From a virus: a DNA stretch of 64,000 nucleotides. The stretch is from IMG/VR virus record IMGVR_UViG_3300038451_000147, positions 1 through 64,000 of that record, one strand, 5' to 3'. Below are positions 1 to 64,000 of this stretch, in pieces. Every line of letters starts with the position of its first letter. Positions within the stretch are counted from its first letter, which is position 1. The translations under genes were made by a program, and so were the position numbers. The notes below the pieces were generated by a model. It ran no database searches. It worked only from the letters and a program-made list of their open reading frames with translations, and was not told where the DNA came from.

Positions 1-550
1 ATGACATCTGACCTGACAAGACGATGCAAGTCCTTCGCGCACATAAAGATGAGGACTCAGAATTGGTGGTTCGTAAGTTGGTCAGACCACTACATGATAG
101 CGAAGTGGGTGGCATACCCATGAGCGAAGAGCGATTCCTCATAAAGTTCTCAGAACGCCTCAACACGGCACTAGGTACTGATGAGACGGGCATCTGGGAC
201 GGAGAGTTCCACACTAGCCTTGCTTACCGTCAGTGGACTGGCAAGAAGAAGTCCCGAATCTTACTTCCAGTCATAGCCACCTTCAAGAAGCGGGGATGGG
301 GATTCGAGATTGCCTACAGTGTCTACGTTGGCTCAGACGAAGACTTCTGGTCTTACGTTAAAGTCATGATTCCCAAGCGAACCAAGAGTATGTTCGACTC
401 AGCCCAAAGGAAGTTCCTGTGTGCATGAGATTCCACCTTTACAGACGCGCCCCAGACGGCAGACTTTACACTAATAGGCTCCTAGTTATCGGCCTATTCG
501 GAAGGTTTGTCTACTTTGAACGGAGAGGGAAGAGCCTTGGAAAAGAGACA

Positions 551-588
551 GAACCTTTATAAACCATCAGGAGAAAGGGGCTAGCATG
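551..588 (+). promoter_or_regulatory. Class A archaeal promoter (BRE-TATA, G-box, ATG 22 nt after TATA)
   Basis: GAACC-TTTATAAA(556-563)-N22-ATG(586). Same layout at 1460, 3020, 4995, 5362, 5935 and 8850. Confidence 0.75.
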
Positions 589-2554
589 GACAAAGCAGAA
601 CTCGCACAAGTTCTACGAAAGGCCCGATATACTGAGTTAGGAGACTACGGGGAATGGGCCTACTACAAGATAGCAGACATTGACTCGGTTATCGCGGCTC
701 TCGAATCGGGGTTGGAGATAGCATGACCTACATCGCAACCTACAGGGATGGAAAGGCAATTCTCAAAGACGAGTTGCCATCTTCTGAGGCTTTCGACTTG
801 GAGACTGCTTACAAAGAGGCAAAGAAGATAGCCAAGAAGAACGGATGGACATTAGTAAAGGTCGAACCAAAGGTCTATCCACCTGTGCCTCAGATAGTCT
901 ACCCACCAAGTCGAGACCGAGACCCTTGGCCAGACCACATCAAAGCAGAGCCAAAAGCAGATAGAGGGTGCGCCTATGGGTAAGAAGACTCTAGAGGGCG
1001 AAGTCTATTGGGCCGGATACGATGCTGGCTATGACATCAATGGTGAGTCAGAGACACTTCAAGACCTTCTCGGATTCTTCAACAAGAAGAGGGTTCGCAT
1101 CACAGTGGAAGACCTAGAGCCACAGGAAGAGATACTAACTGTGGCAGAGATGAGACCATGAAAGCCTCAAAAGGACTTGGGCTAGTAGCGGTATTCGAGT
1201 ATGCAGTTTGCATCCTCACAGCCATTGCTGGCATTCCAGTAGCACCCATAATTCTGGCTGGCTTTGCTGGATTCTTCACATGGGGAACACTTGAAGCATT
1301 GGATGATGAGAGAACATGACTCTCGAACTTCACAACGTCCGTATAATCAGAGTCGTCTCACAACCAGACGGCTCTTGGTTCCTTGAACTTAGTGGCAAGA
1401 CCAAGAATGGAATGACAGCGATAGTTGGTGGGCGATTGGAACCTAATCCGACCCCAATCTTTATTAACCACAAGGAGAAGGGGTAGGATATGGTATACGT
1501 CTTCCCAACGAAAGCAGAGCATGACCAGAACCATAAGGTTCTAGGAGCGACACCGCTAGAGGATTGCGTGTGGTGTGAATGGGAGTTTGAAGACATGGAA
1601 GACAGGACAAGGGGAGTCTAAATGGGTCTCTACAGAATCAGTTTCATAATCGGGGAGCCACTGAAACCAGACACTCAGACCAAGATAAGCAAAATGATTG
1701 AGGTCGAGAACGATGCTGAAGCCATTGCCAAAGTCAAGGCTGACCATCCAACGGATTTGGTTAAGATAACAAGTGTGAGCCAGTTACGTTGAACAGACTA
1801 AACAGAGTCCGAATGCTTGCTCTTAGAACCGATATTGAAAAGGCTCTAAAGAAAATGGATGCAAAAGAAGAAGGATGGATTAGTCAGGTTGACTATACTC
1901 TTTCTAATGCGCTCATCTTAGTAAAGGCTCTTGATAGAGAGATGAGGAAGAAATGAGATACACAAGACTGTATTGGGATGGCGAATGGCACGATGTTACG
2001 CTCGACTCCAAGCCACCCTTCGCACAGCAAGCCCTTACCCAATTGGTGACATTCGACAAATGAAGAGAGAAGCATTCAAGCCTACCGTCTTCCTCAAGCC
2101 CAAGTCAGTGACCATCGAGAACCTAATGACAGGAGCGATGTGTCTAGTCGTGGATAGTAAGGGATGGACGCACACCTTCTTCACTCGCGTAGACACAATC
2201 TCCATAAGTGAACGGACAGACATCTCACACAAAATCAAAAAGGGGCGGTTGACCGAATGATGGCCGAAGAGCAGATACAGTGCGGCAAGTGCGGTGGAAG
2301 GATGACGCACACAACAGCCTTGACCTACCCGCCCATCGAATGCTACAAGTGCCAAAAGTGTGGCCGTCACATAGACGACACCCCACTGTTGCCTAGCAAT
2401 GTGGTGATAATCAAGTGAGCGTCTTCTCTACAAGGTGTCCGAAGTGCGGTAGTCCGGCCACTGAATGGAGAGGCGAACTTGGTGGTGGACACCTGAATTG
2501 CTCTAACGAAAGGTGCATCAACTACCACAACCCTGAATTGAGAGGGACACACTG

Positions 2555-3026
2555 ATGCCTAGAGCCAAGAGTCCTCATAAGAGGGAATGGTGCAAGGAGC
2601 ATAGGAGACGGCACTGCCTCATCCACCATAAACACAAAAGGGGGAAATAAGACGAAATATGTATCCAACTCAAAGAGAGCACTTCAGACCAAAACGTGGA
2701 AACAGAGGCACAGAACCAGAGTTAATGAAATCAATGCCAAGTCAAGGAACAAACTCAAACTTGAAGTCCTCATCCATTATTCTGGAACAGACCCGCCTCA
2801 GTGTGCCAACCCCTTCGGAGAACATAAGGAGCCTTACACCACCTTTGAGGCTTTATCTATTGACCATCCGAAAGGCAATGGAGCCAAGTTTAGAAAGAAA
2901 CATGGAATGCACATCTGTTGGTGGCTCAAGAAGCACAATTACCCAAAGGGATACCAATGTCTTTGCATGAACTGTCAGTGGATAAAGCGTCACCGAAACA
3001 AAGAGTGGGGAAAGAAACCCTTATAA
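2555..3026 (+). pseudogene. Frameshifted HNH-like endonuclease, missed by the ORF track
   Basis: The ATG2555 frame stops at TAA2648 just after a G5 run. The +1 frame continues as ...LEVLIHYSG...CANPF...LSIDHPKGNG...YPKGYQCLCMNCQWIKR to TAA3026, matching the 23031-23429 family. Confidence 0.75.
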
Positions 3027-3373
3027 ACCCTAATGCTGTAGGGGTCGCCATGAGCGTTCAGCACCCGACCCAAGAAGAGATGAGAGGAATATATCGTGTA
3101 GTCCTCAGACTTGAACAATACTACAAACTCCATCCTGAAAGGAGAGAATCAAGTGCAACCAAATGGATGAACATTCACGGCAAGCACAAGAGAGGTCTCT
3201 AGAATGCCCACCAAAGTCCGAAGTCCATACGAAGAGACCGAGCCGAGAATCATGCTTCAAATTCTCTACAATCTCATTGCATATTACAGTAAATATGGGT
3301 GGAGTAGCAAAGAAATAAGCCGATTAAAGCGATTGGCCAAGGTCTACGTCAAGAAGACAGGTGGCATCACCCA

Positions 3374-3826
3374 TTGACCGAGTTAGTTCTCTCAGCCAAG
3401 GGTAAGGCTCGGATGCTCAAGATGATAAAAGACACGCTAGGAGAGGAAGCATGGTGCAAGAAGCAGATGAAGCCTTTCATGGCTGGCAAGATGAAGACCG
3501 AAGTGATGTTCACTAGAGCCTATTGGACTGTCACTGATAGTTGCGCCGTCAACAAGGAGAAGCGCATAGGCCAGCCTTTCCTCACAAACAGTTACATAGT
3601 GGGTCACGATGGCAACGGCTATATGCACTATAGCAAACCAGATGCTCACTTCTTTGAAGTTCGCACCTGTCGGGGCTATCTGTATATGATGGGCGAGAAG
3701 ATGGTGATAGACACCTACCCTGACATCGGAAAAATAGCCAACACAGGAGTTGAGAAAGTCCAACTTGACAAAGTGAAGTTGGATGAGAACAACATCCACA
3801 TCATCTTGGGGCCAGCAATTTGGTAA
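3374..3826 (+). CDS. Hypothetical protein
   Basis: 150-aa ORF in the + strand gene run. Confidence 0.6.
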   Translation: MTELVLSAKGKARMLKMIKDTLGEEAWCKKQMKPFMAGKMKTEVMFTRAYWTVTDSCAVNKEKRIGQPFLTNSYIVGHDGNGYMHYSKPDAHFFEVRTCRGYLYMMGEKMVIDTYPDIGKIANTGVEKVQLDKVKLDENNIHIILGPAIW

Positions 3827-5965
3827 TGATGGAAGTCTTCAGATATGACCGTAGGAAAGTGGAGTTAGAGCCAGTAGGGACTTTTGCTTTCTTTCAGAAG
3901 AATGGCAACTGTTCAGAGGAAGTCGTAGAATACCTAGAAACGATTGAGGTTTCGGACAGAGACTTAAAGGGATTTCATGCCATCAAAGACCTGCAAAAGA
4001 AGTATCAAGACCAAAAGAAATACAAGGCAAAAGGATACTTCTAATGACCGATACAGTTGTAGACTATTGGCTCAACGGAAGACACTACCCACCCATCAGC
4101 GTAGAGGTTGCAGACGACTTCGAGTCACTGGCAAGAAGGTTAGGCCAGATTGTGGAACGCACCCCTCTCCAACTCAAGATAACACAGGGAAGCGGGAGAC
4201 TCTATTGATTCACACTTACAACAAACGGATAGCCGTCATCCTTCACCAACTGCTAGATGAATGTGAAGCCATCGTCTCAGTAGGTGACAATCAGATAAAA
4301 CAAGAACTCTGGAACTCGAAGGGCAACGTCAGAGGCATGAATCGGAACAAGGCTGGAAGACAGCAACGGATAGATTGGTTCAATGCTAGGTCGGATGCAG
4401 CAGTGGAAGTGGCCAAGACAATCCTTCAAGTCTCGCCCACCAAACTCCATGTGCCACCGACTCTCAAAGAGCATGGCGTAGGAAGGAAGTTCTTTTGACT
4501 TACTGGACTCGCACCGACTACTTCACTTGCAACCACATCTACAAGGTAGACTCTAACAACCGCGACCTACACCTTGAGAAATGCCCTCAGTGCAATGTGG
4601 GAGACTACCAATACTCTTCGATAGCGACTGATGAGAAGGAACGACCAGAGCCTAGACCGCAACCCGAATACTGGCCGAGCGCGGAAGGTGAGGGAACAGG
4701 ATACTGGACGCTCCAAGGCACACCTATCGAGCCACCCAATGTGACATCAGGAACAGGAGCCACAGTAAGCAACTGTGTTCGCTTCACTGATTACCCTACG
4801 ATTCAAGACGCTGGAAACCTCTACAGAACCATCCTAAGTAGCGGCTCATCCTATACCGAGAGTCTTTCAGAAGAGCATCCGTTTCCAGACTCTACTCACA
4901 ACCATGCCAACTGTCTAATATGCAGAAGGGCAACACAAAGAGACCATGAAGACGCTTCACACTTCCCAGAGGAAGAGCAACATGAATAGCAACCTTTATA
5001 AACTCTCAAGACAAGGGGTAGGGATATGGTAAAAGAAGACGTTGACAAGTTGAACGGACGCCAGATTCGCAGGGTTCGGCTCGAATGCGATTGGTGCAAC
5101 TGGAAGCGCATCGTGACTATGCTCGACATCGAAGATGCCATCCAACAGCACTACAAGTCTACCTACGGTGAGCAGATTCTAGGCGAGAAGGAAGCGCGAC
5201 ACTACGGCCACCCCTACATTCAGATACAAGTGGTGTCGGTCTGTGGGTAGCGAGACCAAGAAGAAGCCAGTCTGCTGGCGATGTGGTGGAGAGATAGTCA
5301 CAAAGGGAGACTACCAAGTGTGCAAAAAATGTGGGGCGTTCTTTCCCTGAAGGGCAATATCCTTATAAGGGCGTTCTCACATGGGTAGGGCCATGAGCCT
5401 AGAGGATTCGGAATTGGAAGAGGACATTGAAGACTTCGATGAGGACGGATGGGAAGAGGACATAGATGAAGAGGATGGGTTCTAGATGAGCATCTTCAAT
5501 CGCAAACCAAAGCCTATCGAGACTGAGAGAGGCCAAGTATGGTGGAGAGACTTCGCATGGTAACACTCAACAAGGTGACTATCCCAACGATGGCCAAAGC
5601 AATCGTTCAAGTCGAGTCAGCCGAGCCTCTAGTCGCATTGAAATGCTCTAGTTGCGGAGCGAACTTCAATCCATCTACAAAACACTGCGAGTATTGCGGC
5701 ACATGGTTCGGCCCACCTATTCAAAAGCGTGTGGCTAACACCATTGACAATGATGTAATCGTTGAAAGCCATTTCGCTGAGTTGATTCGTGCATCAAACA
5801 AGTTCAAATCCTTGGGGTTGCTATCAGGATGAAAGGGAAGAAACTAGAGAAGATACCATGCTTCTGCATCAAGCATCACATGACCGACTTCTGCTTATGG
5901 AGAAAACTTTCAGGGTTGCCACCAGTGGAGAACCCTTAAATAGTCTTAGGAGTAGGGGTAGCAAC

Positions 5966-6277
5966 ATGAGCAAAGATGAAAAGGCAACGGCCATTCTCTC
6001 AACTCCCTTTGAAATAAGAGACTTCATGAAAGGATATTATAGAGAAGTCTATGTGACAGGGCAAGTGCTGTCCAGTTTGGTTAAGTGTATGACGGCTTAC
6101 CCTAGTCTGAGGCTAGGCCAGTTGCTCTATTGCGCTATTACCCGCAATTATCAGTTAGATGGAGTAAAAGACGTAACAGATGAAATGCTAGGATGCGCTC
6201 TTTTCACCATTTATGACGAGTCCCTAATAGAAGCCTTGGACAAGTTCACTGAGGCAAAGGAGAAGGGAAAGAAATGA
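5966..6277 (+). CDS. Hypothetical protein (start revised to ATG5966)
   Basis: CTTAAATA(5935-5942)-N23-ATG with a GGGGT box. Confidence 0.6.
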   Translation: MSKDEKATAILSTPFEIRDFMKGYYREVYVTGQVLSSLVKCMTAYPSLRLGQLLYCAITRNYQLDGVKDVTDEMLGCALFTIYDESLIEALDKFTEAKEKGKK

Positions 6278-7089
6278 GTGAACCACAACACATCAATTTT
6301 AATCGGACAATCTATGTGGACGGTAGTATGGCGTGTCTCTGCACGAAAGACGATGCTCCATTCTTTGAGGCCGCTTACAAGAAGTTGTTTCCGACAGCCG
6401 CCATCCAAATCCTTACAACTCTACAGAACGTCAAGCGTAAGCAAGCACAAGCAGAGGAATTAGAAGTGGATGAGGTAGAAGCCTCAGAGAGTGCATGACA
6501 TGGAACTAGACGGAGCATGGAATCGGAAGTTGACGGTAGCATTCATCGTGGCAGTTGCGCTTTTCGTCATAGGCTTAGTCGGCTTGGTGGTAACATGAAT
6601 CAGAGACAGTTCTGGGCAATCATGTTTCTGATGCTACTGGCTATAGCCATCGTTATACTATTGGGGAATCCCTACGGGAGACCGTTGCCATGACCGTAGG
6701 ACGAACCGAAATACTCGCTAACGAAATGCTCGTAAGCGAAGCCTTGAAAGCGCGAGACGCGGAGACTGCTGAGACAGTCGAAGAGCCGACAGTCGTTCAG
6801 TCCATCCATGAGTTGGAACTGGCCAAGATAGACGAAGAGTATGCCATCCATCCGAGTCAAACCCTATTAGACGAGAGGCTCAAGACTCTGATTCAGATGA
6901 TGAAAGAGAGGGGTCGGCATTGGTAGACTGGAAGTTCTGGGAGAAGAAGAAGGACGCGCCTAAAAAGTCCAGAGTCTACTTCTCGATTGACACAACCACA
7001 CCTTCCGAGACCAAGAAGATTGACATCGAGATAGAAGCCAACGCACCATATGAAGACCTCATAGAAAAGGCAAAAGAGATGGCCGAGAG

Positions 7090-7380
7090 ATGATTAGCAA
7101 ACACACCCTCAAACTGAAAACAAAGACCGACCTCAAGGGTTCATTCGACTTCTACTTTGAGCAACAGTCTCTAAAGGAGATAGCCCACAGCATGATAGGC
7201 CAGCCCATTTATGATGGGAAGGGAACCTCAGTCGAGAACATCATAGGGAAGATTCTGAGCGCATGGGTCTCAGATGAGAAGGGAGACATCATCTATGAGG
7301 CCGAACTATCCAAAGAGGGTGAGGTCTTGCAGAAGGTCAAGAAGGGCTATCGTCCTGAGAACTCGGTAGGGTTGCCATGA
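7090..7380 (+). CDS. Short protein resembling a fragment of a caudoviral prohead protease
   Basis: Pattern SLKEIAHSMIGQPI...IIGKILSAW...IIYEAEL...KVKKG...SVG. Only 96 aa. Confidence 0.35.
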   Translation: MISKHTLKLKTKTDLKGSFDFYFEQQSLKEIAHSMIGQPIYDGKGTSVENIIGKILSAWVSDEKGDIIYEAELSKEGEVLQKVKKGYRPENSVGLP

Positions 7381-7655
7381 AAGTCTATCACGGAACCGAC
7401 CAGTTCTACCAACATCTGAGAAGCGGAACCTTCGTCACCAAGAACAAGAGGGACGCTTGGAAGTTCGGCTTTAGACGAGCCTACGAAAGCGCGAGTCCAA
7501 TCGTCTTCATCTACACCCTTGAAGTAGACCGAGAGAATCTACAACCAGACCCCAACCGAAACAGAGCCTTTACCCTTGTCCGACCAATCTATGAGTTCAC
7601 AATGGAAACCAATCATACCTATGAAGTCCCATACAGCATGAGGCTCTACCCATGA
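7377..7655 (+). CDS. Possible small ADP-ribosyltransferase-fold protein
   Basis: VYHGT...FVT....A..F...IYTLEV pattern typical of small phage ART-like domains. Confidence 0.4.
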   Translation: MKVYHGTDQFYQHLRSGTFVTKNKRDAWKFGFRRAYESASPIVFIYTLEVDRENLQPDPNRNRAFTLVRPIYEFTMETNHTYEVPYSMRLYP

Positions 7656-8257
7656 TTCCTCTTCCCTGTCCAAAGACTCCTATTCCAGAAGACCTGATGA
7701 AGTTAGGAGTAGTCCAGTTCACAAGGGATTCCTACCCCAACCCACAGTATGACAGATTGGACTTCATCCTTTCCATGAGGGGCTATGAACTCTACACTAT
7801 GGAGAGTCTGAAGAGGGACTACAAGGAATGGAAGGAACCAAGGGAGTCACCCAAGAAGTGGCAAGACCTTCTTGAGCCGCTTCCTGCAAAATTCGGCATT
7901 CACGACAAACAGCCAAGGCACGACAAGTTCGAGATAGCCTACGCCAAGAGGGAGTTCAAGGAATACAAAGACGACCTCAAGAAACTGCCTACCCTTGAGA
8001 AGTGGGCCAAAGCAGAGATAGGCAAAGAGTTCTATCAGATGGTGTTGAATCACAGCAATCTCTACCATCTCATAAGATATGGAATGATGACAACCACAAC
8101 CAGTGGGGTTTCTATCGAAGCCATCGCCTCTATGCTAGAACGACAATACAACAAGATGAGAGAAGCGGCCAGAAAGAACTTTGTCGTTCTTGACCCCAAA
8201 CTAACGGCGTATGTTGGCAAGATTCCGCGTTTCCCACATTGGATAGTAGCACCATGA
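7652..8257 (+). CDS. Hypothetical protein
   Basis: 201-aa ORF overlapping its neighbours. Confidence 0.65.
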   Translation: MIPLPCPKTPIPEDLMKLGVVQFTRDSYPNPQYDRLDFILSMRGYELYTMESLKRDYKEWKEPRESPKKWQDLLEPLPAKFGIHDKQPRHDKFEIAYAKREFKEYKDDLKKLPTLEKWAKAEIGKEFYQMVLNHSNLYHLIRYGMMTTTTSGVSIEAIASMLERQYNKMREAARKNFVVLDPKLTAYVGKIPRFPHWIVAP

Positions 8258-8411
8258 AACCTCTCAAAGCAGAACCAGATAAATGGGTTGAAAGAGTAGG
8301 ATGGACACGAACTCAACGACTGCTTGCGTGTTGCTGGACTTGCGATGAAGAGTTAGAAAACAGAGAAGAGATTCAAGAGCATCTCGACAAAAAACATTCA
8401 GTAGGTCAAGA

Positions 8412-8876
8412 GTGGCTTTGATAGTCGTCCACATAGATGGGATGTGTGCAGAGAAGAACCCTAACGGAGTAGGGACTTACGCTTGCATCATAAGAGACGG
8501 CAAGAAGCAAATCTACAGGGGTGCAGGATTCATCGGAGAGGGGCAGGGGATGTCTAGTAATACAAGTGAATACTGCGCTCTGATTGACGCTTTGGATACG
8601 CTAGAAAGGAAGGGCTTACTCAATGCAAATATAATCCTCTACACCGACTCTCAAGTGCTGGCCAAGCAGATGTCCGGCGAATGGAAGGCTGTCAAAGGCT
8701 ACTACTTGAAGTATTACCTTGAGGCCAAGGAACTGAGGAATAAGTTCACCCGTCTCGCGTTCCAGTGGATACCGAGAGAGGAAAACGAAGAGGCGGATGC
8801 CATCACCAATCAGGTCTATGAGGACTGGTGCAAAGCCAACGGTAGAAAGTTTATAAAGGCTGAGAACAAGGGGTAA
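8412..8876 (+). CDS. rnhA: Ribonuclease HI
   Basis: HIDG..NP.G, SNTSEY.ALI.AL, YTDSQ and WIPREENEEAD motifs, giving the D/E/D/D active site. Confidence 0.9.
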   Translation: MALIVVHIDGMCAEKNPNGVGTYACIIRDGKKQIYRGAGFIGEGQGMSSNTSEYCALIDALDTLERKGLLNANIILYTDSQVLAKQMSGEWKAVKGYYLKYYLEAKELRNKFTRLAFQWIPREENEEADAITNQVYEDWCKANGRKFIKAENKG

Positions 8877-10046
8877 GAGTATGACAACACCACCGAAGCC
8901 AAAGGTAAAGTGGACTCTGAGCATGGCGTTCTTTGTTGTGTTCATCGCTACGTTCTGCTCCTTGATAGTGACAGGTCTAGCGTGGTTCATTCTATGGGCG
9001 TTCTCTTACGGTATAGAGGTCGGAACGATAGGAACCTTTGGACTGGTATGTGTCGTGAGTTTCCTCTTGTGGCTCATAGCGGAGAACGTGAAGGGAAGAT
9101 AGAGATTTGACCTTTGCAAGACGCAAGAAGTGGAATGCAATCAGGAAGCGCAGGGAGATTTCGCATCAGCACATCCTTTCAGAACGGGCTAGAAAGGGAG
9201 AGAAGAAAGAGGGGAAGAAAGAGAAATGAGTTACTCAGCAAAGGAAACCTTCAAAAACGGGTTTGGCTGTGACTTCTGTTTGTTGAAAGGTGAGGACTCG
9301 GATTTCGAGTGCGAGTGCTTGAAGCCTTGCGGAGAACCGTGTTGCCAATCAGAGGTAGAAGAATGAGCCATAAGGAATGTAGCATTGCCAGCCACCGACA
9401 CGGAGCAAAGATTAGAGAAGGGATGACCGAATGTATGCCACCACACGGAAAGAACGGTTTCCACCTGTTCAATGGTCGTGAAGTCAAACTTTGGGGAAAC
9501 CCGATACCGCTTGTCATCTGCTCGAAATGCGGTCTCGTTGGCGCATACTACGGGTGCAATAACGTATGACCTGTGGATGCGGTTACAAGGGGCCAGAAAT
9601 CAAGATGGCCTTTGATGTTGATGAAGCGTATGACTACCTCAGAAAGAACGGGTTTGTCTACACCGTTAGACCGTCAACTGGATGGACGAAAGGCCCATAC
9701 AAGAGACTCGTTCATCTTCATCGTAAGCACAAATGGACAGGAGAGACAGCCATGAAGGAAGGGGTTGACTTCGGAACTGGTGGCGGCAACCTTATGTTAT
9801 CAATGGGAACATGGATTGCCGACAAGAACCTTCATAGGATAGACGCAAGCGGGTTCAAGACACCGGAAGATTGGTATGCCAAACTCGTTGAATGGCATAG
9901 AGAGGAAATCACTTCCTTCAGGTGGGCTATCTTTGAGGTTACTCTAGTAAAATGAGCGAATGTGATATGGATACAGATGCCAACGCGCCCGAATGGTGCG
10001 AGAAGTGCAAAGCCATCTATCCTAAGAGATGTGAAAAGCATTCAAA

Positions 10047-10793
10047 ATGAAAGTCATGGTAATGTCGGACATCCATTACGAGAAGGACTTCCATCATCGA
10101 ATATGGGAAGGAGACGCTCTCAAGTGGATACTCTCGATGGTTGAGCAACACTACCCATCAGACTTAGTGCTTCTCGGAGATACAGGTTATTCGTGGGACG
10201 AAGAAGAATGGGAGACCTTGCTAGAGAAGATTAGAGTCCACGCTATCTACGGCAATCACGACAATGTGCAAATGATGAAATCTCTTCGGAACGTAGACCG
10301 AAGTAAGGTATGGGCCAAAGACGGCGAAGTGCGCGAAATCCAAGGATTGAAGTTCGGCTTCATCAACAGCATCATGGGGTTCGATAAAGAACGAAGACGT
10401 AGAAGGAACTATAAGGAAGTTTACCAAGGGCATACAACCGACATAATGTGGGTTCCAAGACTCTTCCCTGAAGAGTATCTACAGTATGCCAACATTCTTG
10501 CCGAGAAGCGGATAGACGCGCTTTGCACCCATGCCAGTATTCCATTCCCATCTGATGGCAAGAGATTCCATCCTTCTGAAGAGTTCGATACCCTCAACCA
10601 AGTCCTCAATATAATCAAACCACATATATGGTTTAGCGGCCATCTCTCTGGCCCTTATGCTGTAAGTTGGGCGCAAGACAGCATATTTATCAGAGTAGAT
10701 TCATCGCCACAAGAGAAGCACTATCTCTTAGTTGCAGACAAAATCCTTATCTACCATGACCATGACCTAATAGAACAGGTAGACTATTCATGA
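10047..10793 (+). CDS. Calcineurin-like metallophosphoesterase
   Basis: SDIH, LGD, GNHD, TH and SGH motifs. Confidence 0.9.
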   Translation: MKVMVMSDIHYEKDFHHRIWEGDALKWILSMVEQHYPSDLVLLGDTGYSWDEEEWETLLEKIRVHAIYGNHDNVQMMKSLRNVDRSKVWAKDGEVREIQGLKFGFINSIMGFDKERRRRRNYKEVYQGHTTDIMWVPRLFPEEYLQYANILAEKRIDALCTHASIPFPSDGKRFHPSEEFDTLNQVLNIIKPHIWFSGHLSGPYAVSWAQDSIFIRVDSSPQEKHYLLVADKILIYHDHDLIEQVDYS

Positions 10794-11440
10794 AGACCCT
10801 CTTCAAGACCGTAGTGGGAGCGCACATCTGGCACATGGAACATGAGGGTTCCGATACAGATATCTTTGAATGCTATCAGACTCCTACCATAGACCTACTA
10901 AGAGGAAAGGGCGGGATACGGAGTTTCTTCGAGCCTCATCAGACGGGCAACAGAGACATAGCCCAACACGAACTACAGACTGTAGTGAACCAACTCCTGA
11001 AGGGCAACCTCAACTTTGTCCTTGGTGTGATGTCTCCGATAAGAGAATGCTCTAGTGATACCCATATACAACTGATTGACCTCTTTTTAAAGCACCCACC
11101 CAAGAACCTCTACCATTCACTGAGAGGCATGGCCATCCATAATGTGAAACTCTATCAGGACGAGTTGGACTACCGCACCAAGAAGGTCAACACCATACTC
11201 CGAATCCTGAGATTGGGGATTGCCTATCTCACATCAGGAGACCTGAAGTTTGAACCCTACTATGGAACTAGGTCTGAGATAGACTCCAACATCAAGGCTC
11301 TCGATGAAGCCTACAAAGTCTCTGCACTCGAAGAGAAACTCCCTGAAGACAAACTTCGCAACATCCTCTACAACGCAAGAATCAAAGACCTGAACGAAGA
11401 GAACGACTGTTCCTACATCTGCGATAAGTATGAACCTTAA
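10790..11440 (+). CDS. Pol-beta superfamily nucleotidyltransferase (RlaP/YcgL-like)
   Basis: VVGAHIW...SDTD motif, L.KGN.N....V.SP, helical C-terminus. Confidence 0.7.
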   Translation: MKTLFKTVVGAHIWHMEHEGSDTDIFECYQTPTIDLLRGKGGIRSFFEPHQTGNRDIAQHELQTVVNQLLKGNLNFVLGVMSPIRECSSDTHIQLIDLFLKHPPKNLYHSLRGMAIHNVKLYQDELDYRTKKVNTILRILRLGIAYLTSGDLKFEPYYGTRSEIDSNIKALDEAYKVSALEEKLPEDKLRNILYNARIKDLNEENDCSYICDKYEP

Positions 11441-11692
11441 GATACTAGCATAGGCACTTTCTTCTCAATAGGCTTGCACTGGCACAAGCCTACAGGGTTA
11501 TTGCAACCATAACAATTCTCTGGTTCATTAGCACTGAGGCGAAAGGTTGTCCGACCGCACCAACAGGGTGATAGATACCTCTTAGTTATCTGAGCCACTT
11601 CGTTCTTCGAGATGTCCTTCCTCTCGATTCGCCCCTTCAGTATCCGCTTACTCATAAGCAGACTCTCACTTCATCACCTTATAAGGATTGTG

Positions 11693-11938
11693 CTAGAGCC
11701 TCAGAAGGTATTCCCAGAGGTTGTAAGTAAGGAAGGTTGTAACGGCGGCAACCAAAATGCTCTCTCCCCACAACTTCCAATCATAAGTTATGTATGCTAC
11801 ACCTACCAAAACAAGACCAAGAGCAAAAGAAAGGTAGGTGGGCGCGTGGACGAAAGTAAGTTCTATAAGACTATAGATGATACCAAACACAAAGGCAGTA
11901 GCGAGAACAAACGCATCATCGCTGTCCATGCTTCTCAA
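11693..11938 (-). CDS. Small membrane protein
   Basis: Three hydrophobic segments. Confidence 0.6.
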   Translation of the reverse strand: MRSMDSDDAFVLATAFVFGIIYSLIELTFVHAPTYLSFALGLVLVGVAYITYDWKLWGESILVAAVTTFLTYNLWEYLLRL

Positions 11939-14162
11939 CGATATGATTCAGGTAGTCTTTTTCGTATTTGTAGGCTTCAGGGCATTGGTCGCACTTGAAT
12001 GGACGTTCCTCTGCCTTCTCCATAGTCCCTTCTATCACACCCGAATCTCCTGTCTCCTTCTGATGGTTGTGTAGTTCTCTTCCAGTCGGAAACTGGCCAC
12101 CGCAACCCGCGCACCACTGCACCCGTTCCTTCTCTTCATACTTTGGCCCCTTTGTTGTATTGCACTTAGGACAATACTTTATCTGAGATTGGTTCCCTTT
12201 CGGGCCTATAGTTGCAATCTTTAATTCCGTTCCACATCTATCGCAAACCTCACCTTGTTCGGTCTTCTCTGGCTCTTTTGGGGCTTCTTCGGGTGGCTCT
12301 TCTGCTGGCTCCTCTTCAGGTGGTTCTGTTTCAGGTTCCTTTGGTTCCTCTGGTTCCTTTGGCTCTTGAGGCTCCTTGCCACCCCCGCCATCTACTGGCG
12401 TGGGTTCCTTCTCCTTTGGCTTCTCCTTGTCCTTATCTTTGTTCTTGCCCTTACCCTTCGGTGGTCTGGGCTTGGCAGTGGGCTTGGTCGTGGGCTTCTC
12501 TGGAACCTTGCCTACCCATACCTGTTCACCGTCCTTAAAGAGAATGGCCTCATACTCCTGTAGGTCTCTGAAAACCTCTTCAGGTTGGGCGAACCAATCA
12601 ATCAGAACGTCTAGGTCTTGAGGTAGGATGTGCTGGAACGTGAAGATGAAAGGCGAATTGGCCAAGATGTCCTTACTGACATCAGCCGTTCTCCGAGCCG
12701 CGAAAATGCCACCAACCCCATAGTTGCGCCCAAGGTTGACCAACTCGTTCACCATCGAACCGGGCTTGGATTTATAGCGGTCAATCTCATCCATTACCAC
12801 CATACAGTTCCCTTTTTCAAGTGCCGAGTAGATTATATCGTCTACAGTCGCCTCATCAGTCGGAGTGACTTGGTGATACTCCACATTGGAATTTCCCTCA
12901 TACTCAGAGAAGTTGCCCAAAGCATCCAAAAGGACGAACTGATAGTCCTTAAGGACATCTGAAATGAGGACTTTGATGAGGTTAGTCTTGCCCGAACCAC
13001 TCTTCCCAAGAATGGCTATCTTGTCAGAAATGTCTACCTCTATCTTGGGCATCGCCTTTGCTTTGGCTTCGACACTCTTGGGGTCAGTGCCAGCAATCTT
13101 CTGAGCCTCTGGCGACATAGGTGTTCCTTTCTCCTTCTCTTTGTCTATCTCAATGCGTGGGTCTTTGAGTTCCTCATCCAAATCACTAAAGTCTGCCCTT
13201 GCTCCTCTTCCGATACAAGCCATACAGTCTCCGCAATCGCAACCGCCTTCGTCCTCTATATCGCAACAATTAGGCCCACAATCCTCTGGCAAGTCCTCTA
13301 GAGTCGTATCGTCTATATCTCCACCCTCTTCAGGTTTGAACTGTTTCTGTATAGGTGAAATCGTCTCGGTTCCAGAAGGCATATATTGGCCTTGGCTGAA
13401 AGGCGTGACATTCTGTTGGGTAGTAGGATTCAACTGTTGAGAGGGGTCTTGCTGTTGCTGTTCCTTTTTCTTTTGAAGGTCGTATCCACAAAAGCCACAT
13501 CTCCAATGCCCTGTGTTATCGTCAACAAATCTCTCTTCCCCATAGTTTAGGTCTTTGCCACAGTCGGGGCATATGTCTCGCTCTTCCTCTTTAGAAGTCT
13601 GAGGAGTGCAAAGTCCAGACTCAATGAAGGACTGAGCCAGCCGTTGGTAGGAACCCTGAAGGTGTTCGATGACCCCTGAATCAATGAGAAACTGGACATC
13701 TACAGCCATGTCTTCTGAGGTCGGGTAGTCTTCTCCACCCTCTATCCTATTGATTATCTCAAGCACCTTCGGGTCGTAAGGCCCGGTCTCTTCAAAGGCT
13801 GTCTTGCTCTCCATCATTCCTGTTCCACCACAATACTCGCATTCATACTCTCCACCTTTGAATGGGTCTTTCCTGAACTGGTCTTTCAAGACCCCAGACC
13901 CCAGACACTTGGGGCATAGCACATCGGTTCCATCCTCTTTCTTGTCAGGGTCAATGACATCCTCATCCAACTCGTCCAGAGAATGCTCATTGTAAGGCTT
14001 GTGATGGACATCGCACTCTTCATCTCCCATCGCTTCCAGCCCTTCACTTATCGCGGGGTCGAACTCTCTACCTTCGTCTTCAAATCGGATGGGGTCTGTA
14101 GGTGAGGAGCCTACACGATGGTTTGGCCAGTCAAGGGTCTTCGTAACCGACTTGTCGGACAT
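11916..14162 (-). CDS. Acidic modular protein with several Zn fingers and a HerA/FtsK-type P-loop ATPase (start revised to ATG14162)
   Basis: GKSGSGKT, VVMDEID, LGRNYGVG; CxxC/C2H2 modules; Pro/Glu linker; TATA 25 nt upstream of AGT-ATG14162. Confidence 0.75.
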   Translation of the reverse strand: MSDKSVTKTLDWPNHRVGSSPTDPIRFEDEGREFDPAISEGLEAMGDEECDVHHKPYNEHSLDELDEDVIDPDKKEDGTDVLCPKCLGSGVLKDQFRKDPFKGGEYECEYCGGTGMMESKTAFEETGPYDPKVLEIINRIEGGEDYPTSEDMAVDVQFLIDSGVIEHLQGSYQRLAQSFIESGLCTPQTSKEEERDICPDCGKDLNYGEERFVDDNTGHWRCGFCGYDLQKKKEQQQQDPSQQLNPTTQQNVTPFSQGQYMPSGTETISPIQKQFKPEEGGDIDDTTLEDLPEDCGPNCCDIEDEGGCDCGDCMACIGRGARADFSDLDEELKDPRIEIDKEKEKGTPMSPEAQKIAGTDPKSVEAKAKAMPKIEVDISDKIAILGKSGSGKTNLIKVLISDVLKDYQFVLLDALGNFSEYEGNSNVEYHQVTPTDEATVDDIIYSALEKGNCMVVMDEIDRYKSKPGSMVNELVNLGRNYGVGGIFAARRTADVSKDILANSPFIFTFQHILPQDLDVLIDWFAQPEEVFRDLQEYEAILFKDGEQVWVGKVPEKPTTKPTAKPRPPKGKGKNKDKDKEKPKEKEPTPVDGGGGKEPQEPKEPEEPKEPETEPPEEEPAEEPPEEAPKEPEKTEQGEVCDRCGTELKIATIGPKGNQSQIKYCPKCNTTKGPKYEEKERVQWCAGCGGQFPTGRELHNHQKETGDSGVIEGTMEKAEERPFKCDQCPEAYKYEKDYLNHIVEKHGQR

Positions 14163-14200
14163 ACTAAGGTTTAAAAGGGGTTGGTTGTATATAAGCCTTG

Positions 14201-14288
14201 GGATGGGTAGCGACTTAGTGACACTCTTGCTACCACAAACAAACAAGGGCGGGTCTGTCTCGGAAGAACAGACGGTTGCTACCCATCC
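14201..14288 (+). ncRNA. Candidate ~88-nt structured small RNA
   Basis: 14-bp terminal stem GGATGGGTAGCGAC/GTTGCTACCCATCC (one G-U), internal GTCTGT/ACAGAC hairpin, TTTAAAAG 23 nt upstream. Confidence 0.45.
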
Positions 14289-14327
14289 TAAAGAATCCTT
14301 AAATAGAGCAGAACACTTACATTTACT

Positions 14328-14771
14328 GTGCCAAGTTGTCACATTTGCGGAACAGAACTAACCGAAGAGAACTGGACAGATTCCAAACGTAAGAGGCTTG
14401 AGCGTATTTGCAAGATGTGTGATGTTAAGAGAGCAAGAGCATGGCGGAAAGCCCATCCAAATGGTGCGTATCATAAGTATCGGATTGGTGCAAAGGCATA
14501 CATGAGGAACTACATGAGAGGCTATCGCCAAAAGCATCTGGAAAGGATGCAAGAACTTGGTAGACTTGAGAAGCATAGAAGGACTAGGGAACTCCCGACA
14601 TCCACCATTCTCAACAAATCCTTCAAAGGAGCGCATCTCCACCATATAACCCCTTCTGTGGCTATCTACATCCCAAAGGGGCTACATAGAAGCGTGTTCC
14701 ACAATCTGAAGACAGGAGAGGGTATGGACGAAATCAATGCTAAAGCGTTAGCATGGGCTAAATCCTTATAA
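14328..14771 (+). CDS. HNH-like endonuclease with N-terminal Zn finger
   Basis: CxxC...CxxC, then HLHHI...IPKGLH...H...N. Confidence 0.6.
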   Translation: MPSCHICGTELTEENWTDSKRKRLERICKMCDVKRARAWRKAHPNGAYHKYRIGAKAYMRNYMRGYRQKHLERMQELGRLEKHRRTRELPTSTILNKSFKGAHLHHITPSVAIYIPKGLHRSVFHNLKTGEGMDEINAKALAWAKSL

Positions 14772-14802
14772 GGCCGAGAATGTTTAAATACCTTCGATAA
14801 GG

Positions 14803-16683
14803 ATGTCTGCGGCACAAGATTCCAATAAGGACGAGAACGCTGTAGTTCGTGCATTACGAGCCACAAGGATACTCGGCCCAAGGCAAGCAGGTTCTCCAAG
14901 GAGCCTTGATAACCCTACCCTTTCTGCATCCTACAAGCCACCCTTAGAGACACAGATAGGGCAAATCGAGAGGGGTGAGGCTTGGTGGAGAGACTTCGCT
15001 TGGGAAGAGTATGCGACTAAAGAGTTGCCCGGACTTGGACTTGGGTTCACAGTCTATCCTTACGTTGCTGTATGGGAGAAGATATGGGGCGCAGTCCCAA
15101 CAGAAGACTACCAGAAGTATAAACAATACTACGTTCAGGAACCGTTCATTCGGGCCACCATAGACTTCCACACTCAGATGACCATCTCACAGGGTTACGA
15201 ATTAGACTATCCACTAGCGACTGTAGTTCAGGATGTCAAACAGTTTCTTGATAGACACGACTTCCTCAATCTACTCAAGATAATGGTGAAGGATATGCTA
15301 GTCTTCGGCAACTCCTACACAGAGGTTGTGAGAACATGGTATTGCCACGAAACTGGCCACGACCTTGAAGCCCTCAGAATTTCTTATGAGGTCGAAGGCA
15401 AGGACGGAAAGGATAGTTACTGGTGGACAGACAGAGTGGACATTGCGGCTAGGCATGACAAGATGTATCCCACCCACAAACTGGAGAATCCCTACGGAGA
15501 GATTACCAGATTCAAGCCTCTTGACCCCATGTATATGCGAGTGAGAAGGGATGCCTATGGAACCATCCTTGGATACGTCCAATACTATGTATTCCCTCTA
15601 GTCACCTTCCTAGCAGATGAGATGATTCATCTCCGCTATATGCCTACTTCTTGGACGTATGAATCGGTCTATGGTGTCTCGATGCTACGCCCCATCCTCT
15701 TCCATCAGGAACTCATGAAGAACTATGAGGAGACGATGGGAGCCATCATGAACGTCTTCCTCAAGCCCATGTTCCTTGTCCATGTCGGCATCAATAGTGC
15801 GGGTGTCGTAGGACAGGAAGTGACTACGGCGCAGTATCAATCAGTGAGGAAATACTTCCAGACTGCACAGCCCGGACAGTCTATTGTAGTAAGAGCCGCC
15901 ACCCCGATAGCGATAGAACCAATCAACCCACCCATTGACAGAATGCAGTCTACGTCCTTCTGGCTTCAATGGTTGCACAACATGAGAACCTACGCTCTCT
16001 CAGTGCCGAAGTTCTTCACCGACCCTGCTGGACTGAACAGAGCCACAGCCCAGACCGTAGAGAGAGGATACTTCACATTCATCAACAGCAACAGACAGTC
16101 CCTCAACAGCCAACTAGAGAGGACGGTGATGATACTGGTCATGAGGTCTCTGTATGGCAAAGTTGCCGATGAACTGATTCATGAGTATGACGTTCCGAAG
16201 TTCATCTGGAAGCCAGTCAAAGAGGATTCCTTAGAAGACAAGGCCAAGACCTATATGCCCCTGTATGCTAGTCGCATCCTAACTAGAGACGAAGTGAGAA
16301 AGGCACTCGGCTTCGAGCCTCTAGATGTGGACGAGTTGACGGAAGAGATAGGCGAATCCGTTCCACCAATGCAAGGCGCAGGTACAGGTGCATTTGGGAT
16401 GACCAAAGAAGGAAGTCCGACCTTCGGAAGCCCAGACCGTGAGATGGCAACAAGACCCTCTCCAATGGGAGCAGAACTTGGTCGAGAGGGGCAACCGCCA
16501 GAAGAGAGACTGCCAGAGTACGGAGAAGACATCTTCTCCAAGACAGAACAGGACGCTAGAATAGAGGAACTTGAAGAGGGCATAGAAGACCTCAAGAGAC
16601 GGTTCCTGAAGGAAGAGCCGTTCACAGAAGAGACGATTAAAGACGAGATAGAGAGGCTCAAGATGCACACCCCGAAGAAGTAG
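14803..16683 (+). CDS. Portal protein
   Basis: MLVFGNSYTEVVR, FKPLDPMYMRVRRD.YG.I.GYVQ, EMIHLRY, YGVSML, ILTRDEVRKALGFEPL; acidic C-terminal tail. Confidence 0.9.
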   Translation: MSAAQDSNKDENAVVRALRATRILGPRQAGSPRSLDNPTLSASYKPPLETQIGQIERGEAWWRDFAWEEYATKELPGLGLGFTVYPYVAVWEKIWGAVPTEDYQKYKQYYVQEPFIRATIDFHTQMTISQGYELDYPLATVVQDVKQFLDRHDFLNLLKIMVKDMLVFGNSYTEVVRTWYCHETGHDLEALRISYEVEGKDGKDSYWWTDRVDIAARHDKMYPTHKLENPYGEITRFKPLDPMYMRVRRDAYGTILGYVQYYVFPLVTFLADEMIHLRYMPTSWTYESVYGVSMLRPILFHQELMKNYEETMGAIMNVFLKPMFLVHVGINSAGVVGQEVTTAQYQSVRKYFQTAQPGQSIVVRAATPIAIEPINPPIDRMQSTSFWLQWLHNMRTYALSVPKFFTDPAGLNRATAQTVERGYFTFINSNRQSLNSQLERTVMILVMRSLYGKVADELIHEYDVPKFIWKPVKEDSLEDKAKTYMPLYASRILTRDEVRKALGFEPLDVDELTEEIGESVPPMQGAGTGAFGMTKEGSPTFGSPDREMATRPSPMGAELGREGQPPEERLPEYGEDIFSKTEQDARIEELEEGIEDLKRRFLKEEPFTEETIKDEIERLKMHTPKK

Positions 16684-16724
16684 AAGGGCTTAAATAGCCC
16701 CGGCCTTATATGTTTTGATAGAGT

Positions 16725-17324
16725 ATGGCTGGAAACTCAGAATATGAGGCTACATTCGTTTCCGATGGAGTCACTCGATGGCTTTCTAAACCCGGCCCCG
16801 GCACTCCGCTTTCTTCGGTAAATACAACCTTCCTTATTCTCAAAGGGACTCAGATACAACCTGCCGACCCAACGCCAACCGCTTCTAAAACTCCATATGT
16901 AATGATGGGCTTTGGCAAGGATGCTACTAATCCAGTAATCTTTACTCCTGCGGGAACAGCCTTGTCATTCACACTAGACGGAGAATCTGTTTGCAGTGAC
17001 GCAAGTTCTGGAATAAACATGAGATTCAGATATGGAACAGGAACTCCGCCAAGTAATGGAGACGCAGAAACAGGCACTCTTATTGCTGGCCCACCTGTTG
17101 ACATTGCAAACGGTGGTTTGGTAATTCAGTCTGGCATTCCTTTCGCCAAAACAAGGCTTATCACTGGTCTCACTCCCGGCGTTCCAATCTGGATAGATTG
17201 TGCAGTGGAAGTGATAACAAGTGGAACCGCAGGGCCAGTAGGTGTGAGTTTCTTCATACTGGATTCCAACGTCTGGTCAAGACTGGTCACAGTAACGGGC
17301 GGAGTCATATCATCAGTCACTTAG
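16725..17324 (+). CDS. Putative virion structural/decoration protein
   Basis: Gly/Thr/Pro-rich, beta-like composition; follows the portal; AGT-ATG start. Confidence 0.5.
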   Translation: MAGNSEYEATFVSDGVTRWLSKPGPGTPLSSVNTTFLILKGTQIQPADPTPTASKTPYVMMGFGKDATNPVIFTPAGTALSFTLDGESVCSDASSGINMRFRYGTGTPPSNGDAETGTLIAGPPVDIANGGLVIQSGIPFAKTRLITGLTPGVPIWIDCAVEVITSGTAGPVGVSFFILDSNVWSRLVTVTGGVISSVT

Positions 17325-17382
17325 ACTGATGCCTTGGCATCACCTTTAAATAGACCTTTGGTTCATATAGTCTCTGATAGGT

Positions 17383-18000
17383 ATGGTATACCCCTCATCT
17401 TTGCAAAAGGCTGAAGAGGCTGTAAAGAAAGCAGAGGACTTCTACAGCCGAGACGACCCGATGACGGAGATAGACAAAGTGAGAGGAGTCGAACACGCCT
17501 ATTACGATGAAAAGGTATTTAAGGAAGCAGAAGAGGCTATCGCCAAATTAGAAGAGGAAGCGCGTTTTCCATGTCCAACTTGTAAGAAACCTCTGCCCAC
17601 AGACCCTGAAAAGAGGACTCATCATGTGAGCCAGCATGGTGCTGAGACAGGAGACTTTGCGACCAAGAGGACTCCGTTCACAGCCCCAGAAGATATACCT
17701 ATGAGAGAAGAGGAAGTAACGCCTCTTGACGCTGGCATGGTCAAACAAGCCTTGGACAAAGCCTTTGTAGACGCAAGCGACCTTGTTAAAGGGATTGAAG
17801 AGTTCGTGAAGGACGTTGAAACTCTAGATATGAGCAAGATAGATTCAGCCATCGAACTCATCAACAACATCTCAGAAACGCTCAAAGATGCTAAAGAAAT
17901 GGGCTATCCGATTGAAGAAGACTCTGGCTCATATGGAGTTGAAACTTGGACACCGAGAGCCGGAAGAGGAGAAGAGGAACCTAAGAAAGGTGAGGCATGA
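17383..18000 (+). CDS. Acidic modular protein with C2H2-like finger
   Basis: FPCPTC...HHVSQH; helical module ending AKEMGY. Confidence 0.65.
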   Translation: MVYPSSLQKAEEAVKKAEDFYSRDDPMTEIDKVRGVEHAYYDEKVFKEAEEAIAKLEEEARFPCPTCKKPLPTDPEKRTHHVSQHGAETGDFATKRTPFTAPEDIPMREEEVTPLDAGMVKQALDKAFVDASDLVKGIEEFVKDVETLDMSKIDSAIELINNISETLKDAKEMGYPIEEDSGSYGVETWTPRAGRGEEEPKKGEA

Positions 18001-18257
18001 TGAACGACGAAGATATTGCTGACATCAGAGTAAACATAGCGTGTATACAAAAAGACATCGAGTTCATCAAAGATAGTCTTGGTGTCTTGAATCACAATAG
18101 CACAACGATGTCAGAACGCATCAGTGCGCTTGAGACAGCCCATAAGACCACTTCAGACTACAAGGACTTTGTTAAGAAACTCGCTTCGACTCTAGGTGGG
18201 ATGGCAGTCTTCGTTGCTACCCTTCTAGCGATACTCCGTTATCTCACCATTCTCTAG
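17997..18257 (+). CDS. Coiled-coil plus C-terminal transmembrane protein (holin/XhlA-like architecture)
   Basis: Heptad region followed by a single hydrophobic helix. Confidence 0.45.
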   Translation: MMNDEDIADIRVNIACIQKDIEFIKDSLGVLNHNSTTMSERISALETAHKTTSDYKDFVKKLASTLGGMAVFVATLLAILRYLTIL

Positions 18258-18907
18258 AGGCTCTTTCTCCATCTGTAGATTAAGGCAACAAGAAGTGCTA
18301 TGAGGAACAAGGTGAGACCTATAACAAGTATGAACCAATCTGGAACAGATGTAGAAGACGCTGTAGACGGCGTGACTGTCGTGGTCACTGTCTGAATAAC
18401 CGTGTTTGTGACTACTGGCAAAGTCAGGGTTATGGTAGTTGCAACAGTCTCAATCTGAGTAACACCGATTTGGACTATCTGTATCTCAGTTTGAGTTGTA
18501 GTGACACTTTGCATTTCTGTCGAAATCTGCGTAATTGTCACTGTAATAGGTGGAAGCGTCTTTGTATGAATCTTAGTCTGGGTCTGAGTTGTGGTGACAC
18601 TTTGCGTTTGTGTCTCAGTTTGTGTGTTTGTCACCGTAACTGGAAGTGTCTCCGTTTGAGTCTGGGTCTCAGTGGTGGTGAAATTCTGAGTCTGTGTTGA
18701 GGTCTGAGTCTCGGTATTGGTCTGCGTCTGAGTCACTGTAATAGTCGTTGGTGATATTACTGTGGATGTCGTTGTAACTGTGACCGTCTTAGTTGGGGTA
18801 GTAGATGTGGTAGTAGTGCAAGCCAATACTGGTGAGAGACTGATTGATAACGCAAGAGCGATGAGCGTCAGAACTAGGGCGTAGAATGCGAGACTCTTTG
18901 ACCTCAT
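18254..18907 (-). CDS. Thr-rich cell-surface protein
   Basis: Signal peptide, TQTQT/VTTT low-complexity stalk, C-terminal TM followed by RWRK. Confidence 0.8.
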   Translation of the reverse strand: MRSKSLAFYALVLTLIALALSISLSPVLACTTTTSTTPTKTVTVTTTSTVISPTTITVTQTQTNTETQTSTQTQNFTTTETQTQTETLPVTVTNTQTETQTQSVTTTQTQTKIHTKTLPPITVTITQISTEMQSVTTTQTEIQIVQIGVTQIETVATTITLTLPVVTNTVIQTVTTTVTPSTASSTSVPDWFILVIGLTLFLIALLVALIYRWRKSL

Positions 18908-18944
18908 AGCACACCCCTTGTCTTGAGGCTATATAAAGGTTCTG

Positions 18945-19319
18945 TCAAATAAACCAAACGACCAAACGACAATTATGGTCGCTGTATATCTCACCCAAGA
19001 CACCCATGAGAGAGAAGACCACACTCCATCCCTTTGTTATCTTCTTCACTTGGAAGACCTTGGCCACTTCAGAGGGCCGAATCCAAGTGTCAAAGTGCGC
19101 CCATTCCTTCGATTTCTCGTAGTCCATAGTCGTTTCATCTGAAATGTCGTGCGGTATACCCCTATTGCTTGCTATGGGCTTCACGCCCTCTAGATTGTCT
19201 ACATCGAACAGGACAGCCGTTACATCTGGGGCTTGAGGGACTAGAGCCGTTATCCTCATGACAGAGTGCCAGTAGTTGTCTGCTTCACGGATTTCAATCC
19301 ACCCTTGGCATATCTTCAC
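18945..19319 (-). CDS. Hypothetical protein
   Basis: 124-aa ORF with an upstream TATA. Confidence 0.6.
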   Translation of the reverse strand: MKICQGWIEIREADNYWHSVMRITALVPQAPDVTAVLFDVDNLEGVKPIASNRGIPHDISDETTMDYEKSKEWAHFDTWIRPSEVAKVFQVKKITKGWSVVFSLMGVLGEIYSDHNCRLVVWFI

Positions 19320-19393
19320 AATACTCCATGCAGACAGAGATACTGACCTATATAAAGTTTACTGAGAAAAAAATACAGGTGAGGGCTTGGTCT

Positions 19394-19651
19394 CTAAGAG
19401 ACTGGTTTCCTCATCCGTAAGATGAAGGCGGTGGCGAACCCAAGTGTCGCTCCCAATACTGGAAGTGCGTATATGGGTGTAGTCATCAGGTCGGGAGGAA
19501 GGACGCTAGTTACAACGGGGATTTGACTAAATTCCCCAAGGAACCAGTTAGTCACAACTCCTACGATGCCACCTACCACTGTGTAAAGGAACGTAGAGCC
19601 AAGGAATTTGGCTTGCTCCTTTATATAGTTCATTATGTCTTTGAAGGACAT
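19394..19651 (-). CDS. Small two-TM membrane protein
   Basis: Two hydrophobic helices; own TATA/GGGT promoter. Confidence 0.65.
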   Translation of the reverse strand: MSFKDIMNYIKEQAKFLGSTFLYTVVGGIVGVVTNWFLGEFSQIPVVTSVLPPDLMTTPIYALPVLGATLGFATAFILRMRKPVS

Positions 19652-19692
19652 AGTAGACCCTTCCCATCCATGTCTTATAAGTATTCGCTTTT

Positions 19693-19729
19693 AGAGGGGA
19701 TATAGGGGTATATCCCCATATACCCCTCT
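19693..19729 (-). terminator. Inverted-repeat element 3' of the pentamer array (putative terminator or 3' hairpin)
   Basis: GGGGATATA-GGGG-TATATCCCC and the overlapping GGGGTATAT-CCCC-ATATACCCC, both perfect 9-bp stems. Confidence 0.45.
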
Positions 19730-19743
19730 CCCTTCGTGATTCG

Positions 19744-20012
19744 CATCTGGGCTTGTCTGACCTTTTCTGTGCTACTCGCCTCTCTTCTCCTCTAATGCTT
19801 GGCTTGTCTTGGCTTGGCTAGTCTATACCTTTCTGAACTATTCTGTGCTCCTCTTTTCTGATGCTAGTCTAATCTGTTCTTCTCTTTGCTTCTCTGCATT
19901 TGTCTACACCTTTCTATGCCTATCTGTTCTGCTACTTGTCTGAACTTTGCTTTTCTTCTCTTATCTTCTCTATGCTAATCTAGCCCGTTCTTCTCTCCTC
20001 TTCTGCTAGTCT
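19744..20012 (-). ncRNA. Pentamer-periodic AG(A/C)NN array, putative guide RNA(s) for the adjacent RAMP protein
   Basis: 53 units (49 pentamers, 4 hexamers). 47/53 start with AG, 52/53 have G at position 2, 45/53 have A or C at position 3; the last two bases vary. Begins inside the RAMP stop codon. Confidence 0.8.
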
Positions 20013-20574
20013 AGACTTCTTCGATGCTGAAGTGACCGAACATTGTCTTGTATGAACCAACGCCAGCGAGACCTAATCGTTGCATTGCCTCTTGAACGTG
20101 GACTCGTTTGACCGGACTCATGTATTCGATTGTTGCTTTGGTTGACCAAGGAAGTTCTAAGATGGGTCGGCAGATGAGCATTTGACTGCCCTTCTTACCA
20201 CCAACATTGATTCTGTCCCAACGAAGCGTGTATTTGCATGTTCTTGGTTCAAGAGGTAGATAGGGTTCTCGAATGGTCACAATGTTATCTTGCACAAATT
20301 TCTTCAGGGCCGTGAATCCTTTCACTTGGATTGCGCCGCCAATACCTTCTAGTCCCTTCCGTATGTTGATACTAGGGATTGCTGGACGATTTTGGAAGAA
20401 ATGGCCCTTAGACTTGATGATGGCAGTCTTTTGCGCTTCTGTGAGGTCTCGTATTCCTTCCTCTAGTTTGCTCATAGCGAATGGTATAGAAATGTTGGGG
20501 TCTAAGTTGTTCCAAATTATGGGGTCAGTGCCAATGAGTTTGAAGGTCGCTGATTCTATCGTTGTATTTGTCAA
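20011..20574 (-). CDS. Stand-alone Cas7/RAMP-like protein (Vipr-like)
   Basis: FKLIGTDPIIWNN first strand, PAIPSINIRKGL, CRP....W....IEY, and C-terminal glycine-rich loop GLAGVGSYKTMFGHF. Confidence 0.75.
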   Translation of the reverse strand: MTNTTIESATFKLIGTDPIIWNNLDPNISIPFAMSKLEEGIRDLTEAQKTAIIKSKGHFFQNRPAIPSINIRKGLEGIGGAIQVKGFTALKKFVQDNIVTIREPYLPLEPRTCKYTLRWDRINVGGKKGSQMLICRPILELPWSTKATIEYMSPVKRVHVQEAMQRLGLAGVGSYKTMFGHFSIEEV

Positions 20575-21509
20575 ATTTTTCTTTTCACCCCCTTGTGTCG
20601 AAAGGACTCAAATACGGACATCCTGTCTTGCACAAACATAATCGGTTTTGCACTTGATTGTGATGGTTTGAATCTACCAAACACAGATTTCAAGTCGGGC
20701 GTGTAGTCAACACTTCCTATTGTTCTCGATACTATGAATTTGGCTATCTCCTGTTTAGAGAGAAGAATAGGTTTACCTTCATCCATTTTGCTATCATTCG
20801 GGTAGAGGTCAAAGACAGTGAGCCTATTCAATTTGCGAATGTGCTTACTCAGAAAGTCAATCTGTCGAAGGTTTGCCTCTAAGCAAGTCCGGTTTCTTTC
20901 GTCTCTGATTCTCCGTCTCAACCTCAGAACCTCACTTCTACTAAGACCTTCATTTTCACCAAGAGTCGCTCTTCGCCACAACTCTTCTGAGAGATGGCCC
21001 TTTTCAATACCCAAGCCAAAATGGAACGCCAAATGCTCTTGACTTGCACTTACTCCCGTTCCACTACGGCCTTTGAATGGGGTCATTATGTCAATCGCTA
21101 CCTCTGGTAATCTTATTCCAAGATTGGCTCTTATTCCGTAGTCCTTGAGAGCAGTAACATCCCACTCTACGAAATGGCCAATTATTCCGTCAGAGTTTTT
21201 AAGGTATTCATAACCCAACCTAGTCAAGTCTAGAGTCGTCCTTCCGTCTATTCCCAAAACAAACTGCTTCGGCGGCTTTGCAGTGAATTTGTTGTTCTCA
21301 AATATCAACTTTTGAATCCCTATCACTAGCAAAGACTTGTCTGGTTTCCTCATCATTTCGCCGGGTGCGTATGCTTCCAAATCAACTGAAGCCAAAGTCA
21401 GTCTCTTTCCTGTCTCAATACACTCTAGAACCTTGGGACAGAAGGTCTTCTTCAGACCTGAACTCATGGATGCGACTGTCAACCCAAGCAGAAACTCCTT
21501 TGCATTCAT
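20571..21509 (-). CDS. DEDD/RNase H-like exonuclease homolog, translationally coupled to the RAMP gene
   Basis: SVDLEA (ExoI), IIGHFVEWDV (ExoII), IDIM, S.EHLA...GLG..K; ExoIII looks degenerate; 4-nt overlap with the RAMP gene. Confidence 0.6.
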   Translation of the reverse strand: MNAKEFLLGLTVASMSSGLKKTFCPKVLECIETGKRLTLASVDLEAYAPGEMMRKPDKSLLVIGIQKLIFENNKFTAKPPKQFVLGIDGRTTLDLTRLGYEYLKNSDGIIGHFVEWDVTALKDYGIRANLGIRLPEVAIDIMTPFKGRSGTGVSASQEHLAFHFGLGIEKGHLSEELWRRATLGENEGLSRSEVLRLRRRIRDERNRTCLEANLRQIDFLSKHIRKLNRLTVFDLYPNDSKMDEGKPILLSKQEIAKFIVSRTIGSVDYTPDLKSVFGRFKPSQSSAKPIMFVQDRMSVFESFRHKGVKRKI

Positions 21510-21545
21510 GGCCTACCCCTTCTCGCCAACCTTTATAAAGATTAT
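21507..21545 (-). promoter_or_regulatory. Class A promoter of the exonuclease-RAMP-array operon
   Basis: AATC-TTTATAAA(21539-21532)-N22-ATG with GGGGT. Confidence 0.75.
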
Positions 21546-21549
21546 GGTT

Positions 21550-23034
21550 CTACCCCACAAGCCGTCTCTCGTTACAATGAAGGTGGAACGGAATCTGCAA
21601 TTTGAGAGGGGTCTTTTTGGTCGAATACTCTTCGGGAATATCGGGCCTTCCCTTGATTCCTAGCCCTTTCACAAGGTCTTCGATGGGCCAAGTCTCTTCC
21701 ACGATGTTCAGTTCCACGTTGTCCACTACATTGGTGAGGATATTGGCCACCGTCCTGTCGGATTCCTCTGCCCGATACCATATAAAGCCTAGACCTTCAG
21801 CCAGCATCCCCATGTCAGACTGCTCAAAGTTGTCCGAAATCTCGTCTCCATAGTCTCCCTCTGCTGAGAATGGGGTCTTGAAGAAGATGTTGATGGACTT
21901 GTCGGCTCCCACCACTAGCATAACCTTCTCGTTCTCATCGTTCATGTAACCTGCTACATCGCCAGTGCTGGCTGTCGGAGTGACGGGGTGCATATGGACA
22001 GTCCCTATCAATTCCTCTCCTTCATGTAGTTGCTCGTTAGGCTCCAGAACAATCTCTCTGTCCTTGCCGAACTGCTCCCCTACAACTCCCAATTCACCGT
22101 GTTTGGCTTTGATGAGAAAACCACCCGCTTCATTGTCATTGGTAGTCGAGTATTCAATCATCATCATAAGGTCGTTGTAGAGCCTTTCAGGTATCTCAAT
22201 CTTGTCTGGCACTTCAAGCCCTTCTGCTGTGATAGGGCGGTCTTTGTCTGGCTCTTCTGGTTCTGGGATGTCGGGGTCTGGATTCAGTTCTCTGTCTGGA
22301 TTGCTAGGGTCTGGCTCTCCTTTCTTTGTCGTTGGTTGCATCCAACCACAATCTATACATCTGAAAGCACTTTCACCTGCGGGAACCATCCACATCGAAC
22401 CACAAGCAGGACAAACACGATGACCACTACTTGTGAGGCTAGGGTCTGGCTCATCCTTCACACTCCCACTTCTATCAGCATCGCAACCACATTCCAAGAA
22501 GGTGCATATATCACTCACATCCACTCCTTCATCCCGAAAGAGACCTTCTTCTGCTTCGTGGTCACAATCGCATTCCTTCCCTTCCTCTCCCTTTGAATGA
22601 CCATAATACTTCTTGCCCTTGTGAGTGTGATACTCCTCAATGGGGTCTATCAATTCGCCACAATACTCACATCTCTTGTAGTTGATGGCTTCACCTTTAG
22701 GAAGAGTTTCTGTTATGGTGTGCCACGCATGAGGGCCATCTTCAAAGGTAGATACAGGAAAGGTTACTCTACATTCTACACAATACCACATTTTTTCTTC
22801 CTCTTCATCGGACTTTCTATAAGTGCCACCTGTCGCTGGCCCTTCTTTGCCAGCCTCATTGCAATCCTTACAGTTGTTTGGGCAGACATCGTGCTCCATA
22901 ATGCACTCTATACAAGAAGGTTCGCAATCCAAAGAATACGATTCCTCATTGAACTTCTCGATGTTGGGATAGTTCTTTTGGCCTACCTTCGGTGCTGGCT
23001 CTTGAGGCGATGCTGGCGCGTAGGGTGGAATCAT
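21550..23034 (-). CDS. Acidic modular protein with Zn fingers and a C-terminal JAB/MPN+ metalloprotease domain
   Basis: NEAGGFL...IGTVHMHP....ASTGD matches the JAMM motif E...HxH...SxxD. Confidence 0.8.
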   Translation of the reverse strand: MIPPYAPASPQEPAPKVGQKNYPNIEKFNEESYSLDCEPSCIECIMEHDVCPNNCKDCNEAGKEGPATGGTYRKSDEEEEKMWYCVECRVTFPVSTFEDGPHAWHTITETLPKGEAINYKRCEYCGELIDPIEEYHTHKGKKYYGHSKGEEGKECDCDHEAEEGLFRDEGVDVSDICTFLECGCDADRSGSVKDEPDPSLTSSGHRVCPACGSMWMVPAGESAFRCIDCGWMQPTTKKGEPDPSNPDRELNPDPDIPEPEEPDKDRPITAEGLEVPDKIEIPERLYNDLMMMIEYSTTNDNEAGGFLIKAKHGELGVVGEQFGKDREIVLEPNEQLHEGEELIGTVHMHPVTPTASTGDVAGYMNDENEKVMLVVGADKSINIFFKTPFSAEGDYGDEISDNFEQSDMGMLAEGLGFIWYRAEESDRTVANILTNVVDNVELNIVEETWPIEDLVKGLGIKGRPDIPEEYSTKKTPLKLQIPFHLHCNERRLVG

Positions 23035-23429
23035 TCGGCTTCACCATTTACACATCTTTTAACCCAATTGCAATTAGCACAAAGCACTTGATAACCCTCT
23101 GGATAGTTATGACGAATAAGCCACGCAAAGAGTGTGCTTCCTTTATGGCTCTTTCTTTCTTTGTTCCCACCACCGTTTATATGGTCAATTTGAAGGTCAC
23201 GAATGTCTGCAAGAAAAGGGTCATTCGGTAGGTGTTTGTGGAAGGGGTCAGCACAAGCCATAGTGCCATTGGAATAATGGTCAATAACCAGTCTTTTGAA
23301 CTCTTTCCTTTTTGCTCTATAGTATGCTGGATTGTTATTTCCATTTGGAAGACGCGCCCTTACACCATACTTACCCAATTTCCTATTGCGTTCAGACTTA
23401 GGCGGTTGCATACTACATGGATTTAGCAC
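23031..23429 (-). CDS. HNH-like endonuclease (probable start ATG23411)
   Basis: IDHYS..C...LQIDHINGGG...YPEGYQVLCANCNW. Confidence 0.75.
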   Translation of the reverse strand: MLNPCSMQPPKSERNRKLGKYGVRARLPNGNNNPAYYRAKRKEFKRLVIDHYSNGTMACADPFHKHLPNDPFLADIRDLQIDHINGGGNKERKSHKGSTLFAWLIRHNYPEGYQVLCANCNWVKRCVNGEAE

Positions 23430-23470
23430 TACCGACTATTTAAAGGTGTCAGAAAGAAGAGGCCCAAGCC

Positions 23471-24292
23471 TTATTTCTGAGGCTTGAGCGTATACAGAAT
23501 CCCTTGGCTGTCGGTGTATCTCTTGTCCAGAAGAGGCAGAACGTCCTCTAACTTGAGTTTGAGATTGTTCTCGACATACATCTTCACTTCGTTTTCAAAG
23601 ATGGGCTTGTTCTGAACAGCCATCCAAGTCTGGAACGCCTTGAGTTTGGGTGCGGCAACCGAAGTGGCTGGCGAGACGGATGGGTTGGGCAGACCTTCTG
23701 GCCCCTCTCCCAATGGGGTTGGCAATGGTTCCTTCTCTACCTTTGCAACAGGGCCGGGTTCGGCTCCAAGGCCATCTCGTATGTCAGAGACTATCTTCAG
23801 GTCTCTCACCATGATGACTGGCGTTTTGCCCTTGACCTCTCCGTTCACCTTCTGGTCTCTCAAGGCTGTGACGTTGCCTTTGATGCTTACAACTTTGGCA
23901 ACCAGAGCGTTGCCATCGGTGAGTTTGAAACCGAAGGGCGGGAAGTCCAGTATGGCCTTTGTGGTCTCGTCTCCGGCCAGCATAGACCATCTTGGGAGTT
24001 TGGTTGCGACCCTTTGCACCTTGCACCTATCACTAGGACAGTCGAAAGCGACACCCTCTTCCATGCCGTCCTTCTTGGTGAAACAGGTCGGGCATCCTAT
24101 GTAGAAGGATTCGTTCATAACCCCTACAATAAGGACTTCGGCTCCGTTCACGAACTCGCCCTCTACCAGACCACTGAGGTCTTTCTTTGGATTGAGTTTT
24201 GCGTAGACTGTGCGGATTGCTTCTGGATTGCCCTCATATCGCTTGAGAGCAGGGACTTTCTTGAGGATTTCCTCAATTGTCAGTGTTGTCAT
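23471..24292 (-). CDS. RPA-like OB-fold ssDNA-binding protein with Zn ribbon
   Basis: FYIGCPTCFTK...CPSDRC...LAGDET; located among replication genes. Confidence 0.65.
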   Translation of the reverse strand: MTTLTIEEILKKVPALKRYEGNPEAIRTVYAKLNPKKDLSGLVEGEFVNGAEVLIVGVMNESFYIGCPTCFTKKDGMEEGVAFDCPSDRCKVQRVATKLPRWSMLAGDETTKAILDFPPFGFKLTDGNALVAKVVSIKGNVTALRDQKVNGEVKGKTPVIMVRDLKIVSDIRDGLGAEPGPVAKVEKEPLPTPLGEGPEGLPNPSVSPATSVAAPKLKAFQTWMAVQNKPIFENEVKMYVENNLKLKLEDVLPLLDKRYTDSQGILYTLKPQK

Positions 24293-24584
24293 GGCTTACC
24301 CTCTGTCTTGACGGTATTTAAGGATTCAGGCTCCTCACCTGTCCCATGACAGTTTGGACAAGGGATGAAGTAGGGTGAATGCACTTCGTCTGGCAGAAGG
24401 GTGATGAGTTGACCGTGACCACGACACTTCTTACACTTCAACGTGACCACCAAGACAGCACCCACATATCGGACAGTCAGCTATGAGAGACACTAGAAAA
24501 GCGGCCTCTTCAAAGGAGAGAGCACACTGATGAAACCTACAAGCGTAGAAGGTCTCCTCTTCTGGTTTTACCATATCCGCATCC

Positions 24585-25334
24585 CTACGGGCCATGCCTT
24601 AATAAAGATTCCTGTAGAACAAGGTGTGGGCTTTTAAGGAAGATTCTCCAATCCAAGGGTTCTACGGGCCTTTCATATAGCCTCAGAAAGTCGTCCTTGA
24701 AGTTGGTCGGGAACTGGCTATACCTCAGAATCTCAGTCATGCTCATCTCAGGAGTCACTGGCACTTTCCAGCGTATCGGGGTTGGGAAGTCGGGGTCTAC
24801 GGAATGCTTGGTCAGAGTTATCCGGCAGACTCTATCCAGACTTATGAAGGTTCTCTTGTCTATAAGAGATTGAACCCATGTGCTCAGATTCCAATAGAGC
24901 GTTTCCCTCTGTTTGCGTAGTTCGCCATAGGTTGTTGGATTGATGTGGATATAGAAGTGGAACCCCTTGCCAGCACTGAAGAAGAAGTCTATGTTGGGCC
25001 AGAACTTCTTAGCAAAGAATTGTGCCTTTTCCCAGATTTCTTCAAAGGTGTCCTTCGTGCCGTCTTCTTTCTCTCGCACATCTATGTCTATAAAGAGCCG
25101 ATTTATGATGACCTTTTCCTTCTGCTCTTCGAGCCACTCTTTTGTTCTCATTGGAGTATAGAAGGGAAAGTAGGCATCCTCAACCATCGCCATTCTATCA
25201 AGGATGTAATCATAGTAGTCGGCCTTCGTCTGTGCGTTATACCGATATTGCCCTATGTTGTCTGAAGGGAAGGAAGAGAAGTCTCTGTCCCACCACAAGC
25301 GGCAAATCTCTAAGAAAGGAAGAGTCGTCACCAT
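24585..25334 (-). CDS. priS: Archaeo-eukaryotic primase catalytic subunit (start revised)
   Basis: LFIDID, FSAGKGFH and RVCR....H motifs. Confidence 0.85.
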   Translation of the reverse strand: MVTTLPFLEICRLWWDRDFSSFPSDNIGQYRYNAQTKADYYDYILDRMAMVEDAYFPFYTPMRTKEWLEEQKEKVIINRLFIDIDVREKEDGTKDTFEEIWEKAQFFAKKFWPNIDFFFSAGKGFHFYIHINPTTYGELRKQRETLYWNLSTWVQSLIDKRTFISLDRVCRITLTKHSVDPDFPTPIRWKVPVTPEMSMTEILRYSQFPTNFKDDFLRLYERPVEPLDWRIFLKSPHLVLQESLLRHGP

Positions 25335-25783
25335 TTGTTGGTCTCCCACTCTTTTATCCATTGACAGTTGAAACACAATACCTGCCATCCCTCTGGCCAT
25401 CCTTCTTTCTTGAGTTGCTCGTATAACTTGGTTCCATAAGGAAGTCCCTTTTTCTTATGTCCACCATCAACCAAATCTAACGTGAGAGCGCGAATGTCTT
25501 TGAAATGGCATTTAGAGCACTCCATTAATCCTTTAGAGTAATGAGCAACGGCTTCTCCTTTCATTCGTAATGCTCTTTTCTTATGATACTTCTTCTGAAG
25601 TTTCAACCACTGAGACCGATTTACTCTACGAAAGTTCTTCATTGCCTTTCCACTCTCATAATTGTGGTCTTTTTTGCACAAATAATGATACAGTTTTACA
25701 CAAGATGGATACCAATTCTCTCCTTCAATTAAGGGAACTCCGCAACTTCGGCACTTTGGATTGGAAGGACGAGTTCGTGGCAT
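25328..25783 (-). CDS. HNH-like endonuclease between helicase and primase
   Basis: AHYS....CSKC...LTLD...GG...WPEGWQVLCFNCQW. Confidence 0.7.
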   Translation of the reverse strand: MPRTRPSNPKCRSCGVPLIEGENWYPSCVKLYHYLCKKDHNYESGKAMKNFRRVNRSQWLKLQKKYHKKRALRMKGEAVAHYSKGLMECSKCHFKDIRALTLDLVDGGHKKKGLPYGTKLYEQLKKEGWPEGWQVLCFNCQWIKEWETNKW

Positions 25784-25827
25784 AGGACTATATCCACATA
25801 TCCTCTATATAAGGATTGTTATGAGGA

Positions 25828-27174
25828 TTAAGAGAGCGTGTAGTCAATCGAGTTAACATTGATTTGTTTGAGTTTTTGTGCATAGACTTCAGCATCTTCA
25901 AGCACTCGGTCAACAATCCTATCCAAATCGTCCATCATTAGAATATCTATCATTGCCAATTCTGGCAAGTGGTCAGATAGCGCGGCATTAACGCTACCGC
26001 CTCTAGTGTGTGGATACGAATGCGCGTAGTGGGCAAGGAAGAACGACCTAACCTCTACAGTGTCGCACGCCTCTATCTTGTCATACAGAGAGGGGTCGTA
26101 GATGGGTTGGTTGCAATACGTCTTAATCTTAGGATGGAGCCAGAACCTCTGAAGGGTGTCCGTCAGCCTCTCCTCTAAAGCCCTATAGGTGTCTACCAGT
26201 CTCCGATGCTCGACATCATCATAGCCCTTGTCCACAAGCGGGGTGTAGGCTCCATAGTTTATGATTCCAAACCTTCTGCCCATAGCGTAACTATTGCGAC
26301 AGAGGAAGCCCAAGATGTCGCGCATAATAGCAGTATGACTTCCAGACAGAGCAAGTGGATTGGCCGTTATAATTAAGGGACACGCACCCTGAACCATCAT
26401 CTCTCCACCACCACCCGCCACTCTGGACTTCCCAGATTCCAAATGGCCTAGAAGGAATCCAGCCATGTTCTCAATGGTCTGACTCTCAATCTGGTCTATG
26501 GCAAGCGCATAGTATTGGTCAGCGAACAATCCAGCCGCCTTGTCGTCTGTCCACTTTACAGAACCCAATAGGGTGTTCTTGGTGGCCTTGTCCACGTTCT
26601 TGCCTATGAGGTCGAAGAAGGTGCTCTTCCCCGTATTAGGTGGCGTGATTTGCAACTCATGTGGCTGATACCGCATCACATAGCCTCTCGCTAAAGTGGC
26701 CTTATTGGAAAGGGCTAGAGCAGGGTCACGGACACAGTTGTATTCGATGATGTCAGCCACAAGTTTAGTCCAGTCTTCCGTCACCTGTCCAGTCGAGACA
26801 TCGAGCCACTTGCCTAAAGTGAGGTCGTTGAACGAGTAATCTGTCCCGAAAGTGTAAAGTCCCAAATCGTCCCACCCTTTGATTCGTGGGTCATCCCCTA
26901 TCCGCTTTGTGATGTAGTCTCTGTCTTTGAGGTCAAAAATCTCGTCCAGTTTTTTGATGTCCATCTCCATCAAAGGGAGAGAAATCTTCTTGCTATGGAT
27001 GATGTTCTTCGTGTCCACGATGTAGATTGGAGAAGCAATCGTAGTAGGAAAGGCAACGTAAAGTTTTGCTCCTACGCTAATCGTGATACCTTCCGGCGTG
27101 TTCTCAACATCAGACCTCTGATAGAGAGCGCGAATCTGTTGAAACGTATTCAGAACCCGATTGTTCTCAGACAT
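25828..27174 (-). CDS. MCM-like AAA+ helicase
   Basis: HELQITPPNTGKS, LAIDQIE, IITANP, RRF arginine finger. Confidence 0.7.
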   Translation of the reverse strand: MSENNRVLNTFQQIRALYQRSDVENTPEGITISVGAKLYVAFPTTIASPIYIVDTKNIIHSKKISLPLMEMDIKKLDEIFDLKDRDYITKRIGDDPRIKGWDDLGLYTFGTDYSFNDLTLGKWLDVSTGQVTEDWTKLVADIIEYNCVRDPALALSNKATLARGYVMRYQPHELQITPPNTGKSTFFDLIGKNVDKATKNTLLGSVKWTDDKAAGLFADQYYALAIDQIESQTIENMAGFLLGHLESGKSRVAGGGGEMMVQGACPLIITANPLALSGSHTAIMRDILGFLCRNSYAMGRRFGIINYGAYTPLVDKGYDDVEHRRLVDTYRALEERLTDTLQRFWLHPKIKTYCNQPIYDPSLYDKIEACDTVEVRSFFLAHYAHSYPHTRGGSVNAALSDHLPELAMIDILMMDDLDRIVDRVLEDAEVYAQKLKQINVNSIDYTLS

Positions 27175-27483
27175 TTACATATTCGCCCAATCTTCATCAG
27201 TCATATGAACGTAAACCGCGCATCCACATTTATGGCATTGACCCGGCCCATACTGTGAATAAGGGCCAAGAAGGGCTATCCAAACTTCGTCCTTTGGACA
27301 ATCGCATTCACAACCTGCATTAGACCGAACAAAGAGGTCTGTGAGTTTGTTATAGTTGATAGTTGTTATCGGCTTTCCATCATGAAGACCAATTCTCAGA
27401 AACAGACTGAAACAATTCTTACACATAACTTACCCCTACCTTTCATAGTATAAAAGGATTTTGAGACAAGTTGAATATGAATA

Positions 27484-27690
27484 CGGGGTGGGGATGCGTG
27501 TCCACCCCGACGACCCCGAATGAGGGCATCACTCCTCACTTGTACCGCAGGTTATTGACGGCGGATGCCGTAGGTCGGAGCGAGTTTTCTCGGCCAACCC
27601 ACGCGGTTATTCACTACGTTGTTGCAACCCCTTCGAGAAGGCCCGTCTCGCTTGCGCGGGATAAGGATTCTCCTCTGGAATCGCACCATC
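27484..27690 (-). ncRNA. Candidate ~200-nt structured RNA
   Basis: GC-rich intergenic region with at least 6 hairpins, including a CGC-GCAA-GCG GNRA loop on the minus strand; upstream TATA at 27714-27707. Confidence 0.45.
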
Positions 27691-27755
27691 CCTATGGTTT
27701 TGACATCTTATAAAGATTGCGGAACCTAGTGTTTAAATAGGCCGTTGGCCATAGT

Positions 27756-28442
27756 TTGCCTATGGCAGAGCCGACAGAAAACCCGAAGCCAGCAGAGGGA
27801 AAGGTCGCAACGAGCGAGATGGAAGACCGCTTCCCAGACGTAGACAAGCCGCATCTAGAGGCCATAGTCCAATTGCTCTACCATCTGGGTGTCAATGTAG
27901 ACGACATCCATAATGTGAATGCCACTCCATATGTCGAAGTCGAAGTGGGCAATGAGACATGGATAATCATGAGCGACCAAGAGGCCGATGAGTTTGCTGA
28001 AGAGAATGTGATAAACACCTTTGAAGAAATGGGAGAGGAAGGCTTCACTGTAGAGTGGAAGGACTTCGTTCTGAATGAGGGAGACTTCGATACGTCTCTT
28101 CAAGAAACGGTTGACAATTACATCGAGAACATAAGAGAGGAAGTGTCCGATGACCCCACAACCTTCAGTAACAGACTAGATGAAGAGATGGTAGCTCACA
28201 ACGTAGCATCAGAGGAAGAGTTTGCCGACCAACTCAGAGAGGACTGGCTTGGAGACAGCACTCCAATCGAATGGTATATCAAAGAGTTCGGAAGTGAGGC
28301 GTTCAAAGAGTTCGCACAGGTTGACACCACCAAACTGGCCAAGTATGTCATTGAGTCAGATGGGCGTGGCTCGGTCATTGCTGGATATGACGGAGATGAA
28401 GTAGAACTCGGAAAGGACTACTACGCTTACAGAACCAACTAG
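27756..28442 (+). CDS. Highly acidic hypothetical protein
   Basis: 228 aa, D/E-rich, own TATA. Confidence 0.7.
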   Translation: MPMAEPTENPKPAEGKVATSEMEDRFPDVDKPHLEAIVQLLYHLGVNVDDIHNVNATPYVEVEVGNETWIIMSDQEADEFAEENVINTFEEMGEEGFTVEWKDFVLNEGDFDTSLQETVDNYIENIREEVSDDPTTFSNRLDEEMVAHNVASEEEFADQLREDWLGDSTPIEWYIKEFGSEAFKEFAQVDTTKLAKYVIESDGRGSVIAGYDGDEVELGKDYYAYRTN

Positions 28443-28615
28443 AATGCTTAAATAGCCTCAAAACGAAGGTAGACCATGAAAAGACAAATTGTGGCTTATC
28501 CCAAGTCAAAGGGGATGTATGCCGACATGAAGCGAGTCAACGGGAACACTGTAGACATCTCTGTTTCCAAAACACCCTTTAGGAAGGACGCTCTAAAGGT
28601 GAGGGTGGTAGTGAA

Positions 28616-29596
28616 ATGAAGTTTCTCGAACTAGACGAACCAATGATTCCCTACATTGTAATGGGAACGTGCGGCAAGAAGCAAGCCGGAAAGAGCCTCT
28701 ACTCGCGTGAGTTGGGCTATAAGATAGTGAAAGAAGAGGGTGGTGAGATTCTGTGGATTTCGACAGAAGAGCCTACCGACTTCATGTTCACAATCGCAAT
28801 AGACGAACATCCGGGGTGGGATAAGGTCTTCGCAAAGAAGTATGGTGTTGAGCCAATAGTCCATTGGGAATGGTGTCCGACTGCCGAAGACATGATGCGC
28901 TTCATAGGAGACGAAGGGAAGGTCATAATCACCGAAGCAAGCGTGTCCACACCAAAGCCCTTGAAGGACATAAAAGGAGAGACCCCGGAAGACAGAGCCA
29001 AGAGAGAGGAAAAGGCAAAGAAGGACGCAGAAGAGAAGCAGAAGGGTAGCACACTCGCTTTCAAGACCATCAAAGTGGACACCGAGAACTCGCCTCTGCT
29101 CAAGATGCTTCAGTCACACGACATCCGATACATCGTGGTTGACTCCTTCACCAACCCCTTTGACGAACTGATAAGCGGTGGGAGACAGAACTTCAACATC
29201 AGAGCGCAACTTGAAGAGACATTCCTCAACACCTTGCAACGCCTAGTCACCAGATATGGCCAATCGGTAAAGAAGAACACCTACATCATGACTACCAACC
29301 ACATCAGCAACAATCCAACAGACCCCTTCACAGCCACAATGATTGAGAAAGAACTCCATGAGAAGGGCGGTGGAGTAGTGGGTTACAACCACAAAGTCTT
29401 CTATGGCTTCAAGCCGAAGCAAACGCCTCACGGCGCGAGAGAAGTCTGGGTGATAAGGTTTCCAAATCTGCCAGACTTTGGCAAGATGTATAACCTTCTC
29501 ATCACCGACAAGGGCTTCGTCAGAACGTCAGCCGCAGAACTCAAGGTCGTGAAGGAAGAGCAAAAGGCTGAGAGACAAGAGGCAAAGGAGTCTTGA
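28616..29596 (+). CDS. RadA/RecA-family ATPase
   Basis: GKKQAGKS, ISTEE, IVVDSFT, TNH and GGGVVG motifs. Confidence 0.8.
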   Translation: MKFLELDEPMIPYIVMGTCGKKQAGKSLYSRELGYKIVKEEGGEILWISTEEPTDFMFTIAIDEHPGWDKVFAKKYGVEPIVHWEWCPTAEDMMRFIGDEGKVIITEASVSTPKPLKDIKGETPEDRAKREEKAKKDAEEKQKGSTLAFKTIKVDTENSPLLKMLQSHDIRYIVVDSFTNPFDELISGGRQNFNIRAQLEETFLNTLQRLVTRYGQSVKKNTYIMTTNHISNNPTDPFTATMIEKELHEKGGGVVGYNHKVFYGFKPKQTPHGAREVWVIRFPNLPDFGKMYNLLITDKGFVRTSAAELKVVKEEQKAERQEAKES

Positions 29597-29702
29597 GCGA
29601 ATCCTGTGAGCATAAGAAGGTAAACGCTTGGGGATATTGTATGAAGTGCCACCGTCAAGTAGGTATTGACACTTCGATGCTCTTCGATGGTGGTCGGCCA
29701 AT

Positions 29703-30101
29703 ATGAGTGAAGACAAGTTCAATACAGAGAATTTCAAGGCCCAATTCCACAAGGACGTAGAGTTCGGAAAGAGTAGCGGTGGCAGTAGTGAGGGCTATAC
29801 CTACATAGCGAAACTCCTTCTTGTGCCAGTCACAGATGGCCGCAATAGACTCCTCTGGCTCGTCTTGGCTCCCTACGCCATAAGCATCCTGAAGATGAGT
29901 AGAGAGAGCGCGATAGATATGATAACGGAATACTTCAAAGCGTGTAACAAACTGAGTCCCTGTCCCAAAGTCCTCAGTCTGGTCGAGCAGTATGTGGACT
30001 ATGTGCCGACCATCGAAGGCGGTCTCAAGCCGCCCAAACAGGAAACACTTATGGCCAGCGACCCCGACTTATGGGCTATCATTTCTAAGGCGATAGCATG
30101 A
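29703..30101 (+). CDS. priX: Primase non-catalytic subunit PriX-like
   Basis: Y.YI.KLL..PV.DGR.RLL.LV...Y...I......A...I.EY signature. Confidence 0.7.
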   Translation: MSEDKFNTENFKAQFHKDVEFGKSSGGSSEGYTYIAKLLLVPVTDGRNRLLWLVLAPYAISILKMSRESAIDMITEYFKACNKLSPCPKVLSLVEQYVDYVPTIEGGLKPPKQETLMASDPDLWAIISKAIA

Positions 30102-32227
30102 TACCATTCGAGTCGGCCAACTACTTCACTGAGGTAGGGAAGGTCAAGATGAAGATATACAGGAACGGGGTGATTGAGGTAATAGACCCCACGCCTCTGC
30201 CCTATTGCTTCGCCCCGACCAAGTATGAGATACAGACGCAAGCCAAGATGGAAAGAACGGACATGAAGGCTTTCGACACAGGAGAGAGCGTGAAGAGATA
30301 CACCTTCAACGTGCCTCAGAACGTCAAGTTCTTCAGGAACTTTCAAGAGGCGAAGAGCGTGTCCGTCTATGAGGCCGACAAGAAGTATGTAGGAGTCTGG
30401 ATGCTAGACAACGACTTCGTATGTAGCGATTATGAGAATGAAGCATCGTGGGACACAGAAGAGGACGACTCAGGAGTGAAGCCCGACCCAGAGACGGCCA
30501 ACGTCCCGATAACAGCCATAGGCATCATCTACAAGGGGCAGAAGTATGCTTGGACAGGGGCAGAGAAGGGCATCTTACAGGGTGCGGTAGACTTCATCGG
30601 GGAGAACAAGATTGGTCTGCTGAAGGGTTGGAACAGCAAGTTCTGGGACGTTCCCTTCTTCATGAAGAGGATGGCCTACAGCAACGTGCGATTCGATTAC
30701 AGTTCGACTAGGTTCCTAGACCTCTCGCTGGCCTACCGTTTCATGGAAAAGAACTTCCGAAGCCAGTGGTCTCTAGAGAAGGTGGGCAAGAGGTTCTTCG
30801 CCATGAAGAAGCCCTTCACCAACATAAGGCTCAGTTCTTTGCCAGTAGAGCAACTGAAGGAGAGGGTGCTGTGGGATGCCGAAGTGACGGAGATGATAGA
30901 CACGGCCAAGAACCTGTTGACCAACGCGCCCAAGGATTATAGCAAAGTATGTATCCAGATGGCGAAGCAGGGCCACATCTTCCCAGACCAAATCTTCGGA
31001 GTCCATCCGGTCAAGAAGACCATCACAGTCACGCCAGTTCTCGACCAATACTTCCTGAAGTATGCACACAAACTAGGCTATGTATTGCCCTGCAAGAGTG
31101 GATACAACCAAAGACCCAAGTATACAGGAGCGTGGGTTGAGGTCTACGAGAGGGGCTTCTTCAACGATGTCCTTCAGTTCGATGTTGACTCTCTGTATCC
31201 CAACGTGATACTTGCATACAAACTGGCTCCGCAAGGCCGCTTCGACCTCATAGAACCTATAGTCCGAGACCTCTTGGCTGGCAAACGGAACGCCAAGGAC
31301 AAGGTAGAAAGATGGGCCTACAAGATTTCGGTCAACGCCCTCTATGGTATCTTCGCCAGCACCTACTACAGATTCAAGGCGGTAGAGGTCTCCGACCAGA
31401 CCTGCTTTCACGGAAGGGACATTCTCACTCACACGGCTGAGTTCCTGAGAAGTCTGGGCTATGTGGTCTACTATATGGACACAGACTCCATCTTCGTTCA
31501 TGGAACATGGGAAGAGAGGGAGACCATTCAGAATCTAATCAACGACTTCGTGAAGCGCACCTACAATCTTGACAACATCAAATTCGGATTGGAGAACCAC
31601 TGGAAAGTGATAGGCTTCCCAAGAAGCACGAAGGGTGAGAAAGCCAAAAAGAAGTATTACGGCATAGTGTATAGAGACAAGACAGGAGCAGAGGTCAACA
31701 GATTTGAAGAGGCTGGAATGGAGACGCTTCGTGGCGATTGGACTGAACTGGCCCAGATGGTTCAAGAGGCTCTGAAGAAGATGCAGGTCTCTGGGGTTCC
31801 TAAAGAGAGGATGCTGAACTTCTATGAGGTAACGAAGGTCAACCTCTACAAAGGGCAATATGACCCCTTGTTAGTGCTTGAGAAGCACATGAGTAAGGAT
31901 GTCTCTGAGTATGGTCTAGAGAAGATAGGGAAGAGTGGAAAGATGCACAAAGCAGGGATTCCACAGCACGTTAAGGCTTTCAAGAACGCCTTAGAGACGG
32001 GATGGGTTCCCAACGACATGGTGCAGTATGGTGTCGTCCAGTTCGTTATGACAAGAGGCGGGATACCGAAACTCACCAATCTAGTCAAGCCCGGAGAGAT
32101 AGACTACCAATGGTATGTGACGAAACAGATAGACCCCATCGTGTGGAGACTTGGTATTATCGAAGCTGTCACCAAGTATAAGAAGGAGAAGCCGACCAAG
32201 GAAAAGACGAAGCAGACGACCCTCTAA
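30098..32227 (+). CDS. polB: Family B DNA polymerase
   Basis: DTE and GWNSKFWD exonuclease motifs; DVDSLYPN, KISVNALYG and YMDTDS polymerase motifs. Confidence 0.97.
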   Translation: MIPFESANYFTEVGKVKMKIYRNGVIEVIDPTPLPYCFAPTKYEIQTQAKMERTDMKAFDTGESVKRYTFNVPQNVKFFRNFQEAKSVSVYEADKKYVGVWMLDNDFVCSDYENEASWDTEEDDSGVKPDPETANVPITAIGIIYKGQKYAWTGAEKGILQGAVDFIGENKIGLLKGWNSKFWDVPFFMKRMAYSNVRFDYSSTRFLDLSLAYRFMEKNFRSQWSLEKVGKRFFAMKKPFTNIRLSSLPVEQLKERVLWDAEVTEMIDTAKNLLTNAPKDYSKVCIQMAKQGHIFPDQIFGVHPVKKTITVTPVLDQYFLKYAHKLGYVLPCKSGYNQRPKYTGAWVEVYERGFFNDVLQFDVDSLYPNVILAYKLAPQGRFDLIEPIVRDLLAGKRNAKDKVERWAYKISVNALYGIFASTYYRFKAVEVSDQTCFHGRDILTHTAEFLRSLGYVVYYMDTDSIFVHGTWEERETIQNLINDFVKRTYNLDNIKFGLENHWKVIGFPRSTKGEKAKKKYYGIVYRDKTGAEVNRFEEAGMETLRGDWTELAQMVQEALKKMQVSGVPKERMLNFYEVTKVNLYKGQYDPLLVLEKHMSKDVSEYGLEKIGKSGKMHKAGIPQHVKAFKNALETGWVPNDMVQYGVVQFVMTRGGIPKLTNLVKPGEIDYQWYVTKQIDPIVWRLGIIEAVTKYKKEKPTKEKTKQTTL

Positions 32228-32472
32228 TGGATATAGTAAGTAGTTTCTGGGTCTAATCCCTTCTTCACTACGGCTTCTTGATTCATCTTCAGGAACTCGT
32301 CAAAATCGTGGACATTGAGCAGAACCATCTCCAAATCGGCCTTGTAGTTGGCTATCAGAAGCCCCTGACCCCTCACAGCGTCCTTGAGCAATCCAACAAG
32401 TCCCACTATGAGAAGAGTCTCAATCACAACTGCTACAGCAAGCCCTATCGTGATTACCAAATTCCACTCCAT
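32224..32472 (-). CDS. Small membrane-anchored protein
   Basis: N-terminal TM helix. Confidence 0.6.
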   Translation of the reverse strand: MEWNLVITIGLAVAVVIETLLIVGLVGLLKDAVRGQGLLIANYKADLEMVLLNVHDFDEFLKMNQEAVVKKGLDPETTYYIH

Positions 32473-32510
32473 ATATAGGGATATATCCCCTTCCTCTTAT
32501 TAAGGATTCT

Positions 32511-32888
32511 TCAACCATCGGTCTGGGTCAGGGTCACATCTACAGTGTAGAGGTAGGGCTTGCCACCAGTATGCACATCGCTAATCTGGCCAATCCTCAC
32601 ATTATGAGACACACCTTCGACATCCGCAAGTATCTGGTCTAAAGGTTGCATGGCCGCAAGCAGAGTCTCGATGTCTTCAGCATTGGTGAAGTCTTGTGGA
32701 ACGATGATGTTCAACGTGAACTCTGAATTATAGACCCCAACAATCAAAGAAGTGTCAGAAAAGGCTTGGACTCTCGAATAAGTCCTCAATTTGGCCTTCT
32801 GCGATTCATCAAAAGAAGCGACTTCCAGAGGAATGGGACTCCCTTGAGGAACGCCAGCAATGACGGGTTGAAGCGTAATCTGGGTCAT
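32511..32888 (-). CDS. Putative distal tail protein
   Basis: Position in the tail module; beta-rich. Confidence 0.4.
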   Translation of the reverse strand: MTQITLQPVIAGVPQGSPIPLEVASFDESQKAKLRTYSRVQAFSDTSLIVGVYNSEFTLNIIVPQDFTNAEDIETLLAAMQPLDQILADVEGVSHNVRIGQISDVHTGGKPYLYTVDVTLTQTDG

Positions 32889-32924
32889 CGGATAGTAAAG
32901 ACCAAAAGAGCCTTATAAGGGCTT

Positions 32925-34982
32925 CTATGGCACATTAAAGACGAATGCTTTCGCCATGTAAGGAGTCGTATTCGCACAATATATGAGTAAGATTTGACCA
33001 AGGGACGACACCTGCTCCGAAATAGAGAAACAATCACGGGAAATTACAATCCCTTGAGGGTCGGTAAAGAGTGTTGTAGGCGCACTCCACACGCCACCCG
33101 AATACTTGGAGTAATAGAACTTGGTCGCATCATACCAAAAGACGTAAAGATAGCCAGTTGCCGGGTCTACCGTTATCATTGGCATTATGTCATGCGAACC
33201 AGTGCTGACTCCAATTGATACGGGCGTTGTAGCCGTTTGTGTCGAATACGAATATTGCGAAAACATAATGTCAGTCGTGGTCAAATCTGTCCATACCATA
33301 TAAGCAGTATCGCTACCATACGTCATCATAGACGCGGCCAATGAATCATTAGCAGAAACTACTCTGATAGTGCCTTGAGAGGGATTCCAAGACACAACTC
33401 TGAGAGAGGATTTGGTTGCATTCACTCTCATAGCATAACTCGAAACTATTACTCCGCCAGTGAGAGGCGCAACGGTTCCATACACGCCAAAACTGCTACT
33501 AAAGTAATCGAATCCAAGTTTAGGAAAGCCAGAAGCGTCTACCCATGTTCCATCGGTTGTTGACGACTTGGTGATAGAAATTGCCGCACTTCCATTGCAG
33601 AACATTACCCAAGGGTGATTAGTAGAATCAACAGTAACAGAAGGAGCACCGTCTACACCTATACTATATAAATGTTGTTCTGGTTTGCTCCATGTTATTA
33701 TACCAGTAATATTAGGGATGCCCCGTCTGTAGAAAAGGGTATGACTGCTCTCGCCTTCAGCCACATAATGGACATACGTTCCGTCAAAATGAGTTGAGAA
33801 ACACTCAGCCGCAACTCCCGACAATGCCAAAACTGTTCGGATTTGAGTCGGTGTTGCCCAATTATATCCATCAGCACTCGAAGTGTATGACATCCAATTT
33901 GGCGGAGTAAGAATGAATGCCCAATACCGACCATTGGCAAAAAAGACCTTACGTTGGGAAACTTTACCAACAGTTCCGACTGTGACTGAAATTGGTTGTG
34001 GCGGAACTACAATCACTGGACAGGTGAGGTCTATATTCACTTCATTGTCTGCCTTTATCAGAGAGAAGGAAGTGTCATACAACTGTTGTCCTTGAGCAGT
34101 GACAGCAAGAGAGTCATCCGTTGGAATGGGATTTCCGACCCATCCAGCCTCAGTATGCCTCTTTATGTCACTGAGGTATCCAGTGGCTTGCTGAGTCGGA
34201 GAGACGACCTCTAGAGGGATACTCCTATTCATTTTGTCCTTCAACCAAGTATAGGCTGTAGTAGAAATCTTTGGTATCATCACAGCTTTAGACCTGCTTG
34301 AGATGCCCAACTGCTGGATTATGTCTGTCGTCATGGGTCTGGTCTGTTTGTCGGTCTTCTTGGGTATAGTGATGTTCAAACTTTGGCCACCCTGATTGAT
34401 GTAATCAGAAGAGGCGAGAGCCACATAGTCTACGATGGCTCCATTGCTACAATACATTCCAACTCCCCAAACAGGGCCGTCAGCATAGTGTCCAGCAAGA
34501 TAGAAAGCGGGAATCGAGTAATGGGTATACAGAGAAGAGTCCAGAGTGAAGGAAAAGGTTCCATCAGGAAGTGCAGAGAGAGTGCTATCCAAACAAACAA
34601 CGTAAAGGGTAGAGGTTCCAAGGCCAGCGTTCTTTGCCCTAACTCTCACATAGCCAATAAGGTCAGTTGGAATCCCAACTGGAAAGTCCTTCTCTACCGC
34701 AATGTTGGTCGGAAGATAGAGTTCATCTCCATTTGTGATGGCCGAACTCTTAAGACCGAATACTCCGGGCGTGACCACTCCACCATACACAGGGTCGCTA
34801 GTTGTAATAACACCACTACCAGTATTGGAGAAGGTGATAGCATTTCCGCCCGGAACGATGATGTCCCACCATCCAAGCGTCCCATATCCGGGCGCAGGTG
34901 CGTGGTCGGCTTGTCTGAAGGAATCGTCTTTCCAGACCAGTCTCCTTATCTCAAGCCCAAGTGGTATTGTGGTAGAGGCCAT
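32925..34982 (-). CDS. Tail tip / receptor-binding protein with beta-propeller-like C-terminus
   Basis: S.DG..W (BNR-like) motifs; S/T/G-rich; tail module. Confidence 0.6.
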   Translation of the reverse strand: MASTTIPLGLEIRRLVWKDDSFRQADHAPAPGYGTLGWWDIIVPGGNAITFSNTGSGVITTSDPVYGGVVTPGVFGLKSSAITNGDELYLPTNIAVEKDFPVGIPTDLIGYVRVRAKNAGLGTSTLYVVCLDSTLSALPDGTFSFTLDSSLYTHYSIPAFYLAGHYADGPVWGVGMYCSNGAIVDYVALASSDYINQGGQSLNITIPKKTDKQTRPMTTDIIQQLGISSRSKAVMIPKISTTAYTWLKDKMNRSIPLEVVSPTQQATGYLSDIKRHTEAGWVGNPIPTDDSLAVTAQGQQLYDTSFSLIKADNEVNIDLTCPVIVVPPQPISVTVGTVGKVSQRKVFFANGRYWAFILTPPNWMSYTSSADGYNWATPTQIRTVLALSGVAAECFSTHFDGTYVHYVAEGESSHTLFYRRGIPNITGIITWSKPEQHLYSIGVDGAPSVTVDSTNHPWVMFCNGSAAISITKSSTTDGTWVDASGFPKLGFDYFSSSFGVYGTVAPLTGGVIVSSYAMRVNATKSSLRVVSWNPSQGTIRVVSANDSLAASMMTYGSDTAYMVWTDLTTTDIMFSQYSYSTQTATTPVSIGVSTGSHDIMPMITVDPATGYLYVFWYDATKFYYSKYSGGVWSAPTTLFTDPQGIVISRDCFSISEQVSSLGQILLIYCANTTPYMAKAFVFNVP

Positions 34983-34990
34983 ATTCTCAC

Positions 34991-36481
34991 CTAATTGGCG
35001 GCTGTCACCACCGTATACGATGAGACAGATACGTTATTGGTGTCAGTTCCTATCAGTTCAAACAAAGCATGATTGTTGGTCGGAATCGCGGGGTCGTATG
35101 GAAGCGTGCCAGAAGCAACTAGATAGAGAGTCACTACAACAGGATTCGAGATGGCATCTCTAGTGATTGTAGGGGTTGTCGGAATGACAATCTGTTGAGA
35201 GTATGTATTGAGAGGTATGGGTGTGACAAAGCCCGGACTGTAGGCTAGAGTGGTATTAGCATAATCTATCAGTCTGCTAACGGTATTCACTGTAATGGTG
35301 ATAGGATACGGCACAGATGCCTTGGGTTCAATAGGATAGAAGTAGTAGAAGAGCGTGATATATCCGGCTCTAAGAAGGTCTACAGAGTTACAGAAGGCCA
35401 TGTTTCCAGCCACAGGGTCAGCATCGGTCTTCAAGTGTGTATACGTCAAAGCCGCATCGAGAGCCAAGAACGACACTGGATGTGAGTTGAGCGCACCAAT
35501 GGTGGCAGGTTCCATCCTTGAAGTATTCGCTCCTATGACTATCTGCTGTCCCACCGCAAATCCTGTGACCGACTTCACGAAGAGGATAAAGGTTCCGGTA
35601 TTGCTGTCCTTGTTTACAACAGTGTTGGCTGTTGCTATCTTCTGCACCACTCCTAATCCATAGGTCGCTATGCTAGGCAGAACTACAAGCGTGAAATCGC
35701 ACACCGCATAGGTGTTGGTTATGGAGTCGTAAGCGAAGACGTTGACTTTGTATGAAGGCGGTAAGGTAGGGTTGATGACGTTACCTGTGCCTTCTGGATT
35801 TATGAAGAGCGTCTGGTAGTTCTGAGTTGTGTAAGTGTTGAGAGCGTTGCCAGAATTGGGAGCAAGCGTGGAACTGAGAAGACCTTTCCATCCACTTTCA
35901 CCCGAACTCAAAGTCGTGAAAGTGCCAGTAGTCCAAGCGGATGGAGATGAGCCTATCTTCCCTACCCAAGTGGCGGTAGTCGCATTGACAGAGGATATGT
36001 TGGGGTCTACAGCAGAGTCAATCTTCTGAAGGAAGAAAGAGAGCGTCAGAGGGTTGTTGAACCCCTTGATTGCAGAGACATAGATTGTAACACTGTCCTT
36101 TGTGGTCGTAGTGCCACTTACGGTGGGCGTGGCGTAGAGTATCTGAAAAGTATCACCACTGTCATCTGGCGCAGGTGAAAATGCGTTGGTGGTTATTGTG
36201 GTTGCTGTATTCGATAGAATCGCCCTAATCTGGTTAATTGCAAGACCAGAAGTGTATTTCAGGTAGTAACCGACCCAATGGTTCACAGTCCATAACGCAC
36301 CCGAATCCTGTAGCACTGTCGCTGTCGTGCCAGTTGTTGTTGTGTCTGAAAACGACACAGTGTTGACGGGCGGGTTTGGTATTGAGGGCGGATTGGCCGG
36401 AACAGTGTAGTTCTGAGGCACTTGAATCAGAGCATTGTCTACCCCTATCCAGAAGACATTTGAGACCGTAGGCGCGACCAT
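34991..36481 (-). CDS. Tail/virion structural protein (start revised to ATG36481)
   Basis: TATA 25 nt upstream of AGT-ATG; carries the shared ~70-aa tail module. Confidence 0.65.
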   Translation of the reverse strand: MVAPTVSNVFWIGVDNALIQVPQNYTVPANPPSIPNPPVNTVSFSDTTTTGTTATVLQDSGALWTVNHWVGYYLKYTSGLAINQIRAILSNTATTITTNAFSPAPDDSGDTFQILYATPTVSGTTTTKDSVTIYVSAIKGFNNPLTLSFFLQKIDSAVDPNISSVNATTATWVGKIGSSPSAWTTGTFTTLSSGESGWKGLLSSTLAPNSGNALNTYTTQNYQTLFINPEGTGNVINPTLPPSYKVNVFAYDSITNTYAVCDFTLVVLPSIATYGLGVVQKIATANTVVNKDSNTGTFILFVKSVTGFAVGQQIVIGANTSRMEPATIGALNSHPVSFLALDAALTYTHLKTDADPVAGNMAFCNSVDLLRAGYITLFYYFYPIEPKASVPYPITITVNTVSRLIDYANTTLAYSPGFVTPIPLNTYSQQIVIPTTPTITRDAISNPVVVTLYLVASGTLPYDPAIPTNNHALFELIGTDTNNVSVSSYTVVTAAN

Positions 36482-36522
36482 ACTAAGATTTTTAGGGGCT
36501 TGACGGCTTATAAAGATTGCCT

Positions 36523-39500
36523 CTACGGTGAGACGTAAGGATGGGGCTGATACACCCACTGTTGAGTGGGGTCGAACACCACCGCATTGTTGGGATTGGC
36601 TGTCTGAGCGTTGACGATGGCCTTGGTGAACTTGGGATTGGCTTGGTAAGAGTAGTTGACATAGACAGTGTAAGCGTTGTTCGCAGGGCTAATGGTGTAA
36701 GAGACAGGTGGATGAGTTGAAGTATCAAGTGTGTATGTAAGCCCATCGTCTACTATCTGTAGTGGAGCCATAACGCCTTGGACGAGCAAATCATAGTTAG
36801 TGGCTTTCAAGGGAGTTCCAGAAGTGGAAGTGGGCATCGTGTTACTTGTGCCACCATCGGCTCTGTAGACATTGTAACTCTGTGCATATGGGACTGAAGG
36901 CCAAGTGATGACAATCTCCGATGACACAAGCGTATAGGTATCGCCACTACCATTCGGTGCAGGTGAGAAGGCGGCAGTGGTTATCGAAGTTGCGGTATTG
37001 GAAAGAATCGTCCTCTCCTCTCCGATGGCAGGGCCACTGGTATATTCCAGAGTAAATCCTACCAAGGCGTTCACAGTCCACGCCTTACCGCTATCCTGTA
37101 GCACTGTTGCCGTTGTGCCAGCCGTAGTCGTTCCAGTGGTCTGAGCGACAGTGTATGTTCCACCCTCTGGCACAGAGTTGTTGTAAGGCTCTGGCTGAGT
37201 GTTCGTATTAGTGTTCGAGAGAGGAAGATTGAACGGGGTGCATACTTGAGAAAGCGCGGTCTCGTTGTTGTCTGGGTCTATAGCCGTTATGAGATACCAA
37301 TACTGATGCCCCAATGCGAGTTGCGAACCTGCCCCTACAGGAGTTCCATCATACACTACATTCAATCCCGGCGGAGTTTCAGGAGCAGATGTATCGAGAG
37401 ACTGAACAAAGGGTTGAGTATTCGCATCTCCGCCTAGAGTGCCGTTATCCTCATAGGAGTTTGTAGCGGTGAAGTCTAGGTAAATCAACTGAAGTATGTT
37501 CAATGTGAGTATATCCGCTATTCCAAGCACCGCCCTGTAGACATTGTAACGAGTGACAGCACTTCCCGTAGTCGGGTCTATCACTGCTGGCCAACTGAGA
37601 AAGATGTGACTGCCCGGAGTCGCAACATACCCCGATATTGAGTAATTAGACAGGGCAAACTCGTTGCCGTAAGAATCAACAGGGCAATAGAGGTATTGGC
37701 TTCCTTCCGGTGGAAAGGGAGCAGTGCCACCCGTAATTGATGCCGCAGGTAGAGTAGAAAACAGAGGGTCTGGACACCAAGAAATCGCCCCTGTGTTGCG
37801 GATTACTACCATGTATTTCCCACTTACATTGGCATTCCCACCGTCATCAGTGAGAAAGGGAGCAGAACTGGTAAGAGTTGGCGGAGAGGCGTGCGACTTG
37901 GAGATTAGCGAGAGGATGTCTGCCAGTTGGTTGAGGTTGATTACTTTGTCATAGATGGCCATTCCATCTGGTTGGATGACCGTCAAGTAGACACTGTTCG
38001 GTGCGCTACTGGCAGTGACACCCAAAGTCGTAATCTGATTTGCCGATGAAGAGTTTGAGGCATCCACTTCGACTCCGAACTGATACAAAAGGATGTCGTC
38101 TGCCTTCACTGGATTGCCAGCCGTGTCTATGGCGTTCATAGTATTGGGTATGGACTGAGCGTATACAGGGATGGCTTGAGCCTCTGCATCTGGATATACA
38201 GTCCCACTGTCTTCGTAGTCCTCACATCTCAACTGAAAGGGAGTGGCCCTGTTGGTGATGAAGTCTCCGCCACCCTGATGGATGGCCCCACCTTCTGCTT
38301 GTCTTCCCCTTCCCAACAGAGTCTTAGAGGCCGGATTGACTGTGGTATACATGAACTGCATCGCCCCACCATAAGAACCCTGTTCTTGGAAACTATGGAC
38401 GGCGTTCCATTGCTCTATCGGGACGTTCTGAACAGGGAAGGTCAGAGTGAGTGTGATGTCTTCGCCTTGGTCTGGACTCCATGTTATGTCTATAGTCTTG
38501 ATTCTAGCCGTGAAAGCGGCTGTTATGAGACCACCAGTCGGATTGTAAGAGCCTATCAAGGGGTTGCCATTGCTGTCCTCTATCACGCCACTAAGACTTG
38601 GAGCATTCACTAGAATGTAATCGCCCGGATACATCGTATGTGTGCTTGCGTAAACGTAGTCCGGCTTCAAGATGATGTTAGGAATGGGGTGCTGGAAGAA
38701 GTTGATACTGGTTCCAACATACCTCTGTATCTCGCCTTGGTCTACCACGTTGTTGAGCGTCTGGTTGGTCTGCTTCAGACCATACTCAGCGATACTTCTC
38801 TGATTGTCTATCGGAATGGCGACTACATCTGAGCCTTGGAAACTGCCACCTGTAAGGACGAAACTGTTGTTCATTGAGATGTAATCGCTAGTGAATTTGA
38901 TTGAAACGATGTTATCACCTTCTGAGAACACTATAGTATCTATAGGGTCGTATCCATTGTATACCCCAAATTCCACATAAGCCATAGGCGAATAGATGGG
39001 GTCGCTCCCTAGGAGAGTGGGGTCGTTTGCGAGTTTGGCAGAGATGTTGCAACTATTGTCTCCCAAGTGTATTCCAGTTCTGTTGTTACCATTGCCCAAG
39101 GCACTATGAACAGGGTCGAAAAGCATAACTGTTGCAGTTGGTAGTTTGGGAGCAAAGGTGTCAGTCAAAGACCCACTTGGACGGGGCGGAATGGTGTAAG
39201 GAAAGTCTCCTATATCCAACCTATACTCTGCCAAGAAAGGTTGGTTCTGGCTCGGATTGAAGAGTGCAGACGTTACCAGTCTGTCTATCGTAGCGGAGAT
39301 GTTCTGATATTGGACATTCAAATTGTCGTTCACCACAATGTTGTCAAAGTCAGTGAAATACATAATATCCGGATTCAAAAAGGTCGTCTGATGAGTGGTA
39401 GGATTCACATACCCATTGTCAGCGAAATTGGCCAACTGGAAGGCTGGCAGATGTCCAGTAGAATAAGACGTTTGGAACGCAGTTACAAGGATGTCTGCCC

Positions 39501-39936
39501 AAAGTTGACCAAACCTCAAACCTAGTGTCGGATTGAGATACACTAAATAGGGATTGGTATTGGGTTGAAGAGGCGGTGGACTCTTCCCGGCTATCTGGAA
39601 AAGCCTTGTCGCAAGCATATACCATAGACTGTTGACCTGAAAGGTGGTCACAAGTTCTGCGTCTGAAACATCATATTCTGGATTCGTGGTCATCCCTCTG
39701 AATTTGAGAGTGTAAGTTCCATCAGAATTGACACGGTAGATGTAGATTTCTCTAGCCGAAACAATCTTCTGTATCCCTGCAAGAGTGATGGTCACGTTGT
39801 CCTCTGAAGGAGCGATGTTCCTTTGGAACACTAGATTAGTCACATTCGCAAGGACGATGGCCGAAGGGTTTACTGACCCATCTGGCATCAGATAGTCCGA
39901 GTCGTATGAAACGATGTAATTGATGGTGTTAGACAT
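36523..39936 (-). CDS. Large tail tip / baseplate hub protein with FnIII-like segments
   Basis: Follows the tape measure; SIAEYGL motif; two W..V......YNVYR FnIII-like segments. Confidence 0.7.
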   Translation of the reverse strand: MSNTINYIVSYDSDYLMPDGSVNPSAIVLANVTNLVFQRNIAPSEDNVTITLAGIQKIVSAREIYIYRVNSDGTYTLKFRGMTTNPEYDVSDAELVTTFQVNSLWYMLATRLFQIAGKSPPPLQPNTNPYLVYLNPTLGLRFGQLWADILVTAFQTSYSTGHLPAFQLANFADNGYVNPTTHQTTFLNPDIMYFTDFDNIVVNDNLNVQYQNISATIDRLVTSALFNPSQNQPFLAEYRLDIGDFPYTIPPRPSGSLTDTFAPKLPTATVMLFDPVHSALGNGNNRTGIHLGDNSCNISAKLANDPTLLGSDPIYSPMAYVEFGVYNGYDPIDTIVFSEGDNIVSIKFTSDYISMNNSFVLTGGSFQGSDVVAIPIDNQRSIAEYGLKQTNQTLNNVVDQGEIQRYVGTSINFFQHPIPNIILKPDYVYASTHTMYPGDYILVNAPSLSGVIEDSNGNPLIGSYNPTGGLITAAFTARIKTIDITWSPDQGEDITLTLTFPVQNVPIEQWNAVHSFQEQGSYGGAMQFMYTTVNPASKTLLGRGRQAEGGAIHQGGGDFITNRATPFQLRCEDYEDSGTVYPDAEAQAIPVYAQSIPNTMNAIDTAGNPVKADDILLYQFGVEVDASNSSSANQITTLGVTASSAPNSVYLTVIQPDGMAIYDKVINLNQLADILSLISKSHASPPTLTSSAPFLTDDGGNANVSGKYMVVIRNTGAISWCPDPLFSTLPAASITGGTAPFPPEGSQYLYCPVDSYGNEFALSNYSISGYVATPGSHIFLSWPAVIDPTTGSAVTRYNVYRAVLGIADILTLNILQLIYLDFTATNSYEDNGTLGGDANTQPFVQSLDTSAPETPPGLNVVYDGTPVGAGSQLALGHQYWYLITAIDPDNNETALSQVCTPFNLPLSNTNTNTQPEPYNNSVPEGGTYTVAQTTGTTTAGTTATVLQDSGKAWTVNALVGFTLEYTSGPAIGEERTILSNTATSITTAAFSPAPNGSGDTYTLVSSEIVITWPSVPYAQSYNVYRADGGTSNTMPTSTSGTPLKATNYDLLVQGVMAPLQIVDDGLTYTLDTSTHPPVSYTISPANNAYTVYVNYSYQANPKFTKAIVNAQTANPNNAVVFDPTQQWVYQPHPYVSP

Positions 39937-40853
39937 CAGTATACACCCCTCTGTTTCTGTGAGGCCAACAGGGTCTTAGCCAAAGCATTCTCCACTTCCT
40001 GTCTCACTCTAGCCAAGTCTACGTTGCTTGTAGCGTGAATATGAATCTCAACATTAGATGCTCCGACTACTCCACCACCTGTTGCTCCTTTTGGAACCAC
40101 CGTCTCGCCAGCGTGAACTAGAGCAAGACCAGTTTTAGGAACGAAACCACCAGACTGGTAAATACCTGCAAATGCAACAGCAGGAAGAACTTTCTCTGCG
40201 ACTGAAACCAAACCACCTGCACCTTCCGCACCAGCAAGTCCGACTTGGGCGGTTGTCTCCGCTTCTGTCGTTGCAATAGCCCCAAGTTGGGCTACTCTTA
40301 AAGCCGACAGAGCCACTACAAATGTATCCACTGTGGTTGCTATCTCTGTAAAGGCCGTCATAATCTTGGCCGCATTACTGAAACTCGCTGTCACATACGC
40401 ATTTGCGGCAACCATCTCATTCACCTTGCTCTGCTTGTAGAGAGCACCAACATAATTTGCGGCCACAGTTGCCCTTGTTGCCTCTTCTGAACCTTTACCA
40501 TAGACTTGGGTAGCAACAGACTGCAAAGCAATTCCCTGTGTGTAGACATTCTGAGCGCGAATCATCTTGATTTGAGCATTATACAAGTCAACCAATTCAT
40601 TGATATTGCCAGCCGCCAAATCTGCCAAAGCCGCAAAAGAAGAGTTCCATGCTGACATAACAGTAGAGAACGTCTTGACTCCTTGGATACCTATAGACAT
40701 AGCCGCAGACATCCCGGCTTGTGCTTCTGCTTCTTCTTTTATTGCTGATGTTAGTTGCTTTGAAACATCATAGCCTTCTGCCATTGCTATCCGTAAATCG
40801 CCTACACCTTCAGCAAGTTCAAGAATATCCTTCTTACTCATCACCGTTGCCAT
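39936..40853 (-). CDS. Short tape measure protein
   Basis: Ala-rich helical; YQSGGFVPKTGLALVHAGETVVP motif; directly after the chaperone pair. Confidence 0.7.
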   Translation of the reverse strand: MATVMSKKDILELAEGVGDLRIAMAEGYDVSKQLTSAIKEEAEAQAGMSAAMSIGIQGVKTFSTVMSAWNSSFAALADLAAGNINELVDLYNAQIKMIRAQNVYTQGIALQSVATQVYGKGSEEATRATVAANYVGALYKQSKVNEMVAANAYVTASFSNAAKIMTAFTEIATTVDTFVVALSALRVAQLGAIATTEAETTAQVGLAGAEGAGGLVSVAEKVLPAVAFAGIYQSGGFVPKTGLALVHAGETVVPKGATGGGVVGASNVEIHIHATSNVDLARVRQEVENALAKTLLASQKQRGVY

Positions 40854-40867
40854 ACTATCTTATAAGG

Positions 40868-41427
40868 CTACGTCTGGGTTAATAAGGTTGTCGGACTTGT
40901 CAGAATTTGCTCTCTTTGATGCTTCTTCTCAAGTCTCTTCCTTTCAGCTTCGACAACGAACCTATAGGCTAGAAGCAGTTCTCTTATCTCAAGAGCCGTC
41001 ATTTTAAGGGCTTCCTCTCTGGGAATGCCCAAAAGGTCTTGAAGCGTCTTCAGAACAGCATACTTGTCATACTTACCAAGTATGGTTTTGACTTCGTTTA
41101 GAGTCTCTTCGTCTTTGGTGTTGGTGACTCCTGTGACGGTGAGTTCTTTAAGAGTGATAAAAAACTGGTTTCATAGACGTTGAATCTCTGTAGTTCAACC
41201 CAAAGATGGAGAACCGTTTCTTTGTCTACCGCTTTCACAGCCTCTATAGACTCGAACTTAGGCTCGACTGTCCCATAGAAGACCATAATGGCTTGCTGTT
41301 CCACAAGTTTGTCCTTGTTAGACGCGATAAGCCTATCTACAAGACTGCCCTCTTCAAGATTGAAGCGTTTGATGGTATACTTCGTGCCTCTAACTGTTAC
41401 TTGCTTGGTTTCAGTAGTCACAAGCAT
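40868..41427 (-). CDS. Tail assembly chaperone (41098-41427) with -1 frameshift extension to 40868
   Basis: Slippery T TTT TTA at 41164-41158; the -1 frame is open for ~97 codons to TAG 40870-40868; lies between tail tube and tape measure. Confidence 0.8.
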
Positions 41428-41453
41428 TAGAAGGGTAAGAGACTATATAAAGA

Positions 41454-41774
41454 TTACTGGCCGAGTATCCTTCTTTCGTTCTCATCCAGTCGGTGTCTGA
41501 GGTCTTGGGCTTGCTCCTGATTCCTGAGATTCATGACCTCACTAGCGGCAGTTCCATACACGACATTCGGGTAAGGAGCGTCTCTAAGAATCCCTTGGAC
41601 ATCCGCGCCATTGAGGTTAACACCCCAAAGAGCGGCCACAACCCCTGTTAAGAACATCACTCCCATACTATCAGCGAATGCCGATGCCATGTCTAACCCT
41701 AGCAGAGAAAGCCCTGCAAACGACCCTATGAGTGCCAGTATCATAAGCCCCAAGATTCCCTTTTGTCCTATCAT
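41454..41774 (-). CDS. Membrane protein
   Basis: Two N-terminal TM segments. Confidence 0.6.
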   Translation of the reverse strand: MIGQKGILGLMILALIGSFAGLSLLGLDMASAFADSMGVMFLTGVVAALWGVNLNGADVQGILRDAPYPNVVYGTAASEVMNLRNQEQAQDLRHRLDENERRILGQ

Positions 41775-41824
41775 ACCTTGTGGATAGTCTGTAACCTTTA
41801 TAAACCTTTCTGGCTAACCGTCAA

Positions 41825-43048
41825 CTAGATAGTCTTCACGGCGGCTCCGGTGGCAGTCCAAGGCAGGTCTACGGCAACCCTGTCTGCAATTGGAAGGGTG
41901 AGGTCTATCTTGGGTAGCACCGCACCTGTGTAGTCTATTGCGACAGTGTAAGTCGGAGAAGTGGCACTTGGCAGACCTTCTTTCCCAAGGATGATACGAA
42001 TGGTCTGTTGGGCTAGACCGGACAGAGTGGTATCAAAATCAACAACATACACATCACCACTAGCATCTGGCGCAGGACTGAATGCGGCTGTCGTTATTGA
42101 GTGTGCGCCATTTGCTGTGATTGTCTGTTGTAAACCAGCCGCAGGGCCAGTAATGTAAGTCAGTATACCACCAATCAAAGCACTAGCAACGAAAGTCTGG
42201 GTAGTGTCGGCCAGCACTGTTGATGTAGTGCCAGTTGTAGTTGTGCTTTGAAGATTAGGAACGTAGCCCTCATAAGTCACATCAGAAAGGGTGGCAAAGG
42301 TGGCCGTCATATCACCATCGGCCTTGCGCGTCAGTGTAGGCATACTTCTGATGACATCTGTGCCAAACTGAGGCACACGCGACAGGTTGTTGGTGATAGT
42401 GCCAGTGAAGGTCAAGGTTTGTGGTGCAACGGTTGGCGAAGACTGTTGGTTAAATATGACGCTCTCTTGGGAGAAGTAGAACGGGACGTTGCCGGGGTCG
42501 CTTGGGAAGGTCACATAGGCAGGAAGCACTCGCATGATGTTTTGACACCAGTAGTCTACTCTAACCTCAAGTGCGGCATTCGTCTTGCCACTGATTGTCA
42601 CAGTGTTGGCAATTGCTCCTGTGACAGTGTAGACAGCACCAGTGTCGAAGTCCTTGATGATGAAAGCGTGGGAGATACCAGTCACAGGTGGTGAAAGAGA
42701 CCCGCCAGCCGGAGTTCCGATAGCGTTAATCATGTCCCACAAGATGCCTTGTGTATGGTCTCCACTTGTCCCACCACCAATGTTCTGTGGCCAGTAGGTT
42801 ATCGTGAACTCCACGTTTCGTTGGCCTTTCAAAAGATAGGCCGGGAAGGAAGTGCTACCGTCCATCCTGTAAACAAAGATGGGTTGCTTGTCTACCGTTC
42901 CTCTCATCTGTTGCACCGCGCCAACCCAATTGTATGCCTTTGGTGTGTTTATAGTTCCCGCAGGAGCCATACCATAATCTACCTCTGCAAGCCACCCTAC
43001 GGCGGCTCTCCATCCTGCCGCTACAAGCGGGAATGTGGTAACGCTCAT
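41825..43048 (-). CDS. Major tail tube protein with inserted accessory domain
   Basis: E..YG..P N-terminus, TITNNL.R and RKADG..T..F patterns; upstream of chaperone and tape measure. Confidence 0.7.
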   Translation of the reverse strand: MSVTTFPLVAAGWRAAVGWLAEVDYGMAPAGTINTPKAYNWVGAVQQMRGTVDKQPIFVYRMDGSTSFPAYLLKGQRNVEFTITYWPQNIGGGTSGDHTQGILWDMINAIGTPAGGSLSPPVTGISHAFIIKDFDTGAVYTVTGAIANTVTISGKTNAALEVRVDYWCQNIMRVLPAYVTFPSDPGNVPFYFSQESVIFNQQSSPTVAPQTLTFTGTITNNLSRVPQFGTDVIRSMPTLTRKADGDMTATFATLSDVTYEGYVPNLQSTTTTGTTSTVLADTTQTFVASALIGGILTYITGPAAGLQQTITANGAHSITTAAFSPAPDASGDVYVVDFDTTLSGLAQQTIRIILGKEGLPSATSPTYTVAIDYTGAVLPKIDLTLPIADRVAVDLPWTATGAAVKTI

Positions 43049-43088
43049 GACAAGGAGATTAATGTGCTAGGAGTATTTAAGGGTGTTG

Positions 43089-43541
43089 TCACAGAACGCA
43101 GGACATGAGCCAACCGTCCTCTTCAGGATTCGTGTAGTATTGAGGTATCTTCATATTGATGAAATAGCCGAGTTTCTCATACATACGGATGGCCGCCTCA
43201 TTGCTCTTCCGAACCTGAAGACAAGCCATAGGGATGTTCCTCTCTCTCATAGCTCTGTGAGCCTCATACATCAGTTTACACCCTATCTCTTGGCCCTTGT
43301 GCGCGGGGTCTACTGCGACAGAGATGACCAGACCCATACGAATGTAGTTAACTGTTTCCTCTCTACACATGACATAGCCTATCACCTTCCCATCCAATTT
43401 GGCCACATAGAACATATCCCCGAACTGGTTAAGATGATGCGTCCAGAAGGATGGCACATAGATTTCGGGCATACTGGCCGCATTGAGAGCCATCATAGCA
43501 GGAAGGTCTGTCCTAAGAGGGTGCTGGATTATGAGACTCAT
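43089..43541 (-). CDS. Ard1/RimI-like N-acetyltransferase
   Basis: ISVAVDP.HKGQEIG, LQVRKSNEAAIRMYEKLGY, YY...EDG.LM. Confidence 0.9.
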   Translation of the reverse strand: MSLIIQHPLRTDLPAMMALNAASMPEIYVPSFWTHHLNQFGDMFYVAKLDGKVIGYVMCREETVNYIRMGLVISVAVDPAHKGQEIGCKLMYEAHRAMRERNIPMACLQVRKSNEAAIRMYEKLGYFINMKIPQYYTNPEEDGWLMSCVL

Positions 43542-44242
43542 GAAAATAGCACCTGAAATATCTCAGTGGCTTTGGCCTCTCCAATACGTCTTCCAGATTG
43601 AAGTTTAAGAGTGGAAAGCATAAAGATAACATCTTCTTTGGAATATTGTAGTTTCCAATACAGACATATCTCATAGAAGCGTTGTCGAAGTGCTTTACCT
43701 GTTTCATGTCCAAAAGCGTCAAGAAGATATTCACGTTTCTTCTCTACAGACCAATCCCTACGGAAGCCCCTTCGCTCTGGGAACTCCTTCTTCTCCTTCG
43801 GCTTGCCCAACTTGAAGTTCTGATGAGTGAGATAGAGAGCCGTGTCTGCCTTGTCCATAGTGATAACAAGACCAACACCAAAAGCCCGGAACGCTGTAAG
43901 AGCCTCATAGAAGGACACCTTTCTCTCTGGATGGGCCACAAAGTAGTCGTCAAGACGCATCCACTTCTTGATAGTCCAGTCGTAGAATCCTAACCCTTCC
44001 AGAATGACGAAAGGCTCGTAAGCGTTCTTGTTGTTCGAGAGGTCTTTCAGTTGCTCGAAGATGCGGCCATCGTGAACAGATGCAAGAAAGTCCTTCAGTT
44101 CCTTCCTCTCATACATCCTGCTCTTCTCCACACCCTGAATGACGTTATCCGTTCCAATCTCTTCGGCCTTAACTATAACGACATCGGGCGGGAGCAAGCC
44201 CTTCAGAGTTTCGGCCTCTTGCTTGTTGATATACCAGACCAA
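43538..44242 (-). CDS. ERCC4 (XPF/Hef/Mus81) nuclease
   Basis: ERKELKDFLASVHDGRIFEQL, ILEG, C-terminal HhH-like IGEAKA. Confidence 0.85.
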   Translation of the reverse strand: MVWYINKQEAETLKGLLPPDVVIVKAEEIGTDNVIQGVEKSRMYERKELKDFLASVHDGRIFEQLKDLSNNKNAYEPFVILEGLGFYDWTIKKWMRLDDYFVAHPERKVSFYEALTAFRAFGVGLVITMDKADTALYLTHQNFKLGKPKEKKEFPERRGFRRDWSVEKKREYLLDAFGHETGKALRQRFYEICLYWKLQYSKEDVIFMLSTLKLQSGRRIGEAKATEIFQVLFS

Positions 44243-44628
44243 GGACTATCCCTTGCTCCTCTGCCTTAATAAAGATTTTAACTGTTTGAGGGTAGTGTCC
44301 TTGTCCCAACTCACGTTCCTTTTGATGGCTTTGTCATAACACATCTCACCCATTGGGAACGACATTCCAGTGACGCTCAGTGTGGCCAATTCCTTGCCGT
44401 TACAGAAAGCACAGAGTTTGCTGTCGAACTCTGGCACATTGCTCAACGGATTAGATGTTCCTTTCGTCATGATGACGCTAACCTTGTCCAAGTAGGATGA
44501 AGACACCAAATACACTCCTTGAGAAGTATATAGCGATTGGGTTCTCCATACATAGGTCTTACCTTTATCTCTGAACTCTGATGCAGTCCCAGATGGCAGA
44601 GATAGTTTATGTGGAGTTGAGCCTTATC

Positions 44629-44686
44629 CATGCCATACCCCTTGTCCACAACCTTTATAAACCTTCCTGCCATTGGGTTGACTATG
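44629..44686. promoter_or_regulatory. Symmetric bidirectional promoter
   Basis: Palindromic TTTATAAA (44654-44661) with an ATG 22 nt away on each strand, each preceded by GGGT. Confidence 0.7.
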
Positions 44687-45010
44687 GCCAAAAAGAAGCA
44701 GTATACGCTGGCAGACTTCCCAGAACTTCGAGAGTATGTCACTGAGCAGATACGGCTTCATGAGGCGGCTCGGAAGGTTTCTCTTCATCCTCAAGAGTCT
44801 CAAGGACAGCAATCCAGTCTAGAAATGTGATGCTTCCGTCTGCTTCGGTTCGATAGTAGGGCGGTTCACCAAGCGAGAACGGTAAGAAAGTCAGTTCGCC
44901 TTTGGCCTCTATCCCTTCCTCTGGGATGTCACAAATGAGTCCGTAATAGACCACCTTTACTGCCTTTCCCATGAATGCTTATTAAGCACACAACCTATAT
45001 AAACATTGCA

Positions 45011-46564
45011 ATGAGTAGTTCCAATGAGCGTCTTCTGAAGAGTCTGGAACAGGAGTTCGACAAAATTAAGGCGAAGGAACCCAAAGACGTTACTCTAGAC
45101 CTCAGTGACCCTATGACATTTGTTGAGAACTACGTCAAACTTCCAGAGAAAGCTCCACCAGAGCAGAAGACTTGGTTCGAGCAACGGCCTTGGCTTTCAG
45201 AAATCTACAGAGATGGGAACAAGAGAATTGTTATAGTGAAGGGCCGACAGATGGAAGTCTCCGAGTATGCCGTGAATATGCTGTTCTATTGGGCCGCAAA
45301 ATGGCCGGGGAAGTATATCTACGCCTCTTCGTCAGGTGACAAGGCAGATGTCTTCAGCCATGACCGCTACCAGAAGCAACTCTCTCGAAGCCCTACGCTC
45401 CAAGCCCTTGTGCGAGACGAAGCCGTTAGAAGGGTGCAATATGCGAAGTCCGAAGTCTACTTTATGACAGCCTATGAAGACACCAAGACTCTGAGAAGCA
45501 TTGACGCTGATGGCATCATCCTTGATGAGTTCCAAGACTACAGGGCCAACGCCATCCCCATCGCTGAAGAGGGTCTGGCTCACAGTCAACTCAAGAGGCT
45601 TTGGGTGATAGGAACTCCCTATCTCACAGGAACCAACTTCTCTAGTAAGTGGGACGAAAGCACAAAGAAGGAGTGGAACAAAGAGAAACAGATGTGGGAA
45701 GTAACCAACCCTAAGTCAGATGGGATGTGGCAAGGCTATCACATCAGTCAGGAGATGGCAGTAGGGGTATGGCTTACCCCAGAGGAGTTCGAGTATAGGA
45801 GAGCACACAAGCCAGCACAGGAGTTTGCGAATGAGTGTCTAGGATTATTCTATGCTGGACTCGGAAGACCGACAGACTACGGTTACATGAGTTCACTCTT
45901 CAGCCCGTCTTTAATGAAGGGCCAATTCGGAAAGGGTGAACTTCTGATTTCGGGTATAGATTGGGGTATCTCCAAGTCTAATACGGTCTTCTACTTGATT
46001 CGACCAAGACTTCTAGAGTTGCCAGACCTCTATACAATAGACACTCTTTATGTTGAAAAGGTAGACAATCCAGATATAACCAAACAGATTGCAAGAATCG
46101 CGCAACTCCTCACTACCTTTCCCACTGTAATCAATGTGCTAGACTACGGCACTGGTTTCGTGCAAAATCAGGAACTCTACAAACAGTTCGGAAACCGAGT
46201 GATACAGATAGAATTAGGCAGTGGAAAACTAGGCAAGCCCATAACGGTAGAGCAAACCGCCTTTGGCCCGATAGCCAAAGTCAACAGAACGTGGGCTATA
46301 GACACGGCTATGGATTACGTCACTAGACCAGACAGATTCAGATTTTACAACGAGACAGACAAAGGCACAAAGGACTGGATTATCAGAGACTTTTTGGCTG
46401 AATACCCTGAAACGAGCAAAACCACCGAAAAGAAGATTTGGATTCACAGTTCCGATGCCACAGACGACTGCCTCATCGCCTTCGTGAATGCTATGATTGG
46501 CTTCCAACTTCAGAAGTCGGCTAGTATGCCGGAGCGCGTGGAAGATATGATTAGTTTCGTGTGA
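45011..46564 (+). CDS. terL: Terminase large subunit (start revised to ATG45011)
   Basis: IVIVKGRQMEVS (Walker A variant), IILDEFQD, IGTP, GIDWG and DDCLIA nuclease motifs. Confidence 0.9.
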   Translation: MSSSNERLLKSLEQEFDKIKAKEPKDVTLDLSDPMTFVENYVKLPEKAPPEQKTWFEQRPWLSEIYRDGNKRIVIVKGRQMEVSEYAVNMLFYWAAKWPGKYIYASSSGDKADVFSHDRYQKQLSRSPTLQALVRDEAVRRVQYAKSEVYFMTAYEDTKTLRSIDADGIILDEFQDYRANAIPIAEEGLAHSQLKRLWVIGTPYLTGTNFSSKWDESTKKEWNKEKQMWEVTNPKSDGMWQGYHISQEMAVGVWLTPEEFEYRRAHKPAQEFANECLGLFYAGLGRPTDYGYMSSLFSPSLMKGQFGKGELLISGIDWGISKSNTVFYLIRPRLLELPDLYTIDTLYVEKVDNPDITKQIARIAQLLTTFPTVINVLDYGTGFVQNQELYKQFGNRVIQIELGSGKLGKPITVEQTAFGPIAKVNRTWAIDTAMDYVTRPDRFRFYNETDKGTKDWIIRDFLAEYPETSKTTEKKIWIHSSDATDDCLIAFVNAMIGFQLQKSASMPERVEDMISFV

Positions 46565-46596
46565 AGGGCTTAAATAGAGGAACTTCCTTATAAACT

Positions 46597-47685
46597 GTGA
46601 TGTCAGAAGACCAATGGCTACCAGACCTCTTCAATCCGGCTCAAGCCCCAGAGCCAGAGCCAAGTGAGCCATCTGAACCTGCTACACAGCCAACCGTGTC
46701 TGCCCCTTATGATACAATAGACGTTGCCTTGGACGGCTGGACTTACCGCCTTTGGAGACAATGGTTAGGACAGGACGAGCAAGAGCAAAGGAAGAATGTA
46801 GACCTACTCACCGATATATTCCAACAGTATGACCCTTCTGCAACATCGCTTCTGGAAGTGTCGAAGTCGCAACCGGATTCTCCCGACCCCTACTCATGGG
46901 TATTCCGCTTCGGTTTGTTTGGAGACCCTGCAAAAGTAACGGAAGCCATCGAAAACATTGACTCTCAACTCCTTAAGATAGCCGAAAACTTCAAGGTTAT
47001 AGCAGGAACAGCAAAGGCACTTGTGACAAGAATGGATGGGACGCAAGAGGCCGTTGAACTTCCGAAGGATTTGGTGGCCTCAGACATCGCTACTACTATG
47101 TATAGACTTCTCGACCTAGTTCAGACTGGCGGTGTTAAGGAGTCTCCTGAGACCGAATCAAGGGCTTCGGAACTCCGTCAAATCACATCTCCAGCATCCG
47201 GTGAGTATTGCACTATACACGGAAAGACAGGCGAAGAACATACCGATGAAGAAAGAGAGGCAGATATATGGGGAACAAAAGGAGAGGAAGAGAAGGCATG
47301 GACTCCCGACTACCAATATATCCCAAAGGCTCTCGCTGAAGAGGGACGATGGAACGAATGGGCAGATGAAGTAAAAGAGGCCATAAGCGGAATAGATAAA
47401 GTGGCTGAAGACGTAAAGATGCTGAGAACTACGAAAACTAGCACCCCTGAACAGACTATCAACACTCTTAACGCGGTCAAAGAGTTGGTTGAGACCACAA
47501 GAAGTTGGTTCTATGAAATCGCCACCCAAGTAGACCAAGAGCCTATCGGAGAGGAAGACAAAGCCCTTGCAGGTGAATTGAAACGGGTATTCAAAGACGA
47601 GACCATGAAGACGGTTTTCGACAACCTCTCGTCTATGATTGAGAAGGTCATCGCTGAGAAGCAGACAATGGTTATACCGAACTAG
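46597..47685 (+). CDS. Acidic modular protein
   Basis: CTIHGK..EEH module shared with the 11916-14162 protein. Confidence 0.65.
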   Translation: MMSEDQWLPDLFNPAQAPEPEPSEPSEPATQPTVSAPYDTIDVALDGWTYRLWRQWLGQDEQEQRKNVDLLTDIFQQYDPSATSLLEVSKSQPDSPDPYSWVFRFGLFGDPAKVTEAIENIDSQLLKIAENFKVIAGTAKALVTRMDGTQEAVELPKDLVASDIATTMYRLLDLVQTGGVKESPETESRASELRQITSPASGEYCTIHGKTGEEHTDEEREADIWGTKGEEEKAWTPDYQYIPKALAEEGRWNEWADEVKEAISGIDKVAEDVKMLRTTKTSTPEQTINTLNAVKELVETTRSWFYEIATQVDQEPIGEEDKALAGELKRVFKDETMKTVFDNLSSMIEKVIAEKQTMVIPN

Positions 47686-47719
47686 AATGCTTAAATACTA
47701 AGCCACATCTACTTCACTC

Positions 47720-48669
47720 ATGAGCCAAGAAGAAGAGTCTATCCCTCATGAAACACAGGTAATGGAAGTCATGCGGAACCTATTCTCCACAGAGTATGGG
47801 CTTGACGAAGAGGACAGAGACCTTGCCAACCGATTGGTTCAATACGGAAGCGACAAAACAGGACTAAGTGAGAAGGAGATAGCCGTCTTCATAAAGATGG
47901 GCATAATGGATAACGAGAAAGACCTTCTCGTTCCAGACCAGTTCTTCTTCAGGGGTCTGGTGCTTCCTTCCTTCTGGATGAAGTGTCTGCTTGCTTATCA
48001 TGGGATGATGGACTTTTCTAATAAAAGTGAGAACAATGAGAAAACTCAGACCAAATGACATCGTAACAGTCGTAGCAATCGCATCCGAACTTGTAGCAAT
48101 TTTACTCTTTCTGCTCCAAATATGGCTCTTGGGCGCAATCTATTGTTTCGCTTCTGTTGTAGCAATAGTCTTCCTAAACCACAATCTGAACGGAATCTAC
48201 AAAAAGGGAAGCACGATTAGATGGCTCGACTATCTGAGAATCAGAGACCTAATGGCTCACGGTCACAACTATGAAGCGGTCATTTACACCATGAAGGTAG
48301 CCTATGGGATGGATGAAGCGCAAATTCAAGCCCTAAAGCCAGAAGACCTAAATACTCTCATGGAGAAACTGAAGGTGAATAAAGAAAATGTCTAACTTCT
48401 ATGACGAACTGAATACCCTAGAATGGGAGAAGTATGTCTACGTCAAATGCTTAGTGTGTCACGGAGTCTACAGATACGGCATCTACGGTTTCCAAGAAGG
48501 TGGGATAAACTGCGTCCTCTGTGGAGCCGTCACTTGGAACCCCATCATCGTAGACAAGGAAGAATACCGGAAGTTCCTAGAAAAACAGAAGAACCCCTAC
48601 GGCCTACAGACTTTCCAGCAAAGGGTCTGGGGAACTGCACCCAACGATGAGCCTTATCAAAGACGTTAA
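47720..48669 (+). other. Three small ORFs (acidic, membrane, Zn finger)
   Basis: 47720-48058, 48027-48395 and 48388-48669, overlapping in tandem. Confidence 0.6.
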
Positions 48670-48675
48670 GACTAT

Positions 48676-48882
48676 CTAAGGAGTAGGAGCGACCTGTTCT
48701 TGCGTAGTAAGATACGCGACTACTGCCCCTGCAATAGCCGCTACGAAAATAACAACCGCGCCCTCTGTAGTCAGGTCAGGGATGTATTTAGGGAGTATTG
48801 CCGTAATAAGGGCAGATGCCGCACTTACCACTGCGATGATTAGAGCAAGCACTGATTTGCTTACCGTAAGGATTGTGGTCAT
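48676..48882 (-). CDS. Small two-TM protein (holin-like size)
   Basis: 68 aa with two TM helices. Confidence 0.5.
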   Translation of the reverse strand: MTTILTVSKSVLALIIAVVSAASALITAILPKYIPDLTTEGAVVIFVAAIAGAVVAYLTTQEQVAPTP

Positions 48883-49289
48883 ACCTTCTTCTTAGACTTC
48901 TGCCCCTTATAAGCCTTCTTCTTCGGAAGGTAACTAGGAATGTTCATCAGTTCCTTTGGAAGCAAGCCTCTCTCAATCATCTCCTCAACGTGGATGATAC
49001 AAGCGATGTTCCAAGCGGAAGCGGCCAAATGGTCTTCGTCCCTCAAACCCTCTCTATACTCATTGAGATGGCGTATCGCACTGTCAAGAAATCTTCCAAT
49101 GGGTATCCCTTTCTCCCAATTGCGGTCTCCATACTTGACAGCCCCGTTCTCATAGTGTCTAGCCAGTCTACGAAGGAAGATAGGGCTTATGAGGTCGAAC
49201 CTTCCCTTTCCCTGTTGGATGTCCCGCACCGCACCTGTCTTGAACTTCTGCCTTGTTCCACTGTCCTTGACTTTCTTGTAGTCCATCAT
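48879..49289 (-). CDS. dATP/dGTP diphosphohydrolase domain protein (DUF5664-like)
   Basis: GAVRD...GKGRFDLI, GAVKYGDRNWEKG, RHL, EDHLAA.AWN. Confidence 0.85.
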   Translation of the reverse strand: MMDYKKVKDSGTRQKFKTGAVRDIQQGKGRFDLISPIFLRRLARHYENGAVKYGDRNWEKGIPIGRFLDSAIRHLNEYREGLRDEDHLAASAWNIACIIHVEEMIERGLLPKELMNIPSYLPKKKAYKGQKSKKKV

Positions 49290-49783
49290 TTCCTCTTCAT
49301 CACTTTCGATTGGTTGAAGGAATGGATGAACTCATCAACACTGGTGAAGATTGCTGTTGCATGATACACCAACCAAGGATGTCCCATTTTAGTCCTATCT
49401 TCTATTATGAGATAGGTCGGATGCTTGACAACGTGACTATTGTAGAAGACTTCCATCGGGGTTCCAACAGAAATCTTATCGGTAAAGAAGGCTAACACAC
49501 CATCTGCCCTTCTTATGATTTTGAGGTCGCGCTCCACCACTTCCTTTGGGATATTGGTTGCCAGACCCCATGTTGAAATCCACTTTTGGCGTTCCTCTTT
49601 GTCCTTGAACTTCTTGTCCTGAGACAACCTATCGAACTTCTTCACATCATGCCTACCTTCTACATCATAAAAGGGATTGACTAGATTCAATCCTGTCTTC
49701 CTTTCTATCTTCTTCTCTTCTATACGGAGCCGAAGTCTGTCTCCAAACGGGTGCGCCATGTAGTAACTAAGCATGGATTTCAC
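49286..49783 (-). CDS. Nucleoside 2-deoxyribosyltransferase / dNMP N-glycosidase family
   Basis: YYMAHPF, NPF, DLKIIRRADGVLA, SVGTPMEVFY. Confidence 0.8.
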   Translation of the reverse strand: MKSMLSYYMAHPFGDRLRLRIEEKKIERKTGLNLVNPFYDVEGRHDVKKFDRLSQDKKFKDKEERQKWISTWGLATNIPKEVVERDLKIIRRADGVLAFFTDKISVGTPMEVFYNSHVVKHPTYLIIEDRTKMGHPWLVYHATAIFTSVDEFIHSFNQSKVMKRK

Positions 49784-49899
49784 CCCTGATTATCTCAAAG
49801 ACCTCATCCTGAGAGACCATCGTAATGGGGCCAGCGTATCCTTGAACCATATATCCAGTCAACTTCCTGATACAGTTAATAAGGATTTCGGCCTCTTCC

Positions 49900-50193
49900 T
49901 CAGTCAAAGACTTCACCATTTTCATGGCACTTCACGTTCTCATAACGAGCAACCACCTTCCTATAGAACTCCTGTTGAACAGCCGCTAAGATACCCATCA
50001 TCTCATTTAGAGTCTTATAGTTGCGTGGTAGAAACTCTGTCTCCTTGTAGACCTCAAGAAGCACTCGCGTTAGAGCATAGTTGGTCATACCCTCTCTACT
50101 TACATCCATAGAGACCAAATTGTTGATTTTATCGGCCAACATCCGAATGTTGTCATCCAATTCTCTTCGTTGCTTTTGTTTGATGTAAGGCAT
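49900..50193 (-). CDS. Conserved phage hypothetical protein
   Basis: MPYIK...NY..TR...EFYR..VA.YE..K..ENGEV pattern. Confidence 0.65.
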   Translation of the reverse strand: MPYIKQKQRRELDDNIRMLADKINNLVSMDVSREGMTNYALTRVLLEVYKETEFLPRNYKTLNEMMGILAAVQQEFYRKVVARYENVKCHENGEVFD

Positions 50194-50922
50194 ACCAACC
50201 CCTTGCTCTCAACTCTATTTAAGGATTCTACGATTTAGACCTTGAAACCTTTATATAGTCCAAGACGCTAGAGTAGTCTTAATGACTACAGAATGGAAGA
50301 AACTTCAATCGGTTGGCCACGCCACCACTCGCATTACTCACATCAGAGCCGACCTCATCAGAGACCTCTTGCCCAACGCTTCTGCTAAAACCATCATCGG
50401 TGGTAAGTGGACGTTTGACAGTGACAAGAAGGTTCTGGTTCTCGAAATCAAAGAGTTCTCTGAATGGCCGCCAAAAGAGTGAGAGTAGATGTCTGAAGAT
50501 AAAGAGGAAGAGAATGATGGAAAAGGCCGTCATTACAAGCCTCAAGAACGGACTCTCTTCCTTGATATAGAGGGTCTCGACCTCAACACCCCAGAAGGGC
50601 AGGATGAGATGCTGAAACGGTTGCAGATTCTCATAGCCACAACAAACCACAATGCTCTAGACCTGAAAGCCTTTGCCACCCTCAAGGATACCGTCAGGAT
50701 TAAAACCGACCTCAATGTTCTAAGACTCTTCACCCAAATGAAGAAGAAAATGGACGAATGGGAGACCGCACAGATAGCCAAGAATCCTTAAATAGCCTAG
50801 AAACGTAGGTGGTTGACTATGGGAGAAAAAGAAGGAAAGCGGTACTACTTTTGGAGAACGGTGACAGGAACGATTTCTGCTGTAGGCACAATAATCATCC
50901 TGCTAAAGGTCTTTAATCTGAT

Positions 50923-51426
50923 TTAGGCTTCGTTGAGGAAAGGAACTCCCATCTCATCCTTATCCTTGTCTTCGTCTGAAGGCTCAAGTTCATATTCCTC
51001 TGAGGTCTCGTCTGCCGGATTGCCTTTGTGCTTCTCGGACTCGTAGGTGTCTCCTAATTCGGCTTGAGTCTCTGGTTCTCGCACCATCTTCTCTCCCTCT
51101 TCGGTTGCGACATAGCCGCCATACTCGGTCTCGACTATCAGTCCTTGGTCTACCAGACTCTTGAGGGCTGGCTTGACCTTCGTTGTTCCTTCCTTCACCG
51201 CGTCCATAATGGCATCATGCAGTTCAGAATCCTTCTCCTGAATCTCAAAGGCGATGTCAGCCATACTTGCTGGCCCACCATATTCCTCTTTGTAATGGGC
51301 TACCTGAAAGAGAACTTCGGCCTCTATATCTAACTCTCCACTGTCCAAAGCCGTTTCTGGGGCCGTCTCAGGCTCTTCTACTGGCTCTGGATTCGGCTCA
51401 GTCTCAGAGTCGGTTGCTATAGCCAT
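50923..51426 (-). CDS. Acidic protein with winged-helix-like core
   Basis: ALKSLVDQGLIVETEYGGYVATEEG. Confidence 0.6.
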   Translation of the reverse strand: MAIATDSETEPNPEPVEEPETAPETALDSGELDIEAEVLFQVAHYKEEYGGPASMADIAFEIQEKDSELHDAIMDAVKEGTTKVKPALKSLVDQGLIVETEYGGYVATEEGEKMVREPETQAELGDTYESEKHKGNPADETSEEYELEPSDEDKDKDEMGVPFLNEA

Positions 51427-51484
51427 AGGATAGGAAAGGGGCTAGGAGTATTTAAATATAGCGACTTGCTCTATCTACTATAGT

Positions 51485-51964
51485 ATGAGCATCGTTCCAC
51501 CTGCGATAGTCCAATACTGCAATACACAGGACATCGTGAGACTACTCAATCTGCAACAGTCCAGCACAGACCCCAACAAGTATCTCGTCTGGCAGATTCC
51601 GACCTCAGTAGACATCATAAACACCTTTGTCCGGTATGGGAACGAACAGACTACTGCTACATGGGGAGACCTCACCCAAAGTTCATTATTGCCTCTCGCA
51701 AGGCAGTATGCCGTCTTCACAGCCGCCCTAAATATGATAGAGACGATGACAGTAAATTGGGTGATTTCCGGTCTACCAGTGACCATCGGTGATGTCAGCA
51801 TCAACAGACTCCAAGCCATGCAAGCGGCAACAGTTGAAGTCAAAGAGAGGTTCAAAGAGGAGATAGGCATACTCTACGTCAAGTTGTCAGAAATCTCGTT
51901 CCCCAACAACTATCAGAGTCCAAGTCCATACGTTGACTTCGGTGGGAGTCCGTATTGGAGTTAG
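51485..51964 (+). CDS. Head-tail adaptor protein
   Basis: YCNTQDI N-terminus, TIGDVSI; first of three neck genes. Confidence 0.65.
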   Translation: MSIVPPAIVQYCNTQDIVRLLNLQQSSTDPNKYLVWQIPTSVDIINTFVRYGNEQTTATWGDLTQSSLLPLARQYAVFTAALNMIETMTVNWVISGLPVTIGDVSINRLQAMQAATVEVKERFKEEIGILYVKLSEISFPNNYQSPSPYVDFGGSPYWS

Positions 51965-51974
51965 GTGATTAAAA

Positions 51975-54038
51975 ATGGCTCCGCCTTTCACACCTGTAAC
52001 TGTAACAGATTCTACAACAGGAGTAGATACCATCGGCCCTTTACAACGAAATTTGATAGCGACTTGGACAACGCCTCAAACAACCACAAGCGGAACTACC
52101 ACAGACCTCTGCAATCAGCCAAAGACATTCGTTGGCAACGATGGCTACTACTACGCCTTCTATGCAGACGACATGGACGAGATAAGTTACTCCTACACCA
52201 CCGATGGAACCATTTGGACAGAGGTTCAAAATATATTCGGTAGCAAGGACACATCAGATGCCGCAGATTTCGTGGTCTGGTATGACGATGCAAGTGACAA
52301 AGTGGCAATCGCACGAATCTCGGAAGGTGACTTCACAGCCTTCTATTGGAGCATTGGCACACCATACCAAGGAGCCATAACTTGGGACTATTTTGATGAG
52401 ACGAAGATGGTGCTTTACCAATCCTACATAGAGTTTCCTAGCGTCTACATAGGCTCCAACCACGATTCCACTGGCACATATCTCTGGGTATCTGTGACAA
52501 CTGAAGACAATTCCAACAACTACTACAATGAGGTCTGGCGATACACCTACAGCGACATTTCACCTAGTTGGACTGAGATTCTGGTTACCCCAACCGACTT
52601 TTCCAGCCACGCCCTTACAGTAATCGTGGGAACTCCAACAAGCCATGATTTGGTTTTGTTCAGAGGCGGATTCACTGCATGGAGCGATGTAGTGACATTC
52701 TACTCCTCAATAAACGATGGAACATCATTTACTGCTGGCTCTCCAACATCCGGCACTTACACTCTTGAATGGAGTGGATACACGGTCTATGACGACACAG
52801 TGTATATCTCAGCAGTAGGCCCGACTGGAGAAGGCGGTGGTAGCCTATCCTTGGTAGCATATAACGCGAATACAGATTCGGTAACTGAAAACAATCTCAT
52901 ACCTACCTTCCCCATACTTTGGAGCATGGTATTCGATGGCGGAGCAACCATCTCAGTAAATCTGTATGGTTTCACCATCCTATGTGCAGGCTCAGATGAG
53001 ACCATTTCAATCACCCAAAGTCAGCCTTGGTATGAGTTCAATCCTGCCCTAATGACATGGATGGCCCCAACAACACTGTGGACAGGAAGCGAAGTCGCGC
53101 CCCAATATCCTCAGATATACTACAAGGAAGTGCCGGGTAGCCCACTATCAGCAGTAGCAGAATGGACGACCTTCGCTCCCACAAACACATGGGCCACTAT
53201 CCTGTATCCGTCAATGCTCATAGGTGGAGTCATTGGTATATTAGATACTACAAGTGATATGGAATTTATTAGTCACTACAACGCTTCCTTCTATGTATCT
53301 GATAGCGCGATTGCGATTGAGTCTCTCGGCCATCTCATTCATGAAGGAGATGCGGCTCTTGCATTAGAGTATCTCGGCTTGCTAACCAAACGTGGTATAC
53401 TAGATAGCACAACAGACATTGAATCTATCATTGTAAACATTAGCACTCTCCACAAGACCATACAGGATTACGCTTACGCAGTTGATTGGGCAGTAGGTGG
53501 AAATCTTGTAGGTCTTTTCGACATGGCCTACGCAGAAGACAAGATTTCGGTGCAAAAGTTCTGCACATACAGTCCCATCTCTGGAGCCATCCCTCTAACA
53601 GCTATGGACACCGATTACATAGCCCTTACCTACCGCCAGATGATAGACATGACTGGAATCCCCATCACCTACAGGACTCAGCATATAGTTGGCCACGATG
53701 CCTATGAGCACCCCATAATCAAATACACCGATTCCATACTCACCGCCTTCATCACCATCTTCACCAACGTAGAATACGAGTATGTTGAAGAGGGCTTCCT
53801 GCCTAACCACTACGCCAGTATGTGGATATACTGTGTAGCCCCACAGGTAGGAGACCATGTAGTGTGGCAAAGCATAGAGTGGGAAGTAAGGAACTCCATA
53901 CCGAAGGTCATCGGCAACAAGACCGTCTACTATCAGACCATCCTCAGAAGGGTGCTTGCGAATGTACCGCCAGCCGCACCTGACCCGAATACACTTAATA
54001 GTGGCGGAGTAGCAAGTCTCCCCACAGGCGACCCGTAG
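51975..54038 (+). CDS. Virion protein: large beta-rich N-terminus fused to a head-closure-like C-terminal domain
   Basis: T.DG..W motifs; C-terminal G.PITY......D.Y..P...PQVGDHVVW...EWEV; located between adaptor and terminator. Confidence 0.55.
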   Translation: MAPPFTPVTVTDSTTGVDTIGPLQRNLIATWTTPQTTTSGTTTDLCNQPKTFVGNDGYYYAFYADDMDEISYSYTTDGTIWTEVQNIFGSKDTSDAADFVVWYDDASDKVAIARISEGDFTAFYWSIGTPYQGAITWDYFDETKMVLYQSYIEFPSVYIGSNHDSTGTYLWVSVTTEDNSNNYYNEVWRYTYSDISPSWTEILVTPTDFSSHALTVIVGTPTSHDLVLFRGGFTAWSDVVTFYSSINDGTSFTAGSPTSGTYTLEWSGYTVYDDTVYISAVGPTGEGGGSLSLVAYNANTDSVTENNLIPTFPILWSMVFDGGATISVNLYGFTILCAGSDETISITQSQPWYEFNPALMTWMAPTTLWTGSEVAPQYPQIYYKEVPGSPLSAVAEWTTFAPTNTWATILYPSMLIGGVIGILDTTSDMEFISHYNASFYVSDSAIAIESLGHLIHEGDAALALEYLGLLTKRGILDSTTDIESIIVNISTLHKTIQDYAYAVDWAVGGNLVGLFDMAYAEDKISVQKFCTYSPISGAIPLTAMDTDYIALTYRQMIDMTGIPITYRTQHIVGHDAYEHPIIKYTDSILTAFITIFTNVEYEYVEEGFLPNHYASMWIYCVAPQVGDHVVWQSIEWEVRNSIPKVIGNKTVYYQTILRRVLANVPPAAPDPNTLNSGGVASLPTGDP

Positions 54039-54506
54039 ATGGTAATCATAAGTCAACCGCCAAACGGGGTAGACCCCATCCTTTTCCTACAGGGCTTGCT
54101 AGTAGGTCAAATCAGAGACGACTCAGGAACTATCGTGCGAATAACGGTAGTCTATCCGAAAGAGATACAAGGGATAACCATGCCTCTGATAATAATCAAC
54201 CAGAAGCCAGAAGAGATGAGATTCATCAGCATCCCCGCCTTGAGACGCAGATGGACTACGCCTTTCACCCTTGAGATTTGGGCCAAAAGCGTGGAGCAGA
54301 GATACGCCATAAAAGAGAGCCTGATGGCTAGACTGGATGCCATCACTGGCCCTGCAAACCAACTCGCAGATAACTATGTGTATATGTGGTTCAAGGTCAA
54401 CGAGCCGAAAGACCAACAGAAGAAGTTCGGACAGCCCATATTCACAATCGGATTCCAAGTCACACTGGTCTACGACACCCTCACAGCACAAGTGCCACCG
54501 TTATGA
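54039..54506 (+). CDS. Tail terminator protein
   Basis: MPLIII, LEIWAKSVEQR; synteny with neck genes. Confidence 0.6.
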   Translation: MVIISQPPNGVDPILFLQGLLVGQIRDDSGTIVRITVVYPKEIQGITMPLIIINQKPEEMRFISIPALRRRWTTPFTLEIWAKSVEQRYAIKESLMARLDAITGPANQLADNYVYMWFKVNEPKDQQKKFGQPIFTIGFQVTLVYDTLTAQVPPL

Positions 54507-55337
54507 TAACAAGAGAGAACTTAGGTAGCAGAAGTAACGAACAGGTCGTCAATGTCGGTGCTCTGTTCTATCCAGCCTTCTAGCCTTTTAGTAGATTGAC
54601 ATCCTCTACTGAAAGCAGTGCTTCAGAAAGTTTATCGAAGAAGGGACTTTGCACCAGTTCACCCATCAGACTATACTTGTCGGCCAGTTCAGCAACAAGG
54701 GTCAGAACGTCTTGGTCTTCCACAATCTCTGCCCCACAGTAGATGGCGATGGGAGCCTTGGTCTCCTTACAGAAGATGAAGGTGTAGTCTAAGACACGCG
54801 CAACGTGCTTGGTGTGTTTGCAGTTGGTAGAAGTGTGGTCGCCCTCAAAGAGTAGAACATATTTCCCGTCACTAGCCTTGGCCCCTGTTAGAAGCATCTT
54901 AATCCTTATAAGGAAGAAGCCTTTATTAAGCATTGCGACCAACACGCTTAAATAAGCCGAGTTAGATAGGGTGGAGCAATGGTGTATTCCAAGAAAATGG
55001 ACGAAATCTACGGGGAGACGATGTATCCAAAGTCACTGCCAACAGTCGCCTTTTCAATCACACCCACCCTCAAGGAAGTCGTTACGAGCAGAGGAATTGT
55101 AACGGAAGGGGTAAAGAGGATGGGCATCAAAATCAAAGGCACTCACTTCAAGTTGGACACCCCTATCGGGAAACTAGGAATCAAGGAGATTTCAGTTATC
55201 CATGCGAGAGACGATGGTGACTTCACCAACATCTACACGCATAGGTATTCCGTCCTAGCCATTCCCCTTCCCAAACAGCCCCGTAAGAAGTAACTAGGGA
55301 CAACCTTAAATAGTCCCTTCCCCTTTATTAATTCAGT

Positions 55338-56096
55338 ATGCCATTCGCAGACTACAAGGACTTTACCGACTGTGTGTCTAAGAACAAGTCAAAAGACGAC
55401 CCGTCAGCCTACTGTGGCTATATAAAACACCAAGTTGAGGGTGGCAAGAAGAAAGAAGAAATCATGGATTTCCCAGAGCACCAACTCTTCCATCTCGAAG
55501 AGGCAGAGAGGTCGCTTAACACAGGGCCAAGCGGAAAGAAACTTCCCTATCCCTGTCAGTATTGCACACAACAGTATCCAAGTTATTACGCTCTCTCCGA
55601 ACACATGGGTATAGACCATCCAGACAAGTTCCAACATCAAGAAGAGTCTCATGGTGGAGACCGCCAGACCAGACTACCAAAAGGAGTTCAACACACTATA
55701 AAGAGGATGGGTGGGCCTGAATCGTGGAATCCAGAAGGAATAGAGAAGGAGACTGAGAATATCAAAGAGGCTACTGCTTTCCTCAACACACTGAAGGCAA
55801 CGATTGATGAGGTCACGCTCATAGCAAAGGATACTGGTTACATGGGTGTCTCTAATAAGGTAAGTCCTACAGCACCCACCTACAGTTTCCCCGTCTCAGG
55901 AGACCTTGTAGATACCGTAGTCCATGAGGTAAAGGGCTTTGACGTTCAGACCAACTTCTACAACCAGACTATGGCTGAACTCAAAGACATCGTAAAGGAT
56001 GCCGACAAGTTCTTCATAGACGCTGGCTGGAACTCCAAGGAAACCGTCAAGGAGTATGCGAAGCACATAAAGAAGAACGGAAAGGATTTCGATTAG
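55338..56096 (+). CDS. Acidic modular protein with C2H2 finger
   Basis: PFADY.DF.DCV...AYCG, YPCQYC...H....H, helical module ending AKDTGY. Confidence 0.65.
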   Translation: MPFADYKDFTDCVSKNKSKDDPSAYCGYIKHQVEGGKKKEEIMDFPEHQLFHLEEAERSLNTGPSGKKLPYPCQYCTQQYPSYYALSEHMGIDHPDKFQHQEESHGGDRQTRLPKGVQHTIKRMGGPESWNPEGIEKETENIKEATAFLNTLKATIDEVTLIAKDTGYMGVSNKVSPTAPTYSFPVSGDLVDTVVHEVKGFDVQTNFYNQTMAELKDIVKDADKFFIDAGWNSKETVKEYAKHIKKNGKDFD

Positions 56097-56137
56097 AAGT
56101 CAGCCTTATATAGCCCCACTACTCTAATTACTACAGT

Positions 56138-58153
56138 ATGGCCAAACCAGAGGCTTACGGTAAGACATCGCCCGTCTCCACCTGCCCCATTTGTCATGAC
56201 TTCATGCTACCCGAAGAGTATGACAAGCACGTTATGACCGAGCATACCAAAGACCAACGAGAGCGACACGGAGTCAAAGTTGAGGAGAAACCGGGGCCAA
56301 AAGGCCACTTCTACGGAGATGTCTGGTCTAAATATGACGAGCAACAGCCCTACCAATTCACTCAAACCGAGTTTGATGCCATCACTAAAGATGCGTGGGA
56401 AGCAGATTGTGAGCAATGTCGAAGCATAATCGAGAACACAGAGATGGACGGCTCTGAATATGCCATCCATCCGACCTCAGAACAGAAGGCGCACATGACC
56501 GACCTCTTTGGCTATTCGGCAGAACGCGCTCAAAAGCCAACGGGCTATCTAGACCCTGAAGACCCACAATGGCAAAAGTCCGTTGAGCACATTCAAGAGA
56601 GACAAAAGAAGCCGGGTAACATAGGAACCTTCGGGCCACAATCCGGTATGCGGAGAGGAGAGCCGACTAGAGACGAGTGGCAAATCGCCAGTTATCTAGA
56701 CTCGATTGGACTGGAATACATTCACAAGATGAAACTCGGAGAGATAGACCCTACAGTTGGGAAGCCAAAGGTAGAATATGACTTCTTCATTCCATCGCTT
56801 CTGATAGCCATCGAGACCAGTCCGAGCTGGCATGAAGGTGGGCCTAGTGAACTCGCAAGGGTAGCCGAGAACGACAAGTTCAAAAGGAAGTTCGCCAAAG
56901 AGAACGGGATAGAACTCTTCGTCTACGACCCCGATGAGAAGTTCGGCAGTGCGGAGTTCATAAACACGGTCTTGGCTCCTGAACTGAGGACGCATGGTGT
57001 GGATGCCCCAGATGTGCCAGCAGGAGAAATTCCGGCTCCATCTGAGAAAGATGAAGACCTTTCGATAGAAGGGCGAACCTATGGCGACCCACGCTTCAAC
57101 GAGTGGGACACCCCGTTCATCTACAGAGAAGAAGAGGAAGATAAGAGACCAGAAAGTTGGGGAAGAGTCAAGCACAGCACTTGTGTTTGTCATGACCCAC
57201 CGAATAACAAGACTTCTTTTTGTGATGAATGTGATATGCACCATCATGATAACGATTGGATGGAAGACCATCTAGAGATACAAAGTATGCGAGAGGTTGA
57301 AGCGGATTTTGGTAAAAGAGATGAACAGAAGGGAGTAGGTTACGATTGGAACTACAACACCAAGTATCGAGAGAAACCCATTCTTGAAGAAGAAGGTGAG
57401 CCAGTCGGAGACAGTTGGAAAGTCAAAGGAAAGCACAACATATGTAAGAAGTGCGGCAAAGAAACGGAACTATGTGACATCTGCAACTATCATCACCATT
57501 TGGACAACTTTGCAGGTGAGCATGAGAAGTTCCAGATGATTGTCAACTCTGGTGGTTTTGACTGGAACAAACTGCCGCCCCAACTGCAAACCTTTGAGAG
57601 CAAGTATGGAACCGCCTTCCCTTGCCCTATGGACATAGACCCTGAAGACATGGGAACCTTCCAAAAGGAAGAGCAAACTGATGTTCCAAAAGGCGTGGTT
57701 CCACCTGAAGGATATGCAAGACAGACTACAGAAGAAGCGGCTTTGGGCGTGCTAGACCATCTGATAAAGGGTGGAGTGGAGAGTTTCGATTCGTGGGACG
57801 AAGTGATAGAGCACCTTCAGTTCTTGGTGGATACTGGTTACATCGCCAACTTCCAACCGCCCAACATCTCTGAAGAGGAGTTTGAGGTATGGAAGCCTCT
57901 CATACAAGGTATGATGAGACAGCAGACAAGATGGCCCGACCTCAAAGAGCAATCTGGGATACCCCAAAACATCCCCACTGGCGCATATACCCGACTGGAA
58001 CCCTTGACCCAAGACCAGTCTCAGAACTTTCCTAGATTCCCAGAGCGTGGGAAGGTCAACACCATAGAACAGCAGAGTGGTGGAGAAGAGTTAGAGGCCC
58101 AGAACATCCTCAAACTAGAGGAAGAGATTAAGAAACTGGAATCCCAAGTTTAG
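56138..58153 (+). CDS. Acidic modular protein with Zn modules and a Vsr/DUF559-like PD-(D/E)xK domain
   Basis: E..IA.YL...G..Y...YDFFIP...IAIE....WH...D..K...A..NG; duplicated Cys/His module. Confidence 0.7.
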   Translation: MAKPEAYGKTSPVSTCPICHDFMLPEEYDKHVMTEHTKDQRERHGVKVEEKPGPKGHFYGDVWSKYDEQQPYQFTQTEFDAITKDAWEADCEQCRSIIENTEMDGSEYAIHPTSEQKAHMTDLFGYSAERAQKPTGYLDPEDPQWQKSVEHIQERQKKPGNIGTFGPQSGMRRGEPTRDEWQIASYLDSIGLEYIHKMKLGEIDPTVGKPKVEYDFFIPSLLIAIETSPSWHEGGPSELARVAENDKFKRKFAKENGIELFVYDPDEKFGSAEFINTVLAPELRTHGVDAPDVPAGEIPAPSEKDEDLSIEGRTYGDPRFNEWDTPFIYREEEEDKRPESWGRVKHSTCVCHDPPNNKTSFCDECDMHHHDNDWMEDHLEIQSMREVEADFGKRDEQKGVGYDWNYNTKYREKPILEEEGEPVGDSWKVKGKHNICKKCGKETELCDICNYHHHLDNFAGEHEKFQMIVNSGGFDWNKLPPQLQTFESKYGTAFPCPMDIDPEDMGTFQKEEQTDVPKGVVPPEGYARQTTEEAALGVLDHLIKGGVESFDSWDEVIEHLQFLVDTGYIANFQPPNISEEEFEVWKPLIQGMMRQQTRWPDLKEQSGIPQNIPTGAYTRLEPLTQDQSQNFPRFPERGKVNTIEQQSGGEELEAQNILKLEEEIKKLESQV

Positions 58154-58196
58154 CCTTGAGAGCCGTCATGTGCCAACATTTTTGGTTATTGAACCA

Positions 58197-58667
58197 TTAT
58201 TTCCATTTGATAACAAAGGGCAATGGCCCAAACTTCAACTCAAGATAATGCCTAGCATTACAAGGTCTGCAAGTTACTTCCAAATCTTCTATTGACCTCT
58301 CGCCAGAGAGGATTTTTTTGTAAAAGGTCGTAGTTTTACTGCTACCATTATGCTTGTGTTTGTAATCAGTCTTATTTCCGCCACCCTTCTTATGATTAAC
58401 CTCAAGCAATCGAATATCATCGCATCCACAATAGACACATTTTGGAACTTCAAAACCAGATACCTTCTGAAAGACCTTCAGACGATGCTCAAGATACCAC
58501 TTATGAAGACGTTCAGCATATCCTGTTTTTTCTCGCCAACTTTTGTTCTTTCTGTTCATCTCATCTCTATGCACTTCACGATAGTTTCTGTCATACTTAC
58601 ATTGGCAATCTTTACATCGGCTTTGTCTTGGAGCGTCTATCTCTTTTCCACAAGAACAATGAGGCAT
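58197..58667 (-). CDS. HNH-like endonuclease
   Basis: CVYCG...LLEVNHKKGGG...LEVTCRPCN. Confidence 0.75.
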   Translation of the reverse strand: MPHCSCGKEIDAPRQSRCKDCQCKYDRNYREVHRDEMNRKNKSWREKTGYAERLHKWYLEHRLKVFQKVSGFEVPKCVYCGCDDIRLLEVNHKKGGGNKTDYKHKHNGSSKTTTFYKKILSGERSIEDLEVTCRPCNARHYLELKFGPLPFVIKWK

Positions 58668-58693
58668 ACTTCCTTATTAGAGGATTGTGGTAT

Positions 58694-58924
58694 TTAACTC
58701 TTGTGACTGCTAACATCATTCACATACGCAAGAAGAAGAGTCATATGACGACAATGCCTATGAACCCAAAAACCCAGACAGTCGCACGACCCCACATTCG
58801 CTTCTCTACTGTAGAAGAGGTTGTGTGGTAGGTCTTCGGGATGAGACTTGGATTTGACTGTAGCGAACACTAAACCACCTTCATCTTGCAATATAGTTAC
58901 TTCAGACATTTCTCTTTCTCCCAT
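58694..58924 (-). CDS. SWIM-type Zn finger protein
   Basis: CDC........CRH. Confidence 0.65.
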   Translation of the reverse strand: MGEREMSEVTILQDEGGLVFATVKSKSHPEDLPHNLFYSREANVGSCDCLGFWVHRHCRHMTLLLAYVNDVSSHKS

Positions 58925-59432
58925 AATATTCTTGAAGCAAAGGTTCTACAATGCTTCTAATGTTACTCCAACGCCTACCCACTTTAACTTCATAAGCGAC
59001 TTGGCAATTCATACAACAGGTTTCCAAATCGTCTGTCTTCCTCTTTCCAGATACTATCATTCTATAAAGGTCGTTGCCTTCTAGTTTTAGAGCCTTTCTT
59101 TCAGAATTGCCGCCCCCGTTCTTATGGTTGATAGATAAAATCAAAGGATTTGCTTCACCACAATACACACACTTTGTCCCAACAATTCTCAACGCCTTGC
59201 TTTTTACTCTCCAATTATAATTGCCAGCATATTCGGGATGCTCTCGAAGATAATGTCTATGATAGCCTTCGTAAGACAAACCCTTTATCTGTCGCTTTCT
59301 TGCTGTCTCAATTGAGCATTTTTTACATTGTGTGCGATACCAAAATTTGCCAGTCTTTGTGTTCCTATTAACATAGAACTCAGAAAGAGGTCGCTCTACT
59401 CCACATTTAGTGCAAACCTTAGAAGTTATCAC
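58902..59432 (-). CDS. HNH-like endonuclease
   Basis: CTKCG..RPLSEFY...CKKC; CVYCG...LSINHKNGGG...LETCCMNC. Confidence 0.75.
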   Translation of the reverse strand: MITSKVCTKCGVERPLSEFYVNRNTKTGKFWYRTQCKKCSIETARKRQIKGLSYEGYHRHYLREHPEYAGNYNWRVKSKALRIVGTKCVYCGEANPLILSINHKNGGGNSERKALKLEGNDLYRMIVSGKRKTDDLETCCMNCQVAYEVKVGRRWSNIRSIVEPLLQEYYGRKRNV

Positions 59433-60522
59433 AGTAGCATTATAGCATTTCTACTATAAAAACATTTTGGTAGAAATCCTGTAGAACCTCTACCTCATTT
59501 GGACTTTGGTTGCTCTGGATAGCCAAGTTGCTTCCGCCTCTTCTCCCTCTCTTCCTTCGTGTCGTAAGGAAGTATTGTTCCCGACTCGAAGCCTATCTCA
59601 TTCTGCATTATGGCGGGAGCGTTGGTGACTGGCTCGATGCTTCCCAAGCCGCTTCCTGTTGAGTAGATGACGCATTCTGGTCTCATATGTGCCAAATCGT
59701 CCTCTTCAGTCAGGATAGTGACATGATGAGTTGTGCAGACTCTTTCTATTCCCATGCTACCACTTACTGGCTCTCTGCCCTATATAAAGATTCGTTGAAA
59801 CCTTTGACCAATGCTTCAAGTCTTCTCTTGCCTACCCTCTGATAATCAGTCTCTAAATCTTCAAGTGCTCTCGTCACTTCAAGAATGGTGTAGTTTATAG
59901 CTTTGTGCGCCCAAAACTCGCACTCGGATTCAGGAACGGGTTTGCTTAGATTGTCTGTCTCTGTCATCCCATTGATTGAATCCAAGTAATCCATATAGGC
60001 TTGATTGCTTGCATCAAGACACTTCTGGCAGAAGTTCATTGCTTCATCCCTCTGAATACTGCTACAATCCACCAGACGGCGGCTTGAAGCATCAACGTGG
60101 CTGTAGTTATGAGGAGTCCTTCTTCGTAGAAACATGGAACCATGAACGTGAGCAAGGCCGAACACGGAATCGAAGTCTTTCGTGGAACTTGGGCGTTCTT
60201 ATTCCATGCAGTAGGCATCGTAGTAAGTGCTAATCCGAATGACGCTATTGCTATCAGTAAATCCCATATCAAAGAGACCCCACCCTCTCGATACCGCCAA
60301 AGTCTTGCATTAGAAGGTAAGTGCCTTCTGGTGTAAGTGGCCACGCCTTTGATTCGTAGACAAGTTTGTATGAGTCTTGGTCTGGGTCGTAGACAACACC
60401 AACAAGTTTCGCGTCAGAAGGGAGATGGGACTTAATCCTGTAAACCCCATTCAACTTGAACATCTCTTGCATTCCTTCCCTAGTCACCAAAAGGAACTTC
60501 TTGCCAGTCATGGGTTGAGGCA

Positions 60523-61233
60523 TCATTCTTCCTCACCCTCTTCCTCTTTCTCTGGCATCTTGGTCTCGAAGTCTTCGATGGTAAGAGGCTCCTTTGTCTC
60601 ATACTTGCAGATGTCTTCCATCTTCATCTCCTCTAGCCAGCCACTATGGAGTAGGATAGACCGGGCCAGAAGGTAGTAAACGGTGGCGATGGCCTTGGCT
60701 CCCACGTTGTTAGCCGGAATAGCGATATCCACATCCTCAAAGGTGGCGTTGGTGTTGCAGATGGCTATGACAGGGATGCCTATGCTAGAGGCTTCATACA
60801 TGGCTCGTCTGTCTCCTCTCATGGCTTCCCCTATCTTCTGTGGGACTCCATTAGTAGGGTCTGAGACCACCAGACAGTCAGCATCCACATAACTCTTGAT
60901 TTGAGAGTTGGTGAGGCTTCCCGCAACGAGACGGTGCATAACTATTGGGATGAGGGTAGCGGCATTGAAAGACTTGAGGGCATTGTCGAATCTGGGGTCT
61001 GTAGCATAGAACAAGGGTCTCATTGCAGGGTCTTGTCCATGTCGGCTTATGTGTTTGCCCACCACATCCAGTTTGTTCAGAATGGCGTTGATGTCCATCA
61101 ATGGATTGCCAGCCGGAGAAACCTCAGAGACATAGATGGCCATGTCTTTGGTGACACCGCCCTTTACCCCGATGTGGATGCCAGTGGCTCTGAGAGCGTC
61201 CTCTGTCAGCATCTTGGGAAGGATGAGACTCAT
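60523..61233 (-). CDS. rps2: Archaeal-type 30S ribosomal protein uS2 homolog
   Basis: GIHIG, TKDM, RLVAGSLTN, VVSDP, EASSIGIPVIAICNTN, VDIAIPANNVGAKAI...YYLLARSIL. Confidence 0.9.
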   Translation of the reverse strand: MSLILPKMLTEDALRATGIHIGVKGGVTKDMAIYVSEVSPAGNPLMDINAILNKLDVVGKHISRHGQDPAMRPLFYATDPRFDNALKSFNAATLIPIVMHRLVAGSLTNSQIKSYVDADCLVVSDPTNGVPQKIGEAMRGDRRAMYEASSIGIPVIAICNTNATFEDVDIAIPANNVGAKAIATVYYLLARSILLHSGWLEEMKMEDICKYETKEPLTIEDFETKMPEKEEEGEEE

Positions 61234-62435
61234 GCAAAACTCTCCTCTACCGCCCTCACCAACTCGTCCAGAACGGCTTCTGGATTGTTGATGTGGGCCT
61301 TGGCAGACCCCGCTTCTCTCAAACCGCCACCTTCCATGATGGTTGGATTGGCCGTTCTGAAGACCTTTCCGATGTGAATCGGACTATCCGCTTGGCCGTT
61401 CCTTCCTGAGACATGGATACCATACTTAGGAATGGTGTTGATGACGAACCAAGGCTTCTTGTTCTGGCCACCCAACTTGTTCGCCATTGCCGAGCCGATG
61501 TTCCATTCGTGGCTGATGACGGAGACTCCGTAGTTTCCAGTGACCATCGGGAACTCCAACTTCACGTTATTCTTCCAGTCCTCTGAGACCTTCTTGAACT
61601 CCGGCTTATACTTGATGTGGTTCATGGCCATCATCTGAGTATTGGGATTCTTCCCATCTGTAAAGAGAGGAGATGCCAAACTCCCCTTGGTTATCAGAGT
61701 ATAGAGTTCCAACCAGTTGGGTATCTGCTCCAACTCCTTCATGGCCTCATAACAGAAAGGTGGTGCGGCATTGAAGACCATCCTACGTTGGACATGGAGC
61801 AACTGAGCATAGAAGTCTATGAGACCCCAATCATAGCCTAAATTCGCTTGTGTCGCTAAAAGCCCCTTGAGGCCAGCGTGTCTTGAAAGGATGTCCTGAT
61901 AGATTGGGCCACCCTCTTGGCTGTCGCTTGCTACATCGCCTCTGAGTCCGAGCAAGGCCCACTTCTCCATGTTGGCGATTGGCCATTCCAATCTCTTGGC
62001 CCACTTGTAGACGATTCCAGTGGTGCAGTTCTCAGTAGTTGATTCATAGACAAAGGTGGTGTTACCAACAGGTTCGGTCTTGTAACTAGACAAAAGTGCT
62101 TTGTATGTTGCGTAGTCTTCTGGGGTCTCCACTTCTGAGTCGGGCGGATGGTTGTCCCAAAGCACTACATTGATACCAGACTGCATAAGACTCATGGCCT
62201 TTGAGAGCATATCTAGGCCGCTTCCCAAGTCTAGAAGGTAAGCGGTTTCTGGCTTCAGAGCCTTGATTGCCGCTACATTCGCATCCGTCACCCCAAAAGT
62301 ATCCCAATCTTGCCAGATGATGGTGTGCTTCGAGTTGGGCTTCGTTTGGGTGAGTGCATTGTGGACTATCCTAGTGGCGCACATCCCATCGGTATCTTCA
62401 TCGGTCATAATGACCGTATCCTTGTTCTCGCTCAC
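61230..62435 (-). CDS. DHH-family phosphoesterase (RecJ/GAN-like)
   Basis: DEDTDG, LLDLG, DNH (DHH variant), SGR, GGG..EAG (DHHA1). Confidence 0.75.
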   Translation of the reverse strand: MSENKDTVIMTDEDTDGMCATRIVHNALTQTKPNSKHTIIWQDWDTFGVTDANVAAIKALKPETAYLLDLGSGLDMLSKAMSLMQSGINVVLWDNHPPDSEVETPEDYATYKALLSSYKTEPVGNTTFVYESTTENCTTGIVYKWAKRLEWPIANMEKWALLGLRGDVASDSQEGGPIYQDILSRHAGLKGLLATQANLGYDWGLIDFYAQLLHVQRRMVFNAAPPFCYEAMKELEQIPNWLELYTLITKGSLASPLFTDGKNPNTQMMAMNHIKYKPEFKKVSEDWKNNVKLEFPMVTGNYGVSVISHEWNIGSAMANKLGGQNKKPWFVINTIPKYGIHVSGRNGQADSPIHIGKVFRTANPTIMEGGGLREAGSAKAHINNPEAVLDELVRAVEESFA

Positions 62436-62687
62436 GCCTTTTCACCCGCTACAGCCCCGACCCCAATCTTGAGACCGAAACCGTTTTCGAGTTTGAACAT
62501 GACAGCATGGTTCACTGTCATCTCTTCTGGCATCTCAACAGTCTTCGAGAACTTCTCTCTGGTGCGCTCGTCTGTCACAGTTAGCGCAAGAGTTCCATCT
62601 TTGCTTATCTTGTAGGGGCCGAAATCTCCTTCCCACAATGTTTCTGTTTTCATGGCCTACCCATTCGTTTGAAGGTATTTAAGGATT

Positions 62688-63344
62688 CTAGACAGACTTC
62701 CTTACCCCTTTCATGAAGGTCTCTAGTTTCTTGTGGACTTCCTCTAGAACGATGACATCCTGCTTGTTGTGTTGAACGATGTATCGCATCGAGTTTGGAT
62801 TGACCATCGCCGTCTTCCAGATTGTGGGTTCTAGGGGTGTCTTCTCTTCCACATGGAGCAAAGAGGCAACAGAAGCCAGTCTGTTGGAGTGCAATTGGAG
62901 TTTGGCCTTGACCAGATAGTAGAGGTCAACGTGCTGAACCTCACCATAGGCCGGGAAGTCTAGACCCCAATCCAAGGCGCGAGTCCTTATCATGGGAAGG
63001 TCGAAGCCAGTCCCATAGTAGGTGTAGAGAACGTCATATTGTCTCATCGCGTCTATACACGCTTGGACTGTCCTCTTGTCAAAAGTCTCGGCAAGCGGCT
63101 CATCTGGGACTCTCATGCAGTCCCAAACCATCTCCCTACTGTCTCTAGTCTTGATGGCCCAACTGTAGATAATGTTGAAGTCTCCCTGAAGACCGTTGGC
63201 TTCAATATCTAGATAGCCAACCTTCATGTCCTTATTCATATAGTCATCAAGGAACTTCTTCCAACAGTTCGGGTGTCCTACGCCAGTGTGCGCGTGTTCG
63301 CACTTCCACAGCGCGGGACTGATTAGTGGTTTCTTACCTTTCAT
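62688..63344 (-). CDS. DEDD/RNase H-like (YprB-type) exonuclease
   Basis: LDIEA, YYGTGFDLPMIR, HVDLY, HNKQDV. Confidence 0.85.
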   Translation of the reverse strand: MKGKKPLISPALWKCEHAHTGVGHPNCWKKFLDDYMNKDMKVGYLDIEANGLQGDFNIIYSWAIKTRDSREMVWDCMRVPDEPLAETFDKRTVQACIDAMRQYDVLYTYYGTGFDLPMIRTRALDWGLDFPAYGEVQHVDLYYLVKAKLQLHSNRLASVASLLHVEEKTPLEPTIWKTAMVNPNSMRYIVQHNKQDVIVLEEVHKKLETFMKGVRKSV

Positions 63345-63449
63345 AGCATACCCACCATCGCAATGGTATTTAAGGATTCGCTCATTTTCGCGTCTACTAG
63401 ATGTGTATACGCGAACAGTCTACTTAAGCGTTGTCGTTGATAAAGTTGT

Positions 63450-63998
63450 TTATAATGTTCCAACAGTCACATACCCCTTTGCCGCTTCCAGACCGTCAGG
63501 AGTCCCACAATCGAAGAACTTGCTCTTCGTCTTGATGACATCGAACTTCGTTCCCTTCTGAATCATCTGAAAGAGGACTTGGTTCATGTTCCCATATCGC
63601 AACTGGCCATTCTCCAAAAGTCTCTTGGTAGTCGTCTTCATCAGGTCGGTGAAGATGTCATCCGCGATGTAGGTATCCGCCGTAACATAGGCGTGCTCCT
63701 TAGAGATGAACTCATCCATGAAGTTGTAGTTATCGAAGTAGGAGTCAATCGCACCAAAGACGACCTCTTTGAACTTGGTGTTGACGGTCATAGCCGGGAT
63801 GCCGCTAGTCATCCAAAGAGAGGGGTTGTTAACCTGTCCCTTGCTTCCATTGGTGTCCAGAAAGAGTGTGATGGTCTTATCACTAAAGGTGCTGTGAGCA
63901 TTGTCATTATACCACTTGTTCCACCAACCCTGATTGATTCGGTTGTGGACTATCCAAACCGTATCGGCTGGAACAGCACTGATTGTCCTCTCAAAGAG
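63450..63998 (-). CDS. Possible sugar-phosphate nucleotidyltransferase-like protein (5' end outside the window)
   Basis: Frame is open to the window edge; C-terminal FFDCGTPDGLEAA resembles the W.D.GT...L motif. Confidence 0.4.
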   Translation of the reverse strand, partial: LFERTISAVPADTVWIVHNRINQGWWNKWYNDNAHSTFSDKTITLFLDTNGSKGQVNNPSLWMTSGIPAMTVNTKFKEVVFGAIDSYFDNYNFMDEFISKEHAYVTADTYIADDIFTDLMKTTTKRLLENGQLRYGNMNQVLFQMIQKGTKFDVIKTKSKFFDCGTPDGLEAAKGYVTVGTL

Positions 63999-64000
63999 GC

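What the first reader, a model, noticed from the sequence alone, without database searches (positions are those of the whole stretch)
19693..21545. Candidate non-CRISPR RNA-guided system: exonuclease-like gene, stand-alone Cas7/RAMP and an AG(A/C)NN pentamer array
Seen: one early-class promoter precedes a 312-aa DEDD-like ORF, coupled (TTGA overlap) to a 187-aa ORF with RAMP hallmarks (G.DP first strand, IP...IR..L, RP...W, terminal GxxGxG..FG.F loop). Starting in that gene's stop codon is a 269-nt non-coding tract of 53 units with a fixed AG(A/C) and a variable dinucleotide, followed by hairpins. No cas1/cas2 or repeat-spacer array was seen. Known: Cas7 RAMPs polymerise along guide RNA with a fixed nucleotide period. 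From memory, recently described viral VIPR systems pair such a protein with GGY-NN pentamer RNAs that read DNA non-contiguously. Inference: this is an archaeal-virus version with a different constant triplet (AGM) and an accessory nuclease-like gene, possibly aimed at competing viruses or host genes.
Basis: partly seen in the sequence, partly recalled or inferred. Interest (0 to 1): 0.97.

Follow-up and report, generated by a model that had tools for sequence, protein, structure and literature searches.

The report
Archaeal-virus VIPR system with AG-type guides
A 105-kb peat virus carries a divergent copy of the VIPR RNA-guided DNA-binding system published in 2026, using AG(A/C)-NN instead of GGY-NN repeats, and two of its four guides spell genes of a mobile element integrated in Nitrososphaerales archaea from the same peatland.

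Summary
On the minus strand, a 312-aa gene overlaps by 4 nt a 187-aa gene, whose stop codon starts a 269-nt tract of 53 AG(A/C)NN units ending in a hairpin. No other tract in the 105-kb genome comes close (chain score 68 against 11; shuffles reach at most 21).

The reading is largely right, but the class is published. The 187-aa protein is a full-length Vipr homologue (hhalign 97.7%, E 2e-12 to SUSP1-type Viprs; PDB 36pp E 9e-6). Its G2-contact residues are kept and its G1-contact residues are replaced, which fits AG replacing GG.

New here:
- AG(C/T)ANN hexamers, always 5n+1 nt apart, cut the array into four guides of 10-14 units.
- A 75%-identical relative has its own array with the same grammar.
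- Under the published 1-nt-skip rule, guide 4 matches 20/20 the 3' end of an integrase gene in a Nitrososphaerales MAG from SPRUCE peat.
- Guide 1 independently hits a MazE/AbrB gene 7 kb away, at the head of a restriction-modification operon. A second genome has the same pair of targets.

The exonuclease call for the accessory gene is unproven, and transcription could not be tested. The scan has noted VIPR loci on other DNA many times (820 notes, at least 469 genomes). Verdict: a new variant of a known kind.

The parts
21531..21540 (-). TATA-box-like element (CTTTATAAAG) about 22 nt upstream of the vap start. Presumed operon promoter.
   Evidence: Sequence. CTTTATAAA occurs 7 times and TATATAAAG 8 times in the genome, typically ahead of genes. 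Function is inferred, not tested.
20571..21509 (-). Accessory gene (vap-like), 312 aa, translationally coupled to vipr. Possible DnaQ-like 3'-5' exonuclease fold, unproven.
   Evidence: ORF. Homologues of 80% and 42% identity exist, and the 80% one (L003) also sits directly upstream of a vipr homologue. There is no Pfam, NCBIfam, PADLOC or PDB match. Weak leads: phrog_192 'DNA polymerase exonuclease subunit' at E 0.007, and ESM Atlas neighbours at 0.87-0.89 that are all viral PF01612/PF13482 exonuclease clusters. The AF2 model has pLDDT 41 and is unusable. Unrelated to SUSP1 vap1.
20011..20574 (-). vipr gene, 187 aa, TTG start overlapping the vap stop. The RAMP-like subunit that polymerises on the guide RNA.
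   Evidence: see membership test. The long TTG-started form is the correct one: homologues and the hhalign match cover residues 5-187, whereas the gene caller's 154-aa form (P0003) would lose the first beta strand.
20002..20012 (-). Array leader: AGACT + hexamer AGCAGA, starting in the vipr stop codon. First copy of the boundary element.
19931..20001 (-). Guide module 1 (71 nt, 14 units, ending in boundary AGACA-AGTAGC). The variable dinucleotides decode to G-D/E-T-L-...-D-Y-D.
   Evidence: It matches the MazE/AbrB gene at G136:C11:84347 (22/24) and at G001:C4:68021 (20/24). Shuffled-order controls reach at most 18.
19860..19930 (-). Guide module 2 (71 nt, 14 units, ending in AGACT-AGCATC). 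No target found.
   Evidence: Searches were negative.
19794..19859 (-). Guide module 3 (66 nt, 13 units, ending in AGCCA-AGCATT). No target found.
   Evidence: Searches were negative.
19744..19793 (-). Guide module 4 (50 nt, 10 units). Its reverse complement decodes to Q-G-W-D/E-F-V-T-P-L-P.
   Evidence: Exact 20/20 match at G001:C4:61047-61075 in the 3' end of an integrase gene. 18/20 at G136:C11:78290-78318.
19693..19743 (-). 3' tail: about 14 nt of degenerate units, then a GGGG/TATAT palindromic hairpin (19729-19693). Probable 3' cap or terminator of the array transcript.
   Evidence: Fold at -27.9 kcal/mol, z -3.4, with 0 of 200 shuffles as stable. The palindrome is unique in the genome. 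The relative L001 has a different hairpin at the same place, followed by U-tracts.

Best explanation
This is a VIPR (Viral Interference Programmable Repeat) locus of a tailed virus of Nitrososphaerales archaea.

One operon encodes an accessory protein and a Vipr protein, and runs straight into a 'staggered' array of four guide RNAs. Each guide has 10-14 pentamers of the form A-G-(A/C)-N-N. The guides are separated by an 11-nt boundary, AGAC(A/T)-AG(C/T)ANN, whose hexamer shifts the frame by +1.

By analogy with the solved SUSP1 complex, one Vipr protomer binds each pentamer. It buries the constant AGM triplet and presents the two variable bases, so that the filament reads double-stranded DNA as NN-x-NN-x, with one base skipped.

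Shown here by computation: homology of the protein, the grammar of the array and its conservation in a relative, and sequence matches of two guides under exactly this code.

Inferred: that the tract is transcribed and processed at the boundaries, that Vipr binds it, and that binding silences the targets.

The two guides conserved between relatives point at a 12-18-kb integrated element of Nitrososphaerales. One reads the conserved C-terminal motif of its tyrosine integrase. The other reads the small MazE/AbrB-type gene at the head of an operon that, in the SPRUCE genome, carries a DpnII-like restriction-modification system. The likely purpose is to immobilise or silence a resident rival or defence element during infection. 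The published SUSP1 system does this to its satellite's recombinase.
For: Protein.
- The family profile A1 hits PDB 36pp_D 'SUSP1 Vipr protein' at E 9.2e-6, over residues 36-182 against 38-190.
- hhalign of A1 against four phage Viprs gives 97.7% probability, E 2.1e-12, 171 columns.
- phrog_4652 is hit by SUSP1 Vipr at 1.4e-96, by P0006 at 3.3e-12 full length, by P0004 at 1.7e-4, by P0005 at 1e-3 and by P0001 at 0.012.

Contact residues, mapped from that alignment onto the residues named in 10.64898/2026.04.26.720927.
- G2 contacts are kept: R138 aligns with R136 (invariant) and W178 with Y175 (invariant).
- G1 contacts are replaced: H17 aligns with N22 and D177 with S174.
- The Y3 pocket is remodelled: E71/M72 align with I69/N70, C173 with A170 and R179 with K176.
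- This is the pattern expected if GGY became AGM.

Array.
- It is unique in the genome and far beyond shuffles.
- All phase breaks are +1 slips. Spacings are 71, 71 and 66 nt here and 86, 66, 81, 61 and 61 nt in L001.
- All 10 slip hexamers begin AG[CT]A, against 10% of ordinary units (P about 1e-10).
- The relative L001 (Vipr 75% identical) has a 430-nt array directly after its stop codon. Identity to this array by phase is A 0.79, G 0.91, M 0.66, N 0.62, N 0.57.
- Two guides are shared between the two arrays and the others are unique.

Targets.
- The full 10-unit guide 4 has an exact hit in 'Nitrososphaerales archaeon isolate SPRUCE 287'. It lies in frame in the last 20 codons of a 427-aa integrase (Pfam Phage_integrase, 5e-5).
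- Guide 1 was not used to find that contig. It and its L001 orthologue hit the same contig 7 kb away, at 20/24 and 21/22. Chance for 21/22 over the contig is about 8e-7, and shuffled-order controls reach at most 18.
- That hit is in a 56-aa MazE/AbrB gene (PF04014, 2.9e-7) followed by N6_N4 methylase and DpnII-like endonuclease genes.
- In 301 genomes of the same order, guide 4 with up to 2 mismatches finds 10 places in 9 genomes, and the reversed control finds 0. The eight loci examined all have it at the same C-terminal QGW[DE][FY]V..LP motif of integrase homologues 24-34% identical.
- Genome G136 has both targets 6 kb apart in a syntenic element.
- Orthologous guides track alleles: W1 scores 22/24 on G136 and 20/24 on G001, while L1-2 scores 21/22 on G001 and 17/22 on G136.
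- Only the register of positions 4-5 with a 1-nt skip gives these matches, and position 3 is not read.
- There are no self-targets.
Against: - There is no direct evidence that the tract is transcribed, processed or bound.
- No confident structure was obtained for either protein (pLDDT 31 and 41), so the RRM, thumb and G-loop fold is inferred from alignment only.
- Taken alone, the exact guide-4 hit is not significant. About 2 exact hits are expected by chance in 596 Gb and 2 were found. The case rests on the second guide, the recurrence at one integrase motif and the second genome.
- The second exact hit lies in an Acidimicrobiaceae MAG, in a doubtful ORF, and is unexplained.
- Guide 1 of this window matches the SPRUCE allele at only 79-83%.
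- Guides 2 and 3 have no target in anything searched.
- There is no per-guide 3' tail or pseudoknot as in type II VIPR.
- Only one independent relative's array could be inspected. The contigs of P0005 and P0006 could not be fetched.
Confidence: 0.82

Rival explanations
1. Same machinery, different purpose: the system is chiefly anti-defence. Guide 1 sits on the first gene of a host restriction-modification operon and blocks its transcription. The integrase match is secondary.
For: The guide-1 site lies about 100 nt into the first gene of an operon containing MazE/AbrB, a 91-aa ORF, an N6_N4 methylase and a DpnII-like endonuclease. Other follow-ups in this scan reported VIPR guides on R-M genes (unchecked notes).
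Against: In the second genome (G136) the cargo after the AbrB gene differs: only 40% identity over 80 residues of a methylase. The conserved parts of the element are the integrase, a PD-(D/E)XK protein (94%) and AbrB. So the guides follow the element's core, not the R-M cargo. Silencing transcription would not remove endonuclease that is already made.
Confidence: 0.3
2. Same recognition, but the outcome is destruction rather than silencing. The 312-aa accessory protein is a 3'-5' exonuclease recruited to the R-loop, and it degrades the target DNA.
For: phrog_192 'DNA polymerase exonuclease subunit' at E 0.007. All ten best family-bearing Atlas neighbours fall in the DnaQ/RNase H-like exonuclease clan at 0.87-0.89. 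D43-x-E45 and D117 are invariant in the three homologues. The VIPR paper links nuclease-type vap genes to target destruction.
Against: There is no Pfam, NCBIfam, PDB-profile or PADLOC match. The Atlas scores are below the tool's own 0.9 lead threshold. No clear ExoIII motif is present. The AF2 model is unusable. In the paper, nuclease-bearing types are the host-encoded ones.
Confidence: 0.25
3. The tract is not a guide array. It would be a purine-rich spacer, a protein-binding DNA repeat or a decayed remnant, and the target matches would be coincidence.
For: No expression data. Two of four guides have no target. The exact guide-4 hit count equals the chance expectation.
Against: Strict AG phase is kept over about 700 nt in two diverged arrays, with only +1 slips at one conserved hexamer. 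The array sits directly after a Vipr homologue in both. A second guide converges on the same contig at P about 8e-7. Nine of 301 genomes are hit against 0 for the control, and always at one integrase motif. Orthologous guides track alleles.
Confidence: 0.04

Closest known systems
Type II VIPR of Escherichia phage SUSP1 (Vipr + vap1 + four vrRNAs; bioRxiv 10.64898/2026.04.26.720920 and .720927; PDB 36pp)
   Same: Homologous Vipr protein over its full length. It forms a two-gene operon with an accessory gene and is encoded by a virus. The guides are pentamers made of a constant triplet and a variable NN, with 10-14 units each. Targets are read as NN-x. The thumb arginine and G-loop aromatic that hold G2 are kept.
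   Different: About 20% identity; only profile methods link the two. The triplet is AGM, not GGY, and both G1-contact residues are replaced. Guides are contiguous, separated by an 11-nt boundary with a +1 slip, instead of each having a roughly 40-nt pseudoknot tail. The accessory gene is unrelated to vap1. The host is an archaeon.
VIPR 'staggered' arrays and alternative repeats NNNGG / YNNNG / NNNNG (same paper, methods and fig. S18 legend)
   Same: Tail-less arrays in which the end of one vrRNA is the start of the next, offset by 1 nt. The repeat keeps a G before the variable part.
   Different: The figures and tables are not held, so I could not check whether an AGM-type array, this boundary element or this protein clade is among the 667 systems.
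Non-canonical VIPR arrays found by the Evo-PIN language model (bioRxiv 10.64898/2026.10.21.760802)
   Same: Vipr-like fold next to 5-nt arrays whose fixed triplet is not GGY (GAC, CAC, WGT, TGH).
   Different: AGM is not among the examples named in the text (fig. S10 was not readable). Those clusters are described as having about 10 repeats, with no targets reported.
SUSP1 VIPR silencing of its satellite's excision recombinase (bioRxiv 10.64898/2026.10.15.759431)
   Same: A virus guide aimed at the recombinase gene of an integrated element in the host, with the skip bases on codon wobble positions.
   Different: That case is shown experimentally in E. coli. Here the link is computational only, in archaea, and a second guide lies on a MazE/AbrB regulator.
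Class 1 CRISPR Cas7 backbone (Csm3/Cmr4/Cas7)
   Same: RAMP-type subunit polymerising on guide RNA with a fixed nucleotide period and a thumb that flips bases.
   Different: There are no Pfam RAMP hits, no second RRM, no Cas5/Cas6/Cas10/Cas1-2 genes and no repeat-spacer array. The period is 5 with 2 bases read, not 6 with 5 read.

Membership tests
VIPR system | Vipr protein: homologue of the stand-alone RAMP-like Vipr family | tested here: met
   PDB 36pp 'SUSP1 Vipr protein' at E 9.2e-6 with the family profile. hhalign 97.7%, E 2.1e-12, 171 columns against four phage Viprs. Chain through phrog_4652.
VIPR system | RRM core, thumb and glycine-rich loop in the 3-D structure | tested here: inconclusive
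   The alignment places the thumb Arg (R136) and a C-terminal GxGxYKxxFG loop on the SUSP1 thumb and G-loop.
VIPR system | Adjacent non-coding array of 5-nt units with a conserved triplet and hypervariable NN | tested here: met
   Also present in the relative L001, with conservation by phase 0.79/0.91/0.66/0.62/0.57.
VIPR system | Canonical GGY triplet | tested here: not met
   The triplet is A(100%) G(100%) then A 68% / C 24%. The papers allow 'a related consensus' and list other triplets, so this marks a variant, not an exclusion.
VIPR system | Guides of about 9-16 repeat units | tested here: met
   Modules of 14, 14, 13 and 10 units here and 12-17 in L001, delimited by +1 hexamers.
VIPR system | Invariant structured 3' tail on each vrRNA (type II) | tested here: not met
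   Only an 11-nt boundary lies between guides, and there is one terminal hairpin. This is consistent with the published 'staggered' architecture rather than type II.
VIPR system | Targets read by the 1-nt skip rule (NN-x) | tested here: met
   Guide 4 scores 20/20 and guide 1 scores 20-22/24, only with positions 4-5 and skip 1. Other registers and skips stay at control level.
VIPR system | Minimal locus with one accessory (vap) gene, no cas genes or CRISPR array, on a virus | tested here: met
   Two-gene operon. No repeat-spacer array in the window. The record is a complete 105-kb virus with terminal repeats, a portal, a terminase and PolB. cas genes were not searched with profiles across the genome.
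VIPR system | vrRNA is expressed and co-purifies with Vipr; binding silences the target | not testable with these tools
   Needs small-RNA sequencing, pull-down and reporter assays.
DEDD (DnaQ-like) 3'-5' exonuclease, for the 312-aa accessory protein | Significant match to an exonuclease profile or structure | tested here: not met
   Pfam none at E <= 10. NCBIfam none. PDB single-sequence and profile searches none. Only phrog_192 at E 0.007 and Atlas neighbours at 0.87-0.89.
DEDD (DnaQ-like) 3'-5' exonuclease, for the 312-aa accessory protein | ExoI (DxE), ExoII (D) and ExoIII (Y/H-x-D) acidic motifs | tested here: inconclusive
   D43-L-E45 and D117 are invariant in three homologues, and Y236-x2-D239 is a possible but off-spacing ExoIII. 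Three sequences are too few, and the model is unusable.
CRISPR-Cas Cas7 (RAMP, PF03787 and relatives) | Match to Cas7/RAMP profiles and association with a CRISPR array and other cas genes | tested here: not met
   No Pfam hit, no PADLOC hit, no array. The only trace is an Atlas RAMP cluster at 0.76.

The most novel reading that the evidence does not exclude
This clade is a natural re-specification of the VIPR constant triplet: GGY has become AGM through changes at the two G1 contacts and the Y3 pocket. It serves viruses of Nitrososphaerales, the order that includes soil ammonia oxidisers, as a programmable weapon against a family of integrated elements. It hits their integrase and their MazE/AbrB switch and thereby also shuts down the restriction-modification cargo. 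A new exonuclease-type accessory protein converts binding into degradation. If so, the locus gives a second, orthogonal Vipr-RNA pair, the first decoded VIPR targets in archaea, and a virus-host link for an uncultured peat virus.
Probability: 0.3. Interest if true: 0.75.

Novelty: new variant of a known kind. Interest (0 to 1): 0.6.

Why it matters
VIPR was described only in 2026, and its mechanism is worked out for one bacterial phage type.

- **Orthogonal pair.** This locus is a very sparse, deeply divergent branch: three homologues among 1.8 billion representative proteins. It uses a different constant triplet, and the residues that read the changed base in the solved structure are the ones that changed. 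That makes triplet specificity directly testable, by swapping N22/S174 with H/D and AG with GG. It also offers a possible orthogonal Vipr/guide pair for multiplexed DNA targeting.
- **Code holds outside bacteria.** The published NN-x code also holds, computationally, for a non-GGY archaeal system.
- **Host and opponent.** The decoded guides tie an uncultured 105-kb peat virus to Nitrososphaerales hosts. They also tie it to a specific 12-18-kb integrated element carrying restriction-modification genes. That is a concrete case of virus against resident element conflict in archaea.

Tried and rejected
- **Structures.** AF2 on the Vipr from a single sequence gave pLDDT 31. AF2 on the vap from a 3-sequence alignment gave pLDDT 41. 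Both are unusable, so no fold search was run.
- IMG/VR and GTDB scans with the protein or its profile found no relatives. GenBank phages gave nothing for either protein.
- **Expression.** No RNA holder is listed among the sequencing runs, so transcription could not be examined.
- **Period-5 Fourier power.** With fixed phase it did not single out the tract, because of the +1 slips. It was replaced by a chain score.
- **IMG/VR target scans with exact 8-unit cores.** Guides 2, 3 and 1 gave 10, 24 and 30 hits with no extension beyond chance. Units 3-10 of guide 4 gave 108 hits, nearly all from one marine phage family (phrog_36003, motif QGWEFVTP) in which units 1-2 do not match. I treat this as a look-alike motif, not a target.
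- **Other negative target searches.** No self-targets, and no targets in the relatives' fragments. Guides 2 and 3 gave no hit in G001 with up to 3 mismatches. Guide 2 gave none in 301 genomes of the order. Guide 3 was not run on the order. With 2 mismatches, the guide-1 consensus hits in the order (7 genomes against 4 control hits) are at chance level, apart from G001 and G136.
- **Host assignment by uS2.** Viral uS2 is only 38-40% identical to the uS2 of G001 and G136, so it does not refine the host.
- **Complex prediction.** Complex prediction was not used.
Full report
**What is there.**
All features lie on the minus strand. A TATA-like CTTTATAAAG (21531-21540) precedes a 312-aa ORF (21509-20571). 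Its TGA overlaps the TTG start of a 187-aa ORF (20574-20011).

From the AG of that gene's TAG stop (20012) down to 19744 runs a 269-nt tract of 53 units. In the 37 clean pentamers, positions 1 and 2 are A and G without exception. Position 3 is A (25) or C (9), and positions 4 and 5 are close to uniform.

A chain score for 'AG every 5 nt, slips penalised' is 68 for this tract. The next best chain for any dinucleotide on either strand of the complete 105,335-bp genome scores 11 outside this tract. A thousand dinucleotide-preserving shuffles of the tract give 6.7 +/- 2.6, with a maximum of 21.

The tract is unstructured as RNA (z -1.0). A stable palindromic hairpin at 19729-19693 follows it (-27.9 kcal/mol, z -3.4), and that palindrome is unique in the genome.

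**The genome.**
The window is the first 64 kb of a complete virus record with direct terminal repeats. It encodes a portal, a large terminase, a HerA-like ATPase and a family-B polymerase. It also encodes a ribosomal protein uS2 that fits the archaeal/eukaryotic model far better than the bacterial one (1.7e-34 against 7e-12). Near-identical and related contigs come from peat and wetland metagenomes.

**The protein is a Vipr.**
VIPR systems are real and were published in 2026. They consist of a stand-alone RAMP-like Vipr protein, an accessory vap gene and vrRNAs of 9-16 GGY-NN pentamers. The vrRNAs read DNA as NN-x (bioRxiv 10.64898/2026.04.26.720920 and .720927).

The 187-aa protein has only three homologues among 1.84 billion representatives, at 75%, 44% and 30% identity. 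A profile of the four hits PDB 36pp 'SUSP1 Vipr protein' at E 9.2e-6.

I fetched the Viprs of phiSUSP1, Mycobacterium phage LittleE, a Vibrio phage and phiHSIC. hhalign of the two alignments gives 97.7% probability and E 2.1e-12 over 171 columns, nearly end to end.

All four phage Viprs belong to phrog_4652, at E from 1e-63 to 1e-97. Family member P0006 matches that PHROG full length at 3.3e-12, and the window's protein at 0.012. Membership of the Vipr family is therefore established by sequence.

No usable 3-D model was obtained. The gene caller's 154-aa version starting at M34 would remove the first strand. The TTG-started form is the conserved one.

**Why AG instead of GG.**
The structural paper names the contacts of the constant triplet in SUSP1 Vipr:
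- G1 is held by H17 and D177.
- G2 is held by R138 and W178.
- Y3 is held by E71, M72, C173, T175 and R179.

In the hhalign alignment, the G2 contacts are kept: R138 aligns with R136 and W178 with Y175, both invariant in the family. The G1 contacts are both replaced: H17 aligns with N22 and D177 with S174 (S/S/A/A across the four members). The Y3 pocket is remodelled: E71/M72 align with I69/N70, C173 with A170 and R179 with K176.

This is the pattern expected if G1 became A, G2 stayed G and Y3 became A/C. It is an inference from an alignment at about 20% identity, not a structure.

**Grammar of the array.**
The only departures from the 5-nt phase are four hexamers: AGCAGA, AGTAGC, AGCATC and AGCATT. 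They lie 71, 71 and 66 nt apart.

The relative L001 (contig Ga0187866_1049825, Vipr 75% identical) has a 430-nt AGMNN array starting in its own stop codon. It has six hexamers spaced 86, 66, 81, 61 and 61 nt apart. So every spacing is 5n+1.

All ten hexamers begin AG[CT]A, against 10% of the 128 ordinary units (P about 1e-10). Eight of the ten follow AGAC(A/T).

The array is thus a head-to-tail series of guides, with 14, 14, 13 and 10 units here and 12-17 in L001. The guides are separated by an 11-nt constant boundary that shifts the frame by one. [quoted passage not shown] It differs from the tailed type II guides.

Between the two arrays the conserved letters are A (0.79) and G (0.91). The variable pair is least conserved (0.62 and 0.57). 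Two guides are shared and the rest differ, as expected for a guide repertoire.

**Targets.**
There are no self-matches under any skip rule, other than the array itself. Exact 8-unit cores scanned against IMG/VR gave only chance-level hits, or a look-alike motif in a marine phage family.

The full 10-unit guide 4 was written as NN-x and scanned against one genome per GTDB species. It gave two exact hits, which is what chance predicts for 596 Gb.

One of the two is in 'Nitrososphaerales archaeon isolate SPRUCE 287', from a peat site. It lies in frame in the last 20 codons of a 427-aa tyrosine integrase, at the peptide QGWDFVTPLP, with the skip bases on wobble positions.

I then fetched the whole 108-kb contig and scored all ten guides from both viruses against it, with shuffled-order controls. 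Guide 1 and its L001 orthologue, which played no part in finding the contig, hit one site 7 kb from the first. They score 20/24 and 21/22. Controls reach at most 18, and chance for 21/22 over the contig is about 8e-7.

That site is in frame in a 56-aa MazE/AbrB-type gene (PF04014, 2.9e-7). The gene heads an operon with an N6_N4 methylase and a DpnII-like endonuclease. A convergent Dam-class methylase and a divergent PD-(D/E)XK gene sit beside it.

In 301 genomes of the same order, guide 4 with up to 2 mismatches finds 10 places in 9 genomes, while the reversed control finds none. The eight loci examined all put the match at the same C-terminal QGW[DE][FY]V..LP motif of integrase homologues only 24-34% identical overall.

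One of those genomes, G136, also has the MazE/AbrB site 6 kb from its integrase site. The two elements are syntenic: integrase 33%, PD-(D/E)XK 94% and AbrB 63% identical. A flank that is 98% identical bounds them at about 17.6 and 12 kb.

The orthologous guides track alleles. This window's guide 1 fits the G136 allele better (22/24 against 20/24). L001's version fits the SPRUCE allele better (21/22 against 17/22).

Only the dinucleotide at positions 4-5 with a 1-nt skip gives these matches, and position 3 is not read. Guides 2 and 3 have no target in anything searched.

**Mechanism, and what is shown versus inferred.**

Shown by computation:
- homology to Vipr;
- array grammar and its conservation in a relative;
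- convergent, allele-tracking, in-frame matches of two guides under the published code.

Inferred from the SUSP1 work:
- the operon transcript continues into the array;
- the array is cut at or near the boundaries;
- one protomer binds each pentamer, hiding AGM and presenting NN;
- the filament binds duplex DNA and blocks transcription.

Binding at the integrase 3' end and inside the first gene of the MazE/AbrB operon would immobilise or silence a resident integrated element. This parallels the demonstrated silencing of a satellite recombinase by SUSP1 (10.64898/2026.10.15.759431). Whether the point is rivalry with the element or relief from its restriction-modification cargo is open. The variable cargo between the two genomes favours the element core as the target.

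**The accessory gene.**
It is conserved and coupled to vipr in the relative. It is unrelated to SUSP1 vap1 or to the LittleE neighbour gene. No curated library or solved structure matches it.

Two weak leads point to a DnaQ-like exonuclease: phrog_192 at E 0.007, and Atlas neighbours at 0.87-0.89 that all fall in the exonuclease clan. The DxE and a later D are invariant. The AF2 model failed. 'Exonuclease' stays a hypothesis at roughly one in four.

**Novelty.**
The class, the skip rule, non-GGY triplets, staggered arrays, archaeal-virus carriers and recombinase targeting are all in print. This scan has also flagged VIPR loci many times on other DNA (820 notes in at least 469 genomes).

What I could not find in the readable text:
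- an AGM triplet with co-varying contact residues;
- this boundary element;
- this accessory gene;
- decoded targets of an archaeal VIPR.

The supplementary tables and figures of those papers were not available. The clade may therefore already be listed among the 667 systems. I class the finding as a new variant of a known kind.

Noticed in passing
window 19704-19722 and 21586-21699: In four peat and wetland runs, 713-nt contigs join the palindrome (19 nt, exact) to the 3' end of the 494-aa ORF (114 nt, 79% alike), with only 38 other letters between. Their depth exceeds this virus's in three of the four runs (e.g. 81 against 27 in X1). This suggests relatives that lack the whole vap-vipr-array cassette. 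One side is only 19 nt, so it is a hint only. It fits the vipr-vap presence/absence polymorphism reported for SUSP1-like phages.
   Followed up: partly
L001:1140-1904 against window 16030-16353: In the relative, the array is followed almost directly by the portal gene's 3' end (76% aa identity). Here about 3.3 kb of small genes lie between them. The cassette sits in a variable region.
   Followed up: partly
G001:C4:59832-77400 (loci L181, L187): A roughly 17.6-kb integrated element in a Nitrososphaerales MAG. It carries a tyrosine integrase, an IS4/5 transposase fragment, a PD-(D/E)XK protein, a MazE/AbrB gene, an N6_N4 methylase, a DpnII-like endonuclease and a Dam-class methylase. A roughly 12-kb syntenic element with different cargo lies at G136:C11:76973-89100.
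   Followed up: partly
L141:1315-1806, L178:2321-2629, L182:746-774: The peptide QGW(E/D)FVTP recurs in unrelated small proteins: marine phage phrog_36003, phrog_25396 and an Acidimicrobiaceae ORF. It also recurs at the C-terminus of the archaeal integrases. It may be a small conserved module.
   Followed up: partly
window 60523-61233 (-): Virus-encoded ribosomal protein uS2 of archaeal/eukaryotic type (TIGR01012, 1.7e-34, below the curated cutoff). It is 38-40% identical to the uS2 of two Nitrososphaerales genomes.
   Followed up: partly
window 18254-18907 (-): A 217-aa ORF made largely of Thr-rich TQT/TET repeats, with a signal-like N-terminus and a C-terminal membrane anchor.
   Followed up: no
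genome 91057-91104 (outside the window): A short run of GG every 5 nt (9 anchors, chain score 11), the next best 5-nt periodic stretch in the genome. Probably chance.
   Followed up: no
window 21550-23034 (-): A 494-aa Cys-rich ORF next to the cassette has no Pfam or NCBIfam match at the thresholds used. A first-stage note calls its C-terminus a JAB/JAMM domain. Not tested here.
   Followed up: no

What the first reader, a model, noticed from the sequence alone, without database searches (positions are those of the whole stretch)
19744..20012. Array is divided into four guide-sized blocks by regularly spaced 6-nt phase breaks
Seen (minus strand): hexamer units AGCAGA (20007-20002), AGTAGC (19936-19931), AGCATC (19865-19860) and AGCATT (19799-19794) occur 71, 71 and 66 nt apart. 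Each follows AGACT, AGACA, AGACT or AGCCA. The blocks hold 13, 13, 12 and 10 pentamers. Variable dinucleotides: block 1 GG GA AC CT TT AT GA TA GA AA AA TC CA; block 2 AC TA AT AA GT CA GC GA AA GA AC TT CT; block 3 AA GG AC AT TC AA AT CT CA CA CA CA; block 4 GG AG GG GT AC AA TC CA CC TG. Inference: the breaks are processing or filament boundaries yielding about four guides. A drifting microsatellite would not be expected to show this regular punctuation.
Basis: partly seen in the sequence, partly recalled or inferred. Interest (0 to 1): 0.85.

Follow-up and report, generated by a model that had tools for sequence, protein, structure and literature searches.

The report
Staggered VIPR guide-RNA array in virus
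The five-base repeat tract is the guide-RNA array of a VIPR system (a CRISPR-related RNA-guided DNA silencer first described in 2026), and its one-base phase breaks do mark the borders of four guides, two of which spell genes on a genomic island of a peat-soil archaeon.

Summary
On the minus strand, 20001-19739 holds 49 AG(A/C)NN pentamers. Three hexamers (AGTAGC, AGCATC, AGCATT) each shift the phase by +1, at spacings of 71, 71 and 66 nt.

The 187-aa gene ending at the array is a Vipr protein with a Cas7-like RAMP fold. Its family profile matches PDB 36pp, "SUSP1 Vipr protein", at E 1e-36. The tract is a "staggered" vrRNA array as described in bioRxiv 10.64898/2026.04.26.720920.

- Relatives show the same 5n+1 grammar: L002 has six +1 breaks and L064 has modules of 61-81 nt.
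- Each break belongs to a conserved junction, AGAC(A/T)-AG(C/T)ANN.
- Under the published 1-nt-skip rule, blocks 1 and 4 match one contig of a Nitrososphaerales genome 7 kb apart.
- Block 4 matches 20/20 nt in an integrase-like gene. Block 1 matches 20/22 nt (its L002 orthologue 22/24) in an AbrB/MazE-type gene heading restriction-modification genes.
- Skipped bases fall on codon third positions.
- Matches begin at the first pentamer after a break and stop before the next junction.

Not shown: RNA cleavage at the breaks, and targets for blocks 2 and 3.

Local features are an AGM motif instead of GGY and no long tail. This scan has noted VIPR arrays in at least 154 other genomes. Verdict: new member of a known kind.

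The parts
20571..21509 (-). 312-aa gene upstream of vipr and overlapping it by 4 nt. It is a candidate accessory (vap) gene, possibly an RNase H-like/DEDD 3'-5' exonuclease.
   Evidence: There is no Pfam hit. PHROG 'DNA polymerase exonuclease subunit' scores E 0.007. Atlas feature hits to 3'-5' exonuclease and RNase_H clusters score 0.88-0.89, which is a lead only. The AF2 model is unusable at pLDDT 41. Only two relatives were found.
20011..20574 (-). vipr gene: a 187-aa stand-alone RAMP (Cas7-like) protein with TTG start. Gene callers had started it at an internal ATG, giving 154 aa.
   Evidence: The AF2 model has pLDDT 91. Foldseek top hits are Csm3, Cmr4, type VII Cas7 and Cas7-11, with E about 1e-5 and probability 1.0. 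hhalign of its clade against the phrog_4652 clade gives 98.8% probability, E 1e-16. The family profile matches PDB 36pp 'SUSP1 Vipr protein' at E 1.1e-36. The N-terminal extension is conserved in P0004.
20002..20012 (-). Leader junction AGACT-AGCAGA. It overlaps the vipr stop codon (TAG, 20013-20011) and has the same motif as the internal junctions.
   Evidence: The identical arrangement is present in L002 (AGACT-AGCAAT).
19931..20001 (-). Block 1 (guide 1): 13 pentamers plus the hexamer AGTAGC. The guide part is 20001-19947 (11 units). The handle is AGTTC-AGACA-AGTAGC.
   Evidence: The phase parse is. The guide matches G005:C4:68021-68052 at 20/22 nt under the 1-nt-skip rule. Its orthologue L002:808-873 matches the same site at 22/24.
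19860..19930 (-). Block 2 (guide 2): 13 pentamers plus the hexamer AGCATC. The junction is AGACT-AGCATC.
   Evidence: The phase parse is. No target was found.
19794..19859 (-). Block 3 (guide 3): 12 pentamers plus the hexamer AGCATT. Its 3' part is a degenerate run, AGCCA-AGCCA-AGACA-AGCCA.
   Evidence: The phase parse is. Only chance-level matches were found.
19739..19793 (-). Block 4 (guide 4): 10 guide pentamers (19793-19744) plus a decayed unit, CGAAT. It has no closing hexamer.
   Evidence: The guide matches G005:C4:61075-61044 at 20/20 nt over the 10 pentamers. Homologous genes in G026 and G242 match with 2 mismatches of 22 each. It is orthologous to L002:1016-1076.
19693..19732 (-). Strong imperfect hairpin directly after the array. 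It is probably the 3' end or terminator of the array transcript.
   Evidence: One search shows the stem in both the MFE and the centroid structures. L002 also has a hairpin after its array, of unrelated sequence. No Rfam family matches.

Best explanation
The tract is a tail-less, 'staggered' vrRNA array of a VIPR system carried by a 105-kb tailed virus.

Proposed mechanism:
- The array is transcribed with or after the vipr gene.
- Vipr protomers each bind one pentamer. They sequester the fixed AG(A/C) trinucleotide and expose the NN dinucleotide.
- The exposed NNs read double-stranded DNA in an NN-x-NN-x register, one skipped base per unit.
- Each block of 5n+1 nt is one guide: 10-11 guide pentamers followed by a conserved junction, AGAC(A/T)-AG(C/T)ANN.
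- The extra base in the junction resets the register, ends one filament or guide, and starts the next.

Guides 1 and 4 are aimed at an integrase-like gene and at an AbrB/MazE-type gene. Both genes lie on one genomic island of a Nitrososphaerales archaeon. The likely effect is transcriptional silencing of a resident element.

Shown: protein family, array grammar, conservation of the junctions, and the target matches and their limits.

Inferred from the published SUSP1 and P. fulva work: filament formation, silencing, and cleavage at the junctions.
For: Protein:
- It has a Cas7-like fold.
- The homology chain runs P0001 to the L064 protein (E 1e-7), to phrog_4652 (E 2e-41), to wV8 gp095. wV8 gp095 is about 98% identical to PDB 36pp, the SUSP1 Vipr.
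- The profile matches 36pp at E 1e-36, and hhalign gives E 1e-16.

Array and protein association:
- It was found independently. A DNA-only pattern scan recovered L064, which carries a homologue two genes upstream of a 607-nt AG(C/T)NN array.
- wV8 and Medea1 have GGYNN blocks of about 13-14 units after their homologues.

Grammar:
- All 9 internal breaks in the window and L002 are +1 and lie at AG(C/T)ANN.
- L064 modules are 66, 66, 61, 71, 71 and 81 nt, all 5n+1.
- Block sizes of 11-17 units compare with the published 9-16.

Literature:
- The discovery preprint gives GGY/NN vrRNAs, the 1-nt-skip rule, wobble alignment, staggered arrays and alternative repeats.
- The structure preprint gives one protomer per repeat.
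- A later preprint reports non-canonical trinucleotides.

Targets:
- W4 matches 20/20 nt and L5 19/20 nt over the ten guide units at G005:C4:61044-61075.
- W1 matches 20/22 and L2 22/24 at G005:C4:68021. Only skip = 1 scores.
- The chance of 22/24 or better is 9e-12 per position, against about 2e6 tests.
- The reversed-pattern control gave 0 of 301 genomes.
- There is no sequence homology between the island and the virus, and no self-targets.

Protein-RNA covariation:
- SUSP1 residues that read G1 (H17, D177) are N and S/T/A in the AG-type proteins.
- The G2 contacts (R138, W178) are kept as R136 and Y175.
Against: - No RNA data were available, so transcription, processing at the hexamers and RNP formation are not shown here.
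- The W4 hit alone would not be significant against the whole 596-Gb genome collection. About 17 seed hits were expected and 8 were seen. Its weight comes from the second, independent guide hitting the same contig.
- Blocks 2 and 3 have no target, and three viral-collection scans found nothing beyond chance.
- There is no long structured 3' tail like that of type II vrRNAs.
- The covariation rests on few lineages (2 GG-type, 2-3 AG-type).
- The staggered arrays of the paper were not confirmed by sRNA-seq there, and I could read only the legend of its figure S18.
Confidence: 0.88

Rival explanations
1. It is the same VIPR system, but the array is not cut. One long RNA carries several Vipr filament segments, and the extra base acts only as a register reset between them. 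The blocks are then functional guides without being separate molecules.
For: The junction is only about 11 nt and has no predicted structure. The purine-rich tract folds weakly. No ribozyme or known RNA family lies in or next to it. No dedicated processing nuclease has been identified.
Against: In SUSP1 the vrRNAs are discrete species of about 100 nt. The legend of figure S18 speaks of 'individual processed vrRNAs'. The same junction motif sits at the vipr stop codon, where it would free guide 1 from the mRNA.
Confidence: 0.1
2. It is a drifting pentanucleotide microsatellite or structural DNA repeat with no guide function, and the phase breaks are slippage scars.
For: TRF calls short period-5 segments inside it. 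The block 3 tail, AGCCA-AGCCA-AGACA-AGCCA, looks like local slippage.
Against: Positions 4 and 5 are near random while positions 1 and 2 are fixed. All 9 breaks are +1 and lie at one motif. The array is linked to a Vipr homologue in distant lineages. Two blocks match foreign coding sequence in the 1-nt-skip register.
Confidence: 0.01
3. It is a protein-binding sponge or attenuator RNA of the TRAP type, with NAG triplets spaced by 2 nt wrapped around a ring protein. The blocks would match ring size, and the sequence would not guide anything.
For: The period and the fixed AG resemble the (G/U)AG-N2-3 repeats bound by TRAP (my own knowledge, not tested here). Blocks of 11-14 units are close to ring sizes.
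Against: No TRAP-like protein is encoded nearby. The neighbouring protein has a Cas7 fold. The variable dinucleotides carry matches to foreign genes, which a sponge does not need.
Confidence: 0.01

Closest known systems
VIPR systems with staggered vrRNA arrays (bioRxiv 10.64898/2026.04.26.720920, fig. S18 legend and type classification)
   Same: It has a stand-alone Vipr RAMP gene next to a pentamer array of fixed trinucleotide plus variable NN. Guides abut so that one ends where the next starts, with a 1-nt offset. Each guide has 9-16 units. Targets follow the 1-nt-skip rule, with the skipped base at the codon wobble position. The system is carried by a virus.
   Different: The fixed trinucleotide is AG(A/C), not GGY. 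The junction is a short conserved AGAC(A/T)-AG(C/T)ANN. The upstream partner gene is a 312-aa protein of unclear fold. The virus is linked to Nitrososphaerales archaea. I could not see the figure, so exact identity with the published 'staggered' layout is inferred from its legend.
Type II VIPR of Escherichia phage SUSP1 and the P. fulva prophage (PDB 36pp; bioRxiv 10.64898/2026.04.26.720927)
   Same: The protein is homologous (profile E 1e-36). The G2 contacts, the thumb Arg and the G-loop aromatic, are conserved as R136 and Y175. One protomer per pentamer is expected.
   Different: SUSP1 vrRNAs are separate units of about 100 nt with a tail of about 40 nt and a pseudoknot. Here there is no tail. 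The G1-reading residues H17 and D177 are replaced by N22 and S174, which fits A at position 1. Position 3 accepts a purine, whereas the GGY pocket excludes purines.
Non-canonical VIPR arrays found by language-model entropy periodicity (bioRxiv 10.64898/2026.10.21.760802)
   Same: They are period-5 arrays with trinucleotides other than GGY (GAC, CAC, WGT, TGH), next to Vipr-like folds.
   Different: AG(A/C) is not among the motifs named in the text. Those arrays are described as 10 repeats, not as multi-guide staggered arrays.
Class 1 CRISPR crRNA on a Cas7 backbone
   Same: It has a Cas7-like RAMP fold, periodic base displacement by a thumb, and a guide plus a conserved handle.
   Different: The period is 5 with 3 bases hidden, rather than 6 with 1 hidden. 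The code is gapped. There are no CRISPR repeats, no cas1/cas2 and no other cas genes in the window.

Membership tests
VIPR system | Vipr protein: a small stand-alone RAMP (RRM core, G-loop, thumb) homologous to SUSP1 Vipr | tested here: met
   The AF2 model has pLDDT 91. Foldseek hits Cas7-family chains at probability 1.0. hhalign gives E 1e-16 to the phrog_4652 clade. The profile hits 36pp at E 1.1e-36. P0001 alone does not reach 36pp by phmmer.
VIPR system | Adjacent non-coding tandem pentamers with a fixed trinucleotide and hypervariable NN | tested here: met
   There are 49 pentamers. Position 2 is G in 48 of 49. Positions 4 and 5 have entropy 1.9 bits. The consensus is AG(A/C), not the canonical GGY. 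The paper allows 'a related consensus' (NNNGG, YNNNG, NNNNG).
VIPR system | 9-16 repeats per vrRNA | tested here: met
   Window blocks have 14, 14, 13 and 11 units. L002 blocks have 17, 13, 16, 12, 12 and 13.
VIPR system | Conserved structured 3' tail after each repeat tract (type II) | tested here: not met
   Only an 11-nt junction separates the blocks, and one hairpin follows the whole array. This fits the tail-less 'staggered' layout of the paper rather than type II.
VIPR system | NN dinucleotides match DNA targets with a 1-nt skip, with skip bases at codon wobble positions | tested here: met
   The feature is met for blocks 1 and 4 (and for L2 and L5) on G005 contig 4. Skips of 0, 2 and 3 give background. 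It is not met for blocks 2 and 3, for which no target was found.
VIPR system | Accessory vap gene beside vipr | tested here: inconclusive
   A 312-aa gene is translationally coupled upstream. There are only weak exonuclease/RNase H-like leads, and the model is poor. I could not assign it to vap1-6.
VIPR system | vrRNAs expressed, processed and co-purifying with Vipr | not testable with these tools
There are no RNA data.
CRISPR-Cas | Array of direct repeats of about 25-40 nt with unique spacers, plus cas genes (cas1/cas2 or effector modules) | tested here: not met
   No such repeats are present. No Pfam Cas families appear in the neighbouring genes.

The most novel reading that the evidence does not exclude
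The virus uses its VIPR guides as an RNA-guided counter-defence against its archaeal host. Guide 1 sits on the AbrB/MazE-type gene heading a string of methylase and DpnII-like restriction endonuclease genes. Guide 4 sits on the integrase-like gene of the same island. If so, the virus silences a mobile restriction-modification island in Nitrososphaerales rather than a rival virus. It would also be the first natural-target evidence that tail-less staggered arrays with an A-G-M motif obey the 1-nt-skip code in archaea.
Probability: 0.25. Interest if true: 0.65.

Novelty: new member of a known kind. Interest (0 to 1): 0.4.

Why it matters
VIPR is a months-old class, and its staggered arrays had not been confirmed experimentally in the discovery paper.

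This locus offers several things:
- a clean natural case in which guide borders can be read from the target matches themselves;
- a minimal junction of about 11 nt to test for processing;
- a different fixed trinucleotide (AGM), with matching changes in the two residues that read the first base in the solved structure. This is a lead for how Vipr specificity is set or could be re-engineered;
- a link between an uncultured 105-kb virus and Nitrososphaerales of peat soil;
- a hint that such guides may be aimed at host islands carrying restriction-modification genes.

It does not reveal a new kind of system.

Tried and rejected
- **Searches for relatives.** Protein-pattern scans of viral contigs with P0001, A1 and A4, and of genome contigs with A4, found no relatives. 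The metagenome scan gave only L002.
- **Target scans of IMG/VR (1-nt skip).**
  - Block 4, 10 NN exact: 0 hits.
  - Block 2, 9 NN: 4 hits. Block 1, 9 NN: 7 hits. None extends beyond the seed, so these are chance.
- **Target searches in Nitrososphaeria genomes.**
  - Block 2: 0 of 301 Nitrososphaeria genomes, and 0 in G005, G026 and G242.
  - Block 3: only two 3-mismatch hits, at the chance level.
  - Block 1, all 13 NN with up to 3 mismatches in G005: 0 hits. The last two units are handle, not guide; the local scan then found the site.
- **Controls.**
  - Self-targeting in the 105-kb genome: none.
  - L002 guides against the window's genome: none.
- **Other scans.** A break-containing DNA pattern scan gave mostly chance hits, plus L137 (see noticed in passing).
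- **Partner gene.** The AF2 model of the 312-aa protein had pLDDT 41 and was not used.
- **Early ideas dropped.** A TRAP-like ring-binding RNA, a DNA-level helical-phase repeat, and an origin or packaging site. They were dropped once the neighbour proved to be a Vipr and the targets appeared.
- **Rfam.** No family matched.

Full report
**Where it is.** The window is the first 64 kb of a 105,335-bp IMG/VR virus record with direct terminal repeats. The virus is tailed: it has a portal, a large terminase and a family B DNA polymerase. The tract lies between two minus-strand genes. It starts in the stop codon of a 187-aa ORF (20011-20574) and ends before a strong hairpin (about 19732-19693). An 85-aa ORF follows the hairpin.

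**The observation.** A phase-tracking parse of the minus strand gives four blocks of constant pentamer phase.
- The blocks are separated by +1 shifts at AGTAGC (19936-19931), AGCATC (19865-19860) and AGCATT (19799-19794). AGCAGA (20007-20002) lies in front of block 1.
- Spacings are 71, 71 and 66 nt, and the last block is 55 nt.
- Among 49 pentamers, position 2 is G in 48 and position 1 is A in 43. Position 3 is A in 32 and C in 10. Positions 4-5 are close to random.
- Period-5 self-similarity is 0.55 against a genome mean of 0.253 (sd 0.038). No other place in the genome comes near.

**Relatives.**
- The only close relative of the 187-aa protein (P0004, 75% identity) lies on a 1.9-kb metagenome contig, L002.
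- L002 has a longer array of the same kind right after the stop codon. It has six internal breaks, all +1, all AG(C/T)ANN hexamers, and blocks of 12-17 units.
- In both arrays the unit before the hexamer is nearly always AGAC(A/T). The real punctuation is therefore a junction of about 11 nt, and the same motif overlaps the stop codon of the protein gene.
- Window blocks 1 and 4 are orthologous to L002 blocks 2 and 5. The other blocks differ.
- A scan of IMG/VR with a bare pattern of ten AG-phased pentamers recovered L064, among many plain microsatellites. L064 has a 607-nt AG(C/T)NN array punctuated by a 15-nt motif (AAGTTAYATCC.AAC, 16 nt with the A before it). Module lengths are 66, 66, 61, 71, 71 and 81 nt, all 5n+1.
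- Two genes upstream of the L064 array sits a 194-aa protein that aligns end to end with the window protein (E 1e-7). The protein-array association was thus found twice by independent routes.

**What the protein is.**
- L064's protein belongs to phrog_4652 (E 2e-41). That family is present in Felixounavirus phages, Pseudomonas phage Medea1 and others.
- In wV8 and Medea1 the homologue is followed by a small gene and then by GGTNN or GGYNN blocks of about 13-14 units.
- A profile of the family hits PDB 36pp, 'SUSP1 Vipr protein', at E 1.1e-36. wV8 gp095 is about 98% identical to that chain.
- The window clade aligns to the phrog_4652 clade with 98.8% probability (E 1e-16).
- The AF2 model (pLDDT 91) finds Csm3, Cmr4, type VII Cas7 and Cas7-11 as its best structural matches.

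**Literature.** A search for pentanucleotide repeats in phage RNA led to bioRxiv 10.64898/2026.04.26.720920. That preprint describes VIPR systems as follows.
- A Vipr RAMP works with vrRNAs of 9-16 GGY/NN pentamers.
- The NNs read dsDNA with one skipped base per unit, and the skip usually falls on the codon wobble position.
- There are seven types, alternative repeats (NNNGG, YNNNG, NNNNG), and 'staggered arrays' in which vrRNAs derive from positions offset by 1 nt, so that one ends where the next starts. The paper did not confirm the staggered layout by sRNA-seq.

Two other preprints are relevant. The companion structure paper (.720927) shows one protomer per repeat and names the residues that read G1 (H17, D177), G2 (R138, W178) and the pyrimidine pocket. 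A later preprint reports non-canonical trinucleotides (GAC, CAC, WGT, TGH). The system is therefore known, and the finding describes its staggered layout.

**Testing the guide reading.** I applied the 1-nt-skip rule.
- There is no self-target in the virus.
- Scans of IMG/VR with blocks 4, 2 and 1 gave nothing beyond chance.
- A scan of the species-representative genome collection with nine NNs of block 4 gave 8 hits, no more than chance predicts. One hit lay in a Nitrososphaerales MAG from SPRUCE peat (L160 = G005 contig 4). There all ten guide NNs match (20/20). The site is inside a 427-aa ORF with a weak phage-integrase hit, and the skipped bases are the third codon positions.
- Among 301 Nitrososphaeria genomes the full pattern hits G005 with 1 mismatch, and G026 and G242 with 2 mismatches each. 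About 0.12 hits with 2 or fewer mismatches were expected. The reversed control gave 0 of 301.
- The three sites encode the same C-terminal motif, QGW(D/E)(F/Y)V(T/S)(P/T)LP, of homologous 430-443-aa proteins.

**The decisive test.** I fetched 40 kb around the G005 site and scanned it with all ten guides.
- L002 block 2 scores 22/24, and its window orthologue, block 1, scores 20/22 over its 11 guide units. Both match at one place 7 kb from the first site. Shuffled guides reach 18-19 at most.
- The chance of 22/24 or better is 9e-12 per position, against about 2e6 position-guide tests.
- The site lies in an 86-aa ORF with an AbrB/MazE-type domain (29.4 bits, above the Pfam cut-off). That ORF is followed by a DNA methylase and a DpnII-like endonuclease gene. 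NN again falls on codon positions 1-2.
- The island and the virus share no sequence homology, so these are guide-target matches and not common descent.

**Where the matches start and stop.** In all four guide-target pairs the match begins at the first pentamer after a hexamer and ends one to three units before the next hexamer. Units of the neighbouring block do not match. This is direct evidence that the phase breaks delimit functional guides. It also shows that the last units, AGAC(A/T)-AG(C/T)ANN, are handle rather than guide.

**Why AGM instead of GGY.** In the alignment of AG-type and GG-type Viprs, the two residues that read G1 in SUSP1 differ in the AG-type proteins. H17 is Asn in all of them. 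D177 is Ser in the window protein and P0004, Ala in P0005 and P0006, and Thr in the L064 clade. The G2 contacts are retained (R136, Y175), in keeping with the invariant G at position 2. This rests on few lineages and is a lead, not a result.

**Open points.**
- Cleavage at the junctions is inferred and not shown. An uncut RNA with several filament segments remains possible.
- Blocks 2 and 3 have no target.
- The 312-aa upstream gene has only weak exonuclease/RNase H-like leads.
- The host is inferred from the targets and from terminase homologues of 26-34% identity in 21 of 301 Nitrososphaeria genomes. No control class was searched. Two of those 21 genomes (G236, G288) are unpublished, and no other claim here rests on them.

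**Standing.** This scan has already noted VIPR arrays, including staggered ones and ones aimed at defence genes, in at least 154 other genomes. Verdict: a real, well-supported new member of a known kind, with some local features of interest.

Noticed in passing
L137:326-587: This is another virus contig (IMGVR_UViG_3300036820_000550, 49 kb). It has a 262-nt AGCNN array with two +1 breaks (blocks of 104, 96 and 62 nt), flanked on both sides by tRNA-like sequence (GGTTCGAATCC T-loops). No Vipr homologue was found in the record with profile A3, but the record is only 41% complete. It may be a tRNA-processed vrRNA array or a different Vipr type.
   Followed up: partly
L064:2153-2789 (minus strand): This AG(C/T)NN array has eight modules. 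Each starts with a 15-nt motif, AAGTTAYATCC.AAC (16 nt with the A before it). The six spacings between the first seven motifs are all 5n+1 (61-81 nt). It lies two genes downstream of a phrog_4652 Vipr homologue and is followed by a DUF3127/SSB-like gene. Its tail length is intermediate between that of type II vrRNAs and the 11-nt junction of the window.
   Followed up: partly
G005:C4:60100-73000 (L160, L173, L174): This genomic island lies in a Nitrososphaerales MAG from SPRUCE peat. It carries an integrase-like gene, an IS4/5-type transposase fragment, a PD-(D/E)XK nuclease-like gene, an AbrB/MazE-type gene, an N4/N6 methylase, a DpnII-like endonuclease and a Dam-type methylase. It is targeted by two guides of the window's array.
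   Followed up: partly
window 18601-18750: There is strong period-6 repetition (TCTGAG-like, about 8 copies; self-similarity 0.53) inside the minus-strand ORF 18254-18907. It is probably a dipeptide repeat in a protein with no Pfam match.
   Followed up: no
window 12270-12497: A cluster of period 6, 9, 12 and 18 repeats lies inside the 808-aa HerA/DUF87-type ATPase gene (11916-14342, minus strand). It is probably a low-complexity linker.
   Followed up: no
window 20476-20574: The stored gene call for the Vipr protein starts at an internal ATG and gives 154 aa (P0003). The 33 residues upstream, with a TTG start at 20574, are conserved in P0004 and P0005 and form the first beta-strand of the RAMP fold in the model.
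   Followed up: yes

Follow-up and report, generated by a model that had tools for sequence, protein, structure and literature searches.

Ribosomal proteins encoded by viruses are known mostly as small, loosely bound bacterial ones, and for archaeal viruses the literature we searched reports only eL21 and bL19. In the portions of the sources available to us, the phage-encoded proteins comprise bS21, bL12, bL9, bL31, bL33, bS6, uS9, uS15, bS1 and uS4 (PMC6375957; PMC7162821), and Al-Shayeb et al. 2020 (PMC7162821) list S4, S1, S21 and L7/L12. Phage bS21 and bL12 enter E. coli ribosomes (PMC6375957), and the extensions of phage bS21 have been proposed to favour phage mRNAs (PMC7162821). For archaeal viruses, Liu et al. 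2021 (PMC8651126) described eL21 (L21e) in Hafunaviridae as the first ribosomal protein, and a 2023 paper on Bathyarchaeia viruses (PMC10541130), which named L21e as the sole earlier detection in archaeal viruses, added bL19; uS2 is mentioned in neither paper. PF00318 was among the search profiles of Mizuno et al. 2019 (PMC6375957), and uS2 is absent both from the main text and from the hits available to us.

A viral uS2 appears to be unreported: we found no such report in the literature searched, where no paper pairs 'uS2' with 'archaeal viruses', and a tblastn search of 50,697 GenBank phage records returned no uS2 homologue. A reading of the locus made from its sequence alone had known of no uS2 among viral ribosomal proteins, and uS2 is indeed missing from the published lists in this literature, as far as the available parts of the sources go. 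Here we describe a uS2 gene in a window of 64,000 nucleotides, the first 64 kb of a 105,335-bp IMG/VR record.

The window encodes a full-length archaeal-type uS2

The gene was characterized by several independent means:

60523..61233 (-): viral uS2 gene, 236 aa (PF00318, TIGR01012, phmmer against the PDB, AF2 model, Foldseek, dN/dS 0.13-0.14)

The ORF at 60523-61233 (-) starts with ATG and contains no internal stops. Its product scored 49.5 bits against Pfam PF00318 (E 4e-13), exceeding the gathering threshold of 26.1, in a match that covers residues 141-193 only, the Pfam model being mostly bacterial. The NCBIfam model TIGR01012 (uS2_euk_arch) was matched over positions 6-183 of 196 (E 1.7e-34), and a phmmer search of the PDB matched archaeal uS2 chains to residues 9-193 (E 3e-24). 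An AlphaFold2 (AF2) model, for which 53 sequences served as input, had a pLDDT of 92.1 and a pTM of 0.89. Foldseek superposed this model on the archaeal uS2 structures 1vi5, 9fhl_B and 9qf4, from A. fulgidus, S. solfataricus and P. furiosus, with a target TM of 0.89-0.92, an rmsd of ~2.2-2.3 A and E 1e-18. Because the profile matches, the PDB chains and the AF2 superposition agree, we conclude that the window protein is a full-length archaeal-type uS2 with a predicted uS2 alpha/beta fold. The motifs invariant in uS2 were also kept in the viral copy (G18, G22, M31, R101, G105, N109, D125-P126, P173, N175-N176 and F222).

The protein is nonetheless divergent. It scored 119 bits against TIGR01012, under the equivalog cut-off of 211.5 bits, which every viral uS2 missed (83-175 bits), whereas all five cellular copies tested, including those nearest to viral uS2, reached 218-277 bits. 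The core domain of viral uS2 has a median of 19 lysines and arginines versus 24 in cellular uS2, and a pI of 7.9 versus 9.4. PHROGs contained no family for the window protein. The sequence-only reading had called the protein a full-length, divergent archaeal-type uS2 with an insertion of about 14 aa after the SDP motif, and the TIGR01012 match, the PDB chains and the AF2 model confirmed this description, the insertion being T127-G140.

The uS2 gene resides in a complete viral genome

The IMG/VR record is a complete virus of 105,335 bp with direct terminal repeats, in which we found a repeat of 82 bp. Besides an HK97-type capsid protein, the genome encodes the following hallmark proteins within the window:

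14803..16683 (+): portal protein (PF04860, phrog_12; 54% identical to the portal of L089, another uS2-bearing contig)
30098..32227 (+): family B DNA polymerase, PolB (PF00136, E 7e-21)
44975..46564 (+): large terminase subunit (PF05876; tblastn to an annotated phage TerL, 26.8% identity, E 1e-38)

Pfam searches also identified an archaeal-type replication and repair set consisting of PriX, an SSB-like OB fold, an RPA OB domain, an ERCC4 nuclease, an RNase H, a SET-domain protein and an RlaP-type nucleotidyltransferase. The replication and repair gene set suggests that viral replication may be largely autonomous. Among 136 ORFs of at least 75 aa, the size range that the scan took in, no ribosomal or translation family other than uS2 was found at a Pfam E-value of 1e-5 or less, which agrees with the earlier observation that no other ribosomal genes lie nearby. 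No tRNA genes were found in the 105,335-bp genome.

We considered whether the gene could be an artefact, either because the assembly had wrongly joined cellular DNA to a viral contig or because a piece of a cellular genome or plasmid had been miscalled as viral. The record is a metagenome assembly, and the automatic JGI annotation labels homologues 'small subunit ribosomal protein S2', both of which would fit such an origin. Against it, near-identical sequence was present in peat and wetland metagenomes of four studies, with no RNA run among the matches listed, and in one peat run the exact contigs 59645-60792 and 60767-61352 bridged both ends of the uS2 gene. A relative's 3.4-kb contig, ~87% identical and from a different study, carried uS2 and the adjoining RecJ-like gene together. 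A search of viral databases, which the sequence-only reading had proposed, found uS2 in the divergent contig L089 and in four further IMG/VR contigs (L085-L088; 37.5, 105.7, 91.4 and 106.9 kb) that are colinear with the genome over 20 kb. Each colinear contig places uS2 between the RecJ-like gene, on its upstream side, and the gene for an 86-aa protein, so that five IMG/VR contigs share this gene order, and uS2 is coupled to viral ORFs by overlaps. Further, the genome is closed by its terminal repeat and carries capsid, portal and terminase genes with no other housekeeping genes, and in a scan of species-representative genomes, capped at 600 stretches, viral-type uS2 was found in none of the best 80 loci that were kept, all of which were at most 37% identical. 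Because independent contigs bridge both junctions and four other viruses share the gene order, we conclude that viral uS2 is not an assembly artefact, which settles the chimerism that the sequence-only reading had named as a refutation; we regard an artefact of either kind as extremely improbable.

In the four colinear contigs uS2 was 79, 66, 61 and 53% identical to the window copy, conserved as much as its neighbours or more. From the two pairs with unsaturated dS, uS2 dN/dS was 0.139 and 0.132, compared with 0.15-0.18 for the RecJ-like gene and 0.08 for an exonuclease gene in the same module. Purifying selection keeps viral uS2, as it does its neighbours. We consider it very probable that the gene is a functional, selectively kept viral uS2 paralogue.

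uS2 is an internal cistron of a presumed viral operon

The surroundings of the gene contain the following features, listed in the direction of transcription:

62688..63344 (-): RNase H-fold 3'-5' exonuclease-like gene of the same module (PF13482, E 1e-16; syntenic in L085-L088)
62676..62688 (-): GAATCCTTAAATA box, a presumed archaeal TATA-type promoter, whose TTAAATA ends 22 nt before the ATG of the 73-aa ORF
62432..62653 (-): 73-aa ORF, first cistron of the presumed operon (4-nt overlaps; conserved in L085)
61230..62435 (-): RecJ-like DHH phosphoesterase gene (PF01368, E 4e-5; NF053576 RecJ_archaeal, E 7e-13)
61242..61247 (-): GAGGAG, a Shine-Dalgarno (SD)-like motif 8 nt before the uS2 ATG, within the RecJ-like gene (read from the sequence)
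60269..60526 (-): 85-aa ORF, whose ATGATG start contains the uS2 stop TGA
59495..59755 (-): 86-aa protein with invariant C7, H10, H23 and C28 (alignment of relatives)

Four ORFs, in the order 73-aa ORF, RecJ-like gene, uS2 and 85-aa ORF, make up a presumed operon, and overlaps of 4 nt join them all. The overlaps of uS2 with viral ORFs on both sides, reported earlier, are an ATGA in which the RecJ-like stop meets the uS2 start, and a TGA within ATGATG downstream. The RecJ-like gene lies upstream of uS2 in all of L085-L088, and directly so in L085, L086 and L088. The recurring adjacency of a DHH gene and uS2 hints at a functional link between the two.

Downstream of uS2, the 85-aa ORF is poorly conserved, being 35% identical in L085 and unmatched at E 1e-8 in L086-L088. 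A relative of higher abundance, ~85-90% identical and reaching a depth of ~190, accompanies this virus in the same peat and wetland runs (X1-X4; contigs over positions 59774-60542 of the window). In one contig, 651 other bases replace the stretch just downstream of uS2, so the small ORFs that separate uS2 from the 86-aa gene form a variable cassette. The 86-aa Cys/His protein follows uS2 in all relatives and is encoded immediately downstream of it in L087 and L088. Its homologues lie at L087:10723-10974, L088:10672-10950 and L089:10907-11266, the last adjoining uS2 in a distant 94-kb virus. The conserved cysteines and histidines form a possible zinc site, and the protein may be a zinc-binding partner or a regulator. 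A predicted complex of viral uS2 with this protein scored 0.00, which is evidence neither way. The protein has a basic tail and matched no Pfam family. Two further ORFs on the same strand, 58197-58667 (156 aa) and 58902-59432 (176 aa), are cysteine-rich and have a C-x-YCG ... NHK-x-GGG-N motif in common; several CxxC pairs are likewise shared, neither ORF has a Pfam match at E 0.01, and the two may be HNH-like nucleases or zinc-finger paralogues.

The module also contains a recurring upstream motif. GAATC(C/T)TTAAATA, with one variable position (C/T), ends 22 nt before the ATG of a 213-aa gene, the exonuclease gene and the 73-aa ORF; copies lie at 62676-62688 and 63367-63379 (-), with the third beyond the window at ~64114-64126 of the genome. 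We infer that this motif fits archaeal TATA promoters with leaderless first cistrons. The motif has the look of an archaeal promoter that serves one class of genes and whose upstream, BRE-like part is fixed, and a TTAAATA box also stands at a similar distance before the 156-aa ORF at 58197-58667. Across the virus, 18% of ORFs have a TATA-like box ~22 nt before their ATG. The internal starts of the operon, those of the RecJ-like gene, uS2 and the 85-aa ORF, follow GGTGA or GAGGAG, which are complementary to the 3' end of archaeal 16S rRNA, and no TATA-like box of its own was found upstream of the uS2 gene. Because the first cistron looks leaderless and the internal cistrons are preceded by SD motifs, the virus probably uses both leaderless and SD-type or coupled initiation, and uS2 would depend on the latter. 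This agrees with the sequence-only reading, which took leaderless transcripts to be implied by this genome's promoters; within the operon the first cistron alone looks leaderless. In a rough count, SD-like motifs in the virus were not separable from those in candidate host or Nitrososphaerota loci, the counts of SD-like and TATA-like motifs having used longest-ORF starts and being noisy.

Viral uS2 proteins form a clade next to Nitrososphaerota uS2

Two large protein collections yielded ~18 insert-bearing proteins that are 48-88% identical, along with more distant ones that are ~30-45% identical. In a careful maximum-likelihood tree of 80 sequences, with which a quick tree of 121 rows concurs, the core viral clade had a support of 100/99 and all insert-bearing uS2 proteins a support of 99/95. 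The same tree separated viral and Nitrososphaerota uS2 from all other archaea with 100/100, and the comparison with archaeal uS2 that had been proposed from the sequence thus joins the insert-bearing clade to Nitrososphaerota. The nearest cellular uS2 proteins come from Nitrososphaerota metagenome-assembled genomes (MAGs), at 36-43% identity depending on the method, and five Nitrososphaerota-type genomes (G001-G005) each contain one uS2, which is insert-free.

Three divergent insert-bearing branches could be checked, and all three are viral: the window clade, L089 and L101. The P0049 branch corresponds to the 94-kb IMG/VR contig L089, whose portal and TerL are 54% and 38% identical to those of the window virus. 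A P0044-type uS2 lies on the 14.5-kb contig L101, which also encodes an HK97 capsid, a cement protein and an adjacent DHH gene. That gene (L101:3543-4763) adjoins a uS2 that is ~31% identical to the window protein. In L089, a Cas4-like PD-(D/E)XK nuclease gene (L089:9221-9949) adjoins uS2, and a 675-aa protein with LAGLIDADG domains (L089:16707-18734) may be an intein or a homing endonuclease. A search of IMG/VR recovered neither P0039, which comes from a 161.9-kb contig, nor P0044, and the metagenome collection did not yield P0039. Because all insert-bearing uS2 proteins form one clade and the checkable branches are all viral, the simplest history that fits would be a single capture long ago from a Nitrososphaerota-type archaeon, after which uS2 evolved for an extended period within a virus lineage. 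A DNA search of window positions 44-64 kb against 301 genomes of the class of G001, a Nitrososphaerota MAG, in which two candidates were scored per genome, returned two weak matches, one of them inside uS2, and no spacer-like or other host link.

A clade-specific insertion lies on a rebuilt face of the protein

The most conspicuous difference from cellular uS2 is the insertion:

60814..60855 (-): T127-G140, 14 aa inserted behind the SDP motif in the viral clade only; an ordered loop in the model

No counterpart of T127-G140 was present in any cellular uS2 aligned, E. coli S2 included. The first half of the insertion, TNG(V/I)PxK(I)G, was 80-100% conserved among 21 viral copies, and the insertion as a whole had a conservation of 0.69 compared with 0.71 for the uS2 fold. 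In the AF2 model the insertion is ordered, with a mean pLDDT of 97 for residues 121-130 and 94 for residues 131-140. A second, variable extra stretch is found near residues 199-215.

We then compared the columns that are conserved in cellular uS2, defined as the 53 columns with at least 85% identity among 91 cellular archaeal proteins. Of these, 30 were kept in at least 80% of viral copies, 11 had been swapped for another residue fixed in the clade, and the rest were variable. Clade-fixed replacements include L43N, R79D, Y81R, P85A, Q143R, N163A, R179A and W187Y. Two highly conserved cellular basic residues are thereby gone (R79 to D and R179 to A), and their loss could weaken rRNA binding by viral uS2. 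Loops that follow the parallel strands, together with the first turns of the next helices, held 8 of the 11 replaced columns versus 8 of the 30 kept ones (Fisher p 0.01, for segments picked post hoc, once the data had been seen). The sheet edge that bears the insertion is the edge where the clade-fixed substitutions cluster.

In E. coli, bS1 docks on uS2 via H18 and a pocket of D188, N203, D204 and D205 (PMC10123108). These five residues align with viral V23, N160, N175, N176 and V177, and in the alignment the insertion separates the positions that match E. coli H168 and E169. The rebuilt viral face therefore aligns with, and would be homologous to, the solvent-exposed docking surface of the bacterial protein. 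[quoted passage not shown]

A proposed role for viral uS2 and its alternatives

The best explanation, to which we give about even chances, is that a virus-adapted uS2 paralogue takes the uS2 site of the host 30S subunit and presents a new surface by the mRNA exit. An ancestor of tailed archaeal viruses of ~90-107 kb probably captured uS2 once from a Nitrososphaerota-type archaeon, and the viruses have since retained it under purifying selection. As the third cistron of a presumed nucleic-acid-metabolism operon, uS2 would be expressed from its SD-preceded, overlap-coupled start. The protein keeps its fold and most of the universally conserved residues, and one face is rebuilt by the 14-aa loop and the fixed substitutions. 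Binding at this face would differ as a result: it might draw in viral mRNA or a viral factor, or keep a host factor away, and the ribosomes of the infected cell would in this way be re-fitted for the virus. The more far-reaching claim is that a family of tailed archaeal viruses builds virus-specialised ribosomes, with viral uS2 replacing the host protein at a site that recruits a viral mRNA or factor or blocks a host shut-down factor; we consider this doubtful. Candidates for a viral factor at the site are the adjacent small Cys/His protein and the DHH protein.

Two alternatives also place viral uS2 in the ribosome. The sequence-only reading had suggested that viral uS2, once exchanged into host 30S subunits, could shift translation in favour of leaderless transcripts of the virus, as in uS2-deficient E. 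coli. The location of uS2 at the end of the SD-duplex chamber would suit such a role, as would the TATA-like boxes ~22 nt before ATG, three of them in the uS2 module, which imply leaderless first cistrons. E. coli ribosomes without bS1 and uS2 favour leaderless mRNA (PMC10491246). However, the bacterial effect arises in ribosomes that lack both proteins and is not that of a variant uS2, whereas the virus adds a uS2. Archaea are not known to have bS1. Further, uS2 is an internal cistron behind a GAGGAG or GGTGA motif, as are the RecJ-like gene and the 85-aa ORF, and because uS2 is itself SD-preceded, a switch against SD and toward leaderless initiation would penalise its own translation. The SD-like motif frequencies of the virus were also not distinct from those of Nitrososphaerota loci, and we judge a leaderless bias to be quite improbable. 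Viral uS2 could instead simply do the job of host uS2 during host shut-off, with the specificity of the ribosome unchanged. uS2 is a late-binding, peripheral ribosomal protein, which would favour such a supply, as would the fold, the 30 of 53 conserved columns that are kept, and purifying selection. A like-for-like copy should resemble that of the host, however, and the nearest cellular uS2 shares only 36-43% identity with the viral clade, which in addition fails an equivalog cut-off that the tested cellular copies pass, and carries a conserved insertion along with clade-fixed replacements at sites that are at least 85% conserved. One of ~60 ribosomal proteins would also not sustain assembly, and so we regard plain supply as unlikely.

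A different possibility is that the uS2 fold has been re-used away from the ribosome, as a decoy or adaptor for a host assembly, hibernation or defence factor, or in nucleic-acid metabolism together with the DHH/RecJ-like nuclease. The lower positive charge and the loss of two conserved basic residues point in this direction, and TIGR01012 scores are very low for an orthologue. The gene also lies in a replication and nuclease module, with a DHH gene adjoining uS2 in the window clade and L101 and a small Cys/His protein following uS2 even in L089, and in bacteria uS2 contributes to the contacts that hibernating or collided ribosomes make with one another. On the other hand, universally invariant residues, among them R101, G105 and N109 as well as P173, N175 and N176, are kept across viral lineages that are ~30% identical, and this retention is most simply explained by ancestral contacts with rRNA or the ribosome. 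Archaeal uS2 has no known off-ribosome partner, the hibernation-factor literature we searched yielded no archaeal factor contacting uS2, and adjacency of viral genes is weak evidence. We therefore treat an off-ribosome role as rather unlikely, and continue with entry of viral uS2 into the host 30S subunit as the preferred reading.

Comparison with known systems

A large, universal core protein of the small subunit is resident in a virus lineage whose branches are now ~30% identical to each other, and it appears to have gained a conserved loop, while its surface beside the mRNA exit was rebuilt. Should viral uS2 enter ribosomes, nature would provide an example of a virus tailoring a TACK-type archaeal ribosome, the closest prokaryotic model of the eukaryotic 40S subunit, and would give a concrete handle on the idea of specialised ribosomes. 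Viral uS2 is also a phylogenetic marker by which one family of uncultured viruses from peat and wetland can be tied to hosts of the Nitrososphaerota type.

Cellular archaeal uS2 is like the viral copy in fold (TM ~0.9) and in its invariant motifs, and Nitrososphaerota uS2 shares with it the IEDFETK motif and an acidic tail. The viral protein differs from cellular uS2 in its identity of 36-43%, the 14-aa insertion, the stretch at ~199-215, the 11 clade-fixed replacements and the score below cut-off. uS2 is single copy in each cellular genome tested, and the viral gene lies in a viral nuclease and replication operon instead of among ribosomal genes. With respect to the bS1-docking pocket of E. 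coli uS2, the rebuilt viral face aligns with it and would resemble a docking platform on the mRNA exit side, as a positional analogy only, and the acidic residues D188, D204 and D205 correspond to N, N and V in viral uS2.

Phage ribosomal proteins resemble viral uS2 in being host-derived genes that have become fixed in viruses under purifying selection, and replacement of the host protein has been proposed for them and shown for bS21 and bL12. They belong to bacterial viruses and are mostly small and loosely bound, in contrast to a universal core protein of 236 aa and of archaeal type, which in addition has a long history of diversification within one lineage of viruses. The eL21 and bL19 viruses are closer in kind, because they too are tailed archaeal viruses with a single ribosomal protein homologue; their proteins both belong to the large subunit and their hosts are others, whereas uS2 is a protein of the small subunit.
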